Below are positions 1 to 64,000 of a DNA stretch of 64,000 nt, in pieces; the stretch's first letter is position 1, and each line of letters starts with the position of its first letter. Below the pieces are notes generated by a model, which searched no databases, was not told the DNA's origin, and worked only from the letters and a program-made list of their open reading frames with translations. The stretch is from the NCBI GenBank assembly GCA_977020255.1, contig CDROCS010001086.1:124001-188000 (forward strand). Reading direction: 5' to 3'. Position numbers and translations under genes: made by a program. The stretch is from Obrimoposthia wandeli. Lineage: Eukaryota.

Positions 1-949
1 TATTCTAAATAAAGAATAAACAAAGAAACAATAAATAGACAATTACAACATAATTGACCTATAATTAATAAATAGAATAAATGAAATAAATTTCACTTTC
101 TTGACGAATATTGGCTGGACATTAAGATGAAACATTATAAATAAAGAAATACAAACAAAAACAAACCAGAGTTTTTGGCTACAAAAAAAAAGTATTAATA
201 TTTAGTTACAAAAAGGTAATTTGAAATCAGAATTTGGAACAAATTGGATTAAAATAATTGAAATATTAAAATAACACAATATTTATTTGTCATATATTTC
301 CTCAAAAACTGATTACCAGATTAGAATATATTTAAATCATCGTAAACTATACTATACCTATAAATACTACTCATATAAATTTAGAAGAACATATGCACGA
401 AATCACCTTGAATATTAAAAATAATATTTTTGTAATAATTTCTCGATTTTCATTGAACAACCAGCCTCTTTAATTGAAAATGCTACATCCGCTGCTGATA
501 TTGAAGTGTAGAATAATCGTTTTATAAAATATTATTTGTTAATTATATCAAAAAAGGACGTCGATTTAAAACAAACATTATAAACAAATCATCATGTTAT
601 GATGGAAAATCGAAATTAAACTATATAGACAGAGAATAGACAATTATGAATTATATAAAACAGGACAAACCTTAACGTCTTCCTACATTGGGAATCTCAA
701 TATAAATTTTGAAAAGGAAAACTTACAAATGTTTCGTTTACAATATTCTCGGTCTGAAATAAAAAATAAAATTAAGTTTTTACTTGTTTTTATAAATTCA
801 ACATTTATAATTTGCTGTTTCAATTTTTTCAATTAAATGTAAAAAATAAATGCTGTGATTATGAAAACGCTATTTTTTGGTCCACTTGATAAATAAAAAA
901 AGTAAAATATATCTAAATTAACAAAATAAACAAACGATACAATCTAGAC

Positions 950-1645
950 CGCAATTCTCAAATTGATCTATATGGATATGAAAGCTCAAAGATACTACAA
1001 TGTTACTCAATACATATTTAATCAAAATTGTTACAAAACTTCAACTCAAATTAATTTCAAGGGGACAAACCAAATTGATATTTTATTTATATTCAATTTA
1101 TAATAAAACACTCATTATTGTTTATCTAAAATAACTTACAATTTTAATTGAACTTGTCTATATCCTTAAACTTTGAAAGAATTAAAAAATTTAATTACAA
1201 AAACTGTAAATTTAAGTGAAAATGATTCTAAAAAGTAACAGTAAAATGTAATTATTTTTGGGAACTACAGAAAAAACCCAATCTGGGTCGTAAACGAATT
1301 AATTTTTAAAGAGAATAATCCCAAGGTACATCCTTCAGTCTAATTCATATAGGCTATCACAATAAAACTTTCGGAAAATATTTACAAAATAAAAGTACTT
1401 CATAAAAATAATCAAGAAATATGGATATTTAAAAAATTAATTTGAAGATGATTGAAGAATAAAACTGAAATGACTTTATATTACAGCGCTATAGTAAATA
1501 ACTGTGTCATTTTCTGTAAATAATTATTTAATTAATTAACAAAAAGTTTTTATTTAAATTTACATAATCGCTGAATGAATGTTTCGAGTCAATGAAGATA
1601 AAATAAGCTTCGAGGTCTATAGAATGAAAAGGTTGAGAATAGCTG
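950..1645. mobile_element. Possible decayed hAT-type non-autonomous element
   Basis: Right end GGTTGAGAATAGCTG (1631-1645) reads CAGCTATTCTCAACC on the minus strand, a hAT-like terminus. The left end CGCAATTCTCAAA (950) is a degenerate match. Flanks ATCTAGAC / GTCTATAA match 5/8 and resemble the NTCTAGAN target of Charlie-type hATs. Confidence 0.3.
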
Positions 1646-4600
1646 GTCTATAACTTCTGAAACATAAAAGTTGAATTAATTTAAAGATCTAAATAAGTCA
1701 ATTTTCATATACCAGTTTCCTTATCTTAATCGGAATTGTGAATTATATTAGCACAATCAAATTTACTGTTTCCTTCATTTGTATCTAGAATATTTTAGTT
1801 AAACTTCAAAAAATGCTCTAACCGAGAGCCGAGATCCGGTAGTAGATACCTAAAATGGCATACCTAACCCAGCAACATATATGTAAACACTAACTGTTCT
1901 AAAATTGGTGCCCTGAAAAAACAAACAGTTAATTGATTTGTTATTTATATAGAAAATATTACATGGAAGTATAAACAGATGACTTATCTGTTTTATAAGC
2001 AAAAATGCAGTTCAGTCTAATTCGGATTTCAACACTCCCGAACAAAACTATTCATTCGTCATCAATTAACTGTACAATATGTTTTTATTGAAGTTCAAAA
2101 CTACTAAAAAAACATTTAAAGAACTCAACAGAATACCTTAATCGATGACAGAATTAAATTACATATCAGTTAAGAAATGGCGCTGAGATTTGACCCAATT
2201 TTACTTGGGCTTCATTCGATAATAAACCTCAAAACTGAGTTACCACTGATCGTTACTATTTTGCTTTGTTTGGGTTTCATTCACAAATAGTGTTAATCTG
2301 ACCGTCATAGCCAAGAAAGCGGTACATACTTATAGTTATTAAGTAATCATATTACGACTATGATAACGTCATACGACCGAGAAATATGAAAAAGAAGTAC
2401 CAACATCAATGCAAAACTTCTTCGTCAACAAATCTCGATGGCCTTGCTACATTCATAAATTTAAAAAATACTACGATCTAGTTCTTCATAAGCTCGGCTA
2501 GACATAAAGAATAATCGATTCACTCGCTGGTGACAGTTTCTAGATATACATCAAGTAACGAGCAGAAACCTGATACCTTCATCATACTTGCAGCGGTGTA
2601 GCTACTACTGACAACAGATTGAAAAGTGGTTAACTAGTAAACTTTTCATTTTATAAATATGTCTTATTCTATTGCTATTTCTTGTGATATCATATATATA
2701 TATTTCGATTGTTATTTAAGTAGATGAATAAAAATTGGATATGTTTGAAAATATTTATTAACTTTTTTATGTTTAAATCTATTTTAAAAACATACTTGAA
2801 CAAATAAGAGTAATTTAAATAGTTACTAATATTTTATTTCATTTTTTATATGGTTAGTACAAATCTCAAAATTTGTGCAATTGATCTCAAATTTTGATAA
2901 ACATTGAAACAAAAATTGCGAAGATAAGATTGGACATATCTTATATATATATATTTATTTATTTATATTACTTACAACATTTGAATAGCTGTGTAATTTA
3001 TGTAGCGAGAATGACAAAAAATATTGGTTGAAGATGTCAAATTATAAACAAATAAACTTTTGCAATTTGTGGGTTTCAACAATTTCCCACTCTGCTGTGA
3101 ACAAAAATCGAATGAATACCGTTGGCCAGGTGGCCTTGGCTGTGGATTTAACTATGACTGCTTGAATATGGAATCGTCCATTTTCGAATTAATGTGACTA
3201 TGATTAGAACAATAAAAAGTGTATTTGGATTTGGCTGTGTAGATGGCAAGTATATTAAAATACAAAGTCACTTATATACATTTCTAAGGTGAAAATATTT
3301 TTCTGGTAATTGTTAAGTTTATGTTTCGAAAAATACATTTTACTGCAAGTTTAAATTTTAAAATCACAGCCTAGTGGCGAGCAACCTAAAGGAATGTTCA
3401 CTCATTTCAATTCTTCATTTGAGCCAATTTTGTATGGATGTCAATAAACGCTTGTTCTTCGTACTTTCTCATTCCCCCAAAGTAAAAAACAATACCGCAT
3501 ACACAAATTACGATTTTAAGATGCACAACATTTGAGTTTAAAAATATTTGAAATAACATTTATCAATAAAATATGTAGTATTGCACAAATCAGAAAATAA
3601 CAAAAAGTTTCATTAAAGCTATAAATCACGATTACAGATATAATGATTCTTGAAACCCAAACAATTATTTAAAATGTCGGAAATCAATATCCCTAACAAG
3701 ACAATCAAAGTCCGGTGTAAACCTTGTAAACGAACCCCCTCATTCATATTTTCCAAATTTCGTATACAATTTTATTTCGTTTATTTGAATTCGTTAGCAC
3801 TAAAGAATTATAAATAAAAAAAGAAATTAATGTATTTATAGGTAATCGAAATAACCCTCAATAAGAAAATAAAAATTAAATAAGGAATTAACGAATGAAA
3901 ATTTGAAAATGAGTAAGAATAAAATTAATTGAAACTGACGTCGAAGTTGGGTTTTTATGTAACAGTGAACCGTAGATCTTTGGGACTCAAAAAGAAAGGT
4001 TAGGAGAAAGAATCAGAAGCCCAGAAGAAAGATAGAGAAATCAGAATAATTGAAGCAATTACGGATCCGAAATAATAAGTCGAGAAGCAAGAAACAAAAC
4101 AACGACGCGAAGTCAGAATAAGTGGAATAAATACAAGTCAAAAATTGGAGTATTTGCAGAACAGGAACAAAGAGTAATTGAGAGAGAATACTAAGTTGGA
4201 CTCAAAGCAGAATAGAAAAGACCATTTTTAAAAAAGAGATTACAATCAATCTGCAAGTCTAGGATAAAGAATTCAGAAGCAGCTTTGCACAATTTTCAGA
4301 GAAGGGACAACGGAACTAAGAAGCAGATAATCAGCCAAGCTCGAGGCCTCAGGCAAATATGAAATGGACCTATGAACACGAAGAGCAATTAATTATCCAA
4401 AAAACTAGAAAATCGGAGGTTTCGTTTCGTAGCCGAGTCATCCAGCTCATAAATTGCCAATTTTGTTGGTATAGGCATATCCAAACTATTGTTCAAGGGA
4501 ATTATATCGATTGCCTAACTGGCTATAAAGCAGTCATACATTACACCGTACTAGTTTTTTGGGAAAAATAAAAGGATAACTTTTACACAACTCTACACAC

Positions 4601-5965
4601 AGCATAAAACGCCTTTAAAACATGAATACTAGATACGGAGATCCCTAATACGTATATCTATAGAACTCATGCTGGGGGCTTCGATACAAGGATTCTAAAG
4701 TGACTTTCTTGGACAACACAACAAATTGATTGCCTCCAAGGCTGAAAAGGTGGCTTCATATGTTAATTTTGTAAACTTTGCAAACAGTGATGCCGATACG
4801 CGAACAAATACTTGAGTTCCAACTCGGATTAAAATTGAAGATAAGTAACAATATAAACATGTAATATTTTGACGTGCTTTTGAAGTGGCTATTTGTCAAC
4901 ATTGCCTGTGGAACCGCCGAAGGTATAGTAGAAGCTGAACTTTTAGCAGAAGTGGTATTTTATTAACACATATTTTGAAATTTCCATCACTCATTATAAT
5001 ATGGAGACTTATATACCTACTACCCGTGGACTACAAGTTACCCACCACAAATATAAACGATTATAATAAATAAAACGAATTACTGATAACCGCGTTGAAC
5101 CGGATTGCTGAAATAAAAATACAATAAAGCAATTATAATAAATATAGATCTAAAGAAGACATTGAAAAACATAAATGGTATTGTCCATTATTGTCGAAAA
5201 TGCAAAGAATTGGGAACGCTATCAAATACTGTATTTGCTCTAAGGCCCGGTCTCCAAAATAACAGCTCTCATATGAAGATAAGATGACGATGAAGGTTAC
5301 CTAAATTTCAATTATCTGATTAAATTAGGATTCGGGTAGACAAAAAGGAATCAATTTTGACTTTTAAGTGGAGCATATTTGTCGAACACATTAAACATTA
5401 CAAATATAATTATGCAAAAGAATATCAATGCGAAAGTGAAAATGCATTTTGTTACAAATTATCTTTACAAAAAGATTTATTCATTTAAGTTTCAATGTTT
5501 TCATCTCGCGACTTAGTATAGATATTGAAGATATCAGTAAAGTCAAGTCTTTCCTGAAAGTTTTTTTCTCGTTACAACCATGAAAACAGACGCTAAGCAA
5601 AACACGAAGACACAGCATATTTCATATTTCAGCTCGCATGTTGTTTTGTAATTGAATGTCGAGTTCGGTTAAGTTGATTATTTTAATTCTTGAAAACATT
5701 TGTATTCAATGGATGTCAGTCTTACATAACTTCCAATTCAATTGCAACCTATATAAAACCTCACCTTAGAGAAAAATAGCTTGATTAACGGTTTGTAGTC
5801 GGTTGGTATCTTTAAACACCCAAGCAATTTTAATGATTTATAAATTTTATCCTATTGCATTTATGGAGCTGGAGTTTTAGGACCTTTTTTAAAATATGAA
5901 GGCCTCAAATAAGTTTAAAATATTGAGGGTAATAACACACACCATACTCGCAGTATAAGAAAATA

Positions 5966-6961
5966 CTAGATAGAAGATGGTTTGGGGTGTTTTACAAATC
6001 TGTGGCAACTGTAATATTTTGAAATGTATCAACGTTATAGTATTAGTTATTTTATGACATGGTGACGTTTACTTATTAAACCACACCCCACAAATTTGAA
6101 CTAGGCTATGAGATGGGCCTGCCACTTGTTAACAGATGATCAGGAATGAACATGCTTGAAACCATTCAAGAATCAGGGAATTTAGTTGGAGTCAAGCAAC
6201 CTATCAGGGAACAACCGCAACTGACTAGTCAACAACAAGGGAGACGTCGTCAGTGCCCTAGGGAGCTTAATCAAAAAATATAAAACAAAAGAATTCTTTG
6301 TGTAACGTCTTTGTGTGAGTTCGTCATTATATGTGTAGGGTAAACCTATGCTTATATTGTAACTATGTTATATGTATAAAATGTAAATGTATTTTTATCA
6401 AATTAATTAGGGTTGTCTTATTATGTATAGTTTTTCCTACAATTATGTTGTTGGTTAGGGATGCCAATTCTTATTTAATACGATTGACAACCACTGTGGA
6501 TGAGATTGATTGCTCTATCGTGATCGATTTGTTTGTCTCCCATGATATAATTCAAAATTAAACTAACATGTAAGCTATCTTTAGTCAATCAACTAAAATG
6601 TATTCGTAATAAATGAAAACTTTGAAGGGACGTATTTTCTTAAAGAAACTATTGAAATATCAAAGCTCCCAATTTCCTCTGCGAATGATCGTTTGACCGA
6701 TTTAGATAATAGAAAATGATAAGAGTAAACAAAGGAAAATTGTTGTATTTCTATTTCCACGATCCCCGTAATAAAAGATAGCAGCAGTGACATTTTACAA
6801 ATGTACTGAAAATTGGTCAACATTAGTTTTCAGTTTTCAAAGCACAATATGATATGTGAACCTCAAAAGTATTGTAAGATCACATATTAAGTCTTTTTTA
6901 TTCAATGTAAAACGACATAATTATTCTGGGTGTTAAAACATCCCAACCGTCTTCTACCTAG
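5966..6961 (+). mobile_element. piggyBac internal-deletion derivative (~1 kb) with TIRs and a C-terminal transposase remnant
   Basis: Imperfect 30-bp inverted termini: CTAGATAGAAGATGGTTTGGGGTGTTTTAC (5966-5995) and GTTAAAACATCCCAACCGTCTTCTACCTAG (6932-6961). From 6101 the frame reads LGYEMGLPLVNR*...LTSQQQGRRRQCPRELNQK, colinear with LAYELCTPLIRQR...LTRQQAVRTQGRCYMFPRG of the 14370 piggyBac ORF. No TTAA TSD is seen. Confidence 0.6.
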
Positions 6962-8586
6962 ATCCTCTTGTAATGGTTTGTAATTTATACACTAAATCTA
7001 GCTTCAAATAAACAAAGTATGTTGTTAATAATGTCCACATTCTTTTATTAGCATTCATTAACAATGCTGAAATGGCTTCTATCCCTACCACCAAATTTTG
7101 TCGGAACCTTACTTTTTTCGAGGAAGTGATGGCTTTTCCATTCCTAATTTATGTGTTTTTCATTCCTATAATTCGTGTGTGACTTCGTACAAGTTTCTAT
7201 AAACAACTTTCAATTAGAAAACAATTTATTGATGGAATTTAATTTGAGAGCCTTGGCTGCAGTCAATGATAATTAATGCAGCATCCCTATAACTTAATAT
7301 TTTTCATAAAACTGTGCAGTAAAACTAAAATTCAGGAGTGTTTAGTCGTTCAATAAATCATATAGCTTTAACTTTTATTTCGCCTTTATAATATGTATCA
7401 AATTCTACAAAATTCCCCGAATGTTTTTATAGTTCTCCAACTTATCAGTAGACAAAGATTGACAAAGTGTTTTGACGAAACCAAGTAAAATGAGTTGTTT
7501 GATTTGCTATTTTCTCTCGATGTTCATATTCGATAATAGTTTGTAAAAAAGTTATATAATATATTAACTAATTTTTTTTAGAATGTATTTAAAGCATATA
7601 ATTGTATTTACATATGCATGTAGTTAGGACAAATATATGTTTGGAACAAACCTACATCTTCTAAATTCTCTTGATATAGGATATTGTTCAGACAAAATTA
7701 AACAGACCAACAATACAAAAAAGAGGAAAAAACACATAAACATGTGTATCGTCATCCACCATCTTTTATACGTATAAACATTAAAAGATCAAATTTAACA
7801 TTTCGATTTAGCACGAATAAAATAATTGCGATTAAAATTAAACTGCATTCATAATTATTTCGAAAAGTAAATAAAATTGTTTTGCATTTAGAGAGTTAAT
7901 ATTTTTATTTATCATTAAAGTTACTAAACATTGCATTCAATTAAATTACTACAACTTTACGAAATCGACGGATTAAAAGTTAAGTGATATGAATAAAGAA
8001 AAACGATCAGATGTACCCTCAAAAGTTGACCTCACTGTCTGTAGGAGTAAAATTTGTTATTCTGTAATTTAGTTTTTGTACACGTCAAATAATATTCTGA
8101 CAAAATGAAGTCTTCAGAATACAAGGAGATACTTGAAGCAGTTATAGTAAGCAACTTTTATTGATCACCGGGTAAATATGTTGGGCTGGACAGGACACAG
8201 CCAAGATCTAACTTCAATTGTTTTTTCGTGTAAAGGAAATGAAAGCTAATTCAGCGATCACTCTAACGATGGAAACATGTTTACATTAAGGAACTCAAAC
8301 TAAATAAAACAAATTACTGAAATTCGTCTTGAACCCGAATGCTGAAATAAGAATACAAAACAAATTATGATTTTAAATGTTAAACTCATTGTTATGGCTG
8401 AGCATTAAATATATACGACATGAGTAAGGGTTGTGCGTCTTTCAGGACAAAACACCACAACCTAGAACCAACAACAGATTTTTTTTGAAGATTTATGAAA
8501 AATGTGTTTTAATCGACAAATTTCAAAAATATTTTTTAAAATCGTTAAATATTGGTCGATTTAGGTCAAATTTTGAAGACAAAGTC

Positions 8587-8982
8587 ATGTTGCTAGTTGT
8601 TTTTCTTGACAAGGTCATGTTGGCATGGCAACCACCGACCTTATAAGGTCATAACCTTATAAGGACACGGCCTTTTAAGGTCATGGCATTTTCAGGAAAC
8701 TTTCTTTAAAACTATAAATATTTTGATGTAAAGGTGGTATTGACATGTGGTCTTCACAAATGGGTACCTAAGAGTTCCAACCATGGTTAAAATTTTAAAA
8801 TAATGTTGTGTATGTCATATTTTTGAAATTTGGAAATAATAAAATTTTTGAAAATTTTACCTTTGAAGGTCTAAAAAAATAGAAGTTTCCTAAAAAAGCC
8901 ATGGCCTTAAAAGGAAATAATCTCATAAAGTCACTGGTTGCCATGGTAACATGACCCTATACCAAAAAGCACCTAGCAACAT
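8587..8982. mobile_element. MITE/foldback-like element with ~100-120-bp imperfect inverted arms
   Basis: 8587-8705 (ATGTTGCTAG...GGTCATGTTGGCATGGCAACC...CCTTTTAAGGTCATGGC...GGAAACTTTCT) aligns with the reverse complement of 8881-8982. No coding capacity. Confidence 0.65.
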
Positions 8983-9173
8983 AAAAAAATAAAACAATGC
9001 AGCCACAACAAATACTGCGTTTGCTCTAGTAACGCAATTTATAAGATAATTTTGATGATTATTTGATTCATACCACGACAGTGAAATTAAAATATGTTCT
9101 CCATGTCAGGCTCATCAGTTTACTCATAAAGCCTTTTTATTTCAATATATTTACATGCTACACAATCATTTTA

Positions 9174-9176
<3 letters not shown>

Positions 9177-9234
<58 letters not shown>
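9177..9234. repeat. (TA)29 microsatellite
   Basis: Uninterrupted TA run; it explains the YIYIYI tract in ORF 9063..9335. Confidence 0.98.
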
Positions 9235-9236
<2 letters not shown>

Positions 9237-10299
9237 TGTAAAACATACATATCCTTATATGTGATAAATGTAAAAATATTGGGACTTGTATTTTTGTTAA
9301 ACACTCATAATAAACCACTTCGGATTTCTTTATAAAAATAAATATTAGTATCGTATTTTTATTATTATTTCAGAATTGTAATACCCCATAAGCTTGAAAG
9401 TGAGGCTCTTTAAAATAATATTCACCAATTGACCACATCAGATATTTGGACACTTTGTTCACTCAATTAAGGGAAGTGATTGAAAACGTATTTTTAAGTA
9501 GGAAATCGAGAAAACATAAATTAAAATACACCAATTCTTGGTTAATTTTGATTATTAACTGATACATGAGTTTTTAGTAAAATTGGGAAACAATTTGTAT
9601 TTTTTCAAACCGAAACATTGCTGTATCAAATATATTATTAAAAAAGTAGAGAATAAAGTAATTTCTGTAAAATTTGTAAAGGTACCTAAATAGTCAAAAA
9701 TACCTTAAACATTAACTAATTCAAAATCTTATGATGTATCTAATGTCTCCAAATTTACAGAAATCCTTAACGAAATAATTCAATATAAAATTTTCAAGTT
9801 TTCTAAGTGTCAATGTTTTTTTAATATTAAACAATAAGCTTCACTTTTTTGCAACAAAATGTTCGGATCGATTTGCTATTAAAAATAAATTTTTACCTGA
9901 ATTTGTCCTTGTGAAGAATGCTGAAAAGTATTATTTCTTTATGAATAAAACAAATTCTATATAAAGGTCTGGAAAATAACGTAAAACAAGTTCCTTGAGT
10001 GCAAAAGCAGGGTGGAAGTTAATTTCATTCCAGGCTAAAATCGTCCGAGTTAAAAATTACATTAAATCTTGAAATTTTAATCATAATTTAAAATCTGAAC
10101 GATATACGAAAATAGATAATAAATAATTAATATAAAATGAATGAAAGCAAAATTTATATAACTTTATAATATCGTAAATTTATATAAACATGAAATCTTT
10201 TGAAGAAATGCCTTAATTAAAAGAAATTTAAACATAAAATATTAAAATAGAATAAAAACGCATTACATTTATTATATCTCACTTTATTTTAGAATATTG

Positions 10300-10778
10300 A
10301 CTTCGACGGGCTCTTAGACATTTAATCCATTGAGAAGAATGTCAAACAGTTTAGGTTGAATCTCAAGATCGTAATAAAATGGATTTTTAACTTCCTCTTA
10401 CCTTCGCTTGTCTCAGTTTCGTTTTTTATATTTGTAAGTTAATATTGCAATTGACGTTTCCAATCTTTTTTCAAAATTATCAGTTTAATGACCAGGTACA
10501 ACATCAAAAATTAGGTGTATTTTTATCGAAAGAGTCGGATAATTTGTACTACTATCTTTCTAGTCATACTACAATTTTGATGACATTAAACATTTGCCAC
10601 ATAATTTCACTTTTGGGAAAATTTCCTTTTGTGTGGTTTTACTTTTAAATATAATATAAACTGGTAGCTTCTTCCCATCAGCTGTTATGGTAAGTGTAAG
10701 TGTAAAATTCAATTTTTTATACTTTTCACCTATATTAAATCTAATTGGTATATCAAAATTTACTGGAATTTCAACCAT
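10300..10778 (-). pseudogene. pogo/Tigger-family (DDE_1) transposase remnant
   Basis: ORF 10569..10778 reads FTLTLTITADGKKLPVYIIFKSKT, matching the pogo-type motif TVxLxxxADGxKLPPxxIFKxK. MVEIPVNFDIP resembles the degenerate xDETPxxFDMP first-catalytic-D motif. Confidence 0.7.
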
Positions 10779-11192
10779 GTTCTCAATTTAATGTGTGTGG
10801 AGTATGCAATTTTGTGCATGTGTATGCAATCTAATCCACCCCCACCTAAAGGGCGAGAAGGAGGAAAACCCCTACCAATTTTTTGTGTTACTTGAAATGA
10901 AATTTTACTGATAATTTAAAAAGTGATTAAAGTAGACCACAGGAATCCATATTGACCCCGTCAACTTATCGTAGACTAGATTTCAGATAAAACTTTTAAG
11001 TGAATATATGACTGCTATTTTTAAGAAGTAATTAACAGATTTTAGATTAAAAAATTACTACATGTATGCTAAAATGACAAGATAACTAGGTCAGATTTAT
11101 AAAATTTATAGAAGAAAAAAACTGAATTCAAGATAAAATTTATTTCAATACATTTATTAAATAAAACAAATATAAAACACCATATTAGTTTC

Positions 11193-11570
11193 ACTCAAAG
11201 TCCAAAGAGGCTGAATTTTTAGTCATCAGAATAATATCCATTGAGTCGTATTGAAATATTCCATAGTTCTTCGTCTAAAATTGGAGCAATCAAAAATCTT
11301 AGATAATCTCTAAAAGTTAGACTGGAATCAGTTTCAAACTGGAAAAAATTTACTTCGTATGCATAATCAGGTATGTAAAATCCAAAATATATTTTAATTG
11401 ATCAATATCAGATGTGGTTAAAATTTCAATTAAATATTAATTCTCCACTGTGATATTTCTACAGAATTAAAAACACGTATAATTTGATGCCTCTTTAATA
11501 AATTACATGGTTTTCCTTTGAAATTCTTTCTGAATAATAAAAATTTCCTACATATCTCAGAATAGGATCA
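11193..11570 (-). pseudogene. Frameshifted homolog of the unknown ORF at 60788-61153 (ORF D)
   Basis: Minus-strand translation gives GFYIPDYAYEVNFFQFETDSS...IAPILDEELWNIS...SLFGL*, matching GFYIPDYVYEGNSFQLETDPS...IAPILDEELWNIS...SLFGL* in copy 2. Confidence 0.85.
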
Positions 11571-11969
11571 TTCTAAAATAAATAAACTAATTTAAAACAA
11601 TGTTTATAAAAAATACATATAAGATACAAATATTATGAAATAAAAATAAAAAAACTGTTTACTATTTATTACATGTAAAATGAAAGAAACATGTTAAAGA
11701 AAGATAAATAGTTAAAACATAGGGATATGAGCATGTTCATTTTTCCACATAAGTAGCTTTGTTCCAATTTCTTGTAACAATAAAGCCGAATTCTTACAGT
11801 GCATTGCTTCTTTTTCGGAAACGCATTAACGTCAATTTCTGTTCTATATTAATCTAAAAATACTGCATCAGCTCTTAAGATATAAAATTCGTTCTTATTG
11901 AATGTAAAACTTGGAACTGCCTTTTATACTTTTGGTTTAAGATATTGAAAATCTAAAAAATCTTCATAT

Positions 11970-12316
11970 TGAAATTTTAGGAAGTTTTTGTGTTATGGGA
12001 TTTATGAGAGACAAAACACTGTTGAATGAGATCAATTTACCATTTCGAATTCAAATCAGCTCCATACAATCAATCACAGTTTCAAGTAATCTCGTGAAAC
12101 CAATAAATCTTTATAAAACTGCAGAAAAAATGAAAGAATGCATGTTTGAACCTGAATTTTTCCTGTACTCAGTAATTTGAAGTTTACACCGATATGTGTA
12201 AATATATTTTCAAGTGGTAAAGTTAAGATATTATGATTAAGATATTTGGATTAGTAATACACTGTTAAATAAATTTTAGAAAATCAATTTTATTAAATTT
12301 TGTTATCTTTTCTATA
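11970..12316 (+). pseudogene. TBP-like gene, exon 2 only (copy 1), with a frameshift and stops
   Basis: TTTTAG|GA acceptor, then GSFCVMGF...IQSITVSSNLVKPINLYKTAEKMKECMFEPEF. After a frameshift near 12165-12180 it continues LKFTPICVNIFSSGKVKIL, the C-terminal TBP repeat signature (EPExF...IFxSGKV). Confidence 0.85.
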
Positions 12317-12631
12317 AACAAACCCGTTTAAATTAAAAATTGTTTCAAATGATTAATACTATAAATACAGACAATGAAGTGGATCATTTTATTGATGAAA
12401 TTTTTTCTGGAAATTTATTTTATCCCAATTAAAAAATAATGAAACTACAAGACATAATAATGAAATATTGGTTAGATCACATGGTATTCAAGAATTTAGA
12501 AATCAAACGCAAATAAATAAAATTATAGCCAAATATTCATTAATTAATTTTTGTATTTTATCTACAGTAGCTTTTCAATAAAAAACAAAGCTAATATCGT
12601 GAATTCTTACTAGAGTCCATCTACTACTTAA

Positions 12632-14762
12632 CAGTTCGTCGCTGTTTGGGGTGCATTTTGCACCCCAGGCACATTTCAAGTGTTATAAACTTGAATTAAT
12701 CAAACTTTGAGAATTTCTGCTTTATGACTTTTTAAGTTAGACCATTCTACACATCATATCGGAAAGTCAAACATTTTGTAAACTATGAGGAAGCTCAGAT
12801 ATATTTTTATATGTACTGTCGTTTGGGGTGCATTTTGCACCCCAAACAAATATAATGCATTCTTGTTTTTCAAATCAGAAATCTGACTCTTTAAATTTAT
12901 TTTAGGTACCGAATATTACTATAGTACTCAACCAATCAATAAGCAATTATTGATTCAACAAGAATGTAGATAGGTATATATTGGCAACTCTCATGAGCAT
13001 TCGAATTAGTTGCATTATTATTTTCAGATTGCATTCAATTATATTTCATTCTCTGAATTTGCAATATGTTGCGTCAACTACCACGGAGACTAGCTCGTAA
13101 TGATGCCAACAGACTATTGTTTGGCCAAGATATTGATGATGACGCCGACTCAATGCATGATTTATCAGAGGATGATGTTGCAAACAATATCGATCAGAAT
13201 CTTCCAAATAATGGTGATGGCGATGCAGCCTCTCCCGTTGCTGATGGAGATGAACAAGCTGATGACTTTCTAGATGAAGAAGTTTTGCGCAATTTGTCAA
13301 GTGGTGAAAGTGACGAAGATGATGATCCACAACAGCAAAGAGGATTGATTTCTCCCAATGGACAAATATGGACATTGAATCAACCGGCAGCAGTGGGAAG
13401 GCAACCAGAGGCTAATATATTCCGTGGTGTCCAAGGATTTCGTCGTGGTTTGCACCCCGAATCACGATTAGAATCTTTTGAAGTATTCTTTGACAGTTCA
13501 GTTGATTGTGCGATAATGTTTACAAACTTGTATGGTCGCAGATTGGCCCGCGAAAAAGGCGTTAAATGGAAGCAAGTGACTGCAAATGAAATGCGAGCAT
13601 TCATTGGACTTCATTTTCTTGCAGGCGCCCTAAAGGCACATCATCGAGTACTGGAGGAAATGTGGTCGATCGTGATGGTCAATCTCTTTTTAGGGCCACC
13701 ATGAGCTGTCAGCGCTTCAAACAACTGAAGCAAGCATTACGCTTTGACGATCCCATAATGAGGGATAGGGAGGATCCCCTGGCTCCCATTCGTACAATTG
13801 TGCAATATGTGAATGGCAGTCTGGTCTATGCTTATTCGTCAGGCCCATTCATTACTGTTGATGAGCAACTGGTAGAATTCCATGGCAGAGTTCGTTTAAG
13901 ACGTTATATACCTACAAAACCAGGCAAATTTGGTATAGAAATGTACTGGTCCGTGGATGCAGACAACAGTTTCCCACTGCGGTGTTTAGTATACATTGGT
14001 GAGAAGACACTTTTGAGACAAGAGAAAGAAGACTCCCCATCAATTCCGGAAGCCGTCGTCTGGAACATTGCTCGTCCCTTGTTGAACGAAGGAAGGAACA
14101 TCACAGGAGATAATTACTTCTCATCTCTTCACCTATGCCAGAGATTGTTGGAACGGCAGACTACATATGTCGGCACAATGCGACAGAATAAGCGAGAGAA
14201 TCCACCATTAGCAAAGACAACAACTTGACGACACAGGGGTGATAGCATTCACTACTACACTGATGATGCCACTCTTTGCTCCTTTTGTGACAAGGGCAAA
14301 AACCCAGTTTTACTAATTTCAACCCAACATAAAACCCAACAAAATCACCCTGATAGAAAACCAGAAATCGTGATCTTCTATAACAGTACTAAAGCCGGTG
14401 TGGACACCCTTAATAAATTGAATAGGACATTCTCATCGAAGCGCAAGTGTTGCCGGTGGCCTTACTCGATCTTCTTTTCGTTAGCAGATAATGTGTGCTA
14501 TGCTGCCCTGTTGTTATGGAATTCGTCCGAGGTCAACAACGATTCACATTATGCATTCAAAAGAGAGCTGGCATATGAATTGTGTACACCACTGATTCGA
14601 CAAAGATCCACTATCCCCAACCGCCGTAAGACCATCAAAACGGCAATTGAACGTCTTGGTTTACAACCTCCTATGGTGCCACTCACTCGTCAACAAGCAG
14701 TTCGCACTCAGGGAAGGTGCTACATGTTCCCGAGAGGTCCAGACGCAAACAACGGAAAATAG
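12632..14762 (+). mobile_element. piggyBac (PGBD4-like) transposon; left end present, right end not found
   Basis: TTAA at 12628-12631 is followed by CAGTTCGTCGCTGTTTGGGGTGCATTTTGCACCCC. The palindromic motif GGGGTGCA-TTT-TGCACCCC occurs at 12648-12666 and again at 12825-12843. The transposase pseudogene follows. Confidence 0.85.
13066..14762 (+). pseudogene. piggyBac DDD transposase with one frameshift (~13665-13690), one nonsense codon (TGA 14226-14228) and a truncated C-terminal Cys-rich domain
   Basis: Motifs FRATMSCQRFKQLKQALRFDD, ITVDEQLVEFHGR, YIPTKPGKFGI, ITGDNYFSS, TTYVGTMRQNKRE, YNSTKAGVDTLNK. The frame continues in register from 14229 into ORF 14370. It ends QGRCYMFPRGPDANNGK* without the remaining cysteines. 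Confidence 0.93.
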
Positions 14763-14787
14763 GTTTATATGTACAACATAGCATGGG

Positions 14788-15267
14788 GAATCCGTTTCAG
14801 AAAACCGTTTTTACCACACTGATCATCTTCTGGGTTTTCTAGGGTTAGGTTGTTCCTTTTTGTGACCTGTGTGCAGTGTAGGACTAAAAACACCTGCAAA
14901 ATATATCAAATTTAGTTGTCGTTTTAACGAGCGTGTAGCCCGTATCTGATATAGTCTAGAACTCAGTTTGACACAATTTAAAAATCCGAAAGCAGTGTCT
15001 TAAATTCCTTTTGAAAAGCAATGTGCACATGTACCACTTAGTGCAAATTACACGCCTAATTTTTCACCCAGGCACTTATTAATATTTTTTACCTGAATTC
15101 CTAGAGTAGTATACAACATGACACGGAGAATCCATTTCTGTAAACCGTTTTTATCACACTGATCATCATCTTTGTTATTTAGGGTTAGGTTGTTCCTTTT
15201 TGTGACATGTGTGCAGTGTAGGCCTAAAGACCCCTGAAAAATATACCAATTTTAGTTGTCGTTAAAA
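14788..15267 (+). repeat. Two ~140-bp imperfect direct repeats (14788-14927 and 15128-15267; 340-bp offset)
   Basis: Both copies share AAACCGTTTTTAxCACACTGATCATC...TAGGGTTAGGTTGTTCCTTTTTGTGACxTGTGTGCAGTGTAGG...TTTAGTTGTCGTT. Confidence 0.9.
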
Positions 15268-17479
15268 CCTTTTTAAACCAAAATAGAAAAATAAATGTTT
15301 ACACTTCCATTTTGCCAAAGGCTGTACTAGTTGGCTAACAAAATCATAAAATCACTGCTTTTATTATGTTGCAATTGTTGAATATGACTTTAATTTATCA
15401 TGATTGGGAAGTAAACAATTTGGTCCATATAAATAAAACCGCTTTCACCACAAGACACTTTTTTCCCCGTTTTACTTACATACTATCCAATTTTAATAAT
15501 CTCTTTTAAGCTTTAGTTAGAAATATTTGTTAGTGAATTTAGCTGTATTTCCAATTTCTTATTCGATTTGAGAAACCTTTGCATTGTAAACCTTTGCATT
15601 GTAAATCTTGGTTATTTTAATGTGATTACCTATTTGTAATTACCAATTTCTACAAATAAATTGATTGAAACACGTTTTTTTCAAATTGTCTTTTGGCTGT
15701 AACCTTGACTTTGTTCCGTGTTTCATATATATAGTTTTTGGGGTTGATTTTCAAAAATGTCTTGCTGGTTGTTTGGAAATATTTAATTTTTTATTCTCTT
15801 GTCAACATTTCTTTCTTTTTTTGAAAACATCCCTTTAAATTTTAAATATAAAAATTATAAAGTGTTAAAAAACTTCCATCATATTGATATTTTAAAGAAA
15901 AATAATTTTGAAATAATTTATAAACAAATAAAACTGATTAAATTCTAAAATCTTTTTTTGTGGTGTTGAAAAAACTTTAATGGTTGCACATGTAATGAGA
16001 AATAATTAGACTTGAATGCATATGTTAATACTATCTCTACCGGCTTGCCAAATTCACTCCGTATTGAATTTGAAAATGATTTATGATTTCTTAGAAATGT
16101 TAAGAATTTAAATTATGTGTAAATATCTTCTTTCGTGTTCTTTTTATCAATTGATTTAAACATATTACTTTATTGTATACTTTTTTGATTTTTAAATGTA
16201 GCAAATAAACAATTACCGACAATCTTTTGGTCATTCGATCCACCTAAAGTCACCAATTCATATGTATGTCGACAATTAAAATGCTTACGGCGTCCTGGAA
16301 AAACTGAAAAATAAATAAACATTATTTATATCAATTTCACATCAAACACAGAGACCAAACAAAAATAATCAATATAATTGAAATAAATCATAAACATAGA
16401 AAAAAGTAAAACCTTAGTGTTCTTCCTTGACTACAAGAAAATATGTGTCAGTCAGTCCAGCAAAAAATGTATCAAATAACTCACGCTTCTTCTCTAAAAT
16501 AAATATATATTTGTAAAAGAATTAATAAAAATTACCGAAAGATCTTCTTCCTAAAGAAATTAAAATAACGCTTTTAAATTTTCACAATATAAGTTTCAAT
16601 ATAAAATAAAATTTTAGGTCTTTGATGTAAATTCAAAAATTAGATGCAAAATTAATATCACAATGCAGTTTAAAATAAAATTTTCTTACAAATAACTAAG
16701 TGTAACAAAATTTCACAAATGTTTTGTTTAGGCCATAACTTGGATGTTACAATTACAATTTTGAGTCACTGATCACTTTTCTGGCATATTTTTAATTTCA
16801 TTTTAAAAATCTTGTGTAATTTGTGAGATTTTAAATTTTGTTGTAGTTTTTTTTTCAAAGACAAATGGAACTGTTTTCTAATTAAAAAATGTTTTCTAGT
16901 AGTAAAAAATAATGCACGAAGAAAACATTTTACATTCATAAACTAATAAGGTCATCTTTGATGCGATGTAACGAAAACCAAAAATGTAAATAATAGAGAA
17001 AGTTTTAAAATTTTCAGTTTAATACATTTCAGTTATTTACGTTTTTAAAAATAAAAATAAATGTAATTTAACGTTTATAAGACGTCATAATAATAAATAA
17101 ACATGCGAATTAAATATTTCAAACTTTTTAGAAAACCTGAAAAACTATTACTAAAAATGTAATTGAAACCTAAATAAAAAATTAATAAGAACCAAACTTT
17201 TCAATCACATTCAAGTACCTTTTGTCTAAATTTTGAAATAACTTATGTATAACATGAGGTTCTACATTGTTCGACTATTTTATTTCACGATTTTTCTTAT
17301 GCAAAAACTGAGAATTTTCTACATATATTCCATGATATTGAAGATCAAGAGATCTGGAAAGCCATTTCAATATTTGTCTGCCTTTGGAAGAAGTCAACAA
17401 CCCCTTTGGCTATGTGAGGCCCTGTATTGTCATGTGATATGTGTAAGTTGGGTCTAACGTATTGTTAAGAAGTGGTAAA

Positions 17480-17960
17480 ATGAATATATCCACAGTTGAA
17501 TATTTATTACAATTCAAGGTGCTATTTAAAGTTAAAAGACCTCCTTCACAAATACTCACAAATATCTTATACATATTTCATCTTCTTCGTCTAATTCCCA
17601 GCTCAAGAAATTGTCAGGACTGTCTAATGAAAATCTGGCTTCATCACTGTATACGACACTGGCAAAAATTGTGCGTTGCGTAAACCTATTCTAATCTTTG
17701 TCAACCGGTCTTTGTTTTGATTTTCAGACAATTTAATTTTCATTCCTAAGTTGCATAATACAAACGACTTAATTTCTTTAAGTACTTTTAGGAGGGTTCT
17801 GAGTGATACATTTTCTAAAATAATATTTTCATTTTTGACAGTGTTGTTTTATTAAATTTTTTGAACTTCTCTATACTTTTTATAAAATGACCAACATAAG
17901 TTTTAGTATTATATTGTTTTTGTCGACCTGGAACTTTCCCTATCACTTTTTATTTAGTTT
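17480..17960 (-). pseudogene. Tc1-like transposase remnant
   Basis: The minus strand at ~17600-17660 reads SVVYSDEARFSLDSPD (Tc1 VxFSDExRFxLxGPD). GKVPGRQK at ~17915-17940 resembles the HTH linker. Confidence 0.6.
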
Positions 17961-18602
17961 TATAAATTTTGGGACTTCTAAGTTCTTATAAATTTCAGTT
18001 ATTGTTTTTACACCATCTATTTCTTGGCGAAAGATACTTTATTGAATCACGAACAAGTTTTCCTTTGAAATATTCTTCTAAAATAGTATAACTGAGAACT
18101 AACTGAGTACTATAAACAAATTTAGAAATTATATTTATTCGATAATGCAAAATTTTTAATTCGTGGGTTTTAAAATATAATCCTACGAAACATTATTTAA
18201 AGTTATAATTTCTTATTAAAAAGCACATCAAATTATTTGATATAAATGCAAATTGTTTCTTAAATTATGTACTTTTATATTATATATCTGACTTTAATAA
18301 ATAATTACTCATAAGCAAATCTTTAAAATGTTTACTATATACAAATTACCATTTCTATAATTAGAAGATTATAATATCAAGAATTTTCAAATTCATGGAA
18401 AATTTAAACTCTTCTATTTCCTGTATAGCACATGAACTACATGAAACTTCTCCTTTAAATATGAAGGATAGTTTGAAAATTTGATGTTTCAAGATATGTA
18501 TTTATTTGTATTTTTATTTATTTTTATTTATTAAAAACCCAAATTAAATATGTATAACCTAATATTCATAATGTCTGTTATTCTTCTAAAAATGAATTTG
18601 GT

Positions 18603-18791
18603 GTGTCACTTTCAAACAAGGCAGAAATAAGTGATGTAATCAGGCACTTAGTTAAAATTAAGTCAAATACAGAACTCCTTGCATCCCGATTGAAACAACG
18701 GAATCTATTAGATAGTATCTGCAAGATGTCATCCTACCGACTAGGACAAAAGTTACGTTCAATGTTGAATCTGTGCTATTGTTCGCTGTAG
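18603..18791 (+). pseudogene. Short DNA-transposase remnant, possibly CMC/Chapaev-3-like
   Basis: AEISDVIRHL...TELLASRLKQRNLL...SYR resembles the ELNDLxRDL...AELLASRLKEKNLL...YR motif I recall from that family (unverified). Confidence 0.4.
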
Positions 18792-18875
18792 ATCAGTTCT
18801 ATTATGTTGTCAAAAAAATTAAAAGTTTTACAATTAGATCATAACTTTTATTTAGACTAGTTTTTAGAAAAAAAT

Positions 18876-19380
18876 TATAACTTGTGAAGAAGTACAATAA
18901 TAAAAGCCATTCATATCAGTAGTATGCAGCGGATGAATCACCACAAACAATTCCAAGACCAACATTCCACTAAAAAAGTTATGGAAACTATTTGATGGTT
19001 TATGACTGATATTATTTCACAAAAGCTTTTTAAAGGCTGGTGAAACAATTAATTCAGACTTATATTAAAACAAAATTGATATATATCATCAAAATGTATT
19101 TTTAAAACCAAGTTTAGCTAATAGAAAATGACCAATATTGTTTCACGATAATGCCAAACCCCATGGATTGATTCGAACATTGGATAAATTAAGGAACTTC
19201 AAGTATGAAGTTCTTCTATTTCTTCCATACTCATCGAACTTGATCCCAATAAATTTTAATTTTTTCATGCGTTTATCGTCATTTCTGAAAGACATGAAAT
19301 TTGATAAAATAGAAAGTATAAAGTAGGAGATATGCAACTTCTTTAAATCTAGAAATCAAGACTTTTTTGACTCAAAAATG
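18876..19380 (+). pseudogene. mariner transposase remnant (C-terminal catalytic half)
   Basis: ITCEE, KAGETINSDLY, ILFHDNAKPH and PYSSNLIPINF correspond to mariner ITGDEKW, GxTINSxxY, HDNARPH and YSPDLAPxDY. Confidence 0.85.
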
Positions 19381-20264
19381 TAAGAAAAATATAGAATCAT
19401 AAGGGTCTTATTTTGAAAAATAGATGTTTCAAGATGTGTATTAATTTTTTTTTTTAATTTATTTAAACACAAATTAAATATGTAAATCCTAATATTCACA
19501 ATAGTGATATCTATCCAACCTTTCATGTTCCTCATTTTGTGTATCTAAAGGTGGATTAAATTAATGTAAAACCTCGTATGGAAAAGAAAAACTTTATCGT
19601 ATTGCAATGACATGTGTCTTCTTCAAAATTATTTCTACTTGAATTGCAGATATGTTTTGCCATGATTTATGCCTTTCGTGTTTATGGGAAAGTAGAGCAA
19701 TTGCTGAACACTATTTGAGAAATGAGTGACTTGTGGGATGGTTGTCTTCTTAATATTTGTTTTCGTTTTATTATATAATTAACGAGTTTTAATAATTAAG
19801 TGCAATAATTAAAAGAATCTGTAAATTTTAACAGAAGATAAACAATTTTATATTTTTGCCTATTTAATTGAAAAAAACTGCTATACATAATAATGTAAAA
19901 ATAATCAGTATTAACAAATAATCAGTAGAAACAATTAAATTCTAAATATCAACAGATTTATTTTTCTGAACAGAAAAAGAAAAAAAAATATATATATATA
20001 TATAATAGAAACATACTTTTGACCCTATCGATAGCTAAACAAAAATTGTCGTCAGGTAAGCTTCAATATTTACAGACACTATAAAAAAACTATAATTTTA
20101 ACAATTATTTCACTGTTAGTTAGCTGTAATATAATAAATAAAATTGTTCTAATTTACCAAGAAATTTTTGTACTGAAACACACAAAATAACGAAAAAGAT
20201 TATGAAATACATAATAGTTCATTTAAATGTTTTATGTCTGAAATGTCATACGGAAAATACACAA

Positions 20265-22193
20265 CAGTGGTTCCCAAACATTTTTTGACTACCACCCAAA
20301 ATTCTAAAGAAATTTCTTCGTGCCCGTAATATATAGAAAACAATAAAAGCGTTATATTTGTAACATTTTAAATTTTATTTCACAGGACTTTAGGATGCTA
20401 CTGAAATTTTGTAAATAGCCGGTAATATCTTGGTCAGATACTTTCGGACAGTGCAAATCGTAATTGAAAACTTGACTCAGAGATATATGTCATTGTGAAA
20501 GGAAGTATTTTTTTCACGCGTGAGAAAATTAAGATATTATAAAAAAAATGTGTGAATTGATAAATTGCTCTTGAAATCCATATATGTTTTCTTCAAAGTT
20601 GTTTACGCTAAATTTCAAAAATATTTTTATATAACTGATTTTGAAAGTCACATTGTATAGGTTCATTAACAATAACAAAAATATATTAAAATAGCGCTAT
20701 AATCTAATAAATCAAACATTTATTACTCAAGAGCACTTTCTGTTTTCTAAAATTCTTCAAAATATTTTCTGAACAGTGAAGTATGTCGCTGCTTCATAAA
20801 TTTAAATTTTTTTAATATTATATAAAGTAGATTGGTGCATGGATTCGGAGCATAAATTTCAAATATTCCACTGTTCTGTTTGTTATTCATTGTTTTGTCG
20901 AAAATGATTGAAAGAATATATGTGCATATATGTGCGTATCTATGTTAATTTTCAAAAAATCAGAAATCCGAAACAAATTATTTGTATCAAGTTCGGATTA
21001 TCGAGGGTTGTCTGTATTACAACAATTGATTGTTAAGATCAAGAAACATACAGTGGATTTAAAAACTAATTAAAATCTCTTAAATTTATAGTCCTGACCA
21101 AGGACATATTCAGGACTTTGAAATAAAACTAAAATTACAAAATTACAAAATTAAAATTACAAAAAACAAAAAATTAATCATTGTTAAATTTCTCTAAAAC
21201 GAGTTGATGAAAGTCAGATGACCTCTAGTTTTCTTATCTTATCTTATCTTTTAATAGTCACCTGAGTTGCAGATACACAAGAGATTAAAAGGCTAAATAC
21301 CAAGAGACTGAAACATTAGTCACAAACATACAGTAAAGATTAGTCACAGAATCAGCGAGAAAAAGTCTAATATTATACATTAAAAGACTTAGCACCAGCC
21401 ACAATAAGAAAGCAATTGCTTTGGTGACCAATTATAGCAGCCGATTCTGAAGAATAAAAAAATCAGTAGTAAATAGTCACATATTTAGAAGAACAAAACT
21501 TTGGAAGTTCGCAGGAAAAAAGTGAAATAAATTCATTTATTTTATGCTCAAAATATTTGTGTTTTTTTGAACTAATAATATTTAACGTAACGTCAACCTG
21601 TATCAGTCCTTTTCTTTTTAAAATATAAAAATCATTGACCTATGACGGTCGTAGATTTTCATAAGAAATCGAAAGACCAACTGATAGGATTGACATTGTC
21701 TAGTACACGTTGATTTTTTTTCTCATAGATTTTTGACCGACTGTCGCTTAATTGCATACTTGTTTTATTTGGAAAGGTCTATTTTATTTTTCTTACGTAT
21801 TTATTATATATTTCTTGGAATTTTTCGTATTATTTATTTTGTAAAAACTCCTGATTACAATATCATATTTTAAACTTCTTTGGTTCATTGATTGACTTAA
21901 CCTATTTTGTGAATTTTGAATACATATTTTACTATTTTGAAATTTATAATGTGAGACACCTACTCGCGGTAGAAAAAAACTTTAAAAATGCTAAAAACCT
22001 GTCAACCGGTTAAGGACATATGTGAGACTACCCAGGATAGGACAACACAACTCATATACCCTTGAGAACTCACGAACTAGAAGGTTTCTTAAGGGAAACA
22101 ACTCTAGTCCCAACATAATTGTTGTATGTAAACGCTATCACAGCATAATCGTTTAAAAGACCAATTATACAAGCTCAAGTTTGGGAACCACTG
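20265..22193. mobile_element. hAT-type element delimited by perfect 15-bp TIRs (1,929 bp), non-coding or decayed
   Basis: CAGTGGTTCCCAAAC at 20265-20279 and GTTTGGGAACCACTG at 22179-22193. The 8-bp flanks ATACACAA / TTTAAGAT do not match, so no TSD is retained. Confidence 0.6.
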
Positions 22194-25100
22194 TTTAAGA
22201 TGTTAATATTTCTTCAATATAAGTCAAATTTATAAATGTAAAAATTGTGGAGTTAAAACATTTTTCTTACCCTTGAAGGTGACATTGTCATCTAAATGCA
22301 AAATTTTGAATCTCATCAATTATTTATTCAAATTAATTTACCACTAGAACACGTATGACAACGAAATATTACTTGAAATATGCTTTTGATACAATACATA
22401 TTTTAAAAAGTTTAAAATTTAAATACTCTTTCTAATGGGTTTTAAGGTTCAATCTGAAAGGGCTTGAAAGTCATTTTCAATGATTATACATAAAATTCTA
22501 ATAACCTTTGATTACACATAAAAAACTAATTATTTATTTTTTCCAATGGAATTTTTGAATTGTTGTACAAAAGGGCGTGAAACAGTGTTTGAAGAATTTT
22601 ATTATTCTAACTTCTTGTAGAAACGCTAAAGTAAAGTAACTAAAAATTTAGATAGGCCTATTAATAAATATTAATAAAATATTTTGATTCATTAATGAAT
22701 CATTATGAATAATGTATAGTAAATATGATAACTCATCATATATGTTCTTAATTGTAATATATATACTTTTTTAGTAATCTCTGTTTCACTACATAACTTT
22801 TAAGGTCATATTTGCAAACAAAATAATTATTGGCATATGTAAAATTATAAAACGTAAAAGTTATAATAAGATAAAATCATGAATAAACCCAAGATATTTA
22901 TAAGAAGCCTTCAAAATAAACATCAGATTTTAAATGGAATGTTTTTGCCATTTATTGGTTTATTTATTTCGAAATTTAATCAAAATGTCCGGTTATCTAA
23001 TGATTGTGGATTGTGTAAAAAAGAAACATTAAAAATGAACTTTAACTGCTGCAGGATATACACTGAGTGCAGGTAATTTACCGGAAAATACGGTAGATAA
23101 TTAGTTATAATAGAAATTAAATTAAAATTAAAACAACGCAAACTGTTAAACTGTATGTTAAAGCTATGATTTAAAACGAATGAAAGAGAAATAAATGTTA
23201 TTAAAATGTACCTAATTTATAAGCCCCACTATTATTTCGAAACAATTCAGGTATAAATGAAGTTTTGAATTATTTAAATTTGAGAAAACAGTGTTTCACT
23301 TAGTTCATGAAGCAGTTTAAAAATGTTGGATTGACATTGTTAAGGAAAAAATGCATATTTCTTATTAATTAAAAATAAGTATTAAAAATAAATGAAATTA
23401 CCTTAACGCTCTCCTCTATGGAGTGTGCCATCTGGAAAAAGTCAGTTGAAAATCTTTATTTTAAAAATAAAAAATATGTCTACAATTTGAAATTAAATAA
23501 AAACGTCAAAAGATTTAGTATACCCTCTGTCAATTTACTATGCAAAAATGTCAGATGTAAAAAATAACACTGGCTAATTTGGTGTCGATCAACGATTTCA
23601 TGATATTTAAAATCGATTTAGCATTTGTAGCCGATATTAATAAGTAAAGTTCATGAAAATAATGTTACTATGAAGATGATTTTTGAACTGCTATTTAAAG
23701 AGTCTACTTCAATCACTTATTGATTCATACACTTCTTCAACGGATAATCAACCTTTTAATTCTTTATTCAGGAAAGGAAGCAAAATTGTTAAAAATTAAA
23801 TTATTGGACAAAACTTCATTAATAACTAAGTTTATATTTATAATAGTTATGCTTCAAATAAATTAATTTCAATAAATTTATGATCAAATCAAAGCTTATC
23901 AAACATAACATTGCTGAATATTAAAAAGTTATTTTGATGAAAAGCTAATTTAATGTTAACTATTTAAATTATAATCTTAGCTGCCTTAAAATTTCCCAAA
24001 AAATATTGAAAATTCTTATTTGATACACAATATCGATATCTGTGTGATTAATTGAAAGATTGGTTTGAAATATATTTTTTCAGGAGTTGAATTTGGCTCA
24101 TTTGATTTTCTTGTCTAAATCTATTTTTTTAAGTCAAATTAAAGTAAAATTAGGAAGAAATTAACGGCAAATAAAAATATGTACTTAATAAATAAAAATT
24201 GAATGGTAGATGTGATCTTATAATTATAATTAAAGAATAAAATTCGAAAATCAATTCTTAACATTTGTAAATAACCCAGCTTTATGCGAATACTATTAAT
24301 CGAAATTTAAAGATTCTTGTACAAAAAGATTTCATAAAATTTAAATAAACAAAATATTATCTTATTTATGTTCTTAATTTTCATATATTTATATTCAGTT
24401 ACAAAATGTTTTAAATACTCGATAAATCAAGAATTATTATTTACAGAATGATAACCATTTCAAAAAGCTTATCTGTCTTAAGTTCATCTGTCTACATGAT
24501 AACATTAATTGTCCATTTAAAAATTTACTACACATGATGAATCTCGAGAAAAACTAAAAATCTAACCTTGTTGTACCTCTGAAACGTTGATAAAACATTT
24601 ATGGAAATATAAAAGGTTACTTGGAAAGTCAATGAAGCCCGAAAAGGAATTTTCATAAAGGGTTCCTACAATGAATATAAGATAAAATAAATACAATTAC
24701 TTGAAATCAACAAATTTAGCATTGGGATGATACTACGGGAAATGTAAATGGCATAATTTTTTGATACTTATAAGTAGTTACAATTTTTATTAGCTATAAA
24801 AGTTGTAAATAGTTAATTTGCAAATGTTCCTTGAAAGATTCTACAGCTCTAAAATTGTTTCCAAAAATCGCTAAATTATAAAATATAATTAAAAGAGAAA
24901 AAAAACATTTAAGGTTGCAAAAGTGTTCTACAGCTATAAGATTAAAATTCAAAATATCATTTAAAAACTTCTAGTTACATTTTTTATAGTTTTATAAAGT
25001 TGTATATATTTGTAAAAATAATTTCTTTCTCCATACAGTTCTACTTGTATTAAATTTTGTAAAAAATATCAATATTATTATTTATAATAGTTAATTACAT

Positions 25101-27414
25101 TTTGCATATAAAACCAAGATTTCAAAGCCACGTGCCAAAGCAATATTTAAAGATCATAAAATATTATATAAGCAAAAACTAAAATTATTTATTTTAAAAT
25201 GGCTTTGCAAACTTTTTAGGGAGTAGGGTAATGTGACACTTTTAGCCCGCAAAACCCCTTTGTCGTGGTTCTTATTTTTTGTCGAATGAAAGTCAAATTT
25301 CTTCCAAAAGTTTTATATTCAATAAATTTTCGTAAATATTGATTATTAAGCGCGTATGATGATTTTGTTCATAAGTGAGGGAGGTGTGTTTCTTCGGAAT
25401 GATATATAGGTATAAAGGTCCAGTATTATCAAGTGTAAAAATGTAAATGGAAAAAAACAAGTATAATCATCATAAATTTAATGCCAAAGCAAAAATTTAT
25501 ATTTGGTTTTAAAAAAATGGAGTAAAGAAATTTAAAAGTAATTTTTTCTCTCATTCTGAAAATAATGAAAGTTAATTTTGCAATCAAAAATAAAACAAAA
25601 TAAGTATCATATTATTGAAACCTTTCATCAAATAATCCTAATTTCATTTTATGCATTTTTTAATTAAAATATTAGAAATTTGTACTTCCTGGTTAAAATA
25701 TATTTTGAAATCGTGGTGATTACTGACATACTATTTGTAGTTCATTATTTAAATTAAAACGTACATATCATTTAAATAAGAAACTAATAAGAAATCAAAG
25801 GTTATTCAAAGGAATATCAAAATTATTCAAATTTATCAAGTGTAATTTATGTAAAAATATTGGTTTTTCAATATTGGTGCGCCCAATACTATTGGTAAAG
25901 TATATATACTCCAAAAAGTCAATTTACTTTATTATTAAAGACCATATGAAAATTATTTCATCAGATTTCAAATTAATCTGAAAGCAAAAATCTATCGTTG
26001 TTAAAAATATTATTTGAATTATCTAAAACTTTGCTTATAGGTTTTATTCAATTGCTAAAGAATTTGAGAGACATTTTAAAGCTTTAAAGTTTAATTATTT
26101 AATTATATTAAAAATATGTAAATTACCTCATCGGATTTTAAAAAATTCTGAAAGTTTAAAAATCTGATATAATTAGAAATTAGATGTACCACATAAAATA
26201 ATGTTTAATAAATTCTAAAAAATTAGATAAGAACATCTTCTAGATTTCTTTGATAAGTAAAAATTTTGTTTCAACAATGTTTTTAATTAGAAAATTAATT
26301 ATAAATGATTAAAATACAACCATTTGCTAAATTACACAATAATAATTTATGTATATTATAAAAAAACAGTGTATTATTAGTCACTAACTTAGCAATAAGA
26401 AAAATAAGAAAAACTAAAAATTAACAATACAGGAGATTATGATTTGACATAAGGATGCACTTGGACGAATAAAGCCAGTGGAAAACAGTTTGAAGCAATT
26501 TTACAGAAGATGGCCTAATCCTTGTGTGACAATTACTATCAATTCATTTACATTCTAGAGTTTTTATGAAATAATTGTAGGCTTAAAAATGTCACACAAG
26601 GCATTATCACATGACATAAAGTCAAATTAGAAGTTGTCAAGATGTATGTTGGGGTAAACTTCTCTAACCCCATATCCGGGAAGGTTTCTGTTAGGTATTG
26701 CCTTGTGACCAAGGCTGTGTGAACAAGTACCCGATCTTATTGACAAAGATATCTTCTATAAGAATTAAAAATTGATTTTTGGATTATCAAACAAAGCATT
26801 GAAAGTTTATCGAAGAAATTGAGACGTAACTTTTACACATTTTTTCTTTATTTGAAAAATTAAATTACAGTAAAATACAACGCAATTATTTATAAAAAAT
26901 CCCAGAACCAATGTGTCAAATAAAATGTTATTTTCCCCACCGACCATTTCTATGTTGAATATTAAAAATAAATATTTATATGTATGTAATTATTTAAACG
27001 TTATAAATTTAAATACACAATATCATTGTTTTTGTAATATTAAGTCATATTTTTATTTTTTTATGTTTTGTTTGAAAAATGTTAAACAAAAGTGACTCAA
27101 ATATAACAATTGTTTTAATTTGTTATTGCAATAAAATACATTTATTGTTATGTATTTAAAATCATAAAAAAACCAATATTCGAATTTTATATTGGTTTAA
27201 AAAAATTAATAAAATATCGTTGGTATTTCGCACTATTTTTTATTTTATGTAAAATTATGGAACCTTCTCTTAAATACGCTTCTAATTCTTTACAGGTCAT
27301 TCTTCTTAGTTACTGATTTTTCTGTTGTGAACTCAAAATCACATAATAGCATTGTAGCTGGACTCACGACATAAAGTTCCAAGCATATTTTATGAAAAGC
27401 ATCAAGCGTTTTTG

Positions 27415-28069
27415 ATGAAAATAAAGATATTTTTATTGATTAATGGCACGTCAAATTTATATTATTAACAAAAATCTTAGTCTAATCATCAAATATGAAT
27501 ACATATCCAATGTAAATTTTCTAACTAATGATTTAAATGCAAAAAAGAAATTAAATAAACATTCTTACTAATATTTAATTTACATCTTTATTATAAATAA
27601 TATTAACCTACCGGCTCTCCTTGTTGCTAAAAAAATGAAATTTTAATCATTTATGTATGTTAACTAAGCCACACAAAATTGTTTATGAATAATGATTTTT
27701 AAATAATAAAAACGAAAATTTGTATAAATTCTTTAAAAAAATGAAAAATAAAGATATTTTTATAGATTAATGGCACGTCAAATTTATATTATTAACAAAA
27801 ATCTTAGTCTAATCATCAAATATGAATACATATCCAATGTAAATTTTTTAACTAATGATTTAAATGCAAAAAAGAAATTAAATAAACATTCTTACTAATA
27901 TTTAATTTACATCTTTATTATAAATAATATTAACCTACCGGCTCTCCTTGTTGCTAAAAAATGAAATTTTAATTATTTATGTATGTTAACAAAGCCACAC
28001 AAAATTGTTTATGAATAATGATTTTTAAATAATAAAAACGAAAATTTATATAAATTCTTTAAAAAAATG
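27415..28069 (+). repeat. Near-identical head-to-tail tandem duplication, period ~327 bp
   Basis: TGGCACGTCA occurs at 27444 and 27771. The entire unit, including AACCTACCGGCTCTCCTTGTTGC, is repeated with only a few substitutions. Confidence 0.95.
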
Positions 28070-28302
28070 TAGCCTTTTTCATAAAATCACTAAATATTTT
28101 CACAAAATTGAATAGTTAAATCTTAAATATAAATCGTATTTGTGCCAATATGTTTTACATGTAAAATTTTATTTTATTCTGTTTTCTTATAAAGTCAAAA
28201 TTTTACCGTTTCTACTTGAATCTTACAATTCCTTGAATAATTTGAGATCCTTACCGGAAGTTTTATAATTTAGGTATTTCATAAACGTGTCAAAAGTTTG
28301 TA

Positions 28303-29194
28303 CAGTAATACCCCGAACTGTGCGGGTAATTCGTTCCAGAATTGTCCCGCACTGTTTGATGCATTATATAATGGGTTTAATAGTGATTCGTTCCGAACTG
28401 AATAAATATCGATACGTACATACGATAAAATAATTAAAAGTTATTAAATGCATTTAAAACGAGCATTAACAGAGAAAATGAAACAAGATTAAAATTAAAT
28501 ATTTATTGAAACAAAAAGAATACTGTAATGTTTTATTGTTTAGAAAATTATTTAATCAAAGAAATTTGCACTGATTTCTTCTTCGTTTTTGTGGCATACA
28601 GTTCTCTGTAGCATAGAATACTTTTTTCAACAGTGTTTCGCACTTAGATGCTGCATTCGACATTTGGGTCTTCATTCATAAAATTGTTTGAAGCTTTATC
28701 ATAAAGTGAAATAAATTTGTCCATGTCAGCAATGCTAAATTCTTTAATTATTTCAACTGGATCATCATTTTATTCTTTTTCTTCCTCTTCTTGCTGCTGA
28801 TAAATTTATCCGAGAGTTTCGTTACCGAGCTCACCAGAATGAGAGGTGATGCATTCACGCACATTAGCATTGTCTACATTATTAAATCCAAGCTCTTTCC
28901 CGATCTGAACAATATTTTCTACAACTGTTTGAACTTGAGGTTCAAAACCACCAAAATCATTCTTCAAATAAATCTCTCGTAACTCACGCCTTTCGATTCG
29001 ATCATCAAAATACTGGGAGAGTACTTTTGGCATAGCCTTTTAAAGCCCTTGGATTGTTTGCCCGGTAAACAAACATAGGCTTCAATCTAAATTCACCAGA
29101 CGCATTGCCAACTAACAATTTACTAATATCTTACGAAATCCGCATTATAGTGATACCCGCACTGTTTGGAACCGCAGTGTTCGGGGTCCTACTG
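28303..29194 (-). mobile_element. Tigger/pogo-like deletion derivative (892 bp) with TIRs and TA TSD
   Basis: TA|CAGTAATACCCCGAAC at 28301 and GTTCGGGGTCCTACTG|TA ending at 29196. The internal minus ORF 28806..29033 (DFGGFEPQ...ENIVQIGKELGFNNVD...SHSGEL) matches the Tigger transposase C-terminal region. Confidence 0.85.
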
Positions 29195-30604
29195 TAGTCA
29201 TAAACTTTAAAATTTTAAATTGCATAGTTTTATAATATATGCAATTGCTTCAAACAGCTTTTTTGGCATCGTTTAAAATGATAAAATAAATCGGTATGTA
29301 AGAGCATTTAGCTAACAGATGGAAGCGGTTACAGAATCTTGCAATCTTGATGTTTATTTATTTTTAAAATATCGTTATGCAGGTTTCCAGTATCGAAGCA
29401 ATTGACTGTATAAATGTAATTATACTTGCATTTTGAAACTTTGTATATTAAAACATCTGAAATCATCTTAAGGTACCAGGTAATAATCGGTTCGTGCATG
29501 AGCTGAACACATTTTTTAATCTCGATTAGCTTCTAGATTACATATTTTAATGCGGCAAAATTGGTAAATAAAAAGGATACAATATTAGTGGGTAGGAATG
29601 TGCCTTTTCAGAACAAAATCCTATGATTTATACCCATCCCGACGATTTATTTTTATTTTTAAAACGACTACCATGACTTTAAAATTACGACCTTCAAAGG
29701 TTCAAAGCACAACAAAAAGGAAATAAAGTAACATTTAATTTTAAAATTTCTTATATTTCATATTTATAAGTAAAAGTTGTATGAATGAAATGAATTCGTT
29801 AAAAACATATTTTTAAATTTATACTACTCACAAATAAAAAATAAAACATTTCAGTAACAAAAAAACATTTTAAAAATATTAATAAAAAACGTGAACTTGA
29901 TTTGTTGTATTTTTCAAATCTTGATGCTAAAAATTATGAAAATTTAAAATAATCAAACTCCTTAGATTTTTACATATTTTTGCTTTCGAATCGTTTAAAG
30001 TTATTCATAACACAATAATTATTTAATAATTTTGAGCTAAATAGATTACAGGAGCAGATCCAAAGTTGCAGACCCGTAGCACCCACTAAATTAAGATGTT
30101 GCTTATTTTAATATTTGAAGCATAATTCTTTGAAATGTAATGACTATATCAAAGTTTCACGCCGATTATGGTATTTTAATTTTTGGAAGCGACAGAATAA
30201 TTACACGTCAAACAAAATAAACAACACAACTAGCAGTAACCACACTAAAGCTAACAATCAGTTTCCCTAACACCTTGCAGCATACACATAAAATTGGAAA
30301 ATTGATTGCTAGACCATTGTGATATTATATTTTTAACTCATGGAAACTTAAAAGTATGTGGTTAGTTGTAATTGATGTTAATTTCCATCTATGTAAAATC
30401 TGTAAATTTAATTTAATCAATACTTGTTAATACCACATACAATTGAATACGAAATTATTGCACTCTGTATCACTCATTACTAATACGATTTTTGTTATTG
30501 ATTGAGTAACGAGTAGAAACGAGTTTCAGCTTTAAAAGTGCATATATAACTAGTTTATAATCAATCGATATTATATTGATTTTTTCCCTGGTAACAGAAA
30601 ATGC

Positions 30605-30880
30605 TGTAATTAGCATATAAGGGTGTGTTCAAGGGATTAACTTTGCTTTGGCTATAAAAGTTCGGGGTTTTAATCCAAATTTTAATGAGTGTTGTGACCC
30701 TGTTCTTTATCTCTCCTTCTTTCGCCACAGCATCACTTTGTGTTTTTATGTGAGTGTTAATGTGTTGTAGTTATCATTTGTAATTTAATTATGAATAAAA
30801 AATTATATCACAAAATCAATAAATAGTTTACTCGTTAACTTTTAACTTAAATTTACCCTCAACTAACGAATTGTCTTACA
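30605..30880 (+). mobile_element. Candidate 5' LTR
   Basis: Bounded by TGT...TTACA, with TATAAAAG near 30654 and AATAAA near 30794 and 30818. It lies 15 nt upstream of a PBS-like sequence. No second LTR was found in the window. Confidence 0.45.
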
Positions 30881-30895
30881 ATTGGATTTATAAAT

Positions 30896-30920
30896 TGGTG
30901 TGAGAAGTCGGGTTCAAACC
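30896..30920 (+). promoter_or_regulatory. tRNA-Leu-type primer-binding site
   Basis: TGGTGTGAGAAGTCGGGTTCAAACC matches TGGTGTCAGAAGTGGGATTCGAACC (the complement of a tRNA-Leu 3' end as I recall it) at 21/25 positions. Confidence 0.6.
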
Positions 30921-32059
30921 TAGTAAATGTCTGTTACAAATTCAACAAGACGATTTTCCAGAAATTTCAAAAGCGCTAAGAATTATGAATCAAGCAATCA
31001 ATCAAAGTGAGCGAATAATAAATTGCCAGTTCACTGTCAAACCCGGTCGCACAAATTTCATCATTTATGTAGACAAGTACGATAGAAGTGTTAGGTTTAG
31101 GAATTGTTAAAAATAAAATAATTAATCGAATTTATAGTGAAATAAGAATCCTTGAAAGCAAGGTTATAAATTAAATAAAATTAAAATTTAGAATTAAATT
31201 GTTAAAAGTAAAAGGAAAATTGAATATTAGGGACCACGAAGGTCGTGTGTGATGTGTAGGTATATATTGAAGTTTAGACTTAACAAAAGGGCCCAAAAAG
31301 ATATAACCCAGAAAATAAGGTTAGTTAGTAAGAAGAAAGAAGCCAATTAATAGAAGATTAATAGAAGATTATTAAATCATTGAGAGAAGATCGGAGTCAG
31401 AATCCATTAGGCCCGAGAAGAAAAAAGAAAGTTGCTGAGTATCTATTAGCGCCACTTAGCGCCAGACAAGCTATCCCGGAATTGTCGAGAAATCTATTAG
31501 AAGCAGCTCTCCGCAAACAGCTGTCTTATCGAGAAAGTAAGAGCACTTAGTTAAGTGATCTCTATTGTTAAATTTCCTAGGAGAAGTTCCCGCCGACAGA
31601 AATCAATTAACATCGTCGCCAAGTCCATTAGTGCCTGTGGAGAGGAGACCGTCGTCAAGAGGTGAGGACTTTGCTTTAAGTGCTTAAGTGCTCTAAATTT
31701 GGAGAGATCAGTATAAAAGGAAATTAACCAAACTCTAGTTTCCAGAGAAAACGAGGAAAACTAATTTGGAAAAATCGGATTGGAACTCGAGAAGAAAAGC
31801 GATCCTACACTGCAACCAGAGGACCGTGCACACACAGATAGTCCGAAAACCGGCCTCTCCATCTAACCAGAGCGAGCCCATTCGACAGTCGTCAAGTCCA
31901 AGAGAACGCAGCAGAGGCTAAAATCGGATCGGAACAATTGGCTTCGTAGAGACTGCGCCTCCAGACCCAGAAATCTCCAAGCAAGGCAACCGCTCTCAAT
32001 AAGACCGAAATCAAGGAACGGACAGACGGGAACGAGGTGAGAGACAGAGTGAGAGGTTT

Positions 32060-32592
32060 AAAATAAGAATCTTGAATTTGATAATAAAGATAAAGATTAG
32101 AATTGATTTTTAAAATAAGAATATTGAATTTTAAAATAAGAATATTGAATTTTAAAATAAGAATCTTGAATTTGATAATAAAGATAAAGATTGGAATTGA
32201 TTTATAAAATAAGAATATTGAATTTTAAAATAAGAATCTTGAATTTGATAATAAAGATAAAGATTGGAATTGATTTTTAAAGTAAGAATATTGAATTTTA
32301 AAATAAGAATCTTGAATTTGATAATAAAGATAAAGATTGGAATTGATTTTTAAAATAAGAATATTGATTTTTAAAATAAGAATCTTGAATTTGATAATAA
32401 AGATAAAGATTGGAATTGATTTTTAAAATAAGAATATTGATTTTTAAAATAAGAATCTTGAATTTGATAATAAAGATAAAGATTGGAATTGATTTTTAAA
32501 ATAAGAATATTGAATTTTAAAATAAGAATCTTGAATTTGATAATAAAGATAAAGATTGGAATTGATTTTAAACAATAAGAATATTGAATTTT
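32060..32592 (+). repeat. Minisatellite: 7 copies of a 73-bp unit with an internal ~21-bp subunit
   Basis: GAATCTTG recurs at 32067, 32161, 32234, 32307, 32380, 32453 and 32526. The period is 73 bp; the first interval is 94 bp because of one extra AAAATAAGAATATTGAATTTT subunit. Confidence 0.97.
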
Positions 32593-34019
32593 GAATAAAC
32601 TGGTAAACTAATTGGAAAGAAACAAATATAAAGTAGAAGGATATTCGAACGATTTTGTAAGTAAATTTTGTAAGAGAAAATTAATAAATTGTTCCGAGGG
32701 TATTGAGGTTTCGAGTAACTACTCTACCAAACCAAATAACTTACATTACCACATTTTAGAGCAACAAGCTCTGTAAACTCATCCCCTATTTTAGAGCAAC
32801 AGCTCTGTAAAATCTATAAATTCAAATTGCCCACAGTTTTAGAGTACGACTCTCACGCCAACCAAACATAAATTAAAATCGATACGTGGTTCATCCCCAC
32901 TGGTGTAGAGACTTACAGAAGTCTTAGGAATTTACTGTATCTTTTTAGAAATACGTACGTAAACGTATTGTTGTGTTTTAGTCTAGTGTGTTACCAATAA
33001 ACGATTTCCTACATTAGAAAACGTTGTTTTAAACCCTTCAGATTAAGAGACGTCAAAACAAACACCTTCAGATAAGTAATTGAGACAGACAACCATAGCA
33101 CTAAGTAGGCCACGACCAACTTTAAGACCTGCTTCTATTAGAACTCACGTTGGGGCCCTCCGCACACAAGAGGATCTATACAAGTCTCGTATAGAAACCC
33201 CAACAGAAGTAGTAATATGTAGATTAGTATTAAATACTCAAAACCTGAAACTTTGAGAAAATGCAGAACATTATTACAGATAAGTGTTTTTTCAATATTT
33301 AGTACAAAATAGAAGCTGAACCACAGACTTCATCCATGAAACATATTGACAGAGGTCACACATTCATTCACCCACTTACACAGATCACAGACAAGCATAC
33401 ATAAACTAGACAGAGTTGCTGAAGTCATCAACAAATAAATTGCAGGAAACAGTCGTCCACCTAGAATCAATGGTTCGGTCAGTTGATCCATTGATTGATT
33501 GGGGGTTCGAGAGTGTCACATCTGTTATCTAGTAGTAGGTTTCGTTCTCCAACCATGAGCCTTCCTTCCACTTTCGGAGAAGGTATTTATGGAGAATAAA
33601 TATTTGCAAAGATATTTGTAAAGATTTTGTAAAAAGAAAATATTGACATTGATGAGCAACCATGGTTGCAAGAGCGTGGGTAATACCACTACATATTATA
33701 ATGATGGGAGTTGGGACCCAGCAACCCCTAAAGTTGTTGACGGTAGAAGGAAACCTGATAAATTGCAAAAGTGTAGTCCAGTCTGAGAGAAACGGTGTAA
33801 GGATAGAAACAGGTGGTGCGTTAATGCATGAGCCTTTACAGCACTATGTGAAGGTAAATAATTCGATAGACAACAAGGACGGCGGATGGGGATGTTTCAA
33901 CCTGGACTTCGATGTCTGGACAGATGACAAGGTTAAATAGGACATATCTTGGGTTTAATCAAAAACCAGAAATATCCTACTAGCAATAATCGTTTTTTAT
34001 TATTTACGACACTAAAAGA

Positions 34020-34850
34020 TTTATGAAGAATTTTTTCAAAGAGCTGTGCAGACAGTGCTAAAGTCTACATACATGAATGATAGTGTAGACTCCATATGGA
34101 CGAAGAAAACATAAGTGCGCCTGATAATATTATTTTTAAAAATGTGGTTAAGAGCAAGAATGGTTGCGCGACAATGGGTAGTGAATAGCAGATCTGTGTT
34201 GGCACAAAGACCTGAAGAGGACACAGCTTGAAATATAAAGATTGCAGATCACAAGAGTTTGACAGGGAAAACATTGGATATGAGTTGGTAGTATAAGGAG
34301 AATGTATTTAAATTGAATGTAAAGTTACCAAAGGTTGAAAAGAAAACCAAAATATTTTTAAAGTTTGTTGTCTTGAGTTTTTGATCTAATTGGATTTGTA
34401 GGTCCAGTTATTGTCCGAGCTAAGATAATAATACAAGAGCTAGAGCATATTGAGTAAGACAAGACGAAAACGTTTTAGAAGCTATTGACAAGAAGGCGAC
34501 AGAATGGATTTCAGACTGCGCAAAAGTTAGAGAATGTTAATATACAACGAAGTTTAATCAGAAATATAAGCCCAAACGTAGAAATACTTTTTTTTCAAAT
34601 TCATCTAAAGGTGCGAATCGATCAGTAGATTTTTTAAAATAGCATATGTTATCAGTCCTGTAAAAATTTGTCGCAGCCAATTCGAAAGTTTCACCTGTAA
34701 AAGTTATAACCATAATGAGATTGAACTTGATGGTCGTTAGTGTAAGAGAAAATTTGACCAAAGGAATTGTTTGAGCTTTAAAATTAGATGTGAATACATT
34801 TTATTTTTTGGTTTGTTGATATAGACGTTCTCTGGTGGCCAAAGAGTGCG
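34020..34850 (+). pseudogene. BEL/Pao LTR-retrotransposon pol remnant (RT and downstream region)
   Basis: RAVQTVLKSTYMNDSVDS (BEL STYMDDxLDS), ARMVARQWVVNS, KTLxMSW and FDLIGFVGPVIVRAKIIIQEL (BEL FDPLGxxxPVxVRAKIxxQEL). Confidence 0.85.
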
Positions 34851-37299
34851 GAATTTATGTCAAGAGAACAGAAGAAAGATATAGAAAGAAAGTATTTTTA
34901 CAATTCCAGTAATACATAATCCTATATATCAATGTCGTATGCCTTTATGACGTTGACTAAACATTGTTTTTGTAAATAAAGATTTTGCGATAACGTTTTT
35001 GATCAAAGCGATTGAAATTTTTGAGCAAACAATAACGTTTATTCGCTTTATATGAAATAGAAAAATGTTAAAACTATCAACGCATTCTATATAGGTAATG
35101 ACTTTTTATTGAAATCCAATGTTGCCCAGTTTGGCCCCTATCTCCGGAATATATTTAACACCTATTATGTAATTCAAAAAATACAAATTTAACAATTCAT
35201 TTTTAGAGTTTCAACTGAAAATAATTTAGCAATTAAGTTATTTTATTTTAATTGAAATCAAACGTGCATTAATATTAATAGATTTCAGAAATAAATCTTA
35301 AAAAATTGAAGCACAATAATTTTTTTTAACAAGTTAATATTTTGTAAACATGCTAAGTGGTTAAAAAAATATTTGAAATAAAAAATTTATTTTGTTGTAT
35401 TTACTGGGGATTAAAAAACTATTACTACTTTAATCTACATTATTTTTATTAATTTTTCATCAGAATTGATGAATATTTAAATGTTTAAAAGAAGTGGTAT
35501 ATTTTAAAACTATATTTCAAATAAAATTTACAATAAAAAATGTACTTTCAAATTAAAGAAGTCATCTGTAATCTTAGTCTGAATTAAAATTAAACTTGAA
35601 AACATGACATTAAAAAGGCATTAAGAATTTCTAAGAAACCACTAAGTCTATTATAATATTATATATTGGTATATTTGTTTTAGTACATTGGTAGGTCAAT
35701 CTTCATTAAAGGTCATTTTCAAGTCTAGAGTTTAGACCATCACCTGATTGCAAATCTCAGGTGTACTACGATAAAATCCTAATCTTAAAGTGATCTAGGA
35801 TGACATTAAATGTTTTGTTCTACAAACTTTTATGCATAGTTTTTGTAAGACAAGACATTAATTAATCATATGGGAGCATGATTCATATGTCATTGTTCTA
35901 GAAGACGCACACCCTTACATTTTTGTATTTGTTTGAACGACTTTCAAATAAAATAACTTTAACTTATTGACTTTACGTTTGTTTATAAACTCAAATTATT
36001 TCAATTGGTTTGCTCTTATTAGCTCTTTAATAGTTCATTGGTTATCCTCAGGTATTAATTCTCTTTGACAATGTACATCCACAGGTTATAATTCTAGAAA
36101 CCACTATATTTTAAAATAGATTTAAATAATAGATTTAAAAAACAAATTGTGATGGATAAATATACTTGTTTCAATGTAAAAAATCAAAATTTTCATGTTA
36201 TGTAGAATTATTAAAAGTATACTTATTACTTAATTTACTAAACAAAAAATAAACTAATATCAATGATACTATAATCTTAAATAAGAATAAATAAGGATAA
36301 ACGTACCATTGCGCTATCTGTCTAAAAATGTTTAACGTAAAAATAATAGTAATGATTTCGATGAATAATATTAAAAATACTGTTGTATATAGATTCATTT
36401 AAAAGTCTATCAAACGATTTTCAACTGTTTATTTTTCACCTTTATTTAGTTCATTTTATTTTTTCAGACGTAATTATAAGGAAAACTTGCGAAATTATTA
36501 CATTTATAATGAATTGCTAATGTTTAAAATTAATAAACATGTGATATTTAATATAATAACAAGGTTTGAAATACACTTTAGTTTTATATTTTCGTAAATA
36601 GTATAATTTTTTATTAAATTTTATCAAAAAGCAAAGTAAATTTATAATAATTGAGCTTTATTTTAGTTTTCATAACTAAAAATAAATTGTGTTAAATATA
36701 GAAACATAAATTAAACATGTAATAAGGTTTCAAAACAAAATTATTTAGAAATCTCAGAAGTAAAAAACAATATTTAAAGTTTTTAAAATGTTAAAAAGAA
36801 TTATGGAGATTTTTATTTTTAAAAGTATTGAAGTGACTAAAAATTGTATTAAAAGACTATTTTAATAAATAATGTACTTTAAATAACATTTAATAACTAC
36901 TGTTAAGTCCGAAATATATATTTATCTTTGCTAGATTTTTTATATTAAAAACAAATTTAAATATAACTTTTTACTTTCTTTGAACGAGGAGGATATAATT
37001 ATTTGAGTAATTCTAAAACAAAAGCAGGCTTATTTTCCAAATTAATGTGTATTTTTTCATTGTTAAAGATAATACAAGCATACATACTAAATTCACTATC
37101 TCCATTGTTTTCAATTTGTCTCTTTATGGTAACTATTTCCAATGAATAGTTTTGCAAATAATGAATTTTCGAATCTTCGCATATAACTTCAACCTTTCTC
37201 TTGAGCTTCTCAAACTTTGGGTGGATTGTTTTAAATTACAATGTTTACAAATATTTTAACTAAAACGTGACAATACAACGGCATTTCCATGAATACCAT

Positions 37300-40100
37300 T
37301 CAGTACTCCAACCAAAACTACTTAAAACTTCAACTAGCTTTGAAACTACCCTGTCGTGGGAATCTTTGTTGTCATCATAAATGTTATGGCTTTGTGATCT
37401 GTTCTTAATAGTATTTTTACCACTCAATTTTTAAAAAAAATAAGAGTAAAAAGTTATACTCGTAATAGCTCTTTACGAGCTATACAATAACCAATTATGT
37501 GCTTACTCATGCTCTTCGATCCATATGCAATAAGCCTTTCATTTACATTTTCATCTAACAGTGACAAAACTACTACAATTGTGTCAAAAGCTTTATATTT
37601 TTGAAATTACGATGAACTGAACAAAACTTATTCAATATCTGCAGTTTTCTTCGCATTTCTCGTCCAAATCAATTCTTTCTCTGTGACTGTCGTCAAACCT
37701 TTCAATGACTTAGAGAAACTTGAATAATTTTGTATAAATTTCTTATAATTAATTGCAAGACCCAGAAACCTTCTTAAATGTTTCATATGCGTTGGTATCT
37801 TAAATTAAACTAATTACTTAAATTTTGTTCTGAACAGTCTTTATTCCTTCTACATTAATTGAACAAAAACTTCAGCTCATCAACACACTATTTACATTTT
37901 TCAGGACTAATTTTAAGTTTAGACTCGTTTATTCTTTCAAACAATTTTCACAATCTTATTTTGTATTCTTCAATAGTTTTGGAAAAAAATAAAATATCAT
38001 CCAGATAAACTAAAGCTTTATTCCAAATAAAAACTTTTAATATTATAGTCATTATTTTTGAAACGTCGAAGGAGTTGCAGCTATAGATAAAGGCATTCTG
38101 TTTTTACATTTTGTCCACATCATCTTCCTTGGAATATTTTTTAAGAACATAAATTACAAACTTCAATTTTCATATTTTTATTCACTCATACTTTTGTACA
38201 ATAAGTAATTGATTCAGCAAATTGATTAATTTCCTGGAGTAGTGATTGGCCAATTAAGGTCAGGTTATTTGTTAAATGTGAGTTGTAATATAATAGCTAG
38301 GCCTAAGTGATGTAAATAACAAGGTTGTTTTCAATTGTGATTTGAAAAATATGAGTATTGAAGATTTTAATTTATGTTTTCACATAGTATGTCAAGAAGG
38401 ACTGTACATTTGTCTGTAATGATTCAAATACTTTCCGTCTATGTGGAAAAAAATATGTAAGACCAGATACATTGTTTAATAAAAACTAAAGATGTCAACA
38501 TTACGTAAGTTATTGCTCTGAGGTCAACAAGTCAATTTTTTTGATGCCCATGATGTTATAAAAGCATCAAAATTTACTAAAAAAACAAGAAAGAGGTAAT
38601 TTTCATAAATATTTGCGCAGTAATAACTACATTGACATGGTATCATGTAAAAATTTGTATAACTAAAAAATATCATGAAAATATGAAATATTGAGGTAAT
38701 ATATCAAGGATTTGATATCAAAATTATCTGGGCAAGAAATAGGGCTGTTATTTTATATTAAAAATTTGTATGTATTTAAATCAAAACTTACTGAAGAAAT
38801 TTCTTCTAAATTCGTATTTACCTGAAAAAAAAGTTACGTAAACGAAGAAAAAGTTTCAAAAAATGCTTAGTTAGTTAGTAATAAGGATAAATTAAAAAAT
38901 TATAAATTTTTAAATTAAATTAACATTTATTACAAGTAAAAATTAATATTTTTAAAAAATAAAATTTACAAGAAAAATGAAATTTATATATAATATTGAA
39001 GAACATCTCGTAAATTCAATTTACAATGAAGTGCGTTTAAATATATATGCTGAATTGGGAAATTCAACAACTTTTTCTTATTATATAAAAATCAATACAC
39101 CAAATCAAAAATTGAAACTAAAAATAAGCCTTTTATTAAATCAATCATAAGTTTAAATTTTTAGCATTTCATTAGTCACAACTGCTTAATAACGAAGAAT
39201 ATATTCAATTACATTTCTAAATAACTGCTTCCTAAGACCTTTCTTGTTCAAGTCGTGTCAAAGCATATTTATATTCTTTCTATTAACTCAGTAAACCTAT
39301 GTTAGTCATTACTCTCGCAATGGAGTTTTTAAAATATTTTTTCACATCATTCAATATATTTTGATACAGCTTTTTCACTCCACCATATATCCATTCTAGT
39401 CTATACATTTCCACGTTTTACACGTCTTCGAAAGTCCCAAATTTTCTAATAACTTGAGGCTCACGTCCCAAAAACTTATTCAGATTAAAACGTTTCTTCG
39501 TCCTGTCAACCACTACATTTTCAATCTATACGTAAAATGTTTATTTCCAACTTGATTATTTGCAGGACTGTCCATTAAATATTGGTATTGTTAACTTTCT
39601 TAATTTAGGTAAACGTTTTCTCAACTTCTACTTGAACTCATGGACGGTCCCCGTCTTTCTATTTCTATTTATGTATGTTGTGTATTTTGGCGACAAATCC
39701 TATCCTGTATATTTTTGATCTTATCTAAATCTTTCTTTAACTCCTCCTTCCTGTCTTCTTCCTTCAACTTTATGGCCATCTGCAATAGTTGATTTGCCTC
39801 TTTGTATTATAGTCATAATCCAAAATATCAATTTCAACTTCTTTGACTGTTCTAAAGGCTTGCGTCGCTAAATTACGTATTTTTGTGAGTTGCTTTATAA
39901 TAATCATTTTCTCATCATTACTTTACTTAACTCCTCTTTGTTTCCCTCTTTCAATTTTAATAATAAATTAATGGTGCTTCCTCTATTGACTCCGTAATCG
40001 ATCAGCATTGTAATACGTGTAAGACCCTACCTTCAAAAGTAAGTTTTGTTTATCTAATGAAATATCCTTTTATTATCCATTTTTGCTTGAATACTCTCAA
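37300..40100 (-). pseudogene. Heavily decayed Gypsy-type gag-pol remnant
   Basis: On the minus strand: MLIDYG (~39990, protease-like), RMPLSIAATPSTFQKIM (~38050-38100), ALVYLDDI (RT YLDD at 37996-38007) and LIAYGSKSMSKH...RKELL (RNase H, ~37460-37540). Confidence 0.8.
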
Positions 40101-43100
40101 CATATATATTTGAAAAGGCCTTTATCTTTGTGTTGCCAGCCAACGTTTTCACGAATATCTGTAGGTTCTCAACTCTAACATTATAAAATGACAGTTATGG
40201 TTTCAAATATATATTATATATCGCCAGGCATGATTTCAATAAGTTCATTTATTTCTAAATTTTGACTTGATTTAGACGTTCTAATAAGCGACGTTAAAAA
40301 AATACATGTTAATCATCGTTTATTACTACTATAACTGAAGAATCTAAATTAATTAAAAGGAAATTAAATACTAAAATAAAAAATTATATTTTGTTTGTTT
40401 AAAAATTTTAAAAAACTTTGTTACTTTTCTTTATTTTAATAATAATTTCTGTGTATTTCAATTATTAATATTTAATTTGTTTTAAATTAATTTTATTTTT
40501 AAGATTAATTAATCATATTAGTAAAAATATAATTTATAAAGATGTTACTTATTATCAAAAAGTGTATTCTCATACAAAAGCCAAAATATTTATATGATCT
40601 TCTCGACCATGATGTAGTTAACATTTATATGCACCTTAGGAGCAACGATGATGACTGCAGATTGGTCAAAAAATTATCAAATAACTGAGTAATGTAAATT
40701 TTGAAATGTATGCTCCAAATCTTTACATCAATTTACCGATTATATAAGAAACTGTAACAATGTTGAACAATTCAAGCAACTGAAAAAAATCACTAATCTG
40801 AAAATATTATAAAACATAATGGAAAACAGAAAGTACTTTAGAGTGAAAAAATCATGGACTCTTTATAAATTAGAGTTATATTAATGGTGTGGTTTTTTTA
40901 AAGCAAGAAAATAAGAACAAAATTTTTAGATAAAACGTGGATTTATTGGAGCTTTAGGAGATTTATCTGCTTTCACTATTTCGACATTTTAACTAATTTT
41001 TATTAAACTAAGCGTTCAAATTCAAAAATTTATCTTGTTACTGAGGTTAAAATAAACATACGGTTAATCACAAATACAAAACAAAATAACCGATTTATTA
41101 TCTTCTTCAAGGTCATTCTAAAGTACATAAAAATTTATCTTAATAACGTTAGTATGATATTTACTAACAAAATAAAGTATAATATTAAAGAAAAATTCTG
41201 GAAAATGGAATATTTATTTAAATGGGAGAACCACCATGCACAGATGTCAAATTAAATTACTCCTATGTAAATTTGATTAAGATATCGGAGAAAATGCAAT
41301 ATTTCATCAAAATTGTTCCAACTCAGGTTTTGGAATCCTAATCATTTAACATAATTTGATTTAGGATATTTATATACTTAGTATATTTCTAAACCTCATA
41401 TCACAATATGACAATTATTACCCTGAGAAAACTTATTTGGGTGAGAATTATGACGATGTGATTATGTGATTTGGATGAAACCATAACTAAATCAATCTAA
41501 CTAGACATCAGACGCTTCTTTACTGTACGAGCTTTGTGAAATCTATTTAATTAAAACAATAAAAACACGTCGTTTGTTTATTGTTTAATTTTTGTTTGAA
41601 ATCACCTCTATCTTGATAGTTTACACAAAACCCATGTTCGATAGAAAAATGAAAGCACATATAATAGAAGAAATCAACCATCCGATTTCAATAAAAATAT
41701 ATTTTACGCATGTCAACTTAAAAGCAAAAATTTATTTGTTAATTAAGTTTTCAATTTTGTATGATACCTCTTAATCATTCACTGTTGAATTGGGCATCAA
41801 GTTTATTGGGGAATTTTTGAAAAATTGTATCATTTAAATGTTTACATTATAAAAAATCATCGTTTATTGGTGCACAATAAGTTGTAAATTAAAATCCAAT
41901 TAAATTATATGATGATATATTTATTTAAATCTTTTAGAATTTTTATAAAAATTGAAGATTTTTACTTAAACATTTTCTTAAAATCCTTATTTGATTTTTG
42001 TTTAAAAATTCTTCAGTAAAGTCTTCATGTAAGTTAGTAAGTTATACCTTAAAGAATTGTACTTTATTGAGAAACCTTTGAGGATTAAACAACAAAAATG
42101 AAATATTGCTCAAACGTAAAGATAAAAGTTAAAAAAAACCACCACAAATGTGCAAAAGTTATAGGGTTTCAAATCTACATTAACACGTATTCAACGTATT
42201 GCTTTTTATGAAATTTTATAAATAAACATTTTTAAAAATTATAAAAATAACGGATCTTTCAACAGATTTTTACAAACTTAATCTAGGTCTTTGTCGTCGA
42301 AATAAAATAGGTATTTAACTAATTTCAAATAAATAAATTGATGTAAAATCACACTAATGGCCCCATATTGGCATATAAGATATTCGAAATATAAAAAGTA
42401 AGATACAAAAGTACATAAAAATCAGTATACATTTGTACAAAATTCGACATATTAATGAAATAGCAATATGAATGAAATTAAGTCGGGTAAAGATTAATGG
42501 ATATATAACTGATGCTATATTATTTGAATATAAGAGTAACATAACCCCGATTAAAAGGTTACAGGCATCTCAGTGAAAATAGTAGTAATTTAAAGTAAAA
42601 TAAAGAACAATTGTTGCGTTCTCGATGAAAATATTAAAATGAACTGTCAAATTAAAAAAAGTGATAAAAACCAGTCATAACGAAAAGAATATTTAATAAA
42701 AAAAAGCTTAAATACTGAGATAGCTACGATGTTAACGCATGTAATTTATATATCAAGACTTGATTTATAAAATTCTTTACTTTTTTATATTCCAGTTATC
42801 ACTTGAAATATTTGAAATTTATGCTACAATTGTTTACATATTAAATTTCGTTTCATATGACGAGTACACCACGTTTTACTGGATCTGAAGCAGTTAATGA
42901 CATACAAAACATTTAAACGAATAACTTTGCAATAATCCATTCATCCATATTTGAGCTTCCTATGGATCTACTTTAATAATTTGGCTTTGATTTCAGTTTG
43001 ATCATCGTCGTGTAGAGCATTTAGGCATTCTTGAACCTCCTTCGGTGTTACATCAAACTCGCTAGATGCTGCTATAATGCAAAAGGTTTGCGTGTTTATA

Positions 43101-44929
43101 CGTCGAGAAATATCATAATATGATATGGAATTTATTAAATGTTAATATATTTGTTGCAACATAGTTTTTGTTAACTTGTTGAATAAAAAGGCAAATATAT
43201 AGTTGAAAGTAACTTACTTCAAATACGTCTTTATCCATAACCAAGGCCATGTCTTCAGAATTTAGCTAAAAGTATAAAGCTCTAAATAGTTGCAAATTAT
43301 ATTTATTTGACAAGAATTAAAAGATGTGAAAAGATAAATACAAAAATGTTTCTCAATGATCCAAAAAATAAAGAGTAGTATGAGGCATTGTCCTTTCTCA
43401 AATAAAAACAATTAGTCGAAAATAAAATACATAAAAATTATTGACAAATAAAAGTTTATTTAAAATAAAATTTTGTTTTAAATTTGAGTTTATACATATC
43501 AACAAATATTTTACCCATTTAATCGACTGAAATAGGTCTAGATGCAGTTTTCAGTTTAATGAAAGATGAAATCTTAGACTCAGCATTTCAAATAGATAAA
43601 TCGCATAGAAAGAAAAGTGATCTTGTTAACCTTGTTCAGTTTCAGTAGTTTCATATTTTAGTCAATCATTGAGTTCCATCATTATCTTCACCAACTGTTT
43701 TGTCACGTTTCTATGTTAAAATGCATAAAATACAAGTTATTTTCTAAACTTTTATATTATTTTCCAGATACAACATCTAGAAAATGAAAAAAAGGCAACA
43801 ACATTTTTTTGAAGAAAAACTTGAAAAAAAAACGTTTTTTTGAGTTTAACGATTTTAAACTACTTCTACTTCATTAACCAAACACTGCATTATGATAGAC
43901 ATTTTCAAAAATTACACGAATGTATAATTACATCAAAATGGGGGTTAAAATCAAAGAAATTATTTTTCCCCAAATCAATAAAAATAATTTTAATTTCTGT
44001 AGTCGCGTTGTTTATTAATAAATGATAAATAAAAGAAGAATTAAGACAGATAGTAGGGCCGAAAAAAAGATATTTATAAAGATATTGAAGTATTTTCCGT
44101 ACTCGTTCTGTTTCATTTACTCAGTCAACGGGTTACATTTTTCCATTTCAGATTTTAAGAAGATATAAAATATTAGAGTTTGATGAACTGTAATAATTAT
44201 TTATTTTCAAAAATTAAAATTATAAACCATCATATTATTAAATATAAGTAAATGTAAAAAATCAAGTTCGAAATTTGTAAATGTTTTTAAAAGACACCAA
44301 AATTTACACTACACTATCAATACAGATATTAGAGGATTATTTTAAAAGTCGAAAATTTAATCATAAATCCAAATTTTTCTTCATAAAATGAACGTAACGC
44401 AATAAATATTTTTTACAGGTTCAGAAAAGACTTTATAAAAATAGATATCACGATAAAATCATTCAGAAATATTTAAAATTAACGAGAAACAGCTCAATTC
44501 TGAAACCATGTGAAATATAATTTATGTACTGGAGAAAACAGCAAGACCAATTGTCAAATATGACAGGGTTCAAAGGGAAATTAATGATGACGAGAAACGA
44601 ATTTGAGATAGAAACATAAAATGATGATCTAACCAATGTCAAAACCAATAAAAATGAGAAGTAAATAAAATATTATCTAGAAACAGAAGTGTCAAATAAA
44701 GAAGCAGATATCAAAACAGAAATTTAATTAAATATCGAAATTTATAATATTATGTAAAATTAAGGAAAAAGGTGTCAATTTAAAAATAATTTAAACCCAT
44801 AAAATAATTGCAGAGTTTAAAAATATTTCGGAACAGAGCGATACTACAAAAGAAAAACGTGGATAACACAGGACATTTACATTATAATTCATATTTAGTT
44901 TAAATGAGTTTCCAAAAGTTTCCAATATG

Positions 44930-45633
44930 TAAGAAAGGATTTAAATAAACTAATAAAGCACTTATTTTAATACAACTTATGTATTTTTTCCGTGATTCAA
45001 AGCTTACAAAATCTTGAACTTACTTCGATATCGGTTACATTTTGCCGCTAAATGAAAACAATATACATTTATATATACACTTCAATTCAAAAAATGTATT
45101 TTCATGCTTTCAACGTTATTATCTAAAATTATTAATATTGGGAAAAATATGAAAATAAAAGTAGCTAGAGCCGCTGTTATTCAACCTTTTCGAGACTGTA
45201 ACCCATTTTACTTACTGGAACAATGCAATGTACCACTTATGTTAATAACCGAATAAGTATGTAATTCAAATTAATTGTCGGTTAAATAAGAAAGGATTTA
45301 AATGAAACTAAGAAATGCACTTATTTTAATACAACTTTTGTATTTTTTCGTGATTCATAGTTTACAAAATCTTGAACTTACTTCGATATCGGTTACATTT
45401 TGCCGCTAAATGAAAACAATATACATTTATATATACACTTCAATTCACAAAATTTATTTTCATGCTTTCAACGTTATTATCTAAAATTATTAATATTGCA
45501 AAATATATGGAAATAAAAGTAGCTAGAGCCGCTGATTTCAACCTTTTCAGGACTGTAACCCATTTTATTTACTGGAACAATGCAATGTACCACTTATGTT
45601 AATAACCGAATAAGCATGTAAATCAAATTAATT
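44930..45633 (+). repeat. Head-to-tail tandem duplication, period ~357-358 bp
   Basis: TAAGAAAGGATTTAAAT occurs at 44930 and 45287, and CTTCGATATCGG at 45023 and 45381. Scattered substitutions separate the copies. Confidence 0.95.
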
Positions 45634-46289
45634 ATGTAAATAATTTTCTTGAAAATTTAAAAATCCATTTTACATTTGAATATAACATGTGAAATATAAA
45701 GTGTATAGCATGTAAAACCAAATGTTAATTATTTACTTTTTATCAGTATTGAAATTTTATTTTTGTCACATAACAAATTGTGTATTTTAGTTGTTAAGTG
45801 CAGTGAATTATTTTGTAATATTGTACAATGGGCATTTATAAAACACTACATGAAGTGTCATACAAAACATGCATCACGGAGAGCTCAGGGTTCATTCCCT
45901 GTTTAGCAGCACAAAAGTACTTATATTCTGCAAATTTGACTATTACTAGTGTTGTTTCATCGAAATTCTTTTTATTTTGTATCTATTCTTGCACAGAAAT
46001 TAGACTTGATGTGGAATAAAATATATATGGTTATTCAAATTAAAACATAAAATATATAATGTTTAATTTGACATTTAAATGATTAATAACACTTTATTTA
46101 CCTATAGTAATCTAAACAATAATAAAACGAAAAAAAATGTACATACTTTATTTTTATTCTGAAATTAACAAAATTAATCTTGCTTTGATTTAAATAATAG
46201 AGCTTTAATTTTAAGCTTATCTTTATTTTTAAAAAATTAAAATAAATTTTCAGTGTTATGAAATTAATAATTCAACCTTAATTTTCATA

Positions 46290-46620
46290 TACAATGTGAA
46301 CGAAAATGTGAATCTTACAGTTTTGCCTCCCAAAATGACTTCACTATTGTAACCTATGGATCAGGAAGTGATTCCCACATTGAAGGCACACTACCTTCAG
46401 CGAAGTAATCAAAAACATGTGGAAAAAATTCAATAAATCTAATAGAATTATGGAAATACTTTGACATAAAAAGTACATTTGAAAACATCAACGAAGTTTA
46501 GAGTAAAGTTACAGAAAGCAACATGAAAGCTGCATGGAATTTTTTTTCTCCTTATGCAAATAATTTCCAAAAATTGGAAGCTGAAGTGAATCCTTTATAG
46601 CAAAAATTACTGAAATTGTA
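46290..46620 (+). pseudogene. Tigger/pogo DDE_1 transposase remnant
   Basis: LPPKMTSLL*PMDQEVIPTLKAHYLQR corresponds to the Tigger motif LPPNTTSLxQPMDQGVIxxxKAxY. Confidence 0.85.
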
Positions 46621-47749
46621 CCAGATCTAGGAAAAATAATAGGTGGATATCTCAATGTTGAGTGTGTAATGAAGGTGCGTCGAGAAATAGACCGTGCAAT
46701 TGTCTGTTTTAGAGTGATGCATGTCAAAAATAAAATAAAAATGCAAAGTAAGCAAGTTTGTTAGAATATTTAAATAAAAATTAAACGATTTCCTCATTTT
46801 TTTGAACGCAGGCTGCCGCAATAAAAATAGTTTAATTTAAATGCTTCGTTTTACTTATTTCTTATCATTTCAAAAATTATTTATCATATTTCAGCGCCCA
46901 TACCATATATTTCAGGATTTATAGTTCCAGATAATTGCAGTTTCGGCTATTGCAGTTAGCTTCGTGGAAGCGAGGACTGCAATAACTGGGATATTTATGT
47001 ATTTCATATATAATGAATTTAGAAAATACTTTATAAAATCAAAAAGGTATTAAATACTTAAGCTGAACAAACATATTTTTTTCAATCTAAATAATTTAGA
47101 TTGTTACAAAATAATGTTTAAACGGCACCAAATTAATGAAGAATACAATATTTAAAAACATCAAAAACATGTATTATAGTAGTATAATAGTAAAAATAAA
47201 TGTGGTATTAATATTCATTTAACATATTCACTTAAATTTTAGTATGATAATTTGTTGGCTTCTTAGAGCAGTATGCTTGAGAATTATCTAGTTTGCAATG
47301 TTTACTTATTTTCTCAAAAGTCGATAAAAATTTAATTTTAAATATAAATATAACCTTTTGAATTAATGATCTCTATGCGGAAGCAATAAGCATTTCACCA
47401 GTTATTTAGATATACACTTGCACAAAGTCTGCCGATTTTTGGATATATTAATAAAAGTTTAATTGAACATTTATACAATACATTTAATTTATACAAATTA
47501 TGGTGGTATTTAAAAATTCAAACATTTGTATTTAAACAAATCTATATTAAATAAGAGCTCACATAGAAAATTAGTTTAGTGCAATTAATATGTAAATATG
47601 ACCATAATTATTTGGTACACACATTTCACGACGATTTTAAACGTTTTGAGAGCTCGTATGACTATGTCAATTTTTCACACCTTTAAGCTAGCTTTGGTGA
47701 CTTGTAAACGTTATATCTTAAGTAGCACCACAACCGAAAATCATTGATT

Positions 47750-48300
47750 GTGAAATCTGGGATATGAGGAAATCATTCTATAGGACCTGACCTTCTAATG
47801 CAGTTATTTTTTAATTCAAATACTCAGCATTTCTTGAATAACCCATGTTAAATAAACTGGAGCTCGATATTGCGGGTCAATATGATGAATATATCCAGTA
47901 GTAAACAGAGTAGGAATAATCAAATTTGGAATTATTTCCCCATAACAAACTCCATTTATAGTTTCAAAAAAGATTTGGGAATCATTACCCAAGTAGTCAG
48001 TAAATTTAATTTTAGAAGTTACGCTATGAATCAGTGCTCATTCTCAAAAGTAATGACAGTTCTAAAAGTTAATATTATCATTAATGTGGAGCATTACTTC
48101 GTCACCGAATATTATTATTTTCATGCAATGTCTACCCCGACTGATAACCAGTTGAAGGTAGTCATCGTACTTCAATTACTGCACCATTTTGAATTTGTAT
48201 GCCTTTTAACCCTGGTCTTTAATAATAGTATTGACAAAACCCAAAGAAATATTGAACTGTCCGGAGGCCTTTATTTCGAAAAGCTGTGATAATATTTTCC
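47750..48300 (-). pseudogene. Tc1/mariner-superfamily transposase remnant (xFSDEAHFHLxGxVN type)
   Basis: The minus strand reads AYKFKMVQ*LKYDD (after a frameshift) and IIFGDEVMLHINDNINF*NCHY. Confidence 0.6.
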
Positions 48301-50263
48301 TTTGATTAATCTGGAATTTTATTCACACAAAAATACAATTTGGATTTTGGTAAAACAGTCTTCATTAAACCGTTTATTTATTTCTCGTAAAGTTCTCGCA
48401 AGTGGAGTTTCCAATTTATTATCTTCTTGCAACAACCATCGAGTTTTCTGACAATCATATATAATGGAGTTGCCAATTATCGTTGCAATTTCTTGGATAA
48501 TTCATGATATAAGTTGCAGCATAAAATCAATGTTCATTTAAACTAGACTGTAAGAAATATTATTAATATTGAGATTCATAAATTGAAAATTTACCAGTGC
48601 CTGAAAACCTTTTTACAATTTTCTGTTTTGGCATTGTTTAATTTTAATATAATCTTTTTTCTGCAATCTTATTACTGTTTATAAATAAATTGCAATAATA
48701 TTATCGAATTTTAATATATTGGCATAAACAACAAATTTACATTAATATACATTTTAATTTTTATATTTTTTACATTTATTATCTCAACAATGACAATGCC
48801 CTAATGACAATTATTTTGCTTGTGTACGTAACAAATTCAGTAAACGTGTGCTGCATCGGTAAAATGAATATGTTTCACAAAGTTATCATTCATTTCAATG
48901 ATTCGATTAGTGAACGCAGATCTCAAAGTTGATGGAGAACAGGCATCAGCCCATGAACAGCAAGGTTTCTTATTGGTTAAATATTCTTAACTGAACTTTT
49001 AACTGCGGTAGAAAATCTAATCTTTGAAAACTTTAAGATTCTGTTTGAAAGGCAACATTTTCTTCAAACTGCGACACGTAACCAGAATATCTCATATAAA
49101 TTTTAAACTGTGGATTCGTTTGATATATCGTCTTTAGTTTTGATATTATTTTCTGTAAAATATTTGCATACTTATAATGTTGCACTACAACGAAATTACT
49201 GGTGTTGTTCACTGAGGATTGACATGTTAAATTTTAATTAATTGATCGTTGACGTAACAATATAAAATATTGATTTAAATATTTAGTTTAGATTTGGTAA
49301 AAAGTTTAAATGAATCCCAATTAATTAAACTCTCTGTTTTATAATGTTTGACAAAGATTATGTAAAATAAAATCTGATGATGAATTCTAGACGACTTTTA
49401 GGCTCGTTCCAGACCTAAAATCAGCTTTCTTATAAGTAACAGTTGTAATCATTTTAATACTTTAATTAATGTTATTATTTGGGTGACTTTTAAAATTATA
49501 ATTCAAAATATAAATAATTTCAGATTTCGTTATTTAATTCAGTAATGAATATAACAAATCTGAATCAATTTTTATAATTTTTTATATAAGTTCATATACA
49601 ATGTATTTGAAAGTTATTTCAACCATGATTTAACAGCGTAATTTATTGTAAAACATTGATTCAAATTCTAAAGTATATTAATAAAAAAATCCAGACTTAA
49701 AATAAATATATAAAATAAATAAATATAAATCCAAAATGTAATATCACTTTACATAAAATAATAAACTGTTTACCTTTCTAAAATTCTGAAAACACAAATT
49801 CACAAATTAATCAACATAAAAACGTAGTTCAACTAACTTCTTTCAATAACAAAATTCAAATTTTCTATAGATTAGTTAAGCATTAGTGATTAAATAAATA
49901 TAAAAATACCCTTTCTATAAATTTTGAAGCACGTCTAACATTATATGATTTAAAACTATTACATATTTAAAACTTTCATACAAGTACAAATATAATGATA
50001 GAAAAGTTTTTTTAAATAAGTAAAAATAATTTTATTCTTCATAAATTTTGATGATTTGTGAAATAGAAAAATGCTAAACACGTATATGAACATCATTAAG
50101 ACAATTTATTTCAAATTGATTAATTATTGAAATATCCTTCTTTCAAATACATGCATACATCGTTTTATTCATGCTTTATTGAATAAAGTGACCTTTTTTT
50201 ATTAAGAGTAGCTCAATGTTTAAGAATATCTTCTAAGGTCAATATTAGAGTTGTCGACCATTT

Positions 50264-50900
50264 TTATAAACATGCTGTGTGAGTAATCCCTAGAAATTTT
50301 ATATTGGCTTCTGATCTTGGAGGACTCAGCCATTTCACGACATTGATATTTTCGTTTTCCAGATATTCAATAGTCGATTTTGACAAATTCAGTGGGGCAT
50401 TATATTGAGCAGTATCAAGCTTCACAGTAATCCTCTCTTCTGTATGGAGTACGTCTTCATAACTTTCACTATTCAAGTTTCCTTTAATGAAGTGCCTTTC
50501 TGAACTTGTATTGCCGCACATGGGAATCCGAAACTATTAACGAACATCCAGTTTGTTGTCGACTTCTAGATAAACTATTTTCCTGAAATTGTGTCATTAA
50601 TAACTTGCAAAATCTGTCCATCTAGCGTTTCTTGTCTCAAAATCAAACTTTTATGACATGATATTTTACAAAATGTCATCTATTTTCAGCATGGTATTGC
50701 TGTCTTGGTAAGGTTTTAATTTATCTTTATTTGATTTCCAACATGTTCAAGGTTCTTTATATTCTATGCCTAAACGCATCAACATTTGGGCCATTCATCA
50801 TGATGCTAGCACGTAACTGAAATACAAGGAAGACTTCTTACACGTATTTTGCCTCTTTCATTTAGTTAAGATTTATTTCCTTCACAATTTGACTCAGTGA
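50264..50900 (-). pseudogene. Tc1-like (DDE_3) transposase remnant
   Basis: ORF 50264..50521: HFIKGNLNSESYEDVL...QYNAPLNLSKSTIEYLENENINVVKW corresponds to Tc1 LxFIEGxLNSxxY...QDNAPxHxSKxTxxWL...IxVLxW. Confidence 0.75.
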
Positions 50901-52312
50901 AGAGATTTGAAACGTAATTCTATATAATGATGAATCCTTTCGGCTATATTCGTGAAGGCCATTCCATCTTCTTTCAACCATTTCTAATGATTAAATTTTT
51001 TTGACCAATCTTTCTAAATAATAATTGAAATCATTTTAATTTCACTTACATTCCTAATATTTACTGAATTTACGTCAAATTTGTTATAATATTTATTTTA
51101 TTTTTTTTTCGACAAATTTGATATTTTGATTTGTCGTATGTGAAAATAATTTATTCTTCTGAAAATTTTATTTAGTTTCTTACTTAAATAATATAATGCA
51201 TTTAAAGCGCATATTTTACAACCGTTTACTTGCATCAAAATGTTCAAAATAGTCATGTTTCTATTTTAATAATCACTACTGTCAATAACTAAATGACAAT
51301 AAATTTAAAAATTATGTTGTTATGTTTTAAAAATTATCCTGGCAACAGAAGTAGTACATAGAATTGAAAATTATAAGCATGTTTATTCAGATTAAAGTTA
51401 GTTTATTATTTGAAATTTTATTAAATGAATAAATAATTTTTACAAAAGCATAATACATAATAAAAATATTTTTTCTGGAAATTATTTCTTTTAGTAATGA
51501 AAGGAGCTTTTGTGATTTAAATTAAATGAAATAAACTTTGTTAATCCTTATTCAAGTATAAATCATATATGCTTTTGAAATAAAAATTAATAAAATAACC
51601 TTAAGAAAAGTAATTGGAAAAATATCAAAATATGTAAAGATATTTAATAGATTATATATATGTTTAAATAAATCATGAAACTATACCCACCATGCAAAAT
51701 GCTTTACCATAACGGAAAAATCAACGTAAATCCAACAAGTTATACTTCAAAAAGTACGTTATAAAGAAAGAAACAAAGTGAAAGACGATAATTTGAGAAA
51801 ATAGAGACAATTTCCCTAGTATTCAATAAAATTATCTGCAAAGACGAACTAATGGAAATATTTTAACGATATAAATTTTTGAAAAGGTTAGAAATAATAA
51901 AGCTTTTTATGATTTGTAAAATTATCAAATTCACTTACATTTTTCGGACGAGTGTACTGAAAAGATTGGAAAATAATGGTTCAATATCACACATTTGATT
52001 ATTTTATAAATTATAAGTAGCAAAGAAAGGTTCAAGATAATGAATTTTGTGCTATTTTGTTCTTTAAGCCATTTTTAAATTCATAAACTACCTTAACAAT
52101 ATTTTAATGTACATTAGTTTGTTTGTTTAAGTTTAATGATCATATATAATACCTACAAGGTTTTAAATCAGATCATTCAAAAAAAGAAAATTACATTTAA
52201 ATATAGATAAGAAATGAATGAATGAAGTTTGAAAATTATGAAAATCAGTGGTAGACTACAAATATTGATTTTATAATTTCATTTATTTACAGTTTGCTTG
52301 GTATTCCTTTAA

Positions 52313-52489
52313 AGATTATCATGTTTTTGCTTCCCTCATGCATAGCTTTCATGTGTTTTTTATTTTTATTTTTTGGACAATCTGTAAATATTTTAGTAAA
52401 TATTTAGATTATCATGTTTTTGCTTCCCTCATGCATAGCTTTCATGTGTTTTTTATTTTTATTTTTTGGACAATCTGTAAATATTTTAG
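52313..52489 (+). repeat. 84-bp tandem duplication with a 9-nt junction insert
   Basis: 52313-52396 and 52406-52489 are identical; the spacer TAAATATTT copies the adjacent end of the unit. Confidence 0.92.
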
Positions 52490-54569
52490 CATATTATTTC
52501 ATTTGTAATTCAGTCATTAATTTTATGTAATTTTAAATTTTATAAATATAAATATATTACTAAAATACTCTTTTTAAGTTTAGTATCTATTTTTTAATGA
52601 AGTAAATAAAATGATTAACTTTAAAACTTAGATTACAACGGTGCTGGATTAGAATGTGTTATTGAGTTCAAAAAAGCTTTAATTGAGAATATGTCTATAT
52701 CAGTTTTAGTATATTTCAAAGGTGTAGATTGTAGATTGTAGTTTATTTCTATATACTTCTGTTTAAATCAAATAGTATTAAACAATTTTTGTGTTATGTT
52801 TTCAACTGACATTTAAATAAAACTTAATAATCTACTTACTTGTACATATTTGCTTATGTTCTGAATAAAATTAACATTTAAAATATAAAAACAACACAAA
52901 AAATAATATTTACCTGTGAACGAAGCTAAATGGAAAGAAACATCAATTTCAACAGTCTTCTTCTTTTAGTAATATCAAATTAAATCCACGTTGAGTTAAT
53001 GTACAATTTGAAATAGAAGAACATACTCAAACACCAGGGATTTTTAACAGATTTGTTTAACTATCCATTCAAAATAAAAAAGTAAAATAGTAACCAAAAA
53101 AAAAATGTTTATTTTTTTACATCATTTTCAACAATCACGTGATGAAATATATAAAAATATTAAAGACACCTCTCCGTATTGAAGCTTTGACATTTGGAGA
53201 ACTTATAAGAAAAAATTATCGACTTTTCATGAAATCAAAATATTATATGTTGAATAAAGCTACCGTACTTTCAAATTATTTATTATCTGATAAATATGTG
53301 TAGAATCTGACATGGGAGATTTTAAAGAAATGTGACACACTGGGTATTCCCGAAATATTTGAGTGGGAATTTTTATTCGGCATGGGAAGCTTTGTTTACG
53401 TCATCATTTGATATTATATTATTCAGAATGCAAAAATCACTCAATTGGCATATCTTCTTTCAAATAATCAATGTTCGTTGTGGAAAAAAATCCCATACTT
53501 AATTATAAATTGTATCTAAAATAATATTTGACATGGGAATATTTTCCAATCTGAACAATGATCTGTTCATTTATTTTACTAATAATTGACTTTTATTGAT
53601 AATTTACATTCCAAATGTATCGCATATTGAGCGATTTCTGAAATCTGGATTAATAAACGGTATAACACTGAATGTCAAAATTCGACCACACAACAAACTT
53701 TCTGTACTTAATATCTCTGAATGGTATGTATGCTAAACAGGAAAATATATTTAAAATATCTTCGCGCATCGGGGGGGGGGTGACCTATTGCCTTTAGTCG
53801 AAGTCCCCACTCCCCCCTACTAGAGAGTCAACATTTTTGTCTGGGAATCCGCAACTATATTTTTGGCTTTTTAGTAGTATAGTTTAAAACTGTTCAAACG
53901 AATATGCATTATCCTCCTTTTTATTATAAAAAACTACACTCCTTTATAAAACCAGTAAAACTTATAAACAATCGTCATTAGGAATAGTGAAATGGAGAAG
54001 TTTATGAGGGTTGGCTTTCGATATTATCAAAAGATTTTTTCACATCAAAAGAGGTTTTAGAAAAGAACCGTCTTGGGTTTCTATGGATTGAGTTAACATT
54101 GGAGAGTGATGAAAATTCTGAAAACTATAAAAAATACAAAAAATACATGTTGCTCTATTTGAAAGATTGGGGATTAAGAACTCAAAGAATTCAATGAATA
54201 AAAATAGCATATAAAATTTTGTTTTCAAAAAAACTATTTATTTGAAAAACATGCTTTACTCAAATAAACTCTATTAATTATAAACCAAAAATAGGGTGTT
54301 TTATAACATAGGTACAAGAAAACTCTTACCGCAGTTTTAATGAAAATTGTATTAATAAATTATTATTATGAATTTGTTGTATTTTTAACATATAAAATGA
54401 AGTAATGAAGAAATTGCATCGGTTATTTCTTTTGCATTAGCATTTATTTGTTAAAGAGCAAAGTGAATAGTTAATGAAAAGTTTAAGCAGACTTTGTTGA
54501 ACTGCAAAAGTCGACCTTTTACAAACTTTGGAAGTGTTTCCGTATGAATCAGTAAAAAATCATAGTAAA

Positions 54570-54780
54570 ATGAGGATTTTCTATGAGCGAAACAGAAGGT
54601 TGTTGCTGCATTTGCAGATGATCCTTGCATATCTTAACGCAAAGTAAGTCAAGAAGCTATTTCATATGTTTTATATGTTAACAATGTGTTAAGTCAAGGT
54701 ATGAAACCATGGAAAATTATGACCATGCAAGAATTATTGACTAACGATTATGGAAAACGCTTGAAGAACATAGTAACTCT
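54570..54780 (+). pseudogene. N-terminal fragment of a Tc1/mariner-superfamily transposase
   Basis: VVAAFADDPCIS*RKVSQE and GMKPWKIMTMQELLTNDYGKR match the HTH and PYKxxxVQELxxxDxxxR pattern. Confidence 0.55.
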
Positions 54781-56479
54781 TACTTTTATTTTAAAAAATT
54801 ATTCAAGAAGTATTGTTTCATTTAAATGATCTGTTAGAACACAAAGGATTCATTTACAGTAGAGAAAATTGAATGCTATAGTTGAAAAGACATTGAAGAC
54901 TCCATCAAATACATATCTAGCAAAGAAAAAAAAGAAAGGCGAAAATAGTTCAAGAGGAACGACACAATAATATCTTACTAACATATGTTATTGCTGTGCT
55001 AACTCCCTGGTGAAATCAAAGTATGTTTCCTTAATTTTCTCAACTAGTACGTTAAACGTTGAATATGCATCTACTTAATTGTTGGATTCGGTGGTCTAGT
55101 CCAATGCATGACTCCTCCCGAGGAATATCCATTACATGAATTAATGATTTTAGATTGTAGGGACAAATAAATACACTAAACTCCAGCCCAGATCCAACGA
55201 CACCATTTTAATTGTCTGTGCCTAAATTTATCTTTTGGAAGTTCAATTACATTTTGTAGATTGTAGTTTGAACAACAAAAAAACAAAGTTCAAATAATTT
55301 CAAACGATATTTAATAGAATTTTATGGGTTATATAATTTTCTGTTTGATTTTTTTTATTATTAGCCTCGTGCGTTATGAATTAGTACAAAAGGGATGATA
55401 AATTGACACATTAAAAACATTTTTTAATTATGTGACCCTTTACATGCTTGAAGAATTTTTAATATAATTTCAAACACTTTATGTCATTGAATAGTTAAAA
55501 AACATATTTTGCTGTTAATCATTTGACAGAGAAAGGTTTACTTTTTCAATATCTGTGTTACAGCTGTAAAGCAAATATTCTGAACAATAATCAAGTTAAG
55601 AAACTGTAGCTGAATAAAAGAACTCCCAATACATATTTTAATACAAAAAATAAAAATAAAACTTGAATTGAAAAATACTGAAACAAGTACCACAATTGAA
55701 AATCATGTATACAGAAAAGATAAAGTTTGAAGTTAATTGAAGAAAACTAAAATCAGTAAGAAAATTCACTTTCGGAAATTATTTGTCTAAATATTTATGA
55801 TTATATCAGGAGAATCCCTTTCGAATTCAATGTTCTTGTCCACAGCCTTTTTGCGATTTTTGTGTTTACTGTTCTTTTCTGACTAAAGAAGAAGGGCATC
55901 AACTGAGGCCTATTTAGATTTATCCATAAATCAGAAAAATATTTGTGACTTATAACAATAAATAACATTGCAATATTTCAGTGTTTTGAATGGTCTTCTT
56001 TTATATCAGTATTTTAAATAAAGAAACAAAGAATTGTATAGATACATTTAAAATTTCCATTGAAAAATATTTACAAACAAAGGAATAAATTTTAACTTTT
56101 GTATAAATAAATGTTGTTTGGGAAGCTGGTAATCGATCTTCGAAAATAAAATAAATTGAACCGGTTTCTAGATACTTATTTACAATGGGTTTCAAAAAAT
56201 AAACCCTTTGAATGGAAATTGTTGAAAGTAAGATGTTTTCAAGCTGAAATGACGTTTATTAATTAAAACAGGTTGCAAAAAAGATAATTAAGAATCAAGG
56301 CTGTTCCAAAGCATGTTCTCAATCTCATTATTGTACAACTGTATTTCGCAAACAATGTATCTCCAAATCAAGTAATCAGAGGTTACTAGAAGTGGGTCAA
56401 TTAAGAAGTTAAATGAAAGTTTGCTGAGTAACGAAAAGAGAGAGAGTGGTTGACTAGCAATATTTGAGGACTTTAGTCA

Positions 56480-57160
56480 CTTGATCAAAGAAATCGGCAA
56501 GTTCAGGATGAAAAGAAAATCAAATGGTTTAATTTCTGTAGGAAATTGTAAATGAGGCCCAATGTTTAAAATCAACAGTACATTCATAAAATAATCTTCA
56601 GTCCATGCAAGCATAGAAAGAAACAACTTCTACTACACAAGTATGATACACGGATAGAATTCACTTGGTAGGCCTTAGAAAACATGTGCACCGATGAAGC
56701 TCACTTTAGCTTAATATGTGGAATTCAGTCGTTGCAATGAAGTGTTTTGTCCGACCCACCAGTGCTTGTTTTGACTAAAAACCATTTCATTATCCTAAGA
56801 TTTTGATTTGGATTGTTTATAAAGCTTTTATCCTAGATGGAATTTTAAAGAGCCAATGCAACCTAGATATGCTAAAAATCACGTGGTTTCCTTTCTTAGA
56901 AGAATGATAAGAATGATATATCAGCCAGACAGGGCTTTACCACATATCGAAAACATCGCATTTTTTCAAAAACTAATTTGAAGAAACGTTTTTATCAGAA
57001 TATATCATCGGAAAATTTCCACTACACAAATACTGCTCGATCTCCTGATTTGTATCTAATTGATTTATTTTAATATGGTGAACTTAAAGTACAAAGTTAC
57101 TGAGAACAAAATTGACAACTTAGAGGGGTCATTAAAAACCATGTAGATGAAAAAATTTAA
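56480..57160 (+). pseudogene. Decayed Tc1/mariner-superfamily transposase
   Basis: CTDEAHFSL (~56686), QPDRALPH (QQDGAPPH-like, ~56920) and ARSPDLYLIDLF*YGELK (WPARSPDLxPxDFFLWGxLK-like, ~57035). Confidence 0.75.
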
Positions 57161-58099
57161 TTAACTGGATCAAACCCTAGAGATAAGTCAGATGACTTAA
57201 CCGTTTGTCAATGTTTGTGCGATGGTGGCAGTGACGGTAAATTGTATGGCTGGCGATTAGTTTTAGATGACTAATGAAGCCGATCTCATGTTTTTATGTA
57301 CTGCAACGGCAGCTAGACTCTAGTTGGCTGCTCACAATACAATTTGATTACGATAGTGGGCGAAAAAAAACAAGGATTAACCAAACAAATCAATATTGAA
57401 ATTCTTTTTCAGATTATAACTTGCATAGAAGAATATATCCTTTGAATATAAACAAAACAGGATTGAATTAAAGAATAAATTTTTTAATATTATTTTAGTT
57501 ACAGTAGTATAAAAGAGCCAATTTATTGGAGATTTTTTGTAAAAAATGTTTCACTTCTCAATATTGCGAAAAGAGGTTTTTTAAAACATTTAGTTCATAA
57601 AATAAATTTTTAAAAGTAAATACTTTATTCGCTTTTTGGAATGGCTTCATTGTTGGAAACTTTGCAAGTTTCGGATTCATTGTATCTTCATTATCCTAAA
57701 ATTAGAAAATATTTAACTTTTGCATCAGAGTAATAGCGGAAAAATAACAAACATTTTTCTTGTTCAGCTGTAAAAATCATAAAAGTGTTAATCAGTTTTA
57801 TTTTAAATACTATGAAAAACATATGAAGTAAGCTATCAAAGTTAAAATAACAAATCTTCTTCATATTTACAAAATACTCATAAATAATTAAAATATTAGC
57901 TTTAAAACTATTATTAGAGATATAAAAAGTAATGTTTTCTTTCGTGGACATAATTCAAAAGAGTCCAATTCTACAAACACAAGACTTATTAATTTATACA
58001 GCACTTTCTAAACTAATTATTTTGAAAAAATATTTCCGGCTTCTGATTACATAACTATCCTCTTCACTATTCCTAACTTGCACTTCTTCAGCCATGCTA

Positions 58100-58759
58100 T
58101 TCTCCTGGGTCGATTGCTCTTAAAAACGGAATTGTTACCTGTCATGGAGTCAAAATTCTGTTATTCTTTATGGTAGCTATTCTTACTTCTTTTCTTTGTT
58201 TCCTTCTTAACAAGAACCTTTTCATTAACTTTTCCCTCTTCTTTCATTATATATATTCTCTAACTTTGCAGCTGTGATTTGTTGGGTCTTTATTACGTCT
58301 CGAAGATATTTTTTATTATTTGTTGTTTGATGCTTGATTTTTTACTTCTATTCTAAAATTTATTTCAAACGGTGAAAATTCAATTTGTGGCAATAAATCG
58401 TGCAATCATTTTCCTGGGTTAGAATACGCTATTGTCGTAACAATCATATATCTTACCACGCGTATAACTCTTTCTGCTAAACCGTTAGTTTGATGTTGAT
58501 ATGGTGCTGTAAGTTAAAGTCCAATACCAAATTCTCATAGCCAATTGTTAAAATAATTTCCCGTAAATATTCGTCTTTTATCTGTTAAAATTCTCTTAGG
58601 TTTCTTAAATTTATATATCTAATTTGTCTCAGGTGCTTTAGTAATTGTTAATTCATCTTCTTTTGTAGTTGCTGGTAGTGATACCAGTTTATTAAATCGA
58701 TAGATTACTATCAAGATATATTTCATTTTATATCTTCCATCCTACATGTGAGCTATATC
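58100..58759 (-). pseudogene. Gypsy integrase core remnant (3' part, left of the inserted element)
   Basis: The minus strand reads DIAHM...KYILIVIYRFNKLVSL, KPKRILTD and LTAPYQHQTNGLAERVIR. Confidence 0.85.
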
Positions 58760-58978
58760 AGTAGGTGGATGTGTCCAGTCTAATCCACACTCCCCCACTG
58801 TCCTTTAAAACCGCGCATGTGTGTGGAGTGAAATTTCGTGCATGTGTGTAAAGTGAAATTTTCTACACCCCAACACTCAAAAAAAAACTAATTAACCCCA
58901 TATTACACCCTTTAAATTTGAAAATGTCATAGTGCTCCCCAAAGAGTGAGGAAGGATTTGCTACAATTTTGGGTAATT

Positions 58979-59329
58979 ATGCAGGAATATATCATAGATG
59001 TTGAGGCTTTCGTTAACAATAATGGTGATTATATTATAAAAGAATTATGTATTATGGATGTATGCGACATTTTTCATCCTTTGCATTTCATTTTTCATAT
59101 AGATATCCTCTTTAGAAGTTTAGATTATAAGAAAGATTTTATTAATTTCTATCTAACTAATTATTTTCATTTATTAAAATGGAAAGAAGGTCATAAGGCT
59201 TTTTGTGAAATATGTATTTTCGATAAAGTAAAATCGAATTTTGACATTGATAATGAAATTTTTTATGTTTTAGATGGAATGGACGGCAAAAAGTATAAGA
59301 CTTTTAAAAAATATTTTCTTTACCCCTAA
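58979..59329 (+). CDS. DEDD/DnaQ-like small exonuclease-fold protein, probably C-terminally truncated
   Basis: The first in-frame ATG is at 58979 (the track starts at GTG 58946). IIDVEAF...IIKEL is an ExoI-like DxE motif, followed by HFIF...YLTNYFHLLKWKEG. The stop coincides with the point where homology to copy 1 begins. Confidence 0.5.
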   Translation: MQEYIIDVEAFVNNNGDYIIKELCIMDVCDIFHPLHFIFHIDILFRSLDYKKDFINFYLTNYFHLLKWKEGHKAFCEICIFDKVKSNFDIDNEIFYVLDGMDGKKYKTFKKYFLYP

Positions 59330-59468
59330 TTTTTCCAGAAAATATTTCGCCGGAAAGACGATCCACTTCATTGTCTTTATTTGTAGTATTATTCATTTGA
59401 AACAATAAGTTTAAACGGGTTTGTTTATAGAAAAGATAACAAGATGTAATAAGATATATTTTCTAAAA

Positions 59469-59924
59469 TCAAATCAACAATGTCTGGATAATCAAATTTT
59501 TCAATCCCAATATCATAACTTTACCACTGGAAAATATATTTAAACATAGCGGTTTAAACTTCAAATAACTGAGAGCAGGAAAAGTTTCTGGTTCAAACAT
59601 GCATTCTTCTTTCATTTTCTCTGCAGTTTTAAAAAGATTTATCTGTTTCCCAAGATTAGCCGAAATCGTGATTGATTGTATTGCAGTGATTCGAATTCCA
59701 AATGGTAAATTGAACCCAATCATTGGTATTTTGAATCCCATAACACGACAATTTCCTAAAAGAATTCAAAATGAAAATAAAATAAAAAACTAACCTGTAG
59801 GAAAAATAACAACTGTGAAATTGTCAAACTTTTCCACATATTGTCTCGGCTTTCATGCATTGAATGGTAAGTACGAAACATCATCTTCTGTTCTACCTTT
59901 ATAATTTATATTTACGAGTTTCAT
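59469..59924 (-). pseudogene. Two-exon TATA-binding-protein-like gene: complement(join(59469..59755,59795..59924)); in-frame TGA at codon 24 and a probable 3' frameshift
   Basis: Spliced product: MKLVNINYKGRTEDDVSYLPFNA*KPRQYVEKFDNFTVVIFPTG|NCRVMGFK...IQSITISANLGKQINLFKTAEKMKEECMFEPETFPALSYLKFKPLCLNIFSSGKVMILGLK. Both TBP repeats are visible (IFPTGxxxVMG and FEPETFPAL...IFSSGKVMILG). The ORF track mislabels exon 2 as '+'; its ATG is the reverse complement of CAT at 59739-59741. Confidence 0.88.
59756..59794 (-). other. 39-nt GT-AG spliceosomal intron in the TBP-like gene
   Basis: Donor ACAG|GTTAGT, a T-rich body and acceptor TTTTAG|GA. It contains in-frame TAG and TGA, and its removal restores IFPTGNCRVMG. 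The acceptor is conserved in copy 1 (~11965-11972). Confidence 0.75.
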
Positions 59925-60009
59925 TAGACTAAAATTGTATTCTGTCAAATCTTCTTTATATATGTCTGAACCTGCTTTTTTATTGCACGTTTCTTGCAAA
60001 CCTATTATA

Positions 60010-60160
60010 ATTGGAAGATATATTTCTTCCAATCAAATTTGATTTTTAATATGGATTTAGTCCAATCAAATTCAATGCTTTAGTTATATTAACCAATGAG
60101 ATTCATGTCTTTGTTAGAAATTAGTATAAAAGAATGCGCTATTGGAGGACAAATCACAGT
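60010..60160 (+). promoter_or_regulatory. Divergent intergenic promoter: three CCAAT boxes, TATA box, CAGT initiator-like motif
   Basis: CCAAT at 60029, 60062 and 60093, inverted ATTGG at 60010, TATAAAAG at 60125-60132, CAGT at 60157, and the ATG of ORF C at 60163. Confidence 0.6.
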
Positions 60161-60162
60161 AA

Positions 60163-60645
60163 ATGCATTCATATCAAAGACAATTATCAACGATGGACGA
60201 TAGCCAACGGATATTAAGCGGTGACGAAGATATAGAAATGTTTGAAGAATCGGATAAGGATATGTATAAAGAAGTGAAACAATATTTCAAATACAAAGTC
60301 AGATTCTTGAAGAAGGCTCAACTGATTGCTTTAGTAAATCCTGTGACAATTGAAAGAAGAAAGTTCAGCTATTATCTATCAAATATTCAAAGACCAGATT
60401 TGCAATATCTTAAACAGAAAGTTGAAAAGACAGTTCCGAATTTTACTTTCAATAAGAACGAATTTTATATCCGAGGACCTGATGAAGCATTTCTAGATGA
60501 CTATGGAAGATATGTTGATATTGATGCGTTTCCGAAAAAGAAGCAATGAACTGTAACAATTCGACTGTATGGTTACAAGAAAGATGAAATGGGAACAAAG
60601 TTGCCTATGTGGAAAATTGAAGGTGCTCATATTTATATGATTTAA
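60163..60645 (+). pseudogene. Unknown ~160-aa protein (ORF C) interrupted by TGA at 60547-60549
   Basis: The track ORF of 128 aa continues in frame past the stop as TVTIRLYGYKKDEMGTKLPMWKIEGAHIYMI*. Copy 1 has TGC at the equivalent codon (FPKKKQCTVRIRLYCYKK). AATAAA lies at 60657. Confidence 0.75.
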
Positions 60646-60787
60646 TTATTTCATGTAATAAATTGTAATCGGTTTTACTATGTTTCTTTCATTTGGCAAT
60701 TAATAATCAGTTTTATTTTTTAAATATTTGTATCTTATATATTTTTTTTTATAAACATTGTTTTTTAATCAGTTTCCTTATTTTAGA

Positions 60788-61153
60788 ATGGATAAGAGAT
60801 GTGTAGCAAATTTTTATTATCCAGAAAAAATTTCAAAAGGAAAACTATGTAATATATTAAAGAGGCATCAAATTATACGAGTTATGAATCCTGTGAAAAT
60901 ATCAAAAGTGGAGAATAAATATCTCATCGAAATTTTAACAACATCTGATATTGATCAATTGAAAAATATTTTGGGATTTTACATTCCTGATTATGTATAT
61001 GAAGGAAATTCTTTCCAGCTTGAAACTGATCCCAGTCTGGATTTTAAAGATGATCTAGGATATTCGATTGCTCCAATTCTAGATGAAGAACTATGGAATA
61101 TCTCAATGAATATTTTGCTGATGACAGGAAAATGCAGCCTCTTTGGACTTTGA
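60788..61153 (+). CDS. Unknown ~121-aa protein (ORF D), open in this copy
   Basis: Open from ATG 60788 (the track starts at 60758 on a non-ATG codon). It is conserved in copy 1 (11193-11570) and followed by AATAAA at 61181. No recognisable motif. Confidence 0.65.
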   Translation: MDKRCVANFYYPEKISKGKLCNILKRHQIIRVMNPVKISKVENKYLIEILTTSDIDQLKNILGFYIPDYVYEGNSFQLETDPSLDFKDDLGYSIAPILDEELWNISMNILLMTGKCSLFGL

Positions 61154-61667
61154 GTGAAGCCAATATGTTGTTTTATGTTTAATAAATGTTTTGAAAAATA
61201 ATTTTGACTCGTATTTTGTTTTTTCTCCTCTAAATTATATAGATCTAATTTTCTCTTATAAATCTGACCTAAATATCTAACATGTAGTAATTTATTAAGC
61301 TTTCTTAAAAATAGTAGTAATATATTATTTGAAATCTCGTCTGTGATAAGCCGTCGTGTCCAATATGGATTCCCGTGGTCTTCTCTAACCACTTTGGAGA
61401 TTGGTGGAAAATTTCAAAGTAAAATTTTAAAAAAATGTGGGGTGGACCTCCACCCTTTCCTCCTTTAGGTGGAATAGAGACACACATACACGAAATTTCA
61501 CTCCACACACATGCACGGTTTTAAAGGACTGTGGTACCCCCCCTATTCGTGGCTTCTTTTAATTTTTTCTCTACACACATGCACGAAATTTCACTCCACA
61601 TACATGCACAGTTTTAAAGGATAGTGGGGGGAGGGGGTGTGGATTAGACCAGACACATCCACCTACT

Positions 61668-62600
61668 TATATCGCGAACAATTTCATATAAAAAATTATT
61701 TAACTAATGGAATAAATATTTATTTTGTTCTGCTTGTTTAAATTGTTCTTTCGCTACAATTTACGCATTTTGATTTGCTTTTTTTCTTGAAACATTCTTT
61801 TCAAATATAAATTATCCTTCATATATTTAAAACATTTTGCATTCTTAGGTGACAAAGATATTAGTGAATTTCATTAATAATTTCATTAGCGTTCTTCAGA
61901 GGTATGAAAATTAAATCTTTAAAATTTTGTTCAAAATAAAGAATATCCTAACAAAGTTTACGTTTTTCTTTCATCTGATAAAACCAACTTATTTTACATT
62001 CTTCTGATAAATCCTTACTTTTCATTTGGAGGAAAACATTCATTTCTTTCACATGAATATCTTCTTGTTGTATTTGTCTTATCTTACTCAAGAAAGTGTC
62101 TTCATTTAGTTAGTAAATATATCGTATCTTAGATCTCTTGTCTTGTACATATATGTATATATTATTGAATACTTCCCTTAATAATTTATAACGTTCGTCT
62201 TGGTTCTAACTATAAACAAGGATATCATCCTTTGAACAGCAAACCATTCAATATTTTAAGCATCACACTCTGAAATGTTTTTGATATTGTAGCCAACTCA
62301 AATATTAACTGATTGAAACAAAATTGTCCCAGTTTTGTACTGAAGACTATTTTCTAGATGTAGTTGGTAATAAGTTTGTTCAATATATAGTATTGTAAAT
62401 ATGTTTTCATCACCCAGACAATCGAAGAAAGGTTGCCACAATCCCAACAAAAACATGCTTCTGACTGGAGTTCTTCACTTTGTGTGACACGTAATTGTTT
62501 GGCTAAGTTAAATTTCTATTTGCTTTAAGGAAATTTTCTGGCATTTTTCTTCTATTATTTTGGTTTTGTGTGTATTTATATGTATTTTATCTTCTTTTTT
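61668..62600 (-). pseudogene. Gypsy pol remnant (5' part including the integrase zinc finger), right of the inserted element
   Basis: The minus strand reads EIINEIH*YLCHLRMQ (HxxxxH zinc finger, ~61830-61890) and YEIVRDI, which abuts the TSD and continues as DIAHM on the other side of the insertion. Confidence 0.75.
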
Positions 62601-63065
62601 CATGATGTATTGGTACTGGTAATGAGTTTTTCTCCGTTTTTTGAGATATGAGGGCGGTTGTATTTTCATTTTAATGTATTAGCATATGTATCTGAACTTG
62701 CGCGATCTCGTTTTTTTTTGTCAATTTCTCTATAAATCTTTGATTATGCCTTTACTTCTTCTTTTGGTATCTGAATTTTTAATAATAACTCTTCCTTCAG
62801 TTTTTCGATTTTTACTCTGTCTTTCATAAAAGCATCAGTCAGTTTATTTTTTGAAAACATTGCTTTCCGTCAAGGAATCGACGAGTTTTCTAACTCTAAT
62901 GCTGAACGCTGAGAATTATTTAAATTAATTATTTTAATGCAACTTAAATTGCAAAGGTTGTACTACAACATAATTCTAGTCTCTTTTGGAACAGACTCGA
63001 GAATATTATTCCTTGATTGATTTCTTGTCAAAACATTTATCTCAGCATGATCGCCAGAAGTGTAA

Positions 63066-63237
63066 AGTGTCGGTTCTAAAACAATAGAACATAAAGAACT
63101 ACCCCCGTCTCCCGAACAAGGAACGAGGAACAAAGCACATCTGGAATTCGCTTAGTCATTCAGATGTGCTTTGTTCCTCGTTCCTTGTTCGGGGGGCGGG
63201 GGTAGTTCTTTGTGTCTATTGTTTTTGAACAGACACT
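63066..63237. repeat. 172-bp near-perfect palindrome (~77-bp arms, short loop)
   Basis: AGTGTCGGTTCTAAAACAATAGAACATAAAGAACTACCCCCGTCTCCCGAACAAGGAACGAGGAACAAAGCACATCT (63066-63142) pairs with 63162-63237 with about six mismatches or indels. Confidence 0.95.
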
Positions 63238-64000
63238 ACGTTTTCAATCCTGATTGGGTTTATGTATCAATTACAATTATGTAGGTTAATTTTCTGTAAA
63301 CATTAAGTATAAAGTTCAAAAAATTAAATTATAAAACATTTAGAAATTAAAAATTAAAAATTAAAAAATTAAAAATTAAACATTTGAAATTAAACACAAT
63401 AGACCGCCCCAAGTTTTTATTTGCAAATATTTAATTTACTTAGTACTGCGACCTCATTCCAGGAGTTAGACTGCCCCGCATAACAGGACAGCTATCGCAG
63501 TTTTTATCTTGAAAACGTTATTGTTTATATTAGGAGTCTCTGTTTATACATGATTATATGATGAAGAAATTGTTTATAATCAAAGTAACATCGATAAATA
63601 TATATTAGCACAATCACAAGCGAACTTGTCCATCAGTAATTTTCCAGATTGGTTTATGAAGACCTGTACAATTGATTTTGCAACGCAAAGCTTAATATCT
63701 GTAATTTAATATATATTATTGTATGTTTTATAACATGTTTTCGATTACTGACATTATTAATATGATTAAATGATGATGTGATTGTGTAAGAAAGGGAAAG
63801 AGTAATTTTAGCGAGAATGTTATATTATTTTCTTCTAAATCAAAACTATTTTGTATTAGTAATTGTAATTAGCATGTTGTAGCTTATAAGACTGTACTTT
63901 ACTGCTGATATTTTCATATAAAGATAATATTTTTGTCCTATAAGTTTAGTAATGATATAACTGGTTTATTGCAACAGCAATTTAGTGGTATATTGGGAAA

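What the first reader, a model, noticed from the sequence alone, without database searches (positions are those of the whole stretch)
58754..61673. Candidate new system: a miniature Maverick/Polinton-like element carrying a TBP-like gene cassette
Seen: 2,908 bp, ~91-96-bp TIRs starting AGTAGG, a perfect TATATC 6-bp TSD, and densely packed convergent and divergent ORFs (DEDD-like >, < ORF E, < TBP-like, ORF C >, ORF D >) with promoter and polyA motifs. Established knowledge: autonomous Mavericks are roughly 15-20 kb, have AG...CT ends and 6-bp TSDs from a retroviral-like integrase, and encode pPolB, integrase, ATPase, protease and capsid proteins. None of these genes is present here. Inference: a non-autonomous derivative or satellite mobilised in trans whose cargo includes a basal transcription-factor homolog. 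I do not recognise TBP as a described core Maverick gene, though I cannot search the literature.
Basis: partly seen in the sequence, partly recalled or inferred. Interest (0 to 1): 0.92.

Follow-up and report, generated by a model that had tools for sequence, protein, structure and literature searches.

The report
Decayed mini-Maverick relic with TBP-like gene
This 2.9-kb stretch is the worn-out, gutted remnant of a Maverick/Polinton virus-like element. Its TBP-like gene is not special cargo: it is one of three small accessory genes that a whole lineage of full-size Mavericks carries, and all four genes in this copy are broken or cut short.

Summary
The element spans 58760-61667 (2,908 bp). 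It has inverted ends of 102 and 107 nt (90% identical), termini AGTAGG...CCTACT, a perfect 6-bp TATATC duplication, and a TBP-domain ORF above Pfam's cutoff.

The element is Maverick-derived. Relatives of three of its gene families (TBP-like, ORF1, ORF C/D) lie side by side in metagenomic contigs. Those contigs also encode protein-primed PolB, rve integrase, an A32-type ATPase and an adenovirus-type protease.

It is not a new system. The TBP-like gene is a conserved gene of that Maverick lineage, already noted in passing in the adintovirus paper. ORF1 has lost its last ~50 codons. The TBP-like gene and ORF C each carry one in-frame stop, and ORF D carries one frameshift.

A second, partial copy at 10791-12413 does not share the internal junction. 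The window therefore gives no evidence that the mini form was copied as such.

Two side results concern the intact relatives. The TBP-like protein has one full TBP repeat plus a helix-less half repeat. The ORF1 family has a DEDD-exonuclease/MAEL-like fold, also predicted for an adintovirus protein and several ichnovirus ORFs.

The relic itself is ordinary. The gene module is of moderate interest.

The parts
58754..58759 (.). Left copy of the 6-bp target-site duplication (TATATC)
   Evidence: Read directly. Identical to 61668-61673. Chance about 7e-4.
58760..58861 (+). Left terminal inverted repeat, starting AGTAGG. Contains two tandem 25-nt subterminal repeats.
   Evidence: 90% identical to the right end.
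58979..59329 (+). ORF1: the N-terminal ~115 codons of a 155-190-aa family with a DEDD-exonuclease/MAEL-like fold. The C-terminal Cys/His-rich ~50 residues are missing (3' truncation). No internal stop.
   Evidence: tblastn to related contigs at E 1e-10 to 4e-17. Alignments A3 and A6. AF2 model of relative P0173 with pLDDT 96. Foldseek results.
59332..59468 (-). Spacer downstream of the TBP-like gene, holding a ~30-codon ORF remnant ('ORF E'). It is shared with the second copy. Homology between the two copies ends at its low-coordinate bound.
59469..59921 (-). TBP-like gene, broken by one in-frame stop. It also holds a 39-nt GT..AG stretch that relatives lack and whose 3' part the second copy shares (probable short intron). 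Its C-terminal helix is about 15 residues shorter than in relatives.
   Evidence: Pfam PF00352. phmmer against 1.84 billion proteins, best relatives 50-57% identical. Alignment A2. tblastn with the L027 protein at E 2e-30. for the shared stretch.
59922..60162 (.). Divergent intergenic region between the TBP-like gene and ORF C, with three CCAAT strings and TATA-like boxes facing both genes
   Evidence: Read directly. The same divergent layout occurs in L001, L010, L017, L023, L027 and L038. CCAAT is not enriched in relatives.
60163..60645 (+). ORF C, a member of a ~110-aa family of unknown function, with an N-terminal extension. Broken by one in-frame stop.
   Evidence: Relatives lie beside TBP-like genes in 18 of 39 informative loci.
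60758..61183 (+). ORF D, tandem paralog of ORF C. Broken by one frameshift.
61480..61534 (-). Extra inner copy of the 55-nt subterminal repeat
   Evidence: (D1, I2).
61561..61667 (-). Right terminal inverted repeat, ending CCTACT
61668..61673 (.). Right copy of the 6-bp target-site duplication (TATATC)
10791..12413 (-). Second, partial and inverted copy of the element's interior. It is 74-80% identical to 59332-59778 and 60396-61512. It lacks the outer ends, ORF1 and the stretch in between.

Best explanation
The stretch is a dead, internally deleted remnant of a Maverick/Polinton (adintovirus-type) element. A parent element, or an already shortened derivative, was inserted by a retrovirus-like rve integrase. 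That integrase joins the AG...CT ends to a 6-bp staggered cut, which leaves the TATATC duplication. The core genes (pPolB, integrase, ATPase, protease, capsid) were lost through a rearrangement. That rearrangement joined the interior of ORF1 to the region just downstream of the TBP-like gene.

What remains are the two inverted ends and three kinds of small accessory genes that this lineage keeps next to one another: a DEDD/MAEL-fold gene (ORF1), a TBP-like gene, and two copies of a ~110-aa gene (ORF C and ORF D). All have since decayed, so the copy makes no working protein and cannot move by itself.

In intact relatives, the TBP-like protein most likely acts as an element-encoded TATA-binding initiation factor for the element's own TATA-bearing promoters.

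What is shown: the ends, the duplication, the homologies, the synteny, the gene damage and the predicted folds. What is inferred: the integrase mechanism, the order of deletion and insertion, and the roles of the proteins.
For: Ends and duplication:
- Inverted ends, AGTAGG//CCTACT termini and a 6-bp duplication.
- Vertebrate Mavericks have 6-bp duplications and (AGT)2//(ACT)2 or (AG)3//(CT)3 end motifs (PMC8097293). The window matches 5 of 6 bases at each end.

Synteny in bona fide Mavericks:
- L027 carries ORFC-like, TBP-like, ATPase, integrase, a capsid candidate, protease, ORF1-like and pPolB (PF03175, E 9e-28).
- L003 carries Pox_A32-type ATPase, rve+Chromo integrase, Peptidase_C5, ORF1-like and TBP-like.
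- L088-L092 show the order integrase ... ORF1-like, TBP-like.
- Of 39 family-type loci with at least 0.9 kb upstream of the TBP-like gene, 15 have ORF1-like and 18 have ORFC-like just upstream.
- Of 17 family-type loci with at least 1.5 kb downstream, 10 have the ATPase within 2.5 kb.

Signs of deletion and decay:
- Window ORF1 stops about 50 residues short of the family.
- The homology between the window's two copies ends at that same bound.
- Damage counts: TBP-like 1 stop, ORF C 1 stop, ORF D 1 frameshift.
- The two ends have drifted to 90% identity.
- No core-gene similarity in the window.

Folds:
- TBP-like family: AF2 pLDDT 96.6. PDB TBPs match at up to E 6e-22.
- ORF1 family: AF2 pLDDT 96.2. 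Nearest folds are Orn, RNase AS, TREX1 and the MAEL domain (TM 0.70), plus an adintovirus protein (TM 0.75).
Against: - No full-length element with these same ends was seen. The inverted ends have no match in any related locus, so the link to Mavericks rests on gene homology and end features.
- ORF1 lies on the opposite strand to the one a simple deletion of the L027-type layout would give. The parent layout is unknown, or an inversion was involved.
- The host genome was not identified, so copy number and sibling copies could not be examined.
- The roles of the proteins are inferred from folds only.
Confidence: 0.85

Rival explanations
1. The 2.9-kb form is a member of a non-autonomous mini-Maverick family. 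On this reading the deletion came first, and the short form was then copied and inserted at new sites by proteins supplied by full-length elements.
For: Both ends and an intact 6-bp duplication are kept, and the size is small. At least two copies of related sequence lie within 64 kb, so the family is repeated in this genome.
Against: The second copy does not share the ORF1/spacer junction and has no outer ends. It therefore does not show that the short form was copied. A full-length insertion that was later deleted in place leaves exactly the same ends and duplication. No end-flanked mini elements were seen among 93 related loci.
Confidence: 0.3
2. It belongs to another inverted-repeat DNA transposon superfamily that also makes 6-bp duplications, and it picked up Maverick gene fragments.
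For: A 6-bp duplication and inverted ends are not unique to Mavericks (general knowledge). No integrase is present to tie the ends to a family.
Against: The end motif fits the Maverick pattern. The whole interior consists of gene families that are neighbours inside Mavericks. No transposase of any kind lies inside the element.
Confidence: 0.03
3. The cassette is a host-domesticated, working set of genes: a TBP paralog and partners recruited from a Maverick.
For: Promoter-like and polyA-like strings flank the ORFs. A probable short intron lies in the TBP-like gene.
Against: Every gene is broken or truncated. The second copy is even more damaged. The best relatives are only 50-57% identical, and where flanking genes could be read they lie in virus-like contigs rather than among host genes.
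Confidence: 0.02

Closest known systems
Maverick/Polinton elements (adintoviruses, polintoviruses)
   Same: Inverted ends, a 6-bp target duplication and an AGT-type end motif. The window's three gene families have relatives inside elements that carry pPolB, rve integrase, A32-type ATPase and adenain-type protease.
   Different: 2.9 kb instead of 15-20 kb. None of the defining core genes is present. All remaining genes are broken.
Internally deleted, non-autonomous derivatives of DNA transposons
   Same: The ends are kept and the interior is lost. Any movement would depend on proteins made elsewhere.
   Different: Copying of this short form is not shown. The interior still holds recognisable accessory genes rather than bare spacer.
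TATA-box binding protein (PF00352) and the TBP-like proteins of large DNA viruses
   Same: One repeat matches TBP in sequence and in predicted fold, and two Phe positions within it are invariant in the alignment. The nearest viral folds are giant-virus TBPs.
   Different: About 150 aa in total. The first repeat is reduced to four strands with no long helix. Cellular and giant-virus TBPs have two full repeats.
MAEL domain of Maelstrom and DEDDh 3'-5' exonucleases (Orn, RNase AS, TREX1)
   Same: The ORF1 family has the same predicted fold (TM up to 0.70). Like MAEL (PMC4408791), it pairs that fold with a conserved Glu and a Cys/His cluster.
   Different: No sequence model detects it. The pattern of conserved residues is not the published ECHC set. 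Whether it cuts nucleic acid is unknown.
Uncharacterized protein of Drosophila-associated adintovirus 2 (A0A7D4ZHK6) and ichnovirus ORFs (GfV-D6-ORF1, AsIV ORFs)
   Same: Best viral fold matches to the ORF1 family (TM 0.75 for the adintovirus protein, E 1e-8 to 1e-5) at a similar size.
   Different: Only 17-21% identical. No function is assigned to any of them.

Membership tests
Maverick/Polinton | Terminal inverted repeats | tested here: met
   102- and 107-nt arms, 90% identical.
Maverick/Polinton | 6-bp target-site duplication | tested here: met
   TATATC on both sides. Chance about 7e-4.
Maverick/Polinton | AG...CT-type end motif, such as (AGT)2//(ACT)2 | tested here: met
   AGTAGG//CCTACT, 5 of 6 bases at each end. 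The motif is taken from PMC8097293.
Maverick/Polinton | [quoted passage not shown] | tested here: not met
   No tblastn or Pfam signal in the window. Present in related contig L027.
Maverick/Polinton | Retrovirus-like (rve) integrase | tested here: not met
   None in the window. Present in 24 related loci.
Maverick/Polinton | Packaging ATPase, adenain-type protease and capsid genes | tested here: not met
   None in the window. ATPase and protease were confirmed by Pfam in L003. The capsid candidate has no Pfam hit, and its fold was not modelled.
Maverick/Polinton (derivative) | The remaining genes have relatives inside bona fide elements, in the same neighbourhood | tested here: met
Non-autonomous family copied in trans | Several copies share the same internal junction, at different sites, each with its own duplication | tested here: not met
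   The only other copy in the window does not share the junction or the ends. The rest of the genome is not testable with these tools.
TBP (PF00352) | Match to the family model above the curated cutoff | tested here: met
   46.5 bits against a cutoff of 22.9. PDB TBPs match at E 6e-22 with the family profile.
TBP (PF00352) | Two complete repeats forming the saddle | tested here: not met
   Relatives have a single matched stretch. Both repeats of solved TBPs map to the same part of the profile. The model shows a helix-less four-strand first half.
TBP (PF00352) | Binding to TATA DNA | not testable with these tools
   Two Phe positions in the full repeat are invariant in alignment A7. That they are the DNA-contacting pair is inferred, not tested.
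MAEL domain | DEDD-nuclease fold | tested here: met
   Foldseek hits 9nhs_F (TM 0.70), 4ybg and 5af0, using a relative's model with pLDDT 96.
MAEL domain | ECHC zinc-binding set; match to a sequence model | tested here: inconclusive
   E23 and H65 are invariant, and C77, C80, C139, H144, C148 and C153 are conserved in at least 90% of rows. Their equivalence to ECHC was not established. No Pfam hit for any of 49 members.
DEDDh exonuclease | Four acidic catalytic residues plus His | tested here: inconclusive
   The first-strand Asp is kept in at least 90% of members, and the following Glu in most (Gln in some). No invariant Asp is seen later in the protein.

The most novel reading that the evidence does not exclude
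A widespread Maverick/adintovirus lineage carries a conserved regulatory module that has not been properly described. The module has three parts: its own one-and-a-half-repeat TBP, a MAEL-like DEDD-fold protein, and a ~110-aa partner. With it, the element would steer host RNA polymerase II to its own promoters and perhaps interfere with piRNA-type silencing. On this reading the window's 2.9-kb element is one member of a short family that kept just this module and was copied by full-length elements.
Probability: 0.12. Interest if true: 0.7.

Novelty: new member of a known kind. Interest (0 to 1): 0.38.

Why it matters
The relic in this window matters little. It is one more decayed transposon fragment, useful mainly for annotating the host genome correctly so that its ORFs are not called as host genes.

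The useful by-product is the picture of its intact relatives. One lineage of Mavericks consistently keeps three small genes together: a shortened TBP-like gene, a DEDD/MAEL-fold gene and a ~110-aa gene of unknown function. The papers I could search mention the TBP-like gene only in a figure legend, and the other two not at all.

A virus-like element that nearly always relies on host transcription yet brings its own TATA-binding factor is worth a specialist's look. So is a fold shared with a transposon-silencing factor. Both ideas can be examined with sequence, structure and expression data alone.

Tried and rejected
- Word-based protein search with window ORF1 found nothing. The family only appeared through tblastn against contigs reached via the TBP-like gene, and then through a profile search.
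- Exact look-ups of window ORFs found no record, so the host was not identified.
- The viral-contig scan gave one distant locus only.
- The inverted ends have no match in any related locus. No end-flanked mini elements were found among related loci.
- I considered a conserved CCAAT-box promoter, because the window and L001 both show such strings. Across 59 loci the motif is at background level (0.49 against 0.48 per 200 nt), so I dropped the idea.
- The ORF C/D family has no Pfam hit, no significant PDB sequence hit and no profile relation to the TBP-like family.
- The ORF1 family has no Pfam hit, Maelstrom included, and no PDB sequence hit.
- I considered a code in which TGA is read as sense, because both in-frame stops are TGA. 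I rejected it: ORF D has a frameshift, ORF1 is truncated, and the second copy is further decayed, so ordinary decay explains everything.
- Rfam and tRNA scans of the window were empty.
- Literature searches for TBP or Maelstrom together with Polinton or Maverick gave only the Starrett figure legend.
Full report
WHAT IS THERE

The element runs from 58760 to 61667 (2,908 bp, 30% GC). It begins AGTAGG and ends CCTACT, and TATATC flanks it on both sides. The two ends align as inverted repeats over 58760-58861 and 61561-61667. In that alignment 92 of 102 ungapped columns are identical, and there is one 5-nt indel. The 31-nt terminus occurs nowhere else in the window and in none of 100 shuffles. Identical 6-bp flanks would arise by chance about 7 times in 10,000 at this base composition. 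The ends contain short subterminal repeats, and the right end has one extra inner copy at 61480-61534.

THE GENES IN THIS COPY

Pfam recognises only one ORF: the minus-strand ORF 59469-59741 is a TBP domain (PF00352, E 3e-12, above the cutoff). ORF C and ORF D are paralogs of each other. Comparison with relatives (alignments A2, A3, A4) shows that none of the four genes is intact.

- ORF1 (58979-59329) lacks the last ~50 residues of its family, including a conserved Cys/His cluster.
- The TBP-like gene (59469-59921) has one in-frame stop. It also holds a 39-nt GT..AG stretch that relatives lack, and its last helix is shortened.
- ORF C (60163-60645) has one in-frame stop.
- ORF D (60758-61183) has one frameshift.

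The 3' part of the 39-nt stretch, including its AG, is shared by the second copy in the window. It therefore predates the split of the two copies and is probably a short intron.

WHERE THE RELATIVES LIVE

An exhaustive phmmer search with the open TBP-like piece against 1.84 billion proteins gave 650 hits. The best are 130-177-aa proteins, 46-57% identical, and the match always starts near residue 44. They come from metagenomes and carry either no name or the name TBP. Their contigs are Maverick/Polinton-type.

- L003 carries a Pox_A32-type ATPase, an rve integrase with a chromodomain, an adenovirus-type protease, an ORF1 relative and then the TBP-like gene.
- L027 carries, in order, an ORF C relative, TBP-like, ATPase, integrase, three further ORFs, a 403-aa capsid candidate, protease, an ORF1 relative and a convergent protein-primed PolB (PF03175, E 9e-28).
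- Tara Pacific contigs L088-L092 repeat the order integrase ... ORF1-like, TBP-like.

A metagenome scan added 80 loci. I then looked at the 39 family-type loci with enough upstream sequence. Of these, 15 have an ORF1 relative and 18 have an ORF C relative directly upstream of the TBP-like gene. Of the 17 loci with enough downstream sequence, 10 have the ATPase within 2.5 kb.

So all three gene families in the window are neighbours of one another inside real Mavericks. Together with the 6-bp duplication and an end motif that fits the published (AGT)2//(ACT)2 pattern at 5 of 6 bases (PMC8097293), this makes a Maverick origin very likely.

WHY IT IS A RELIC AND NOT A SYSTEM

No core gene is detectable anywhere in the 64 kb. 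ORF1 is cut short exactly where the sequence downstream of the TBP-like gene begins.

The window holds a second, inverted, partial copy at 10791-12413. It is 74-80% identical to 59332-59778 and 60396-61512. Homology between the two copies stops at that same bound. The second copy has no ORF1, no outer ends and a further internal loss.

The junction in the finding's copy is therefore a rearrangement point that the other copy does not share. The window offers no sign that the short form was itself copied. The ends have drifted to 90% identity, and every gene is damaged, so the insertion is old.

Whether the deletion came before or after integration cannot be told from one copy. I put the 'copied as a mini family' reading at about 0.3.

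One feature is unexplained. ORF1 lies on the strand opposite to the TBP-like gene, whereas in every related contig the two share a strand. Either the parent in this host had another layout, or an inversion came with the deletion.

WHAT THE PROTEINS LOOK LIKE IN INTACT RELATIVES

TBP-like family:
- The AlphaFold model of P0002, built with 35 relatives, has pLDDT 96.6.
- It shows a first half of four strands with no long helix, followed by one complete TBP repeat of strands and two helices.
- A profile of the family matches solved TBPs at up to E 6e-22. Both repeats of those TBPs map to the same part of the profile.
- Two Phe positions in the full repeat are invariant in the alignment. That they correspond to the DNA-kinking Phe pair of TBP is my inference.
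- The nearest viral folds are giant-virus TBPs.

ORF1 family:
- It has 50 database members, all unnamed and without a Pfam domain.
- The model of P0173 has pLDDT 96.2.
- Its nearest solved folds are DEDDh exonucleases (Orn, RNase AS, TREX1) and the MAEL domain of Maelstrom (9nhs_F, TM 0.70).
- Its nearest viral folds are an uncharacterized protein of Drosophila-associated adintovirus 2 (TM 0.75) and ichnovirus ORFs.
- The family keeps the first-strand Asp in at least 90% of members and the following Glu in most. It has an invariant Lys-Glu pair, a His and a Cys/His cluster, but no clear later acidic residues.
- This resembles the way MAEL combines a DEDD fold with a zinc site (PMC4408791). The equivalence is not established.

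ORF C/D family: function remains unknown.

PRIOR KNOWLEDGE

Starrett et al. [quoted passage not shown] I found no further treatment of it. No paper in the library pairs Maelstrom or MAEL with Polintons or Mavericks. Short deleted Polinton derivatives are familiar from repeat libraries; this rests on my own knowledge and was not checked here.

VERDICT

The relic itself is ordinary. The conserved TBP-like / DEDD-MAEL-fold / 110-aa module in its intact relatives is a modest lead.

Noticed in passing
window 10791-12413: A second, inverted, partial copy of the Maverick-derived interior, 74-80% identical to the finding's copy. It has no outer ends and no ORF1, so the family is repeated in this genome.
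   Followed up: yes
window 13066-14762: A piggyBac-type transposase (PF13843, E 4e-38) split over three overlapping or adjacent ORFs, so probably decayed. It lies a few hundred bases from the second Maverick-derived copy.
   Followed up: partly
window 31977-32633: An AT-rich tandem array with a 73-nt unit (6.4 copies, 97% matches) built from 21- and 31-nt subrepeats.
   Followed up: no
window 27418-28069; 44985-45633; 52313-52489: Three two-copy tandem duplications with units of 327, about 357 and 93 nt, at 93-100% identity.
   Followed up: no
window 1-64000: No tRNA gene and no Rfam family in 64 kb. GC is 23-36% throughout. The host organism was not identified.
   Followed up: partly
L027 222-719 (-): A ubiquitin-conjugating enzyme gene (PF00179, E 2e-12) next to the ORFC-like gene at the edge of a Maverick contig. 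Whether it is host or element cargo was not resolved.
   Followed up: no
L012 9122-12526 (-); L027 10209-12755 (-): The large polymerase ORFs carry a stretch matching Endonuclease VII (PF02945) at about the cutoff, ahead of the PolB domain.
   Followed up: no
L001 854-6447: Two MATH/TRAF-domain genes flank the Maverick-type region of this 16-kb metagenomic contig, probably host genes beside an integrated element.
   Followed up: no
L002 4291-4827 and 8749-9291: Two diverged ORF1-family genes in one Maverick contig. L055 and L082 have the order TBP-like then ORF1-like, so the position of this gene varies within the lineage.
   Followed up: partly

Follow-up and report, generated by a model that had tools for sequence, protein, structure and literature searches.

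The question raised by this locus is whether a short, broken TBP-like gene in the genome of Obrimoposthia wandeli is the remnant of a host gene or a component of a mobile element and, in the latter case, what the element may use it for. In the window (the whole 64,000-nucleotide stretch that was analysed), it is a broken copy of a real TBP-like gene, which runs on the minus strand from 59924 to 59425 (Table 1) and is referred to here as the mini-TBP gene. Its product matches the Pfam TBP family (PF00352; E 1.2e-12, 48 bits versus a cut-off of 22.9) through the second repeat only; the best matches among solved structures are archaeal and eukaryotic TBPs, and the Atlas clusters matched are generic TBP ones only. 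The original prediction, namely a minimal TBP starting at an ATG at 59924 without N-terminal extension, containing the motifs VIFPTG, FEPETF, and NIFSSG, and inactivated by a TGA (located at 59855–59853), agrees with the sequence in each of these points. A 39-nt intron at 59794–59756 and a second lesion, a frameshift near 59495, were added; with the internal TGA and this frameshift, the window copy is dead. Once the intron is removed, the spliced product is 153 aa long, i.e. longer than the ~140–150 aa first estimated. Intact copies, which had been proposed as worth seeking, were found in the genome: natural copies with both exons open encode 153 aa and end at the stop at 59427–59425. The C-terminus placed at this stop is thus borne out by these copies and not by the other copy in the window, which is too decayed to show a C-terminus.

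The intron is predicted from several features. Its length ranges from 35 to 44 nt, whereas exon 1 has a constant length of 130 nt (24 of the 30 top copies, those that parsed); the 13 extra residues that it would encode are missing from intronless relatives, and, when read through, it forms the sole stretch of the predicted model with a pLDDT below 50. No intron-skipping joints were found in the best 15 of 174 matches from four sequencing runs of unrecorded kind and one sample, which cover the gene as contigs and say nothing on expression.

The origin from a mobile element, also proposed initially, is confirmed by the identity of the element: the 2,908-bp unit that carries the mini-TBP gene is an internally deleted Maverick/Polinton, with the inverted ends (AG..CT) and 6-bp target duplication that are hallmarks of this group. 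In longer copies, the TBP gene is followed, in this order, by a small ORF, an A32-like ATPase gene, a core-like ORF, an integrase gene, capsid-like genes, and a protein-primed PolB gene. Homologues of the PolB, integrase, and ATPase genes are present in longer copies of the window's own family (family A), and all three are deleted from the window copy; in a metagenomic relative (locus L056), Pfam DNA_pol_B_2, rve, and Pox_A32 were matched. ORFs with the size and place of the major capsid, minor capsid, and protease genes are conserved and have no Pfam match, and the labels capsid, core, protease, and DEDD are those that we presume for the element ORFs. The truncated ORF at the 3' end of the window copy is likewise taken to be DEDD-like. 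For orfB, no Pfam match was obtained, and its Atlas matches (0.87–0.88) to Nucleocytoviricota clusters, one of which has Pox_I3 in 12% of its members, are a lead only. The genes orfA and orfB are tandem paralogues in the family of the window and are represented by a single copy in the other families.

Table 1. Features of the Maverick/Polinton copies in the window (positions are those of the window)
Feature	Position	Strand	Remarks
Deleted Maverick/Polinton copy	58760..61667	-	2,908 bp; termini AGTAGGTGG...CCACCTACT; maps to longer copies, junction near 59315
Left target-site duplication TATATC	58754..58759	+	6 bp
Right target-site duplication TATATC	61668..61673	+	6 bp
Terminal inverted repeat, element 5' end	61569..61667	-	End repeats 87.5% alike
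Terminal inverted repeat, element 3' end	58760..58862	+	End repeats 87.5% alike
Truncated ORF with D-x-E start	58979..59329	+	From far end of full element; no Pfam match
5' piece of ~90-aa ORF	59315..59396	-	In longer copies, upstream neighbour of packaging ATPase; interrupted here by internal deletion
TATAAACA box	59422..59429	-	Overlaps TBP stop codon; 33 nt upstream of the ATG of the next ORF (59396)
Mini-TBP exon 2	59425..59755	-	Contains strand S5, a short linker, and the entire second repeat; frameshifted near 59495
Mini-TBP intron, predicted	59756..59794	-	39 nt, GT..AG, phase 1
Mini-TBP exon 1	59795..59924	-	130 nt; most of reduced first repeat; premature TGA 59855–59853
Canonical TATA box TATATAAA	59955..59962	-	Ahead of mini-TBP gene
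Putative divergent mini-TBP/orfB promoter region	60010..60145	.	Five CCAAT boxes; TATAAAA at 60125 (+)
orfB, broken	60163..60639	+	Weak lead: viral single-strand DNA-binding proteins
TATAAACA box	60750..60757	+	Ahead of orfA; 38 nt upstream of orfA ATG
orfA, frameshifted	60788..61179	+	orfB paralogue, 27–30% identity
Another copy of this element end, more decayed	10760..12413	+	TBP remnant ~11975–12320; ~80–83% identical

Several other repeated sequences were noted in the window. Just after the first Maverick remnant is a decayed transposase gene of the piggyBac type (12640–14762; Pfam DDE_Tnp_1_7, E 5e-38), accompanied by a short subterminal motif that is repeated, and a near-perfect 172-bp palindrome (63066–63237; 88% arm match) is located in what is apparently another repeat. 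Tandem duplications are present at 27418–28069 (unit 327 bp), 32057–32598 (unit 73 bp), 44930–45633 (unit ~357 bp), and 52313–52499 (unit 93 bp). A repeat that contains long CACAC-type arrays, which read as HHTTP repeats, is inserted in or beside several Maverick copies (L033, L037–L038, L042, and L193).

Four Polinton families with a mini-TBP gene (A, B, C, and D) were identified in the O. wandeli genome. The gene is intron-bearing in family A and intronless in families B and D, where it encodes 144 and 154 aa, respectively; in family C, it contains a 36-nt intron at the same position as that of family A and of unrelated sequence. Family D elements are 11.7 kb long, with PolB frames of >1,200 aa and end repeats of ~600 bp that are as much as 97% alike. 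The two unrelated short introns occupy one codon position (window 59794–59756; L151:3139–3174), at which intronless family B reads ACAGGTAAAT (L137:4054–4064), resembling a ready splice site; judging from these sequences, either one old intron was lost or two were gained at one site. A search of the 1.35-Gb genome returned 30,226 first-look candidate sites, which are not copy numbers, and the 150 sites that were scored are 89–100% identical.

Relatives were also found outside this genome. With a threshold of E 1e-10, the profile search yielded 624 proteins, the best 120 of which are 131–213 aa long, mostly 144–163 aa. Another element gene lies beside the TBP gene in 35 of 42 metagenome loci, the remaining seven being shorter than 2 kb. 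An almost complete Polinton is represented by L056, and both repeats of its TBP match Pfam. No relatives were found in scans of IMG/VR with the TBP alignment, capsid, and ATPase. These data establish the mini-TBP as a standing part of a Maverick/Polinton clade. One Polinton of this clade also carries a gene for a ubiquitin-conjugating (E2) enzyme (L056:222–719), behind a TATAAAC box of the kind described below. A wider group of divergent TBPs of 160–220 aa (P0238, P0243, P0248, P0255, P0267, P0268, and P0280) shares the second-lobe signature and keeps the first-lobe length; the genomic context of these proteins may show the origin of the mini form. A fifth, distant Polinton family (family E; L173:7300–L174:9400) has different ATPase, capsid-like, and PolB genes and AT-only upstream regions; no TBP was found in its partial copies of up to 12 kb by a stop-to-stop search with no filter.

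For 115 non-independent pairs from 41 sequences (dS 0.1–2.0, >90 codons), the median pairwise dN/dS was 0.25 and the highest value 0.42; dS between the four families is near or at saturation. These values indicate that the mini-TBP is under purifying selection. In a quick tree of 85 sequences, in which families A and C were represented by exon 2 only and two host TBPs were partial, a set of 32 mini-TBPs (SH-aLRT 99) takes in the four families and is nested in a group of 49 apart from all cellular TBPs; the family A branch is rather long. The host's own TBPs join the eukaryotic TBPs (SH-aLRT 98), and the main one is closest, among two-repeat animal proteins, to entries from a ribbon worm, a flatworm, and a mollusc. 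An AU test, in which long branches are involved, rejected a clade of element and host TBPs (p 1.7e-83). A recent retro- or pseudogene of the host TBP, decaying and without a role in the element, would account for the broken state of the window copy; this origin had been named as the outcome that a phylogeny might reveal, but it is refuted by the separate placement of host TBPs with eukaryotes and of element TBPs with metagenomic mini-TBPs, by the AU test, by a dN/dS of ~0.25, and by the presence of the gene in four families, so that its probability is negligible. The host genome contains several TBP paralogues (L093–L098), of which two are adjacent and divergently oriented and two are divergent and intronless, with a much changed DNA face.

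Both predicted structures adopt the TBP saddle, the absence of which had been named as an outcome that would overturn the original interpretation. The AF2 model of an intact relative (pLDDT 96.5) matched TBP with a VIA Z of 13.7 (rmsd 2.7, 149 aligned; next fold 6.6), and that of a family A copy, with X at the stops (pLDDT 91.8), matched with a Z of 13.4 (rmsd 2.6, 148 aligned; next fold <7). The shortened first and preserved second repeats that had been noted in the sequence reappear in the two models: the second lobe is complete, whereas the first keeps its strands, has an H1 of at most four residues, and lacks H2. No long helix is present between S5 and S1', and an alignment gap of ~15–20 residues lies at H2; more distant relatives retain the first-lobe length. 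Three of the basic residues that contact TFIIA, TAF1, Brf1/2, and Mot1/BTAF1 sit on H2, according to Ravarani 2020 (PMC7221094).

Residue equivalences to yeast TBP were taken from sequence register and not from coordinates, with numbering according to two papers (PMC12529657, Table 1; PMC1636458). Among 120 relatives, the acidic stirrup is nearly invariant (first Glu in 116 and Asp in 4, Pro in 119, second Glu in all 120), and equivalents of F116, F190, and F207 are each present in 120 of 120. The reported absence of an F99 equivalent was upheld, as neither candidate column has a conserved Phe (0/120 in column 25 and 15/120 in column 29); a Tyr of family A in one of these columns may be an aromatic stand-in. 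The DNA face is remodelled in a conserved manner: V71 is replaced by Asn in 117, V122 by Arg in 119, T124 by Met in 120, N159 by Ser in 117, V161 by Thr in 106, I194 by Arg in 119, V203 by Cys in 120, and L205 by Asn in 120 of the 120 relatives. I194, V203, and L205 are positions of the altered-specificity mutant TBPm3 (PMC1636458). Family A has Ser at a DNA-face position that is Arg in 119 of 120 relatives, and this substitution and the long branch suggest that its mini-TBP may be altered or drifting.

In the regions upstream of the genes of these elements, a variant TATA sequence, TATAAAC(A), is conspicuous. A set of 34 dereplicated metagenome loci (106 kb) contains TATAAACA 71 times versus 22.9 expected, and it is the top 8-mer, simple and local repeats aside; in the host DNA of the window, it occurs 8 times versus 9.1 expected. 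The 5' T is needed (109 occurrences of TATAAACA versus 24, 17, and 12 with A, C, and G, respectively), and the four NGTAAACA words occur 7–16 times each. The box is strand-specific and lies at a TATA-like, fixed distance from the ATG: 38 of 83 TATAAAC[ACG] sites are 30–50 nt upstream of an ATG, versus 2–15% for eight control 7-mers, and 30–39 nt is the commonest spacing from the next ATG (30/83 sites). Because this distance is fixed and that to the nearest stop codon is variable (~-100 to +360 in most cases), the box appears to be a promoter element rather than a poly(A) signal.

Its distribution follows gene type. The box precedes 42 of 51 structural, packaging, and DEDD-like genes (ATPase, core-like, penton-like, pX-like, capsid-like, and DEDD-like) versus 2 of 41 TBP and SSB-like genes, whereas a canonical TATA box precedes 5 and 20 of these genes, respectively; since the classes were drawn after the upstream regions had been seen and the genes are related, the Fisher p of 7e-15 overstates the contrast. 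The integrase genes, placed in neither class, have the box in two of seven cases, and exceptions within the classes are the penton-like genes (2/6 with the box) and orfA of the window, which has the box though it is an SSB-like paralogue. Each of the four TBP-bearing families contains 10–13 boxes versus ~3 expected, whereas the six longest of the ten family E loci contain 16 versus 16.0 expected, none at promoter distance (all ten loci: 16 motifs over 68 kb). What ties the protein to the box is a correlation, for which the control is a single distant family in which no TBP was found.

These observations suggest that the mini-TBP, in its intact form, is a late-gene switch that reads TATAAAC(A) before structural and packaging genes, 'late' being deduced from gene type; we put the probability of this reading at roughly 0.6. 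The cascade would start at canonical promoters, from which host TBP and CCAAT factors would express the mini-TBP, SSB-like, and polymerase genes with Pol II, the polymerase that the intron implies. Next, the mini-TBP would use its remodelled DNA face to read TATAAAC(A), preferring TATAAACA over TATAAAAG, and its conserved Glu-Pro-Glu stirrup to bring in host TFIIB and Pol II, thereby turning on the structural genes. Use of host TFIIB is proposed because no TFIIB match was found among the scanned proteins of L056 and family D, a set that does not comprise every small ORF and from which a very divergent TFIIB could escape. Without the first-lobe H2, the protein would escape control by TAF1, Brf1, TFIIA, and Mot1/BTAF1 and act outside TFIID. 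One lobe of TBP binds the TATA box's downstream half; this lobe is the most altered in the mini-TBP, and it is in this half that the box leaves the consensus (C at position 7). Counting against the switch, the C-lobe is also remodelled, yet the box is canonical in its upstream half; the possible alteration or drift of family A likewise weighs against it. The more specific proposal that this Maverick/Polinton clade runs an early-to-late cascade through one 150-aa TBP re-tuned to TATAAACA, using host TFIIB and Pol II, appears to us slightly better than an even bet.

Among the functions initially suggested, altered specificity that drives element genes fits the TATAAAC(A) box, whereas use as a decoy is better treated as a competing explanation. 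A decoy or repressor would occupy TATA boxes or tie up TFIIB, damping host or early genes, and TATAAAC(A) would be read by host TBP or another factor. The nearly invariant stirrup, the loss of activator-facing surfaces, and a box that is canonical but for one position would all suit such a role, but the conserved remodelling of the DNA face suggests that the mini-TBP has its own preferred sequence, the box tracks the TBP-bearing families, and C at positions 5–7 is disfavoured by a yeast TBP mutant (PMC1636458); we regard the decoy as unlikely. Nearly the same low probability is assigned to a mini-TBP that acts as a general, Mot1-resistant booster of all element promoters, with the box read by a host forkhead factor or another element protein. 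The forkhead core is RYAAAYA, to which ATAAACA conforms, and several element ORFs have no Pfam match. Viral TBPs have also been proposed to evade Mot1 (Ravarani 2020, PMC7221094). The requirement for the 5' T and the strand-specific, TATA-like placement of the box speak against a booster of this kind.

If TATAAAC(A) served polyadenylation or termination, or simply arose from conserved codons, it would be uninformative on the TBP. The box is indeed often near a stop codon in compact gene arrays, some copies encode Y-K-Q or I-N-N, and one box of L056 has no downstream gene. However, distances to the stop are scattered whereas those to the ATG peak, several boxes lie within the upstream ORF, at a depth of 40–100 nt, so that cleavage there would truncate it, and the penton-like S-I-N codons use ATA AAC in 4 of 4 cases versus 27 of 157 I-N pairs overall (small numbers); this explanation is very improbable.

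A dedicated TBP with a matching box would provide a testable switch for the structural genes of Mavericks/Polintons, relevant to capsid gene expression in animal elements and to whether these are still virus-like. The mini-TBP also shows how far a TBP can shrink and stay conserved: it is the smallest two-lobed TBP among those examined and, if the cascade reading is true, one half of an orthogonal TBP–promoter pair. The elements would in that case retain a regulated virion-making programme, driven by a natural altered-specificity TBP that is perhaps beyond the reach of Mot1/BTAF1 and TAF1. With ~30,000 first-look sites in the 1.35-Gb genome, gene and box appear to have spread very widely.

In the literature, including PMC11161782, PMC10748475, and bioRxiv 2026.06.19.733378, no work devoted to a Polinton TBP or to TATAAAC(A) was found, although subscription papers, Repbase, figures, or supplements may hold such work. 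In the available text of Starrett 2021 (PMC8502044), a Maverick/Polinton (adintovirus) TBP appears as a label in the legend of Fig. 5, which gives no analysis, reduced fold, promoter box, or clade-wide conservation. The gene is real and conserved, and the Polinton TBP is apparently uncharacterised as a transcription factor.

Compared with cellular and archaeal TBPs (PF00352; PDB 7egb_P, 1ytb_A, and 2z8u), the mini-TBP shares the two-repeat saddle over its whole length, equivalents of F116, F190, F207, and N69, and the acidic TFIIB stirrup. It differs in its length of ~150 aa, the loss of H2, an H1 that is short at most, and the absence of a conserved F99, so that three of the four canonical Phe residues are kept and the H2 basic patch is gone; N159 is Ser, and polar or charged residues occupy V71, V122, I194, and L205 (117–120 of 120). 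Identity is 22–32%, and the mini-TBP is encoded by a mobile element. The TBPs of giant viruses and poxviruses, which include its best BFVD matches, similarly lack the first-lobe regulator signature, but most such viruses encode a TFIIB themselves and show variation in the stirrup acids, whereas in the mini-TBP the stirrup is nearly invariant, a whole helix is gone, and no TFIIB was found; Polintons are not mentioned in the available text of that survey (Ravarani 2020, PMC7221094).

The TBPs of beta- and gammaherpesviruses (vTBPs: KSHV ORF24, EBV BcRF1, and HCMV UL87) read TATT late promoters (PMC12529657). Like the mini-TBP as proposed here, they are TBP mimics whose DNA face is polar and which have a TATA variant of their own before structural genes, working with host Pol II; KSHV ORF24 is also polar at V122, T124, V161, and L205 (Table 1 of the same paper). 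ORF24, however, has 752 aa and several domains, belongs to a complex of six proteins, retains F99, contacts Pol II directly, and, by prediction, does not bind TFIIB (same source), whereas the mini-TBP is a bare core of ~150 aa that retains the TFIIB stirrup, and the end-to-end 11.7-kb element has no room for a six-protein set. Shared descent beyond the fold was not seen between the two. The herpesvirus vTBPs are the closest working analogy for the mini-TBP, which is not a member of that group.
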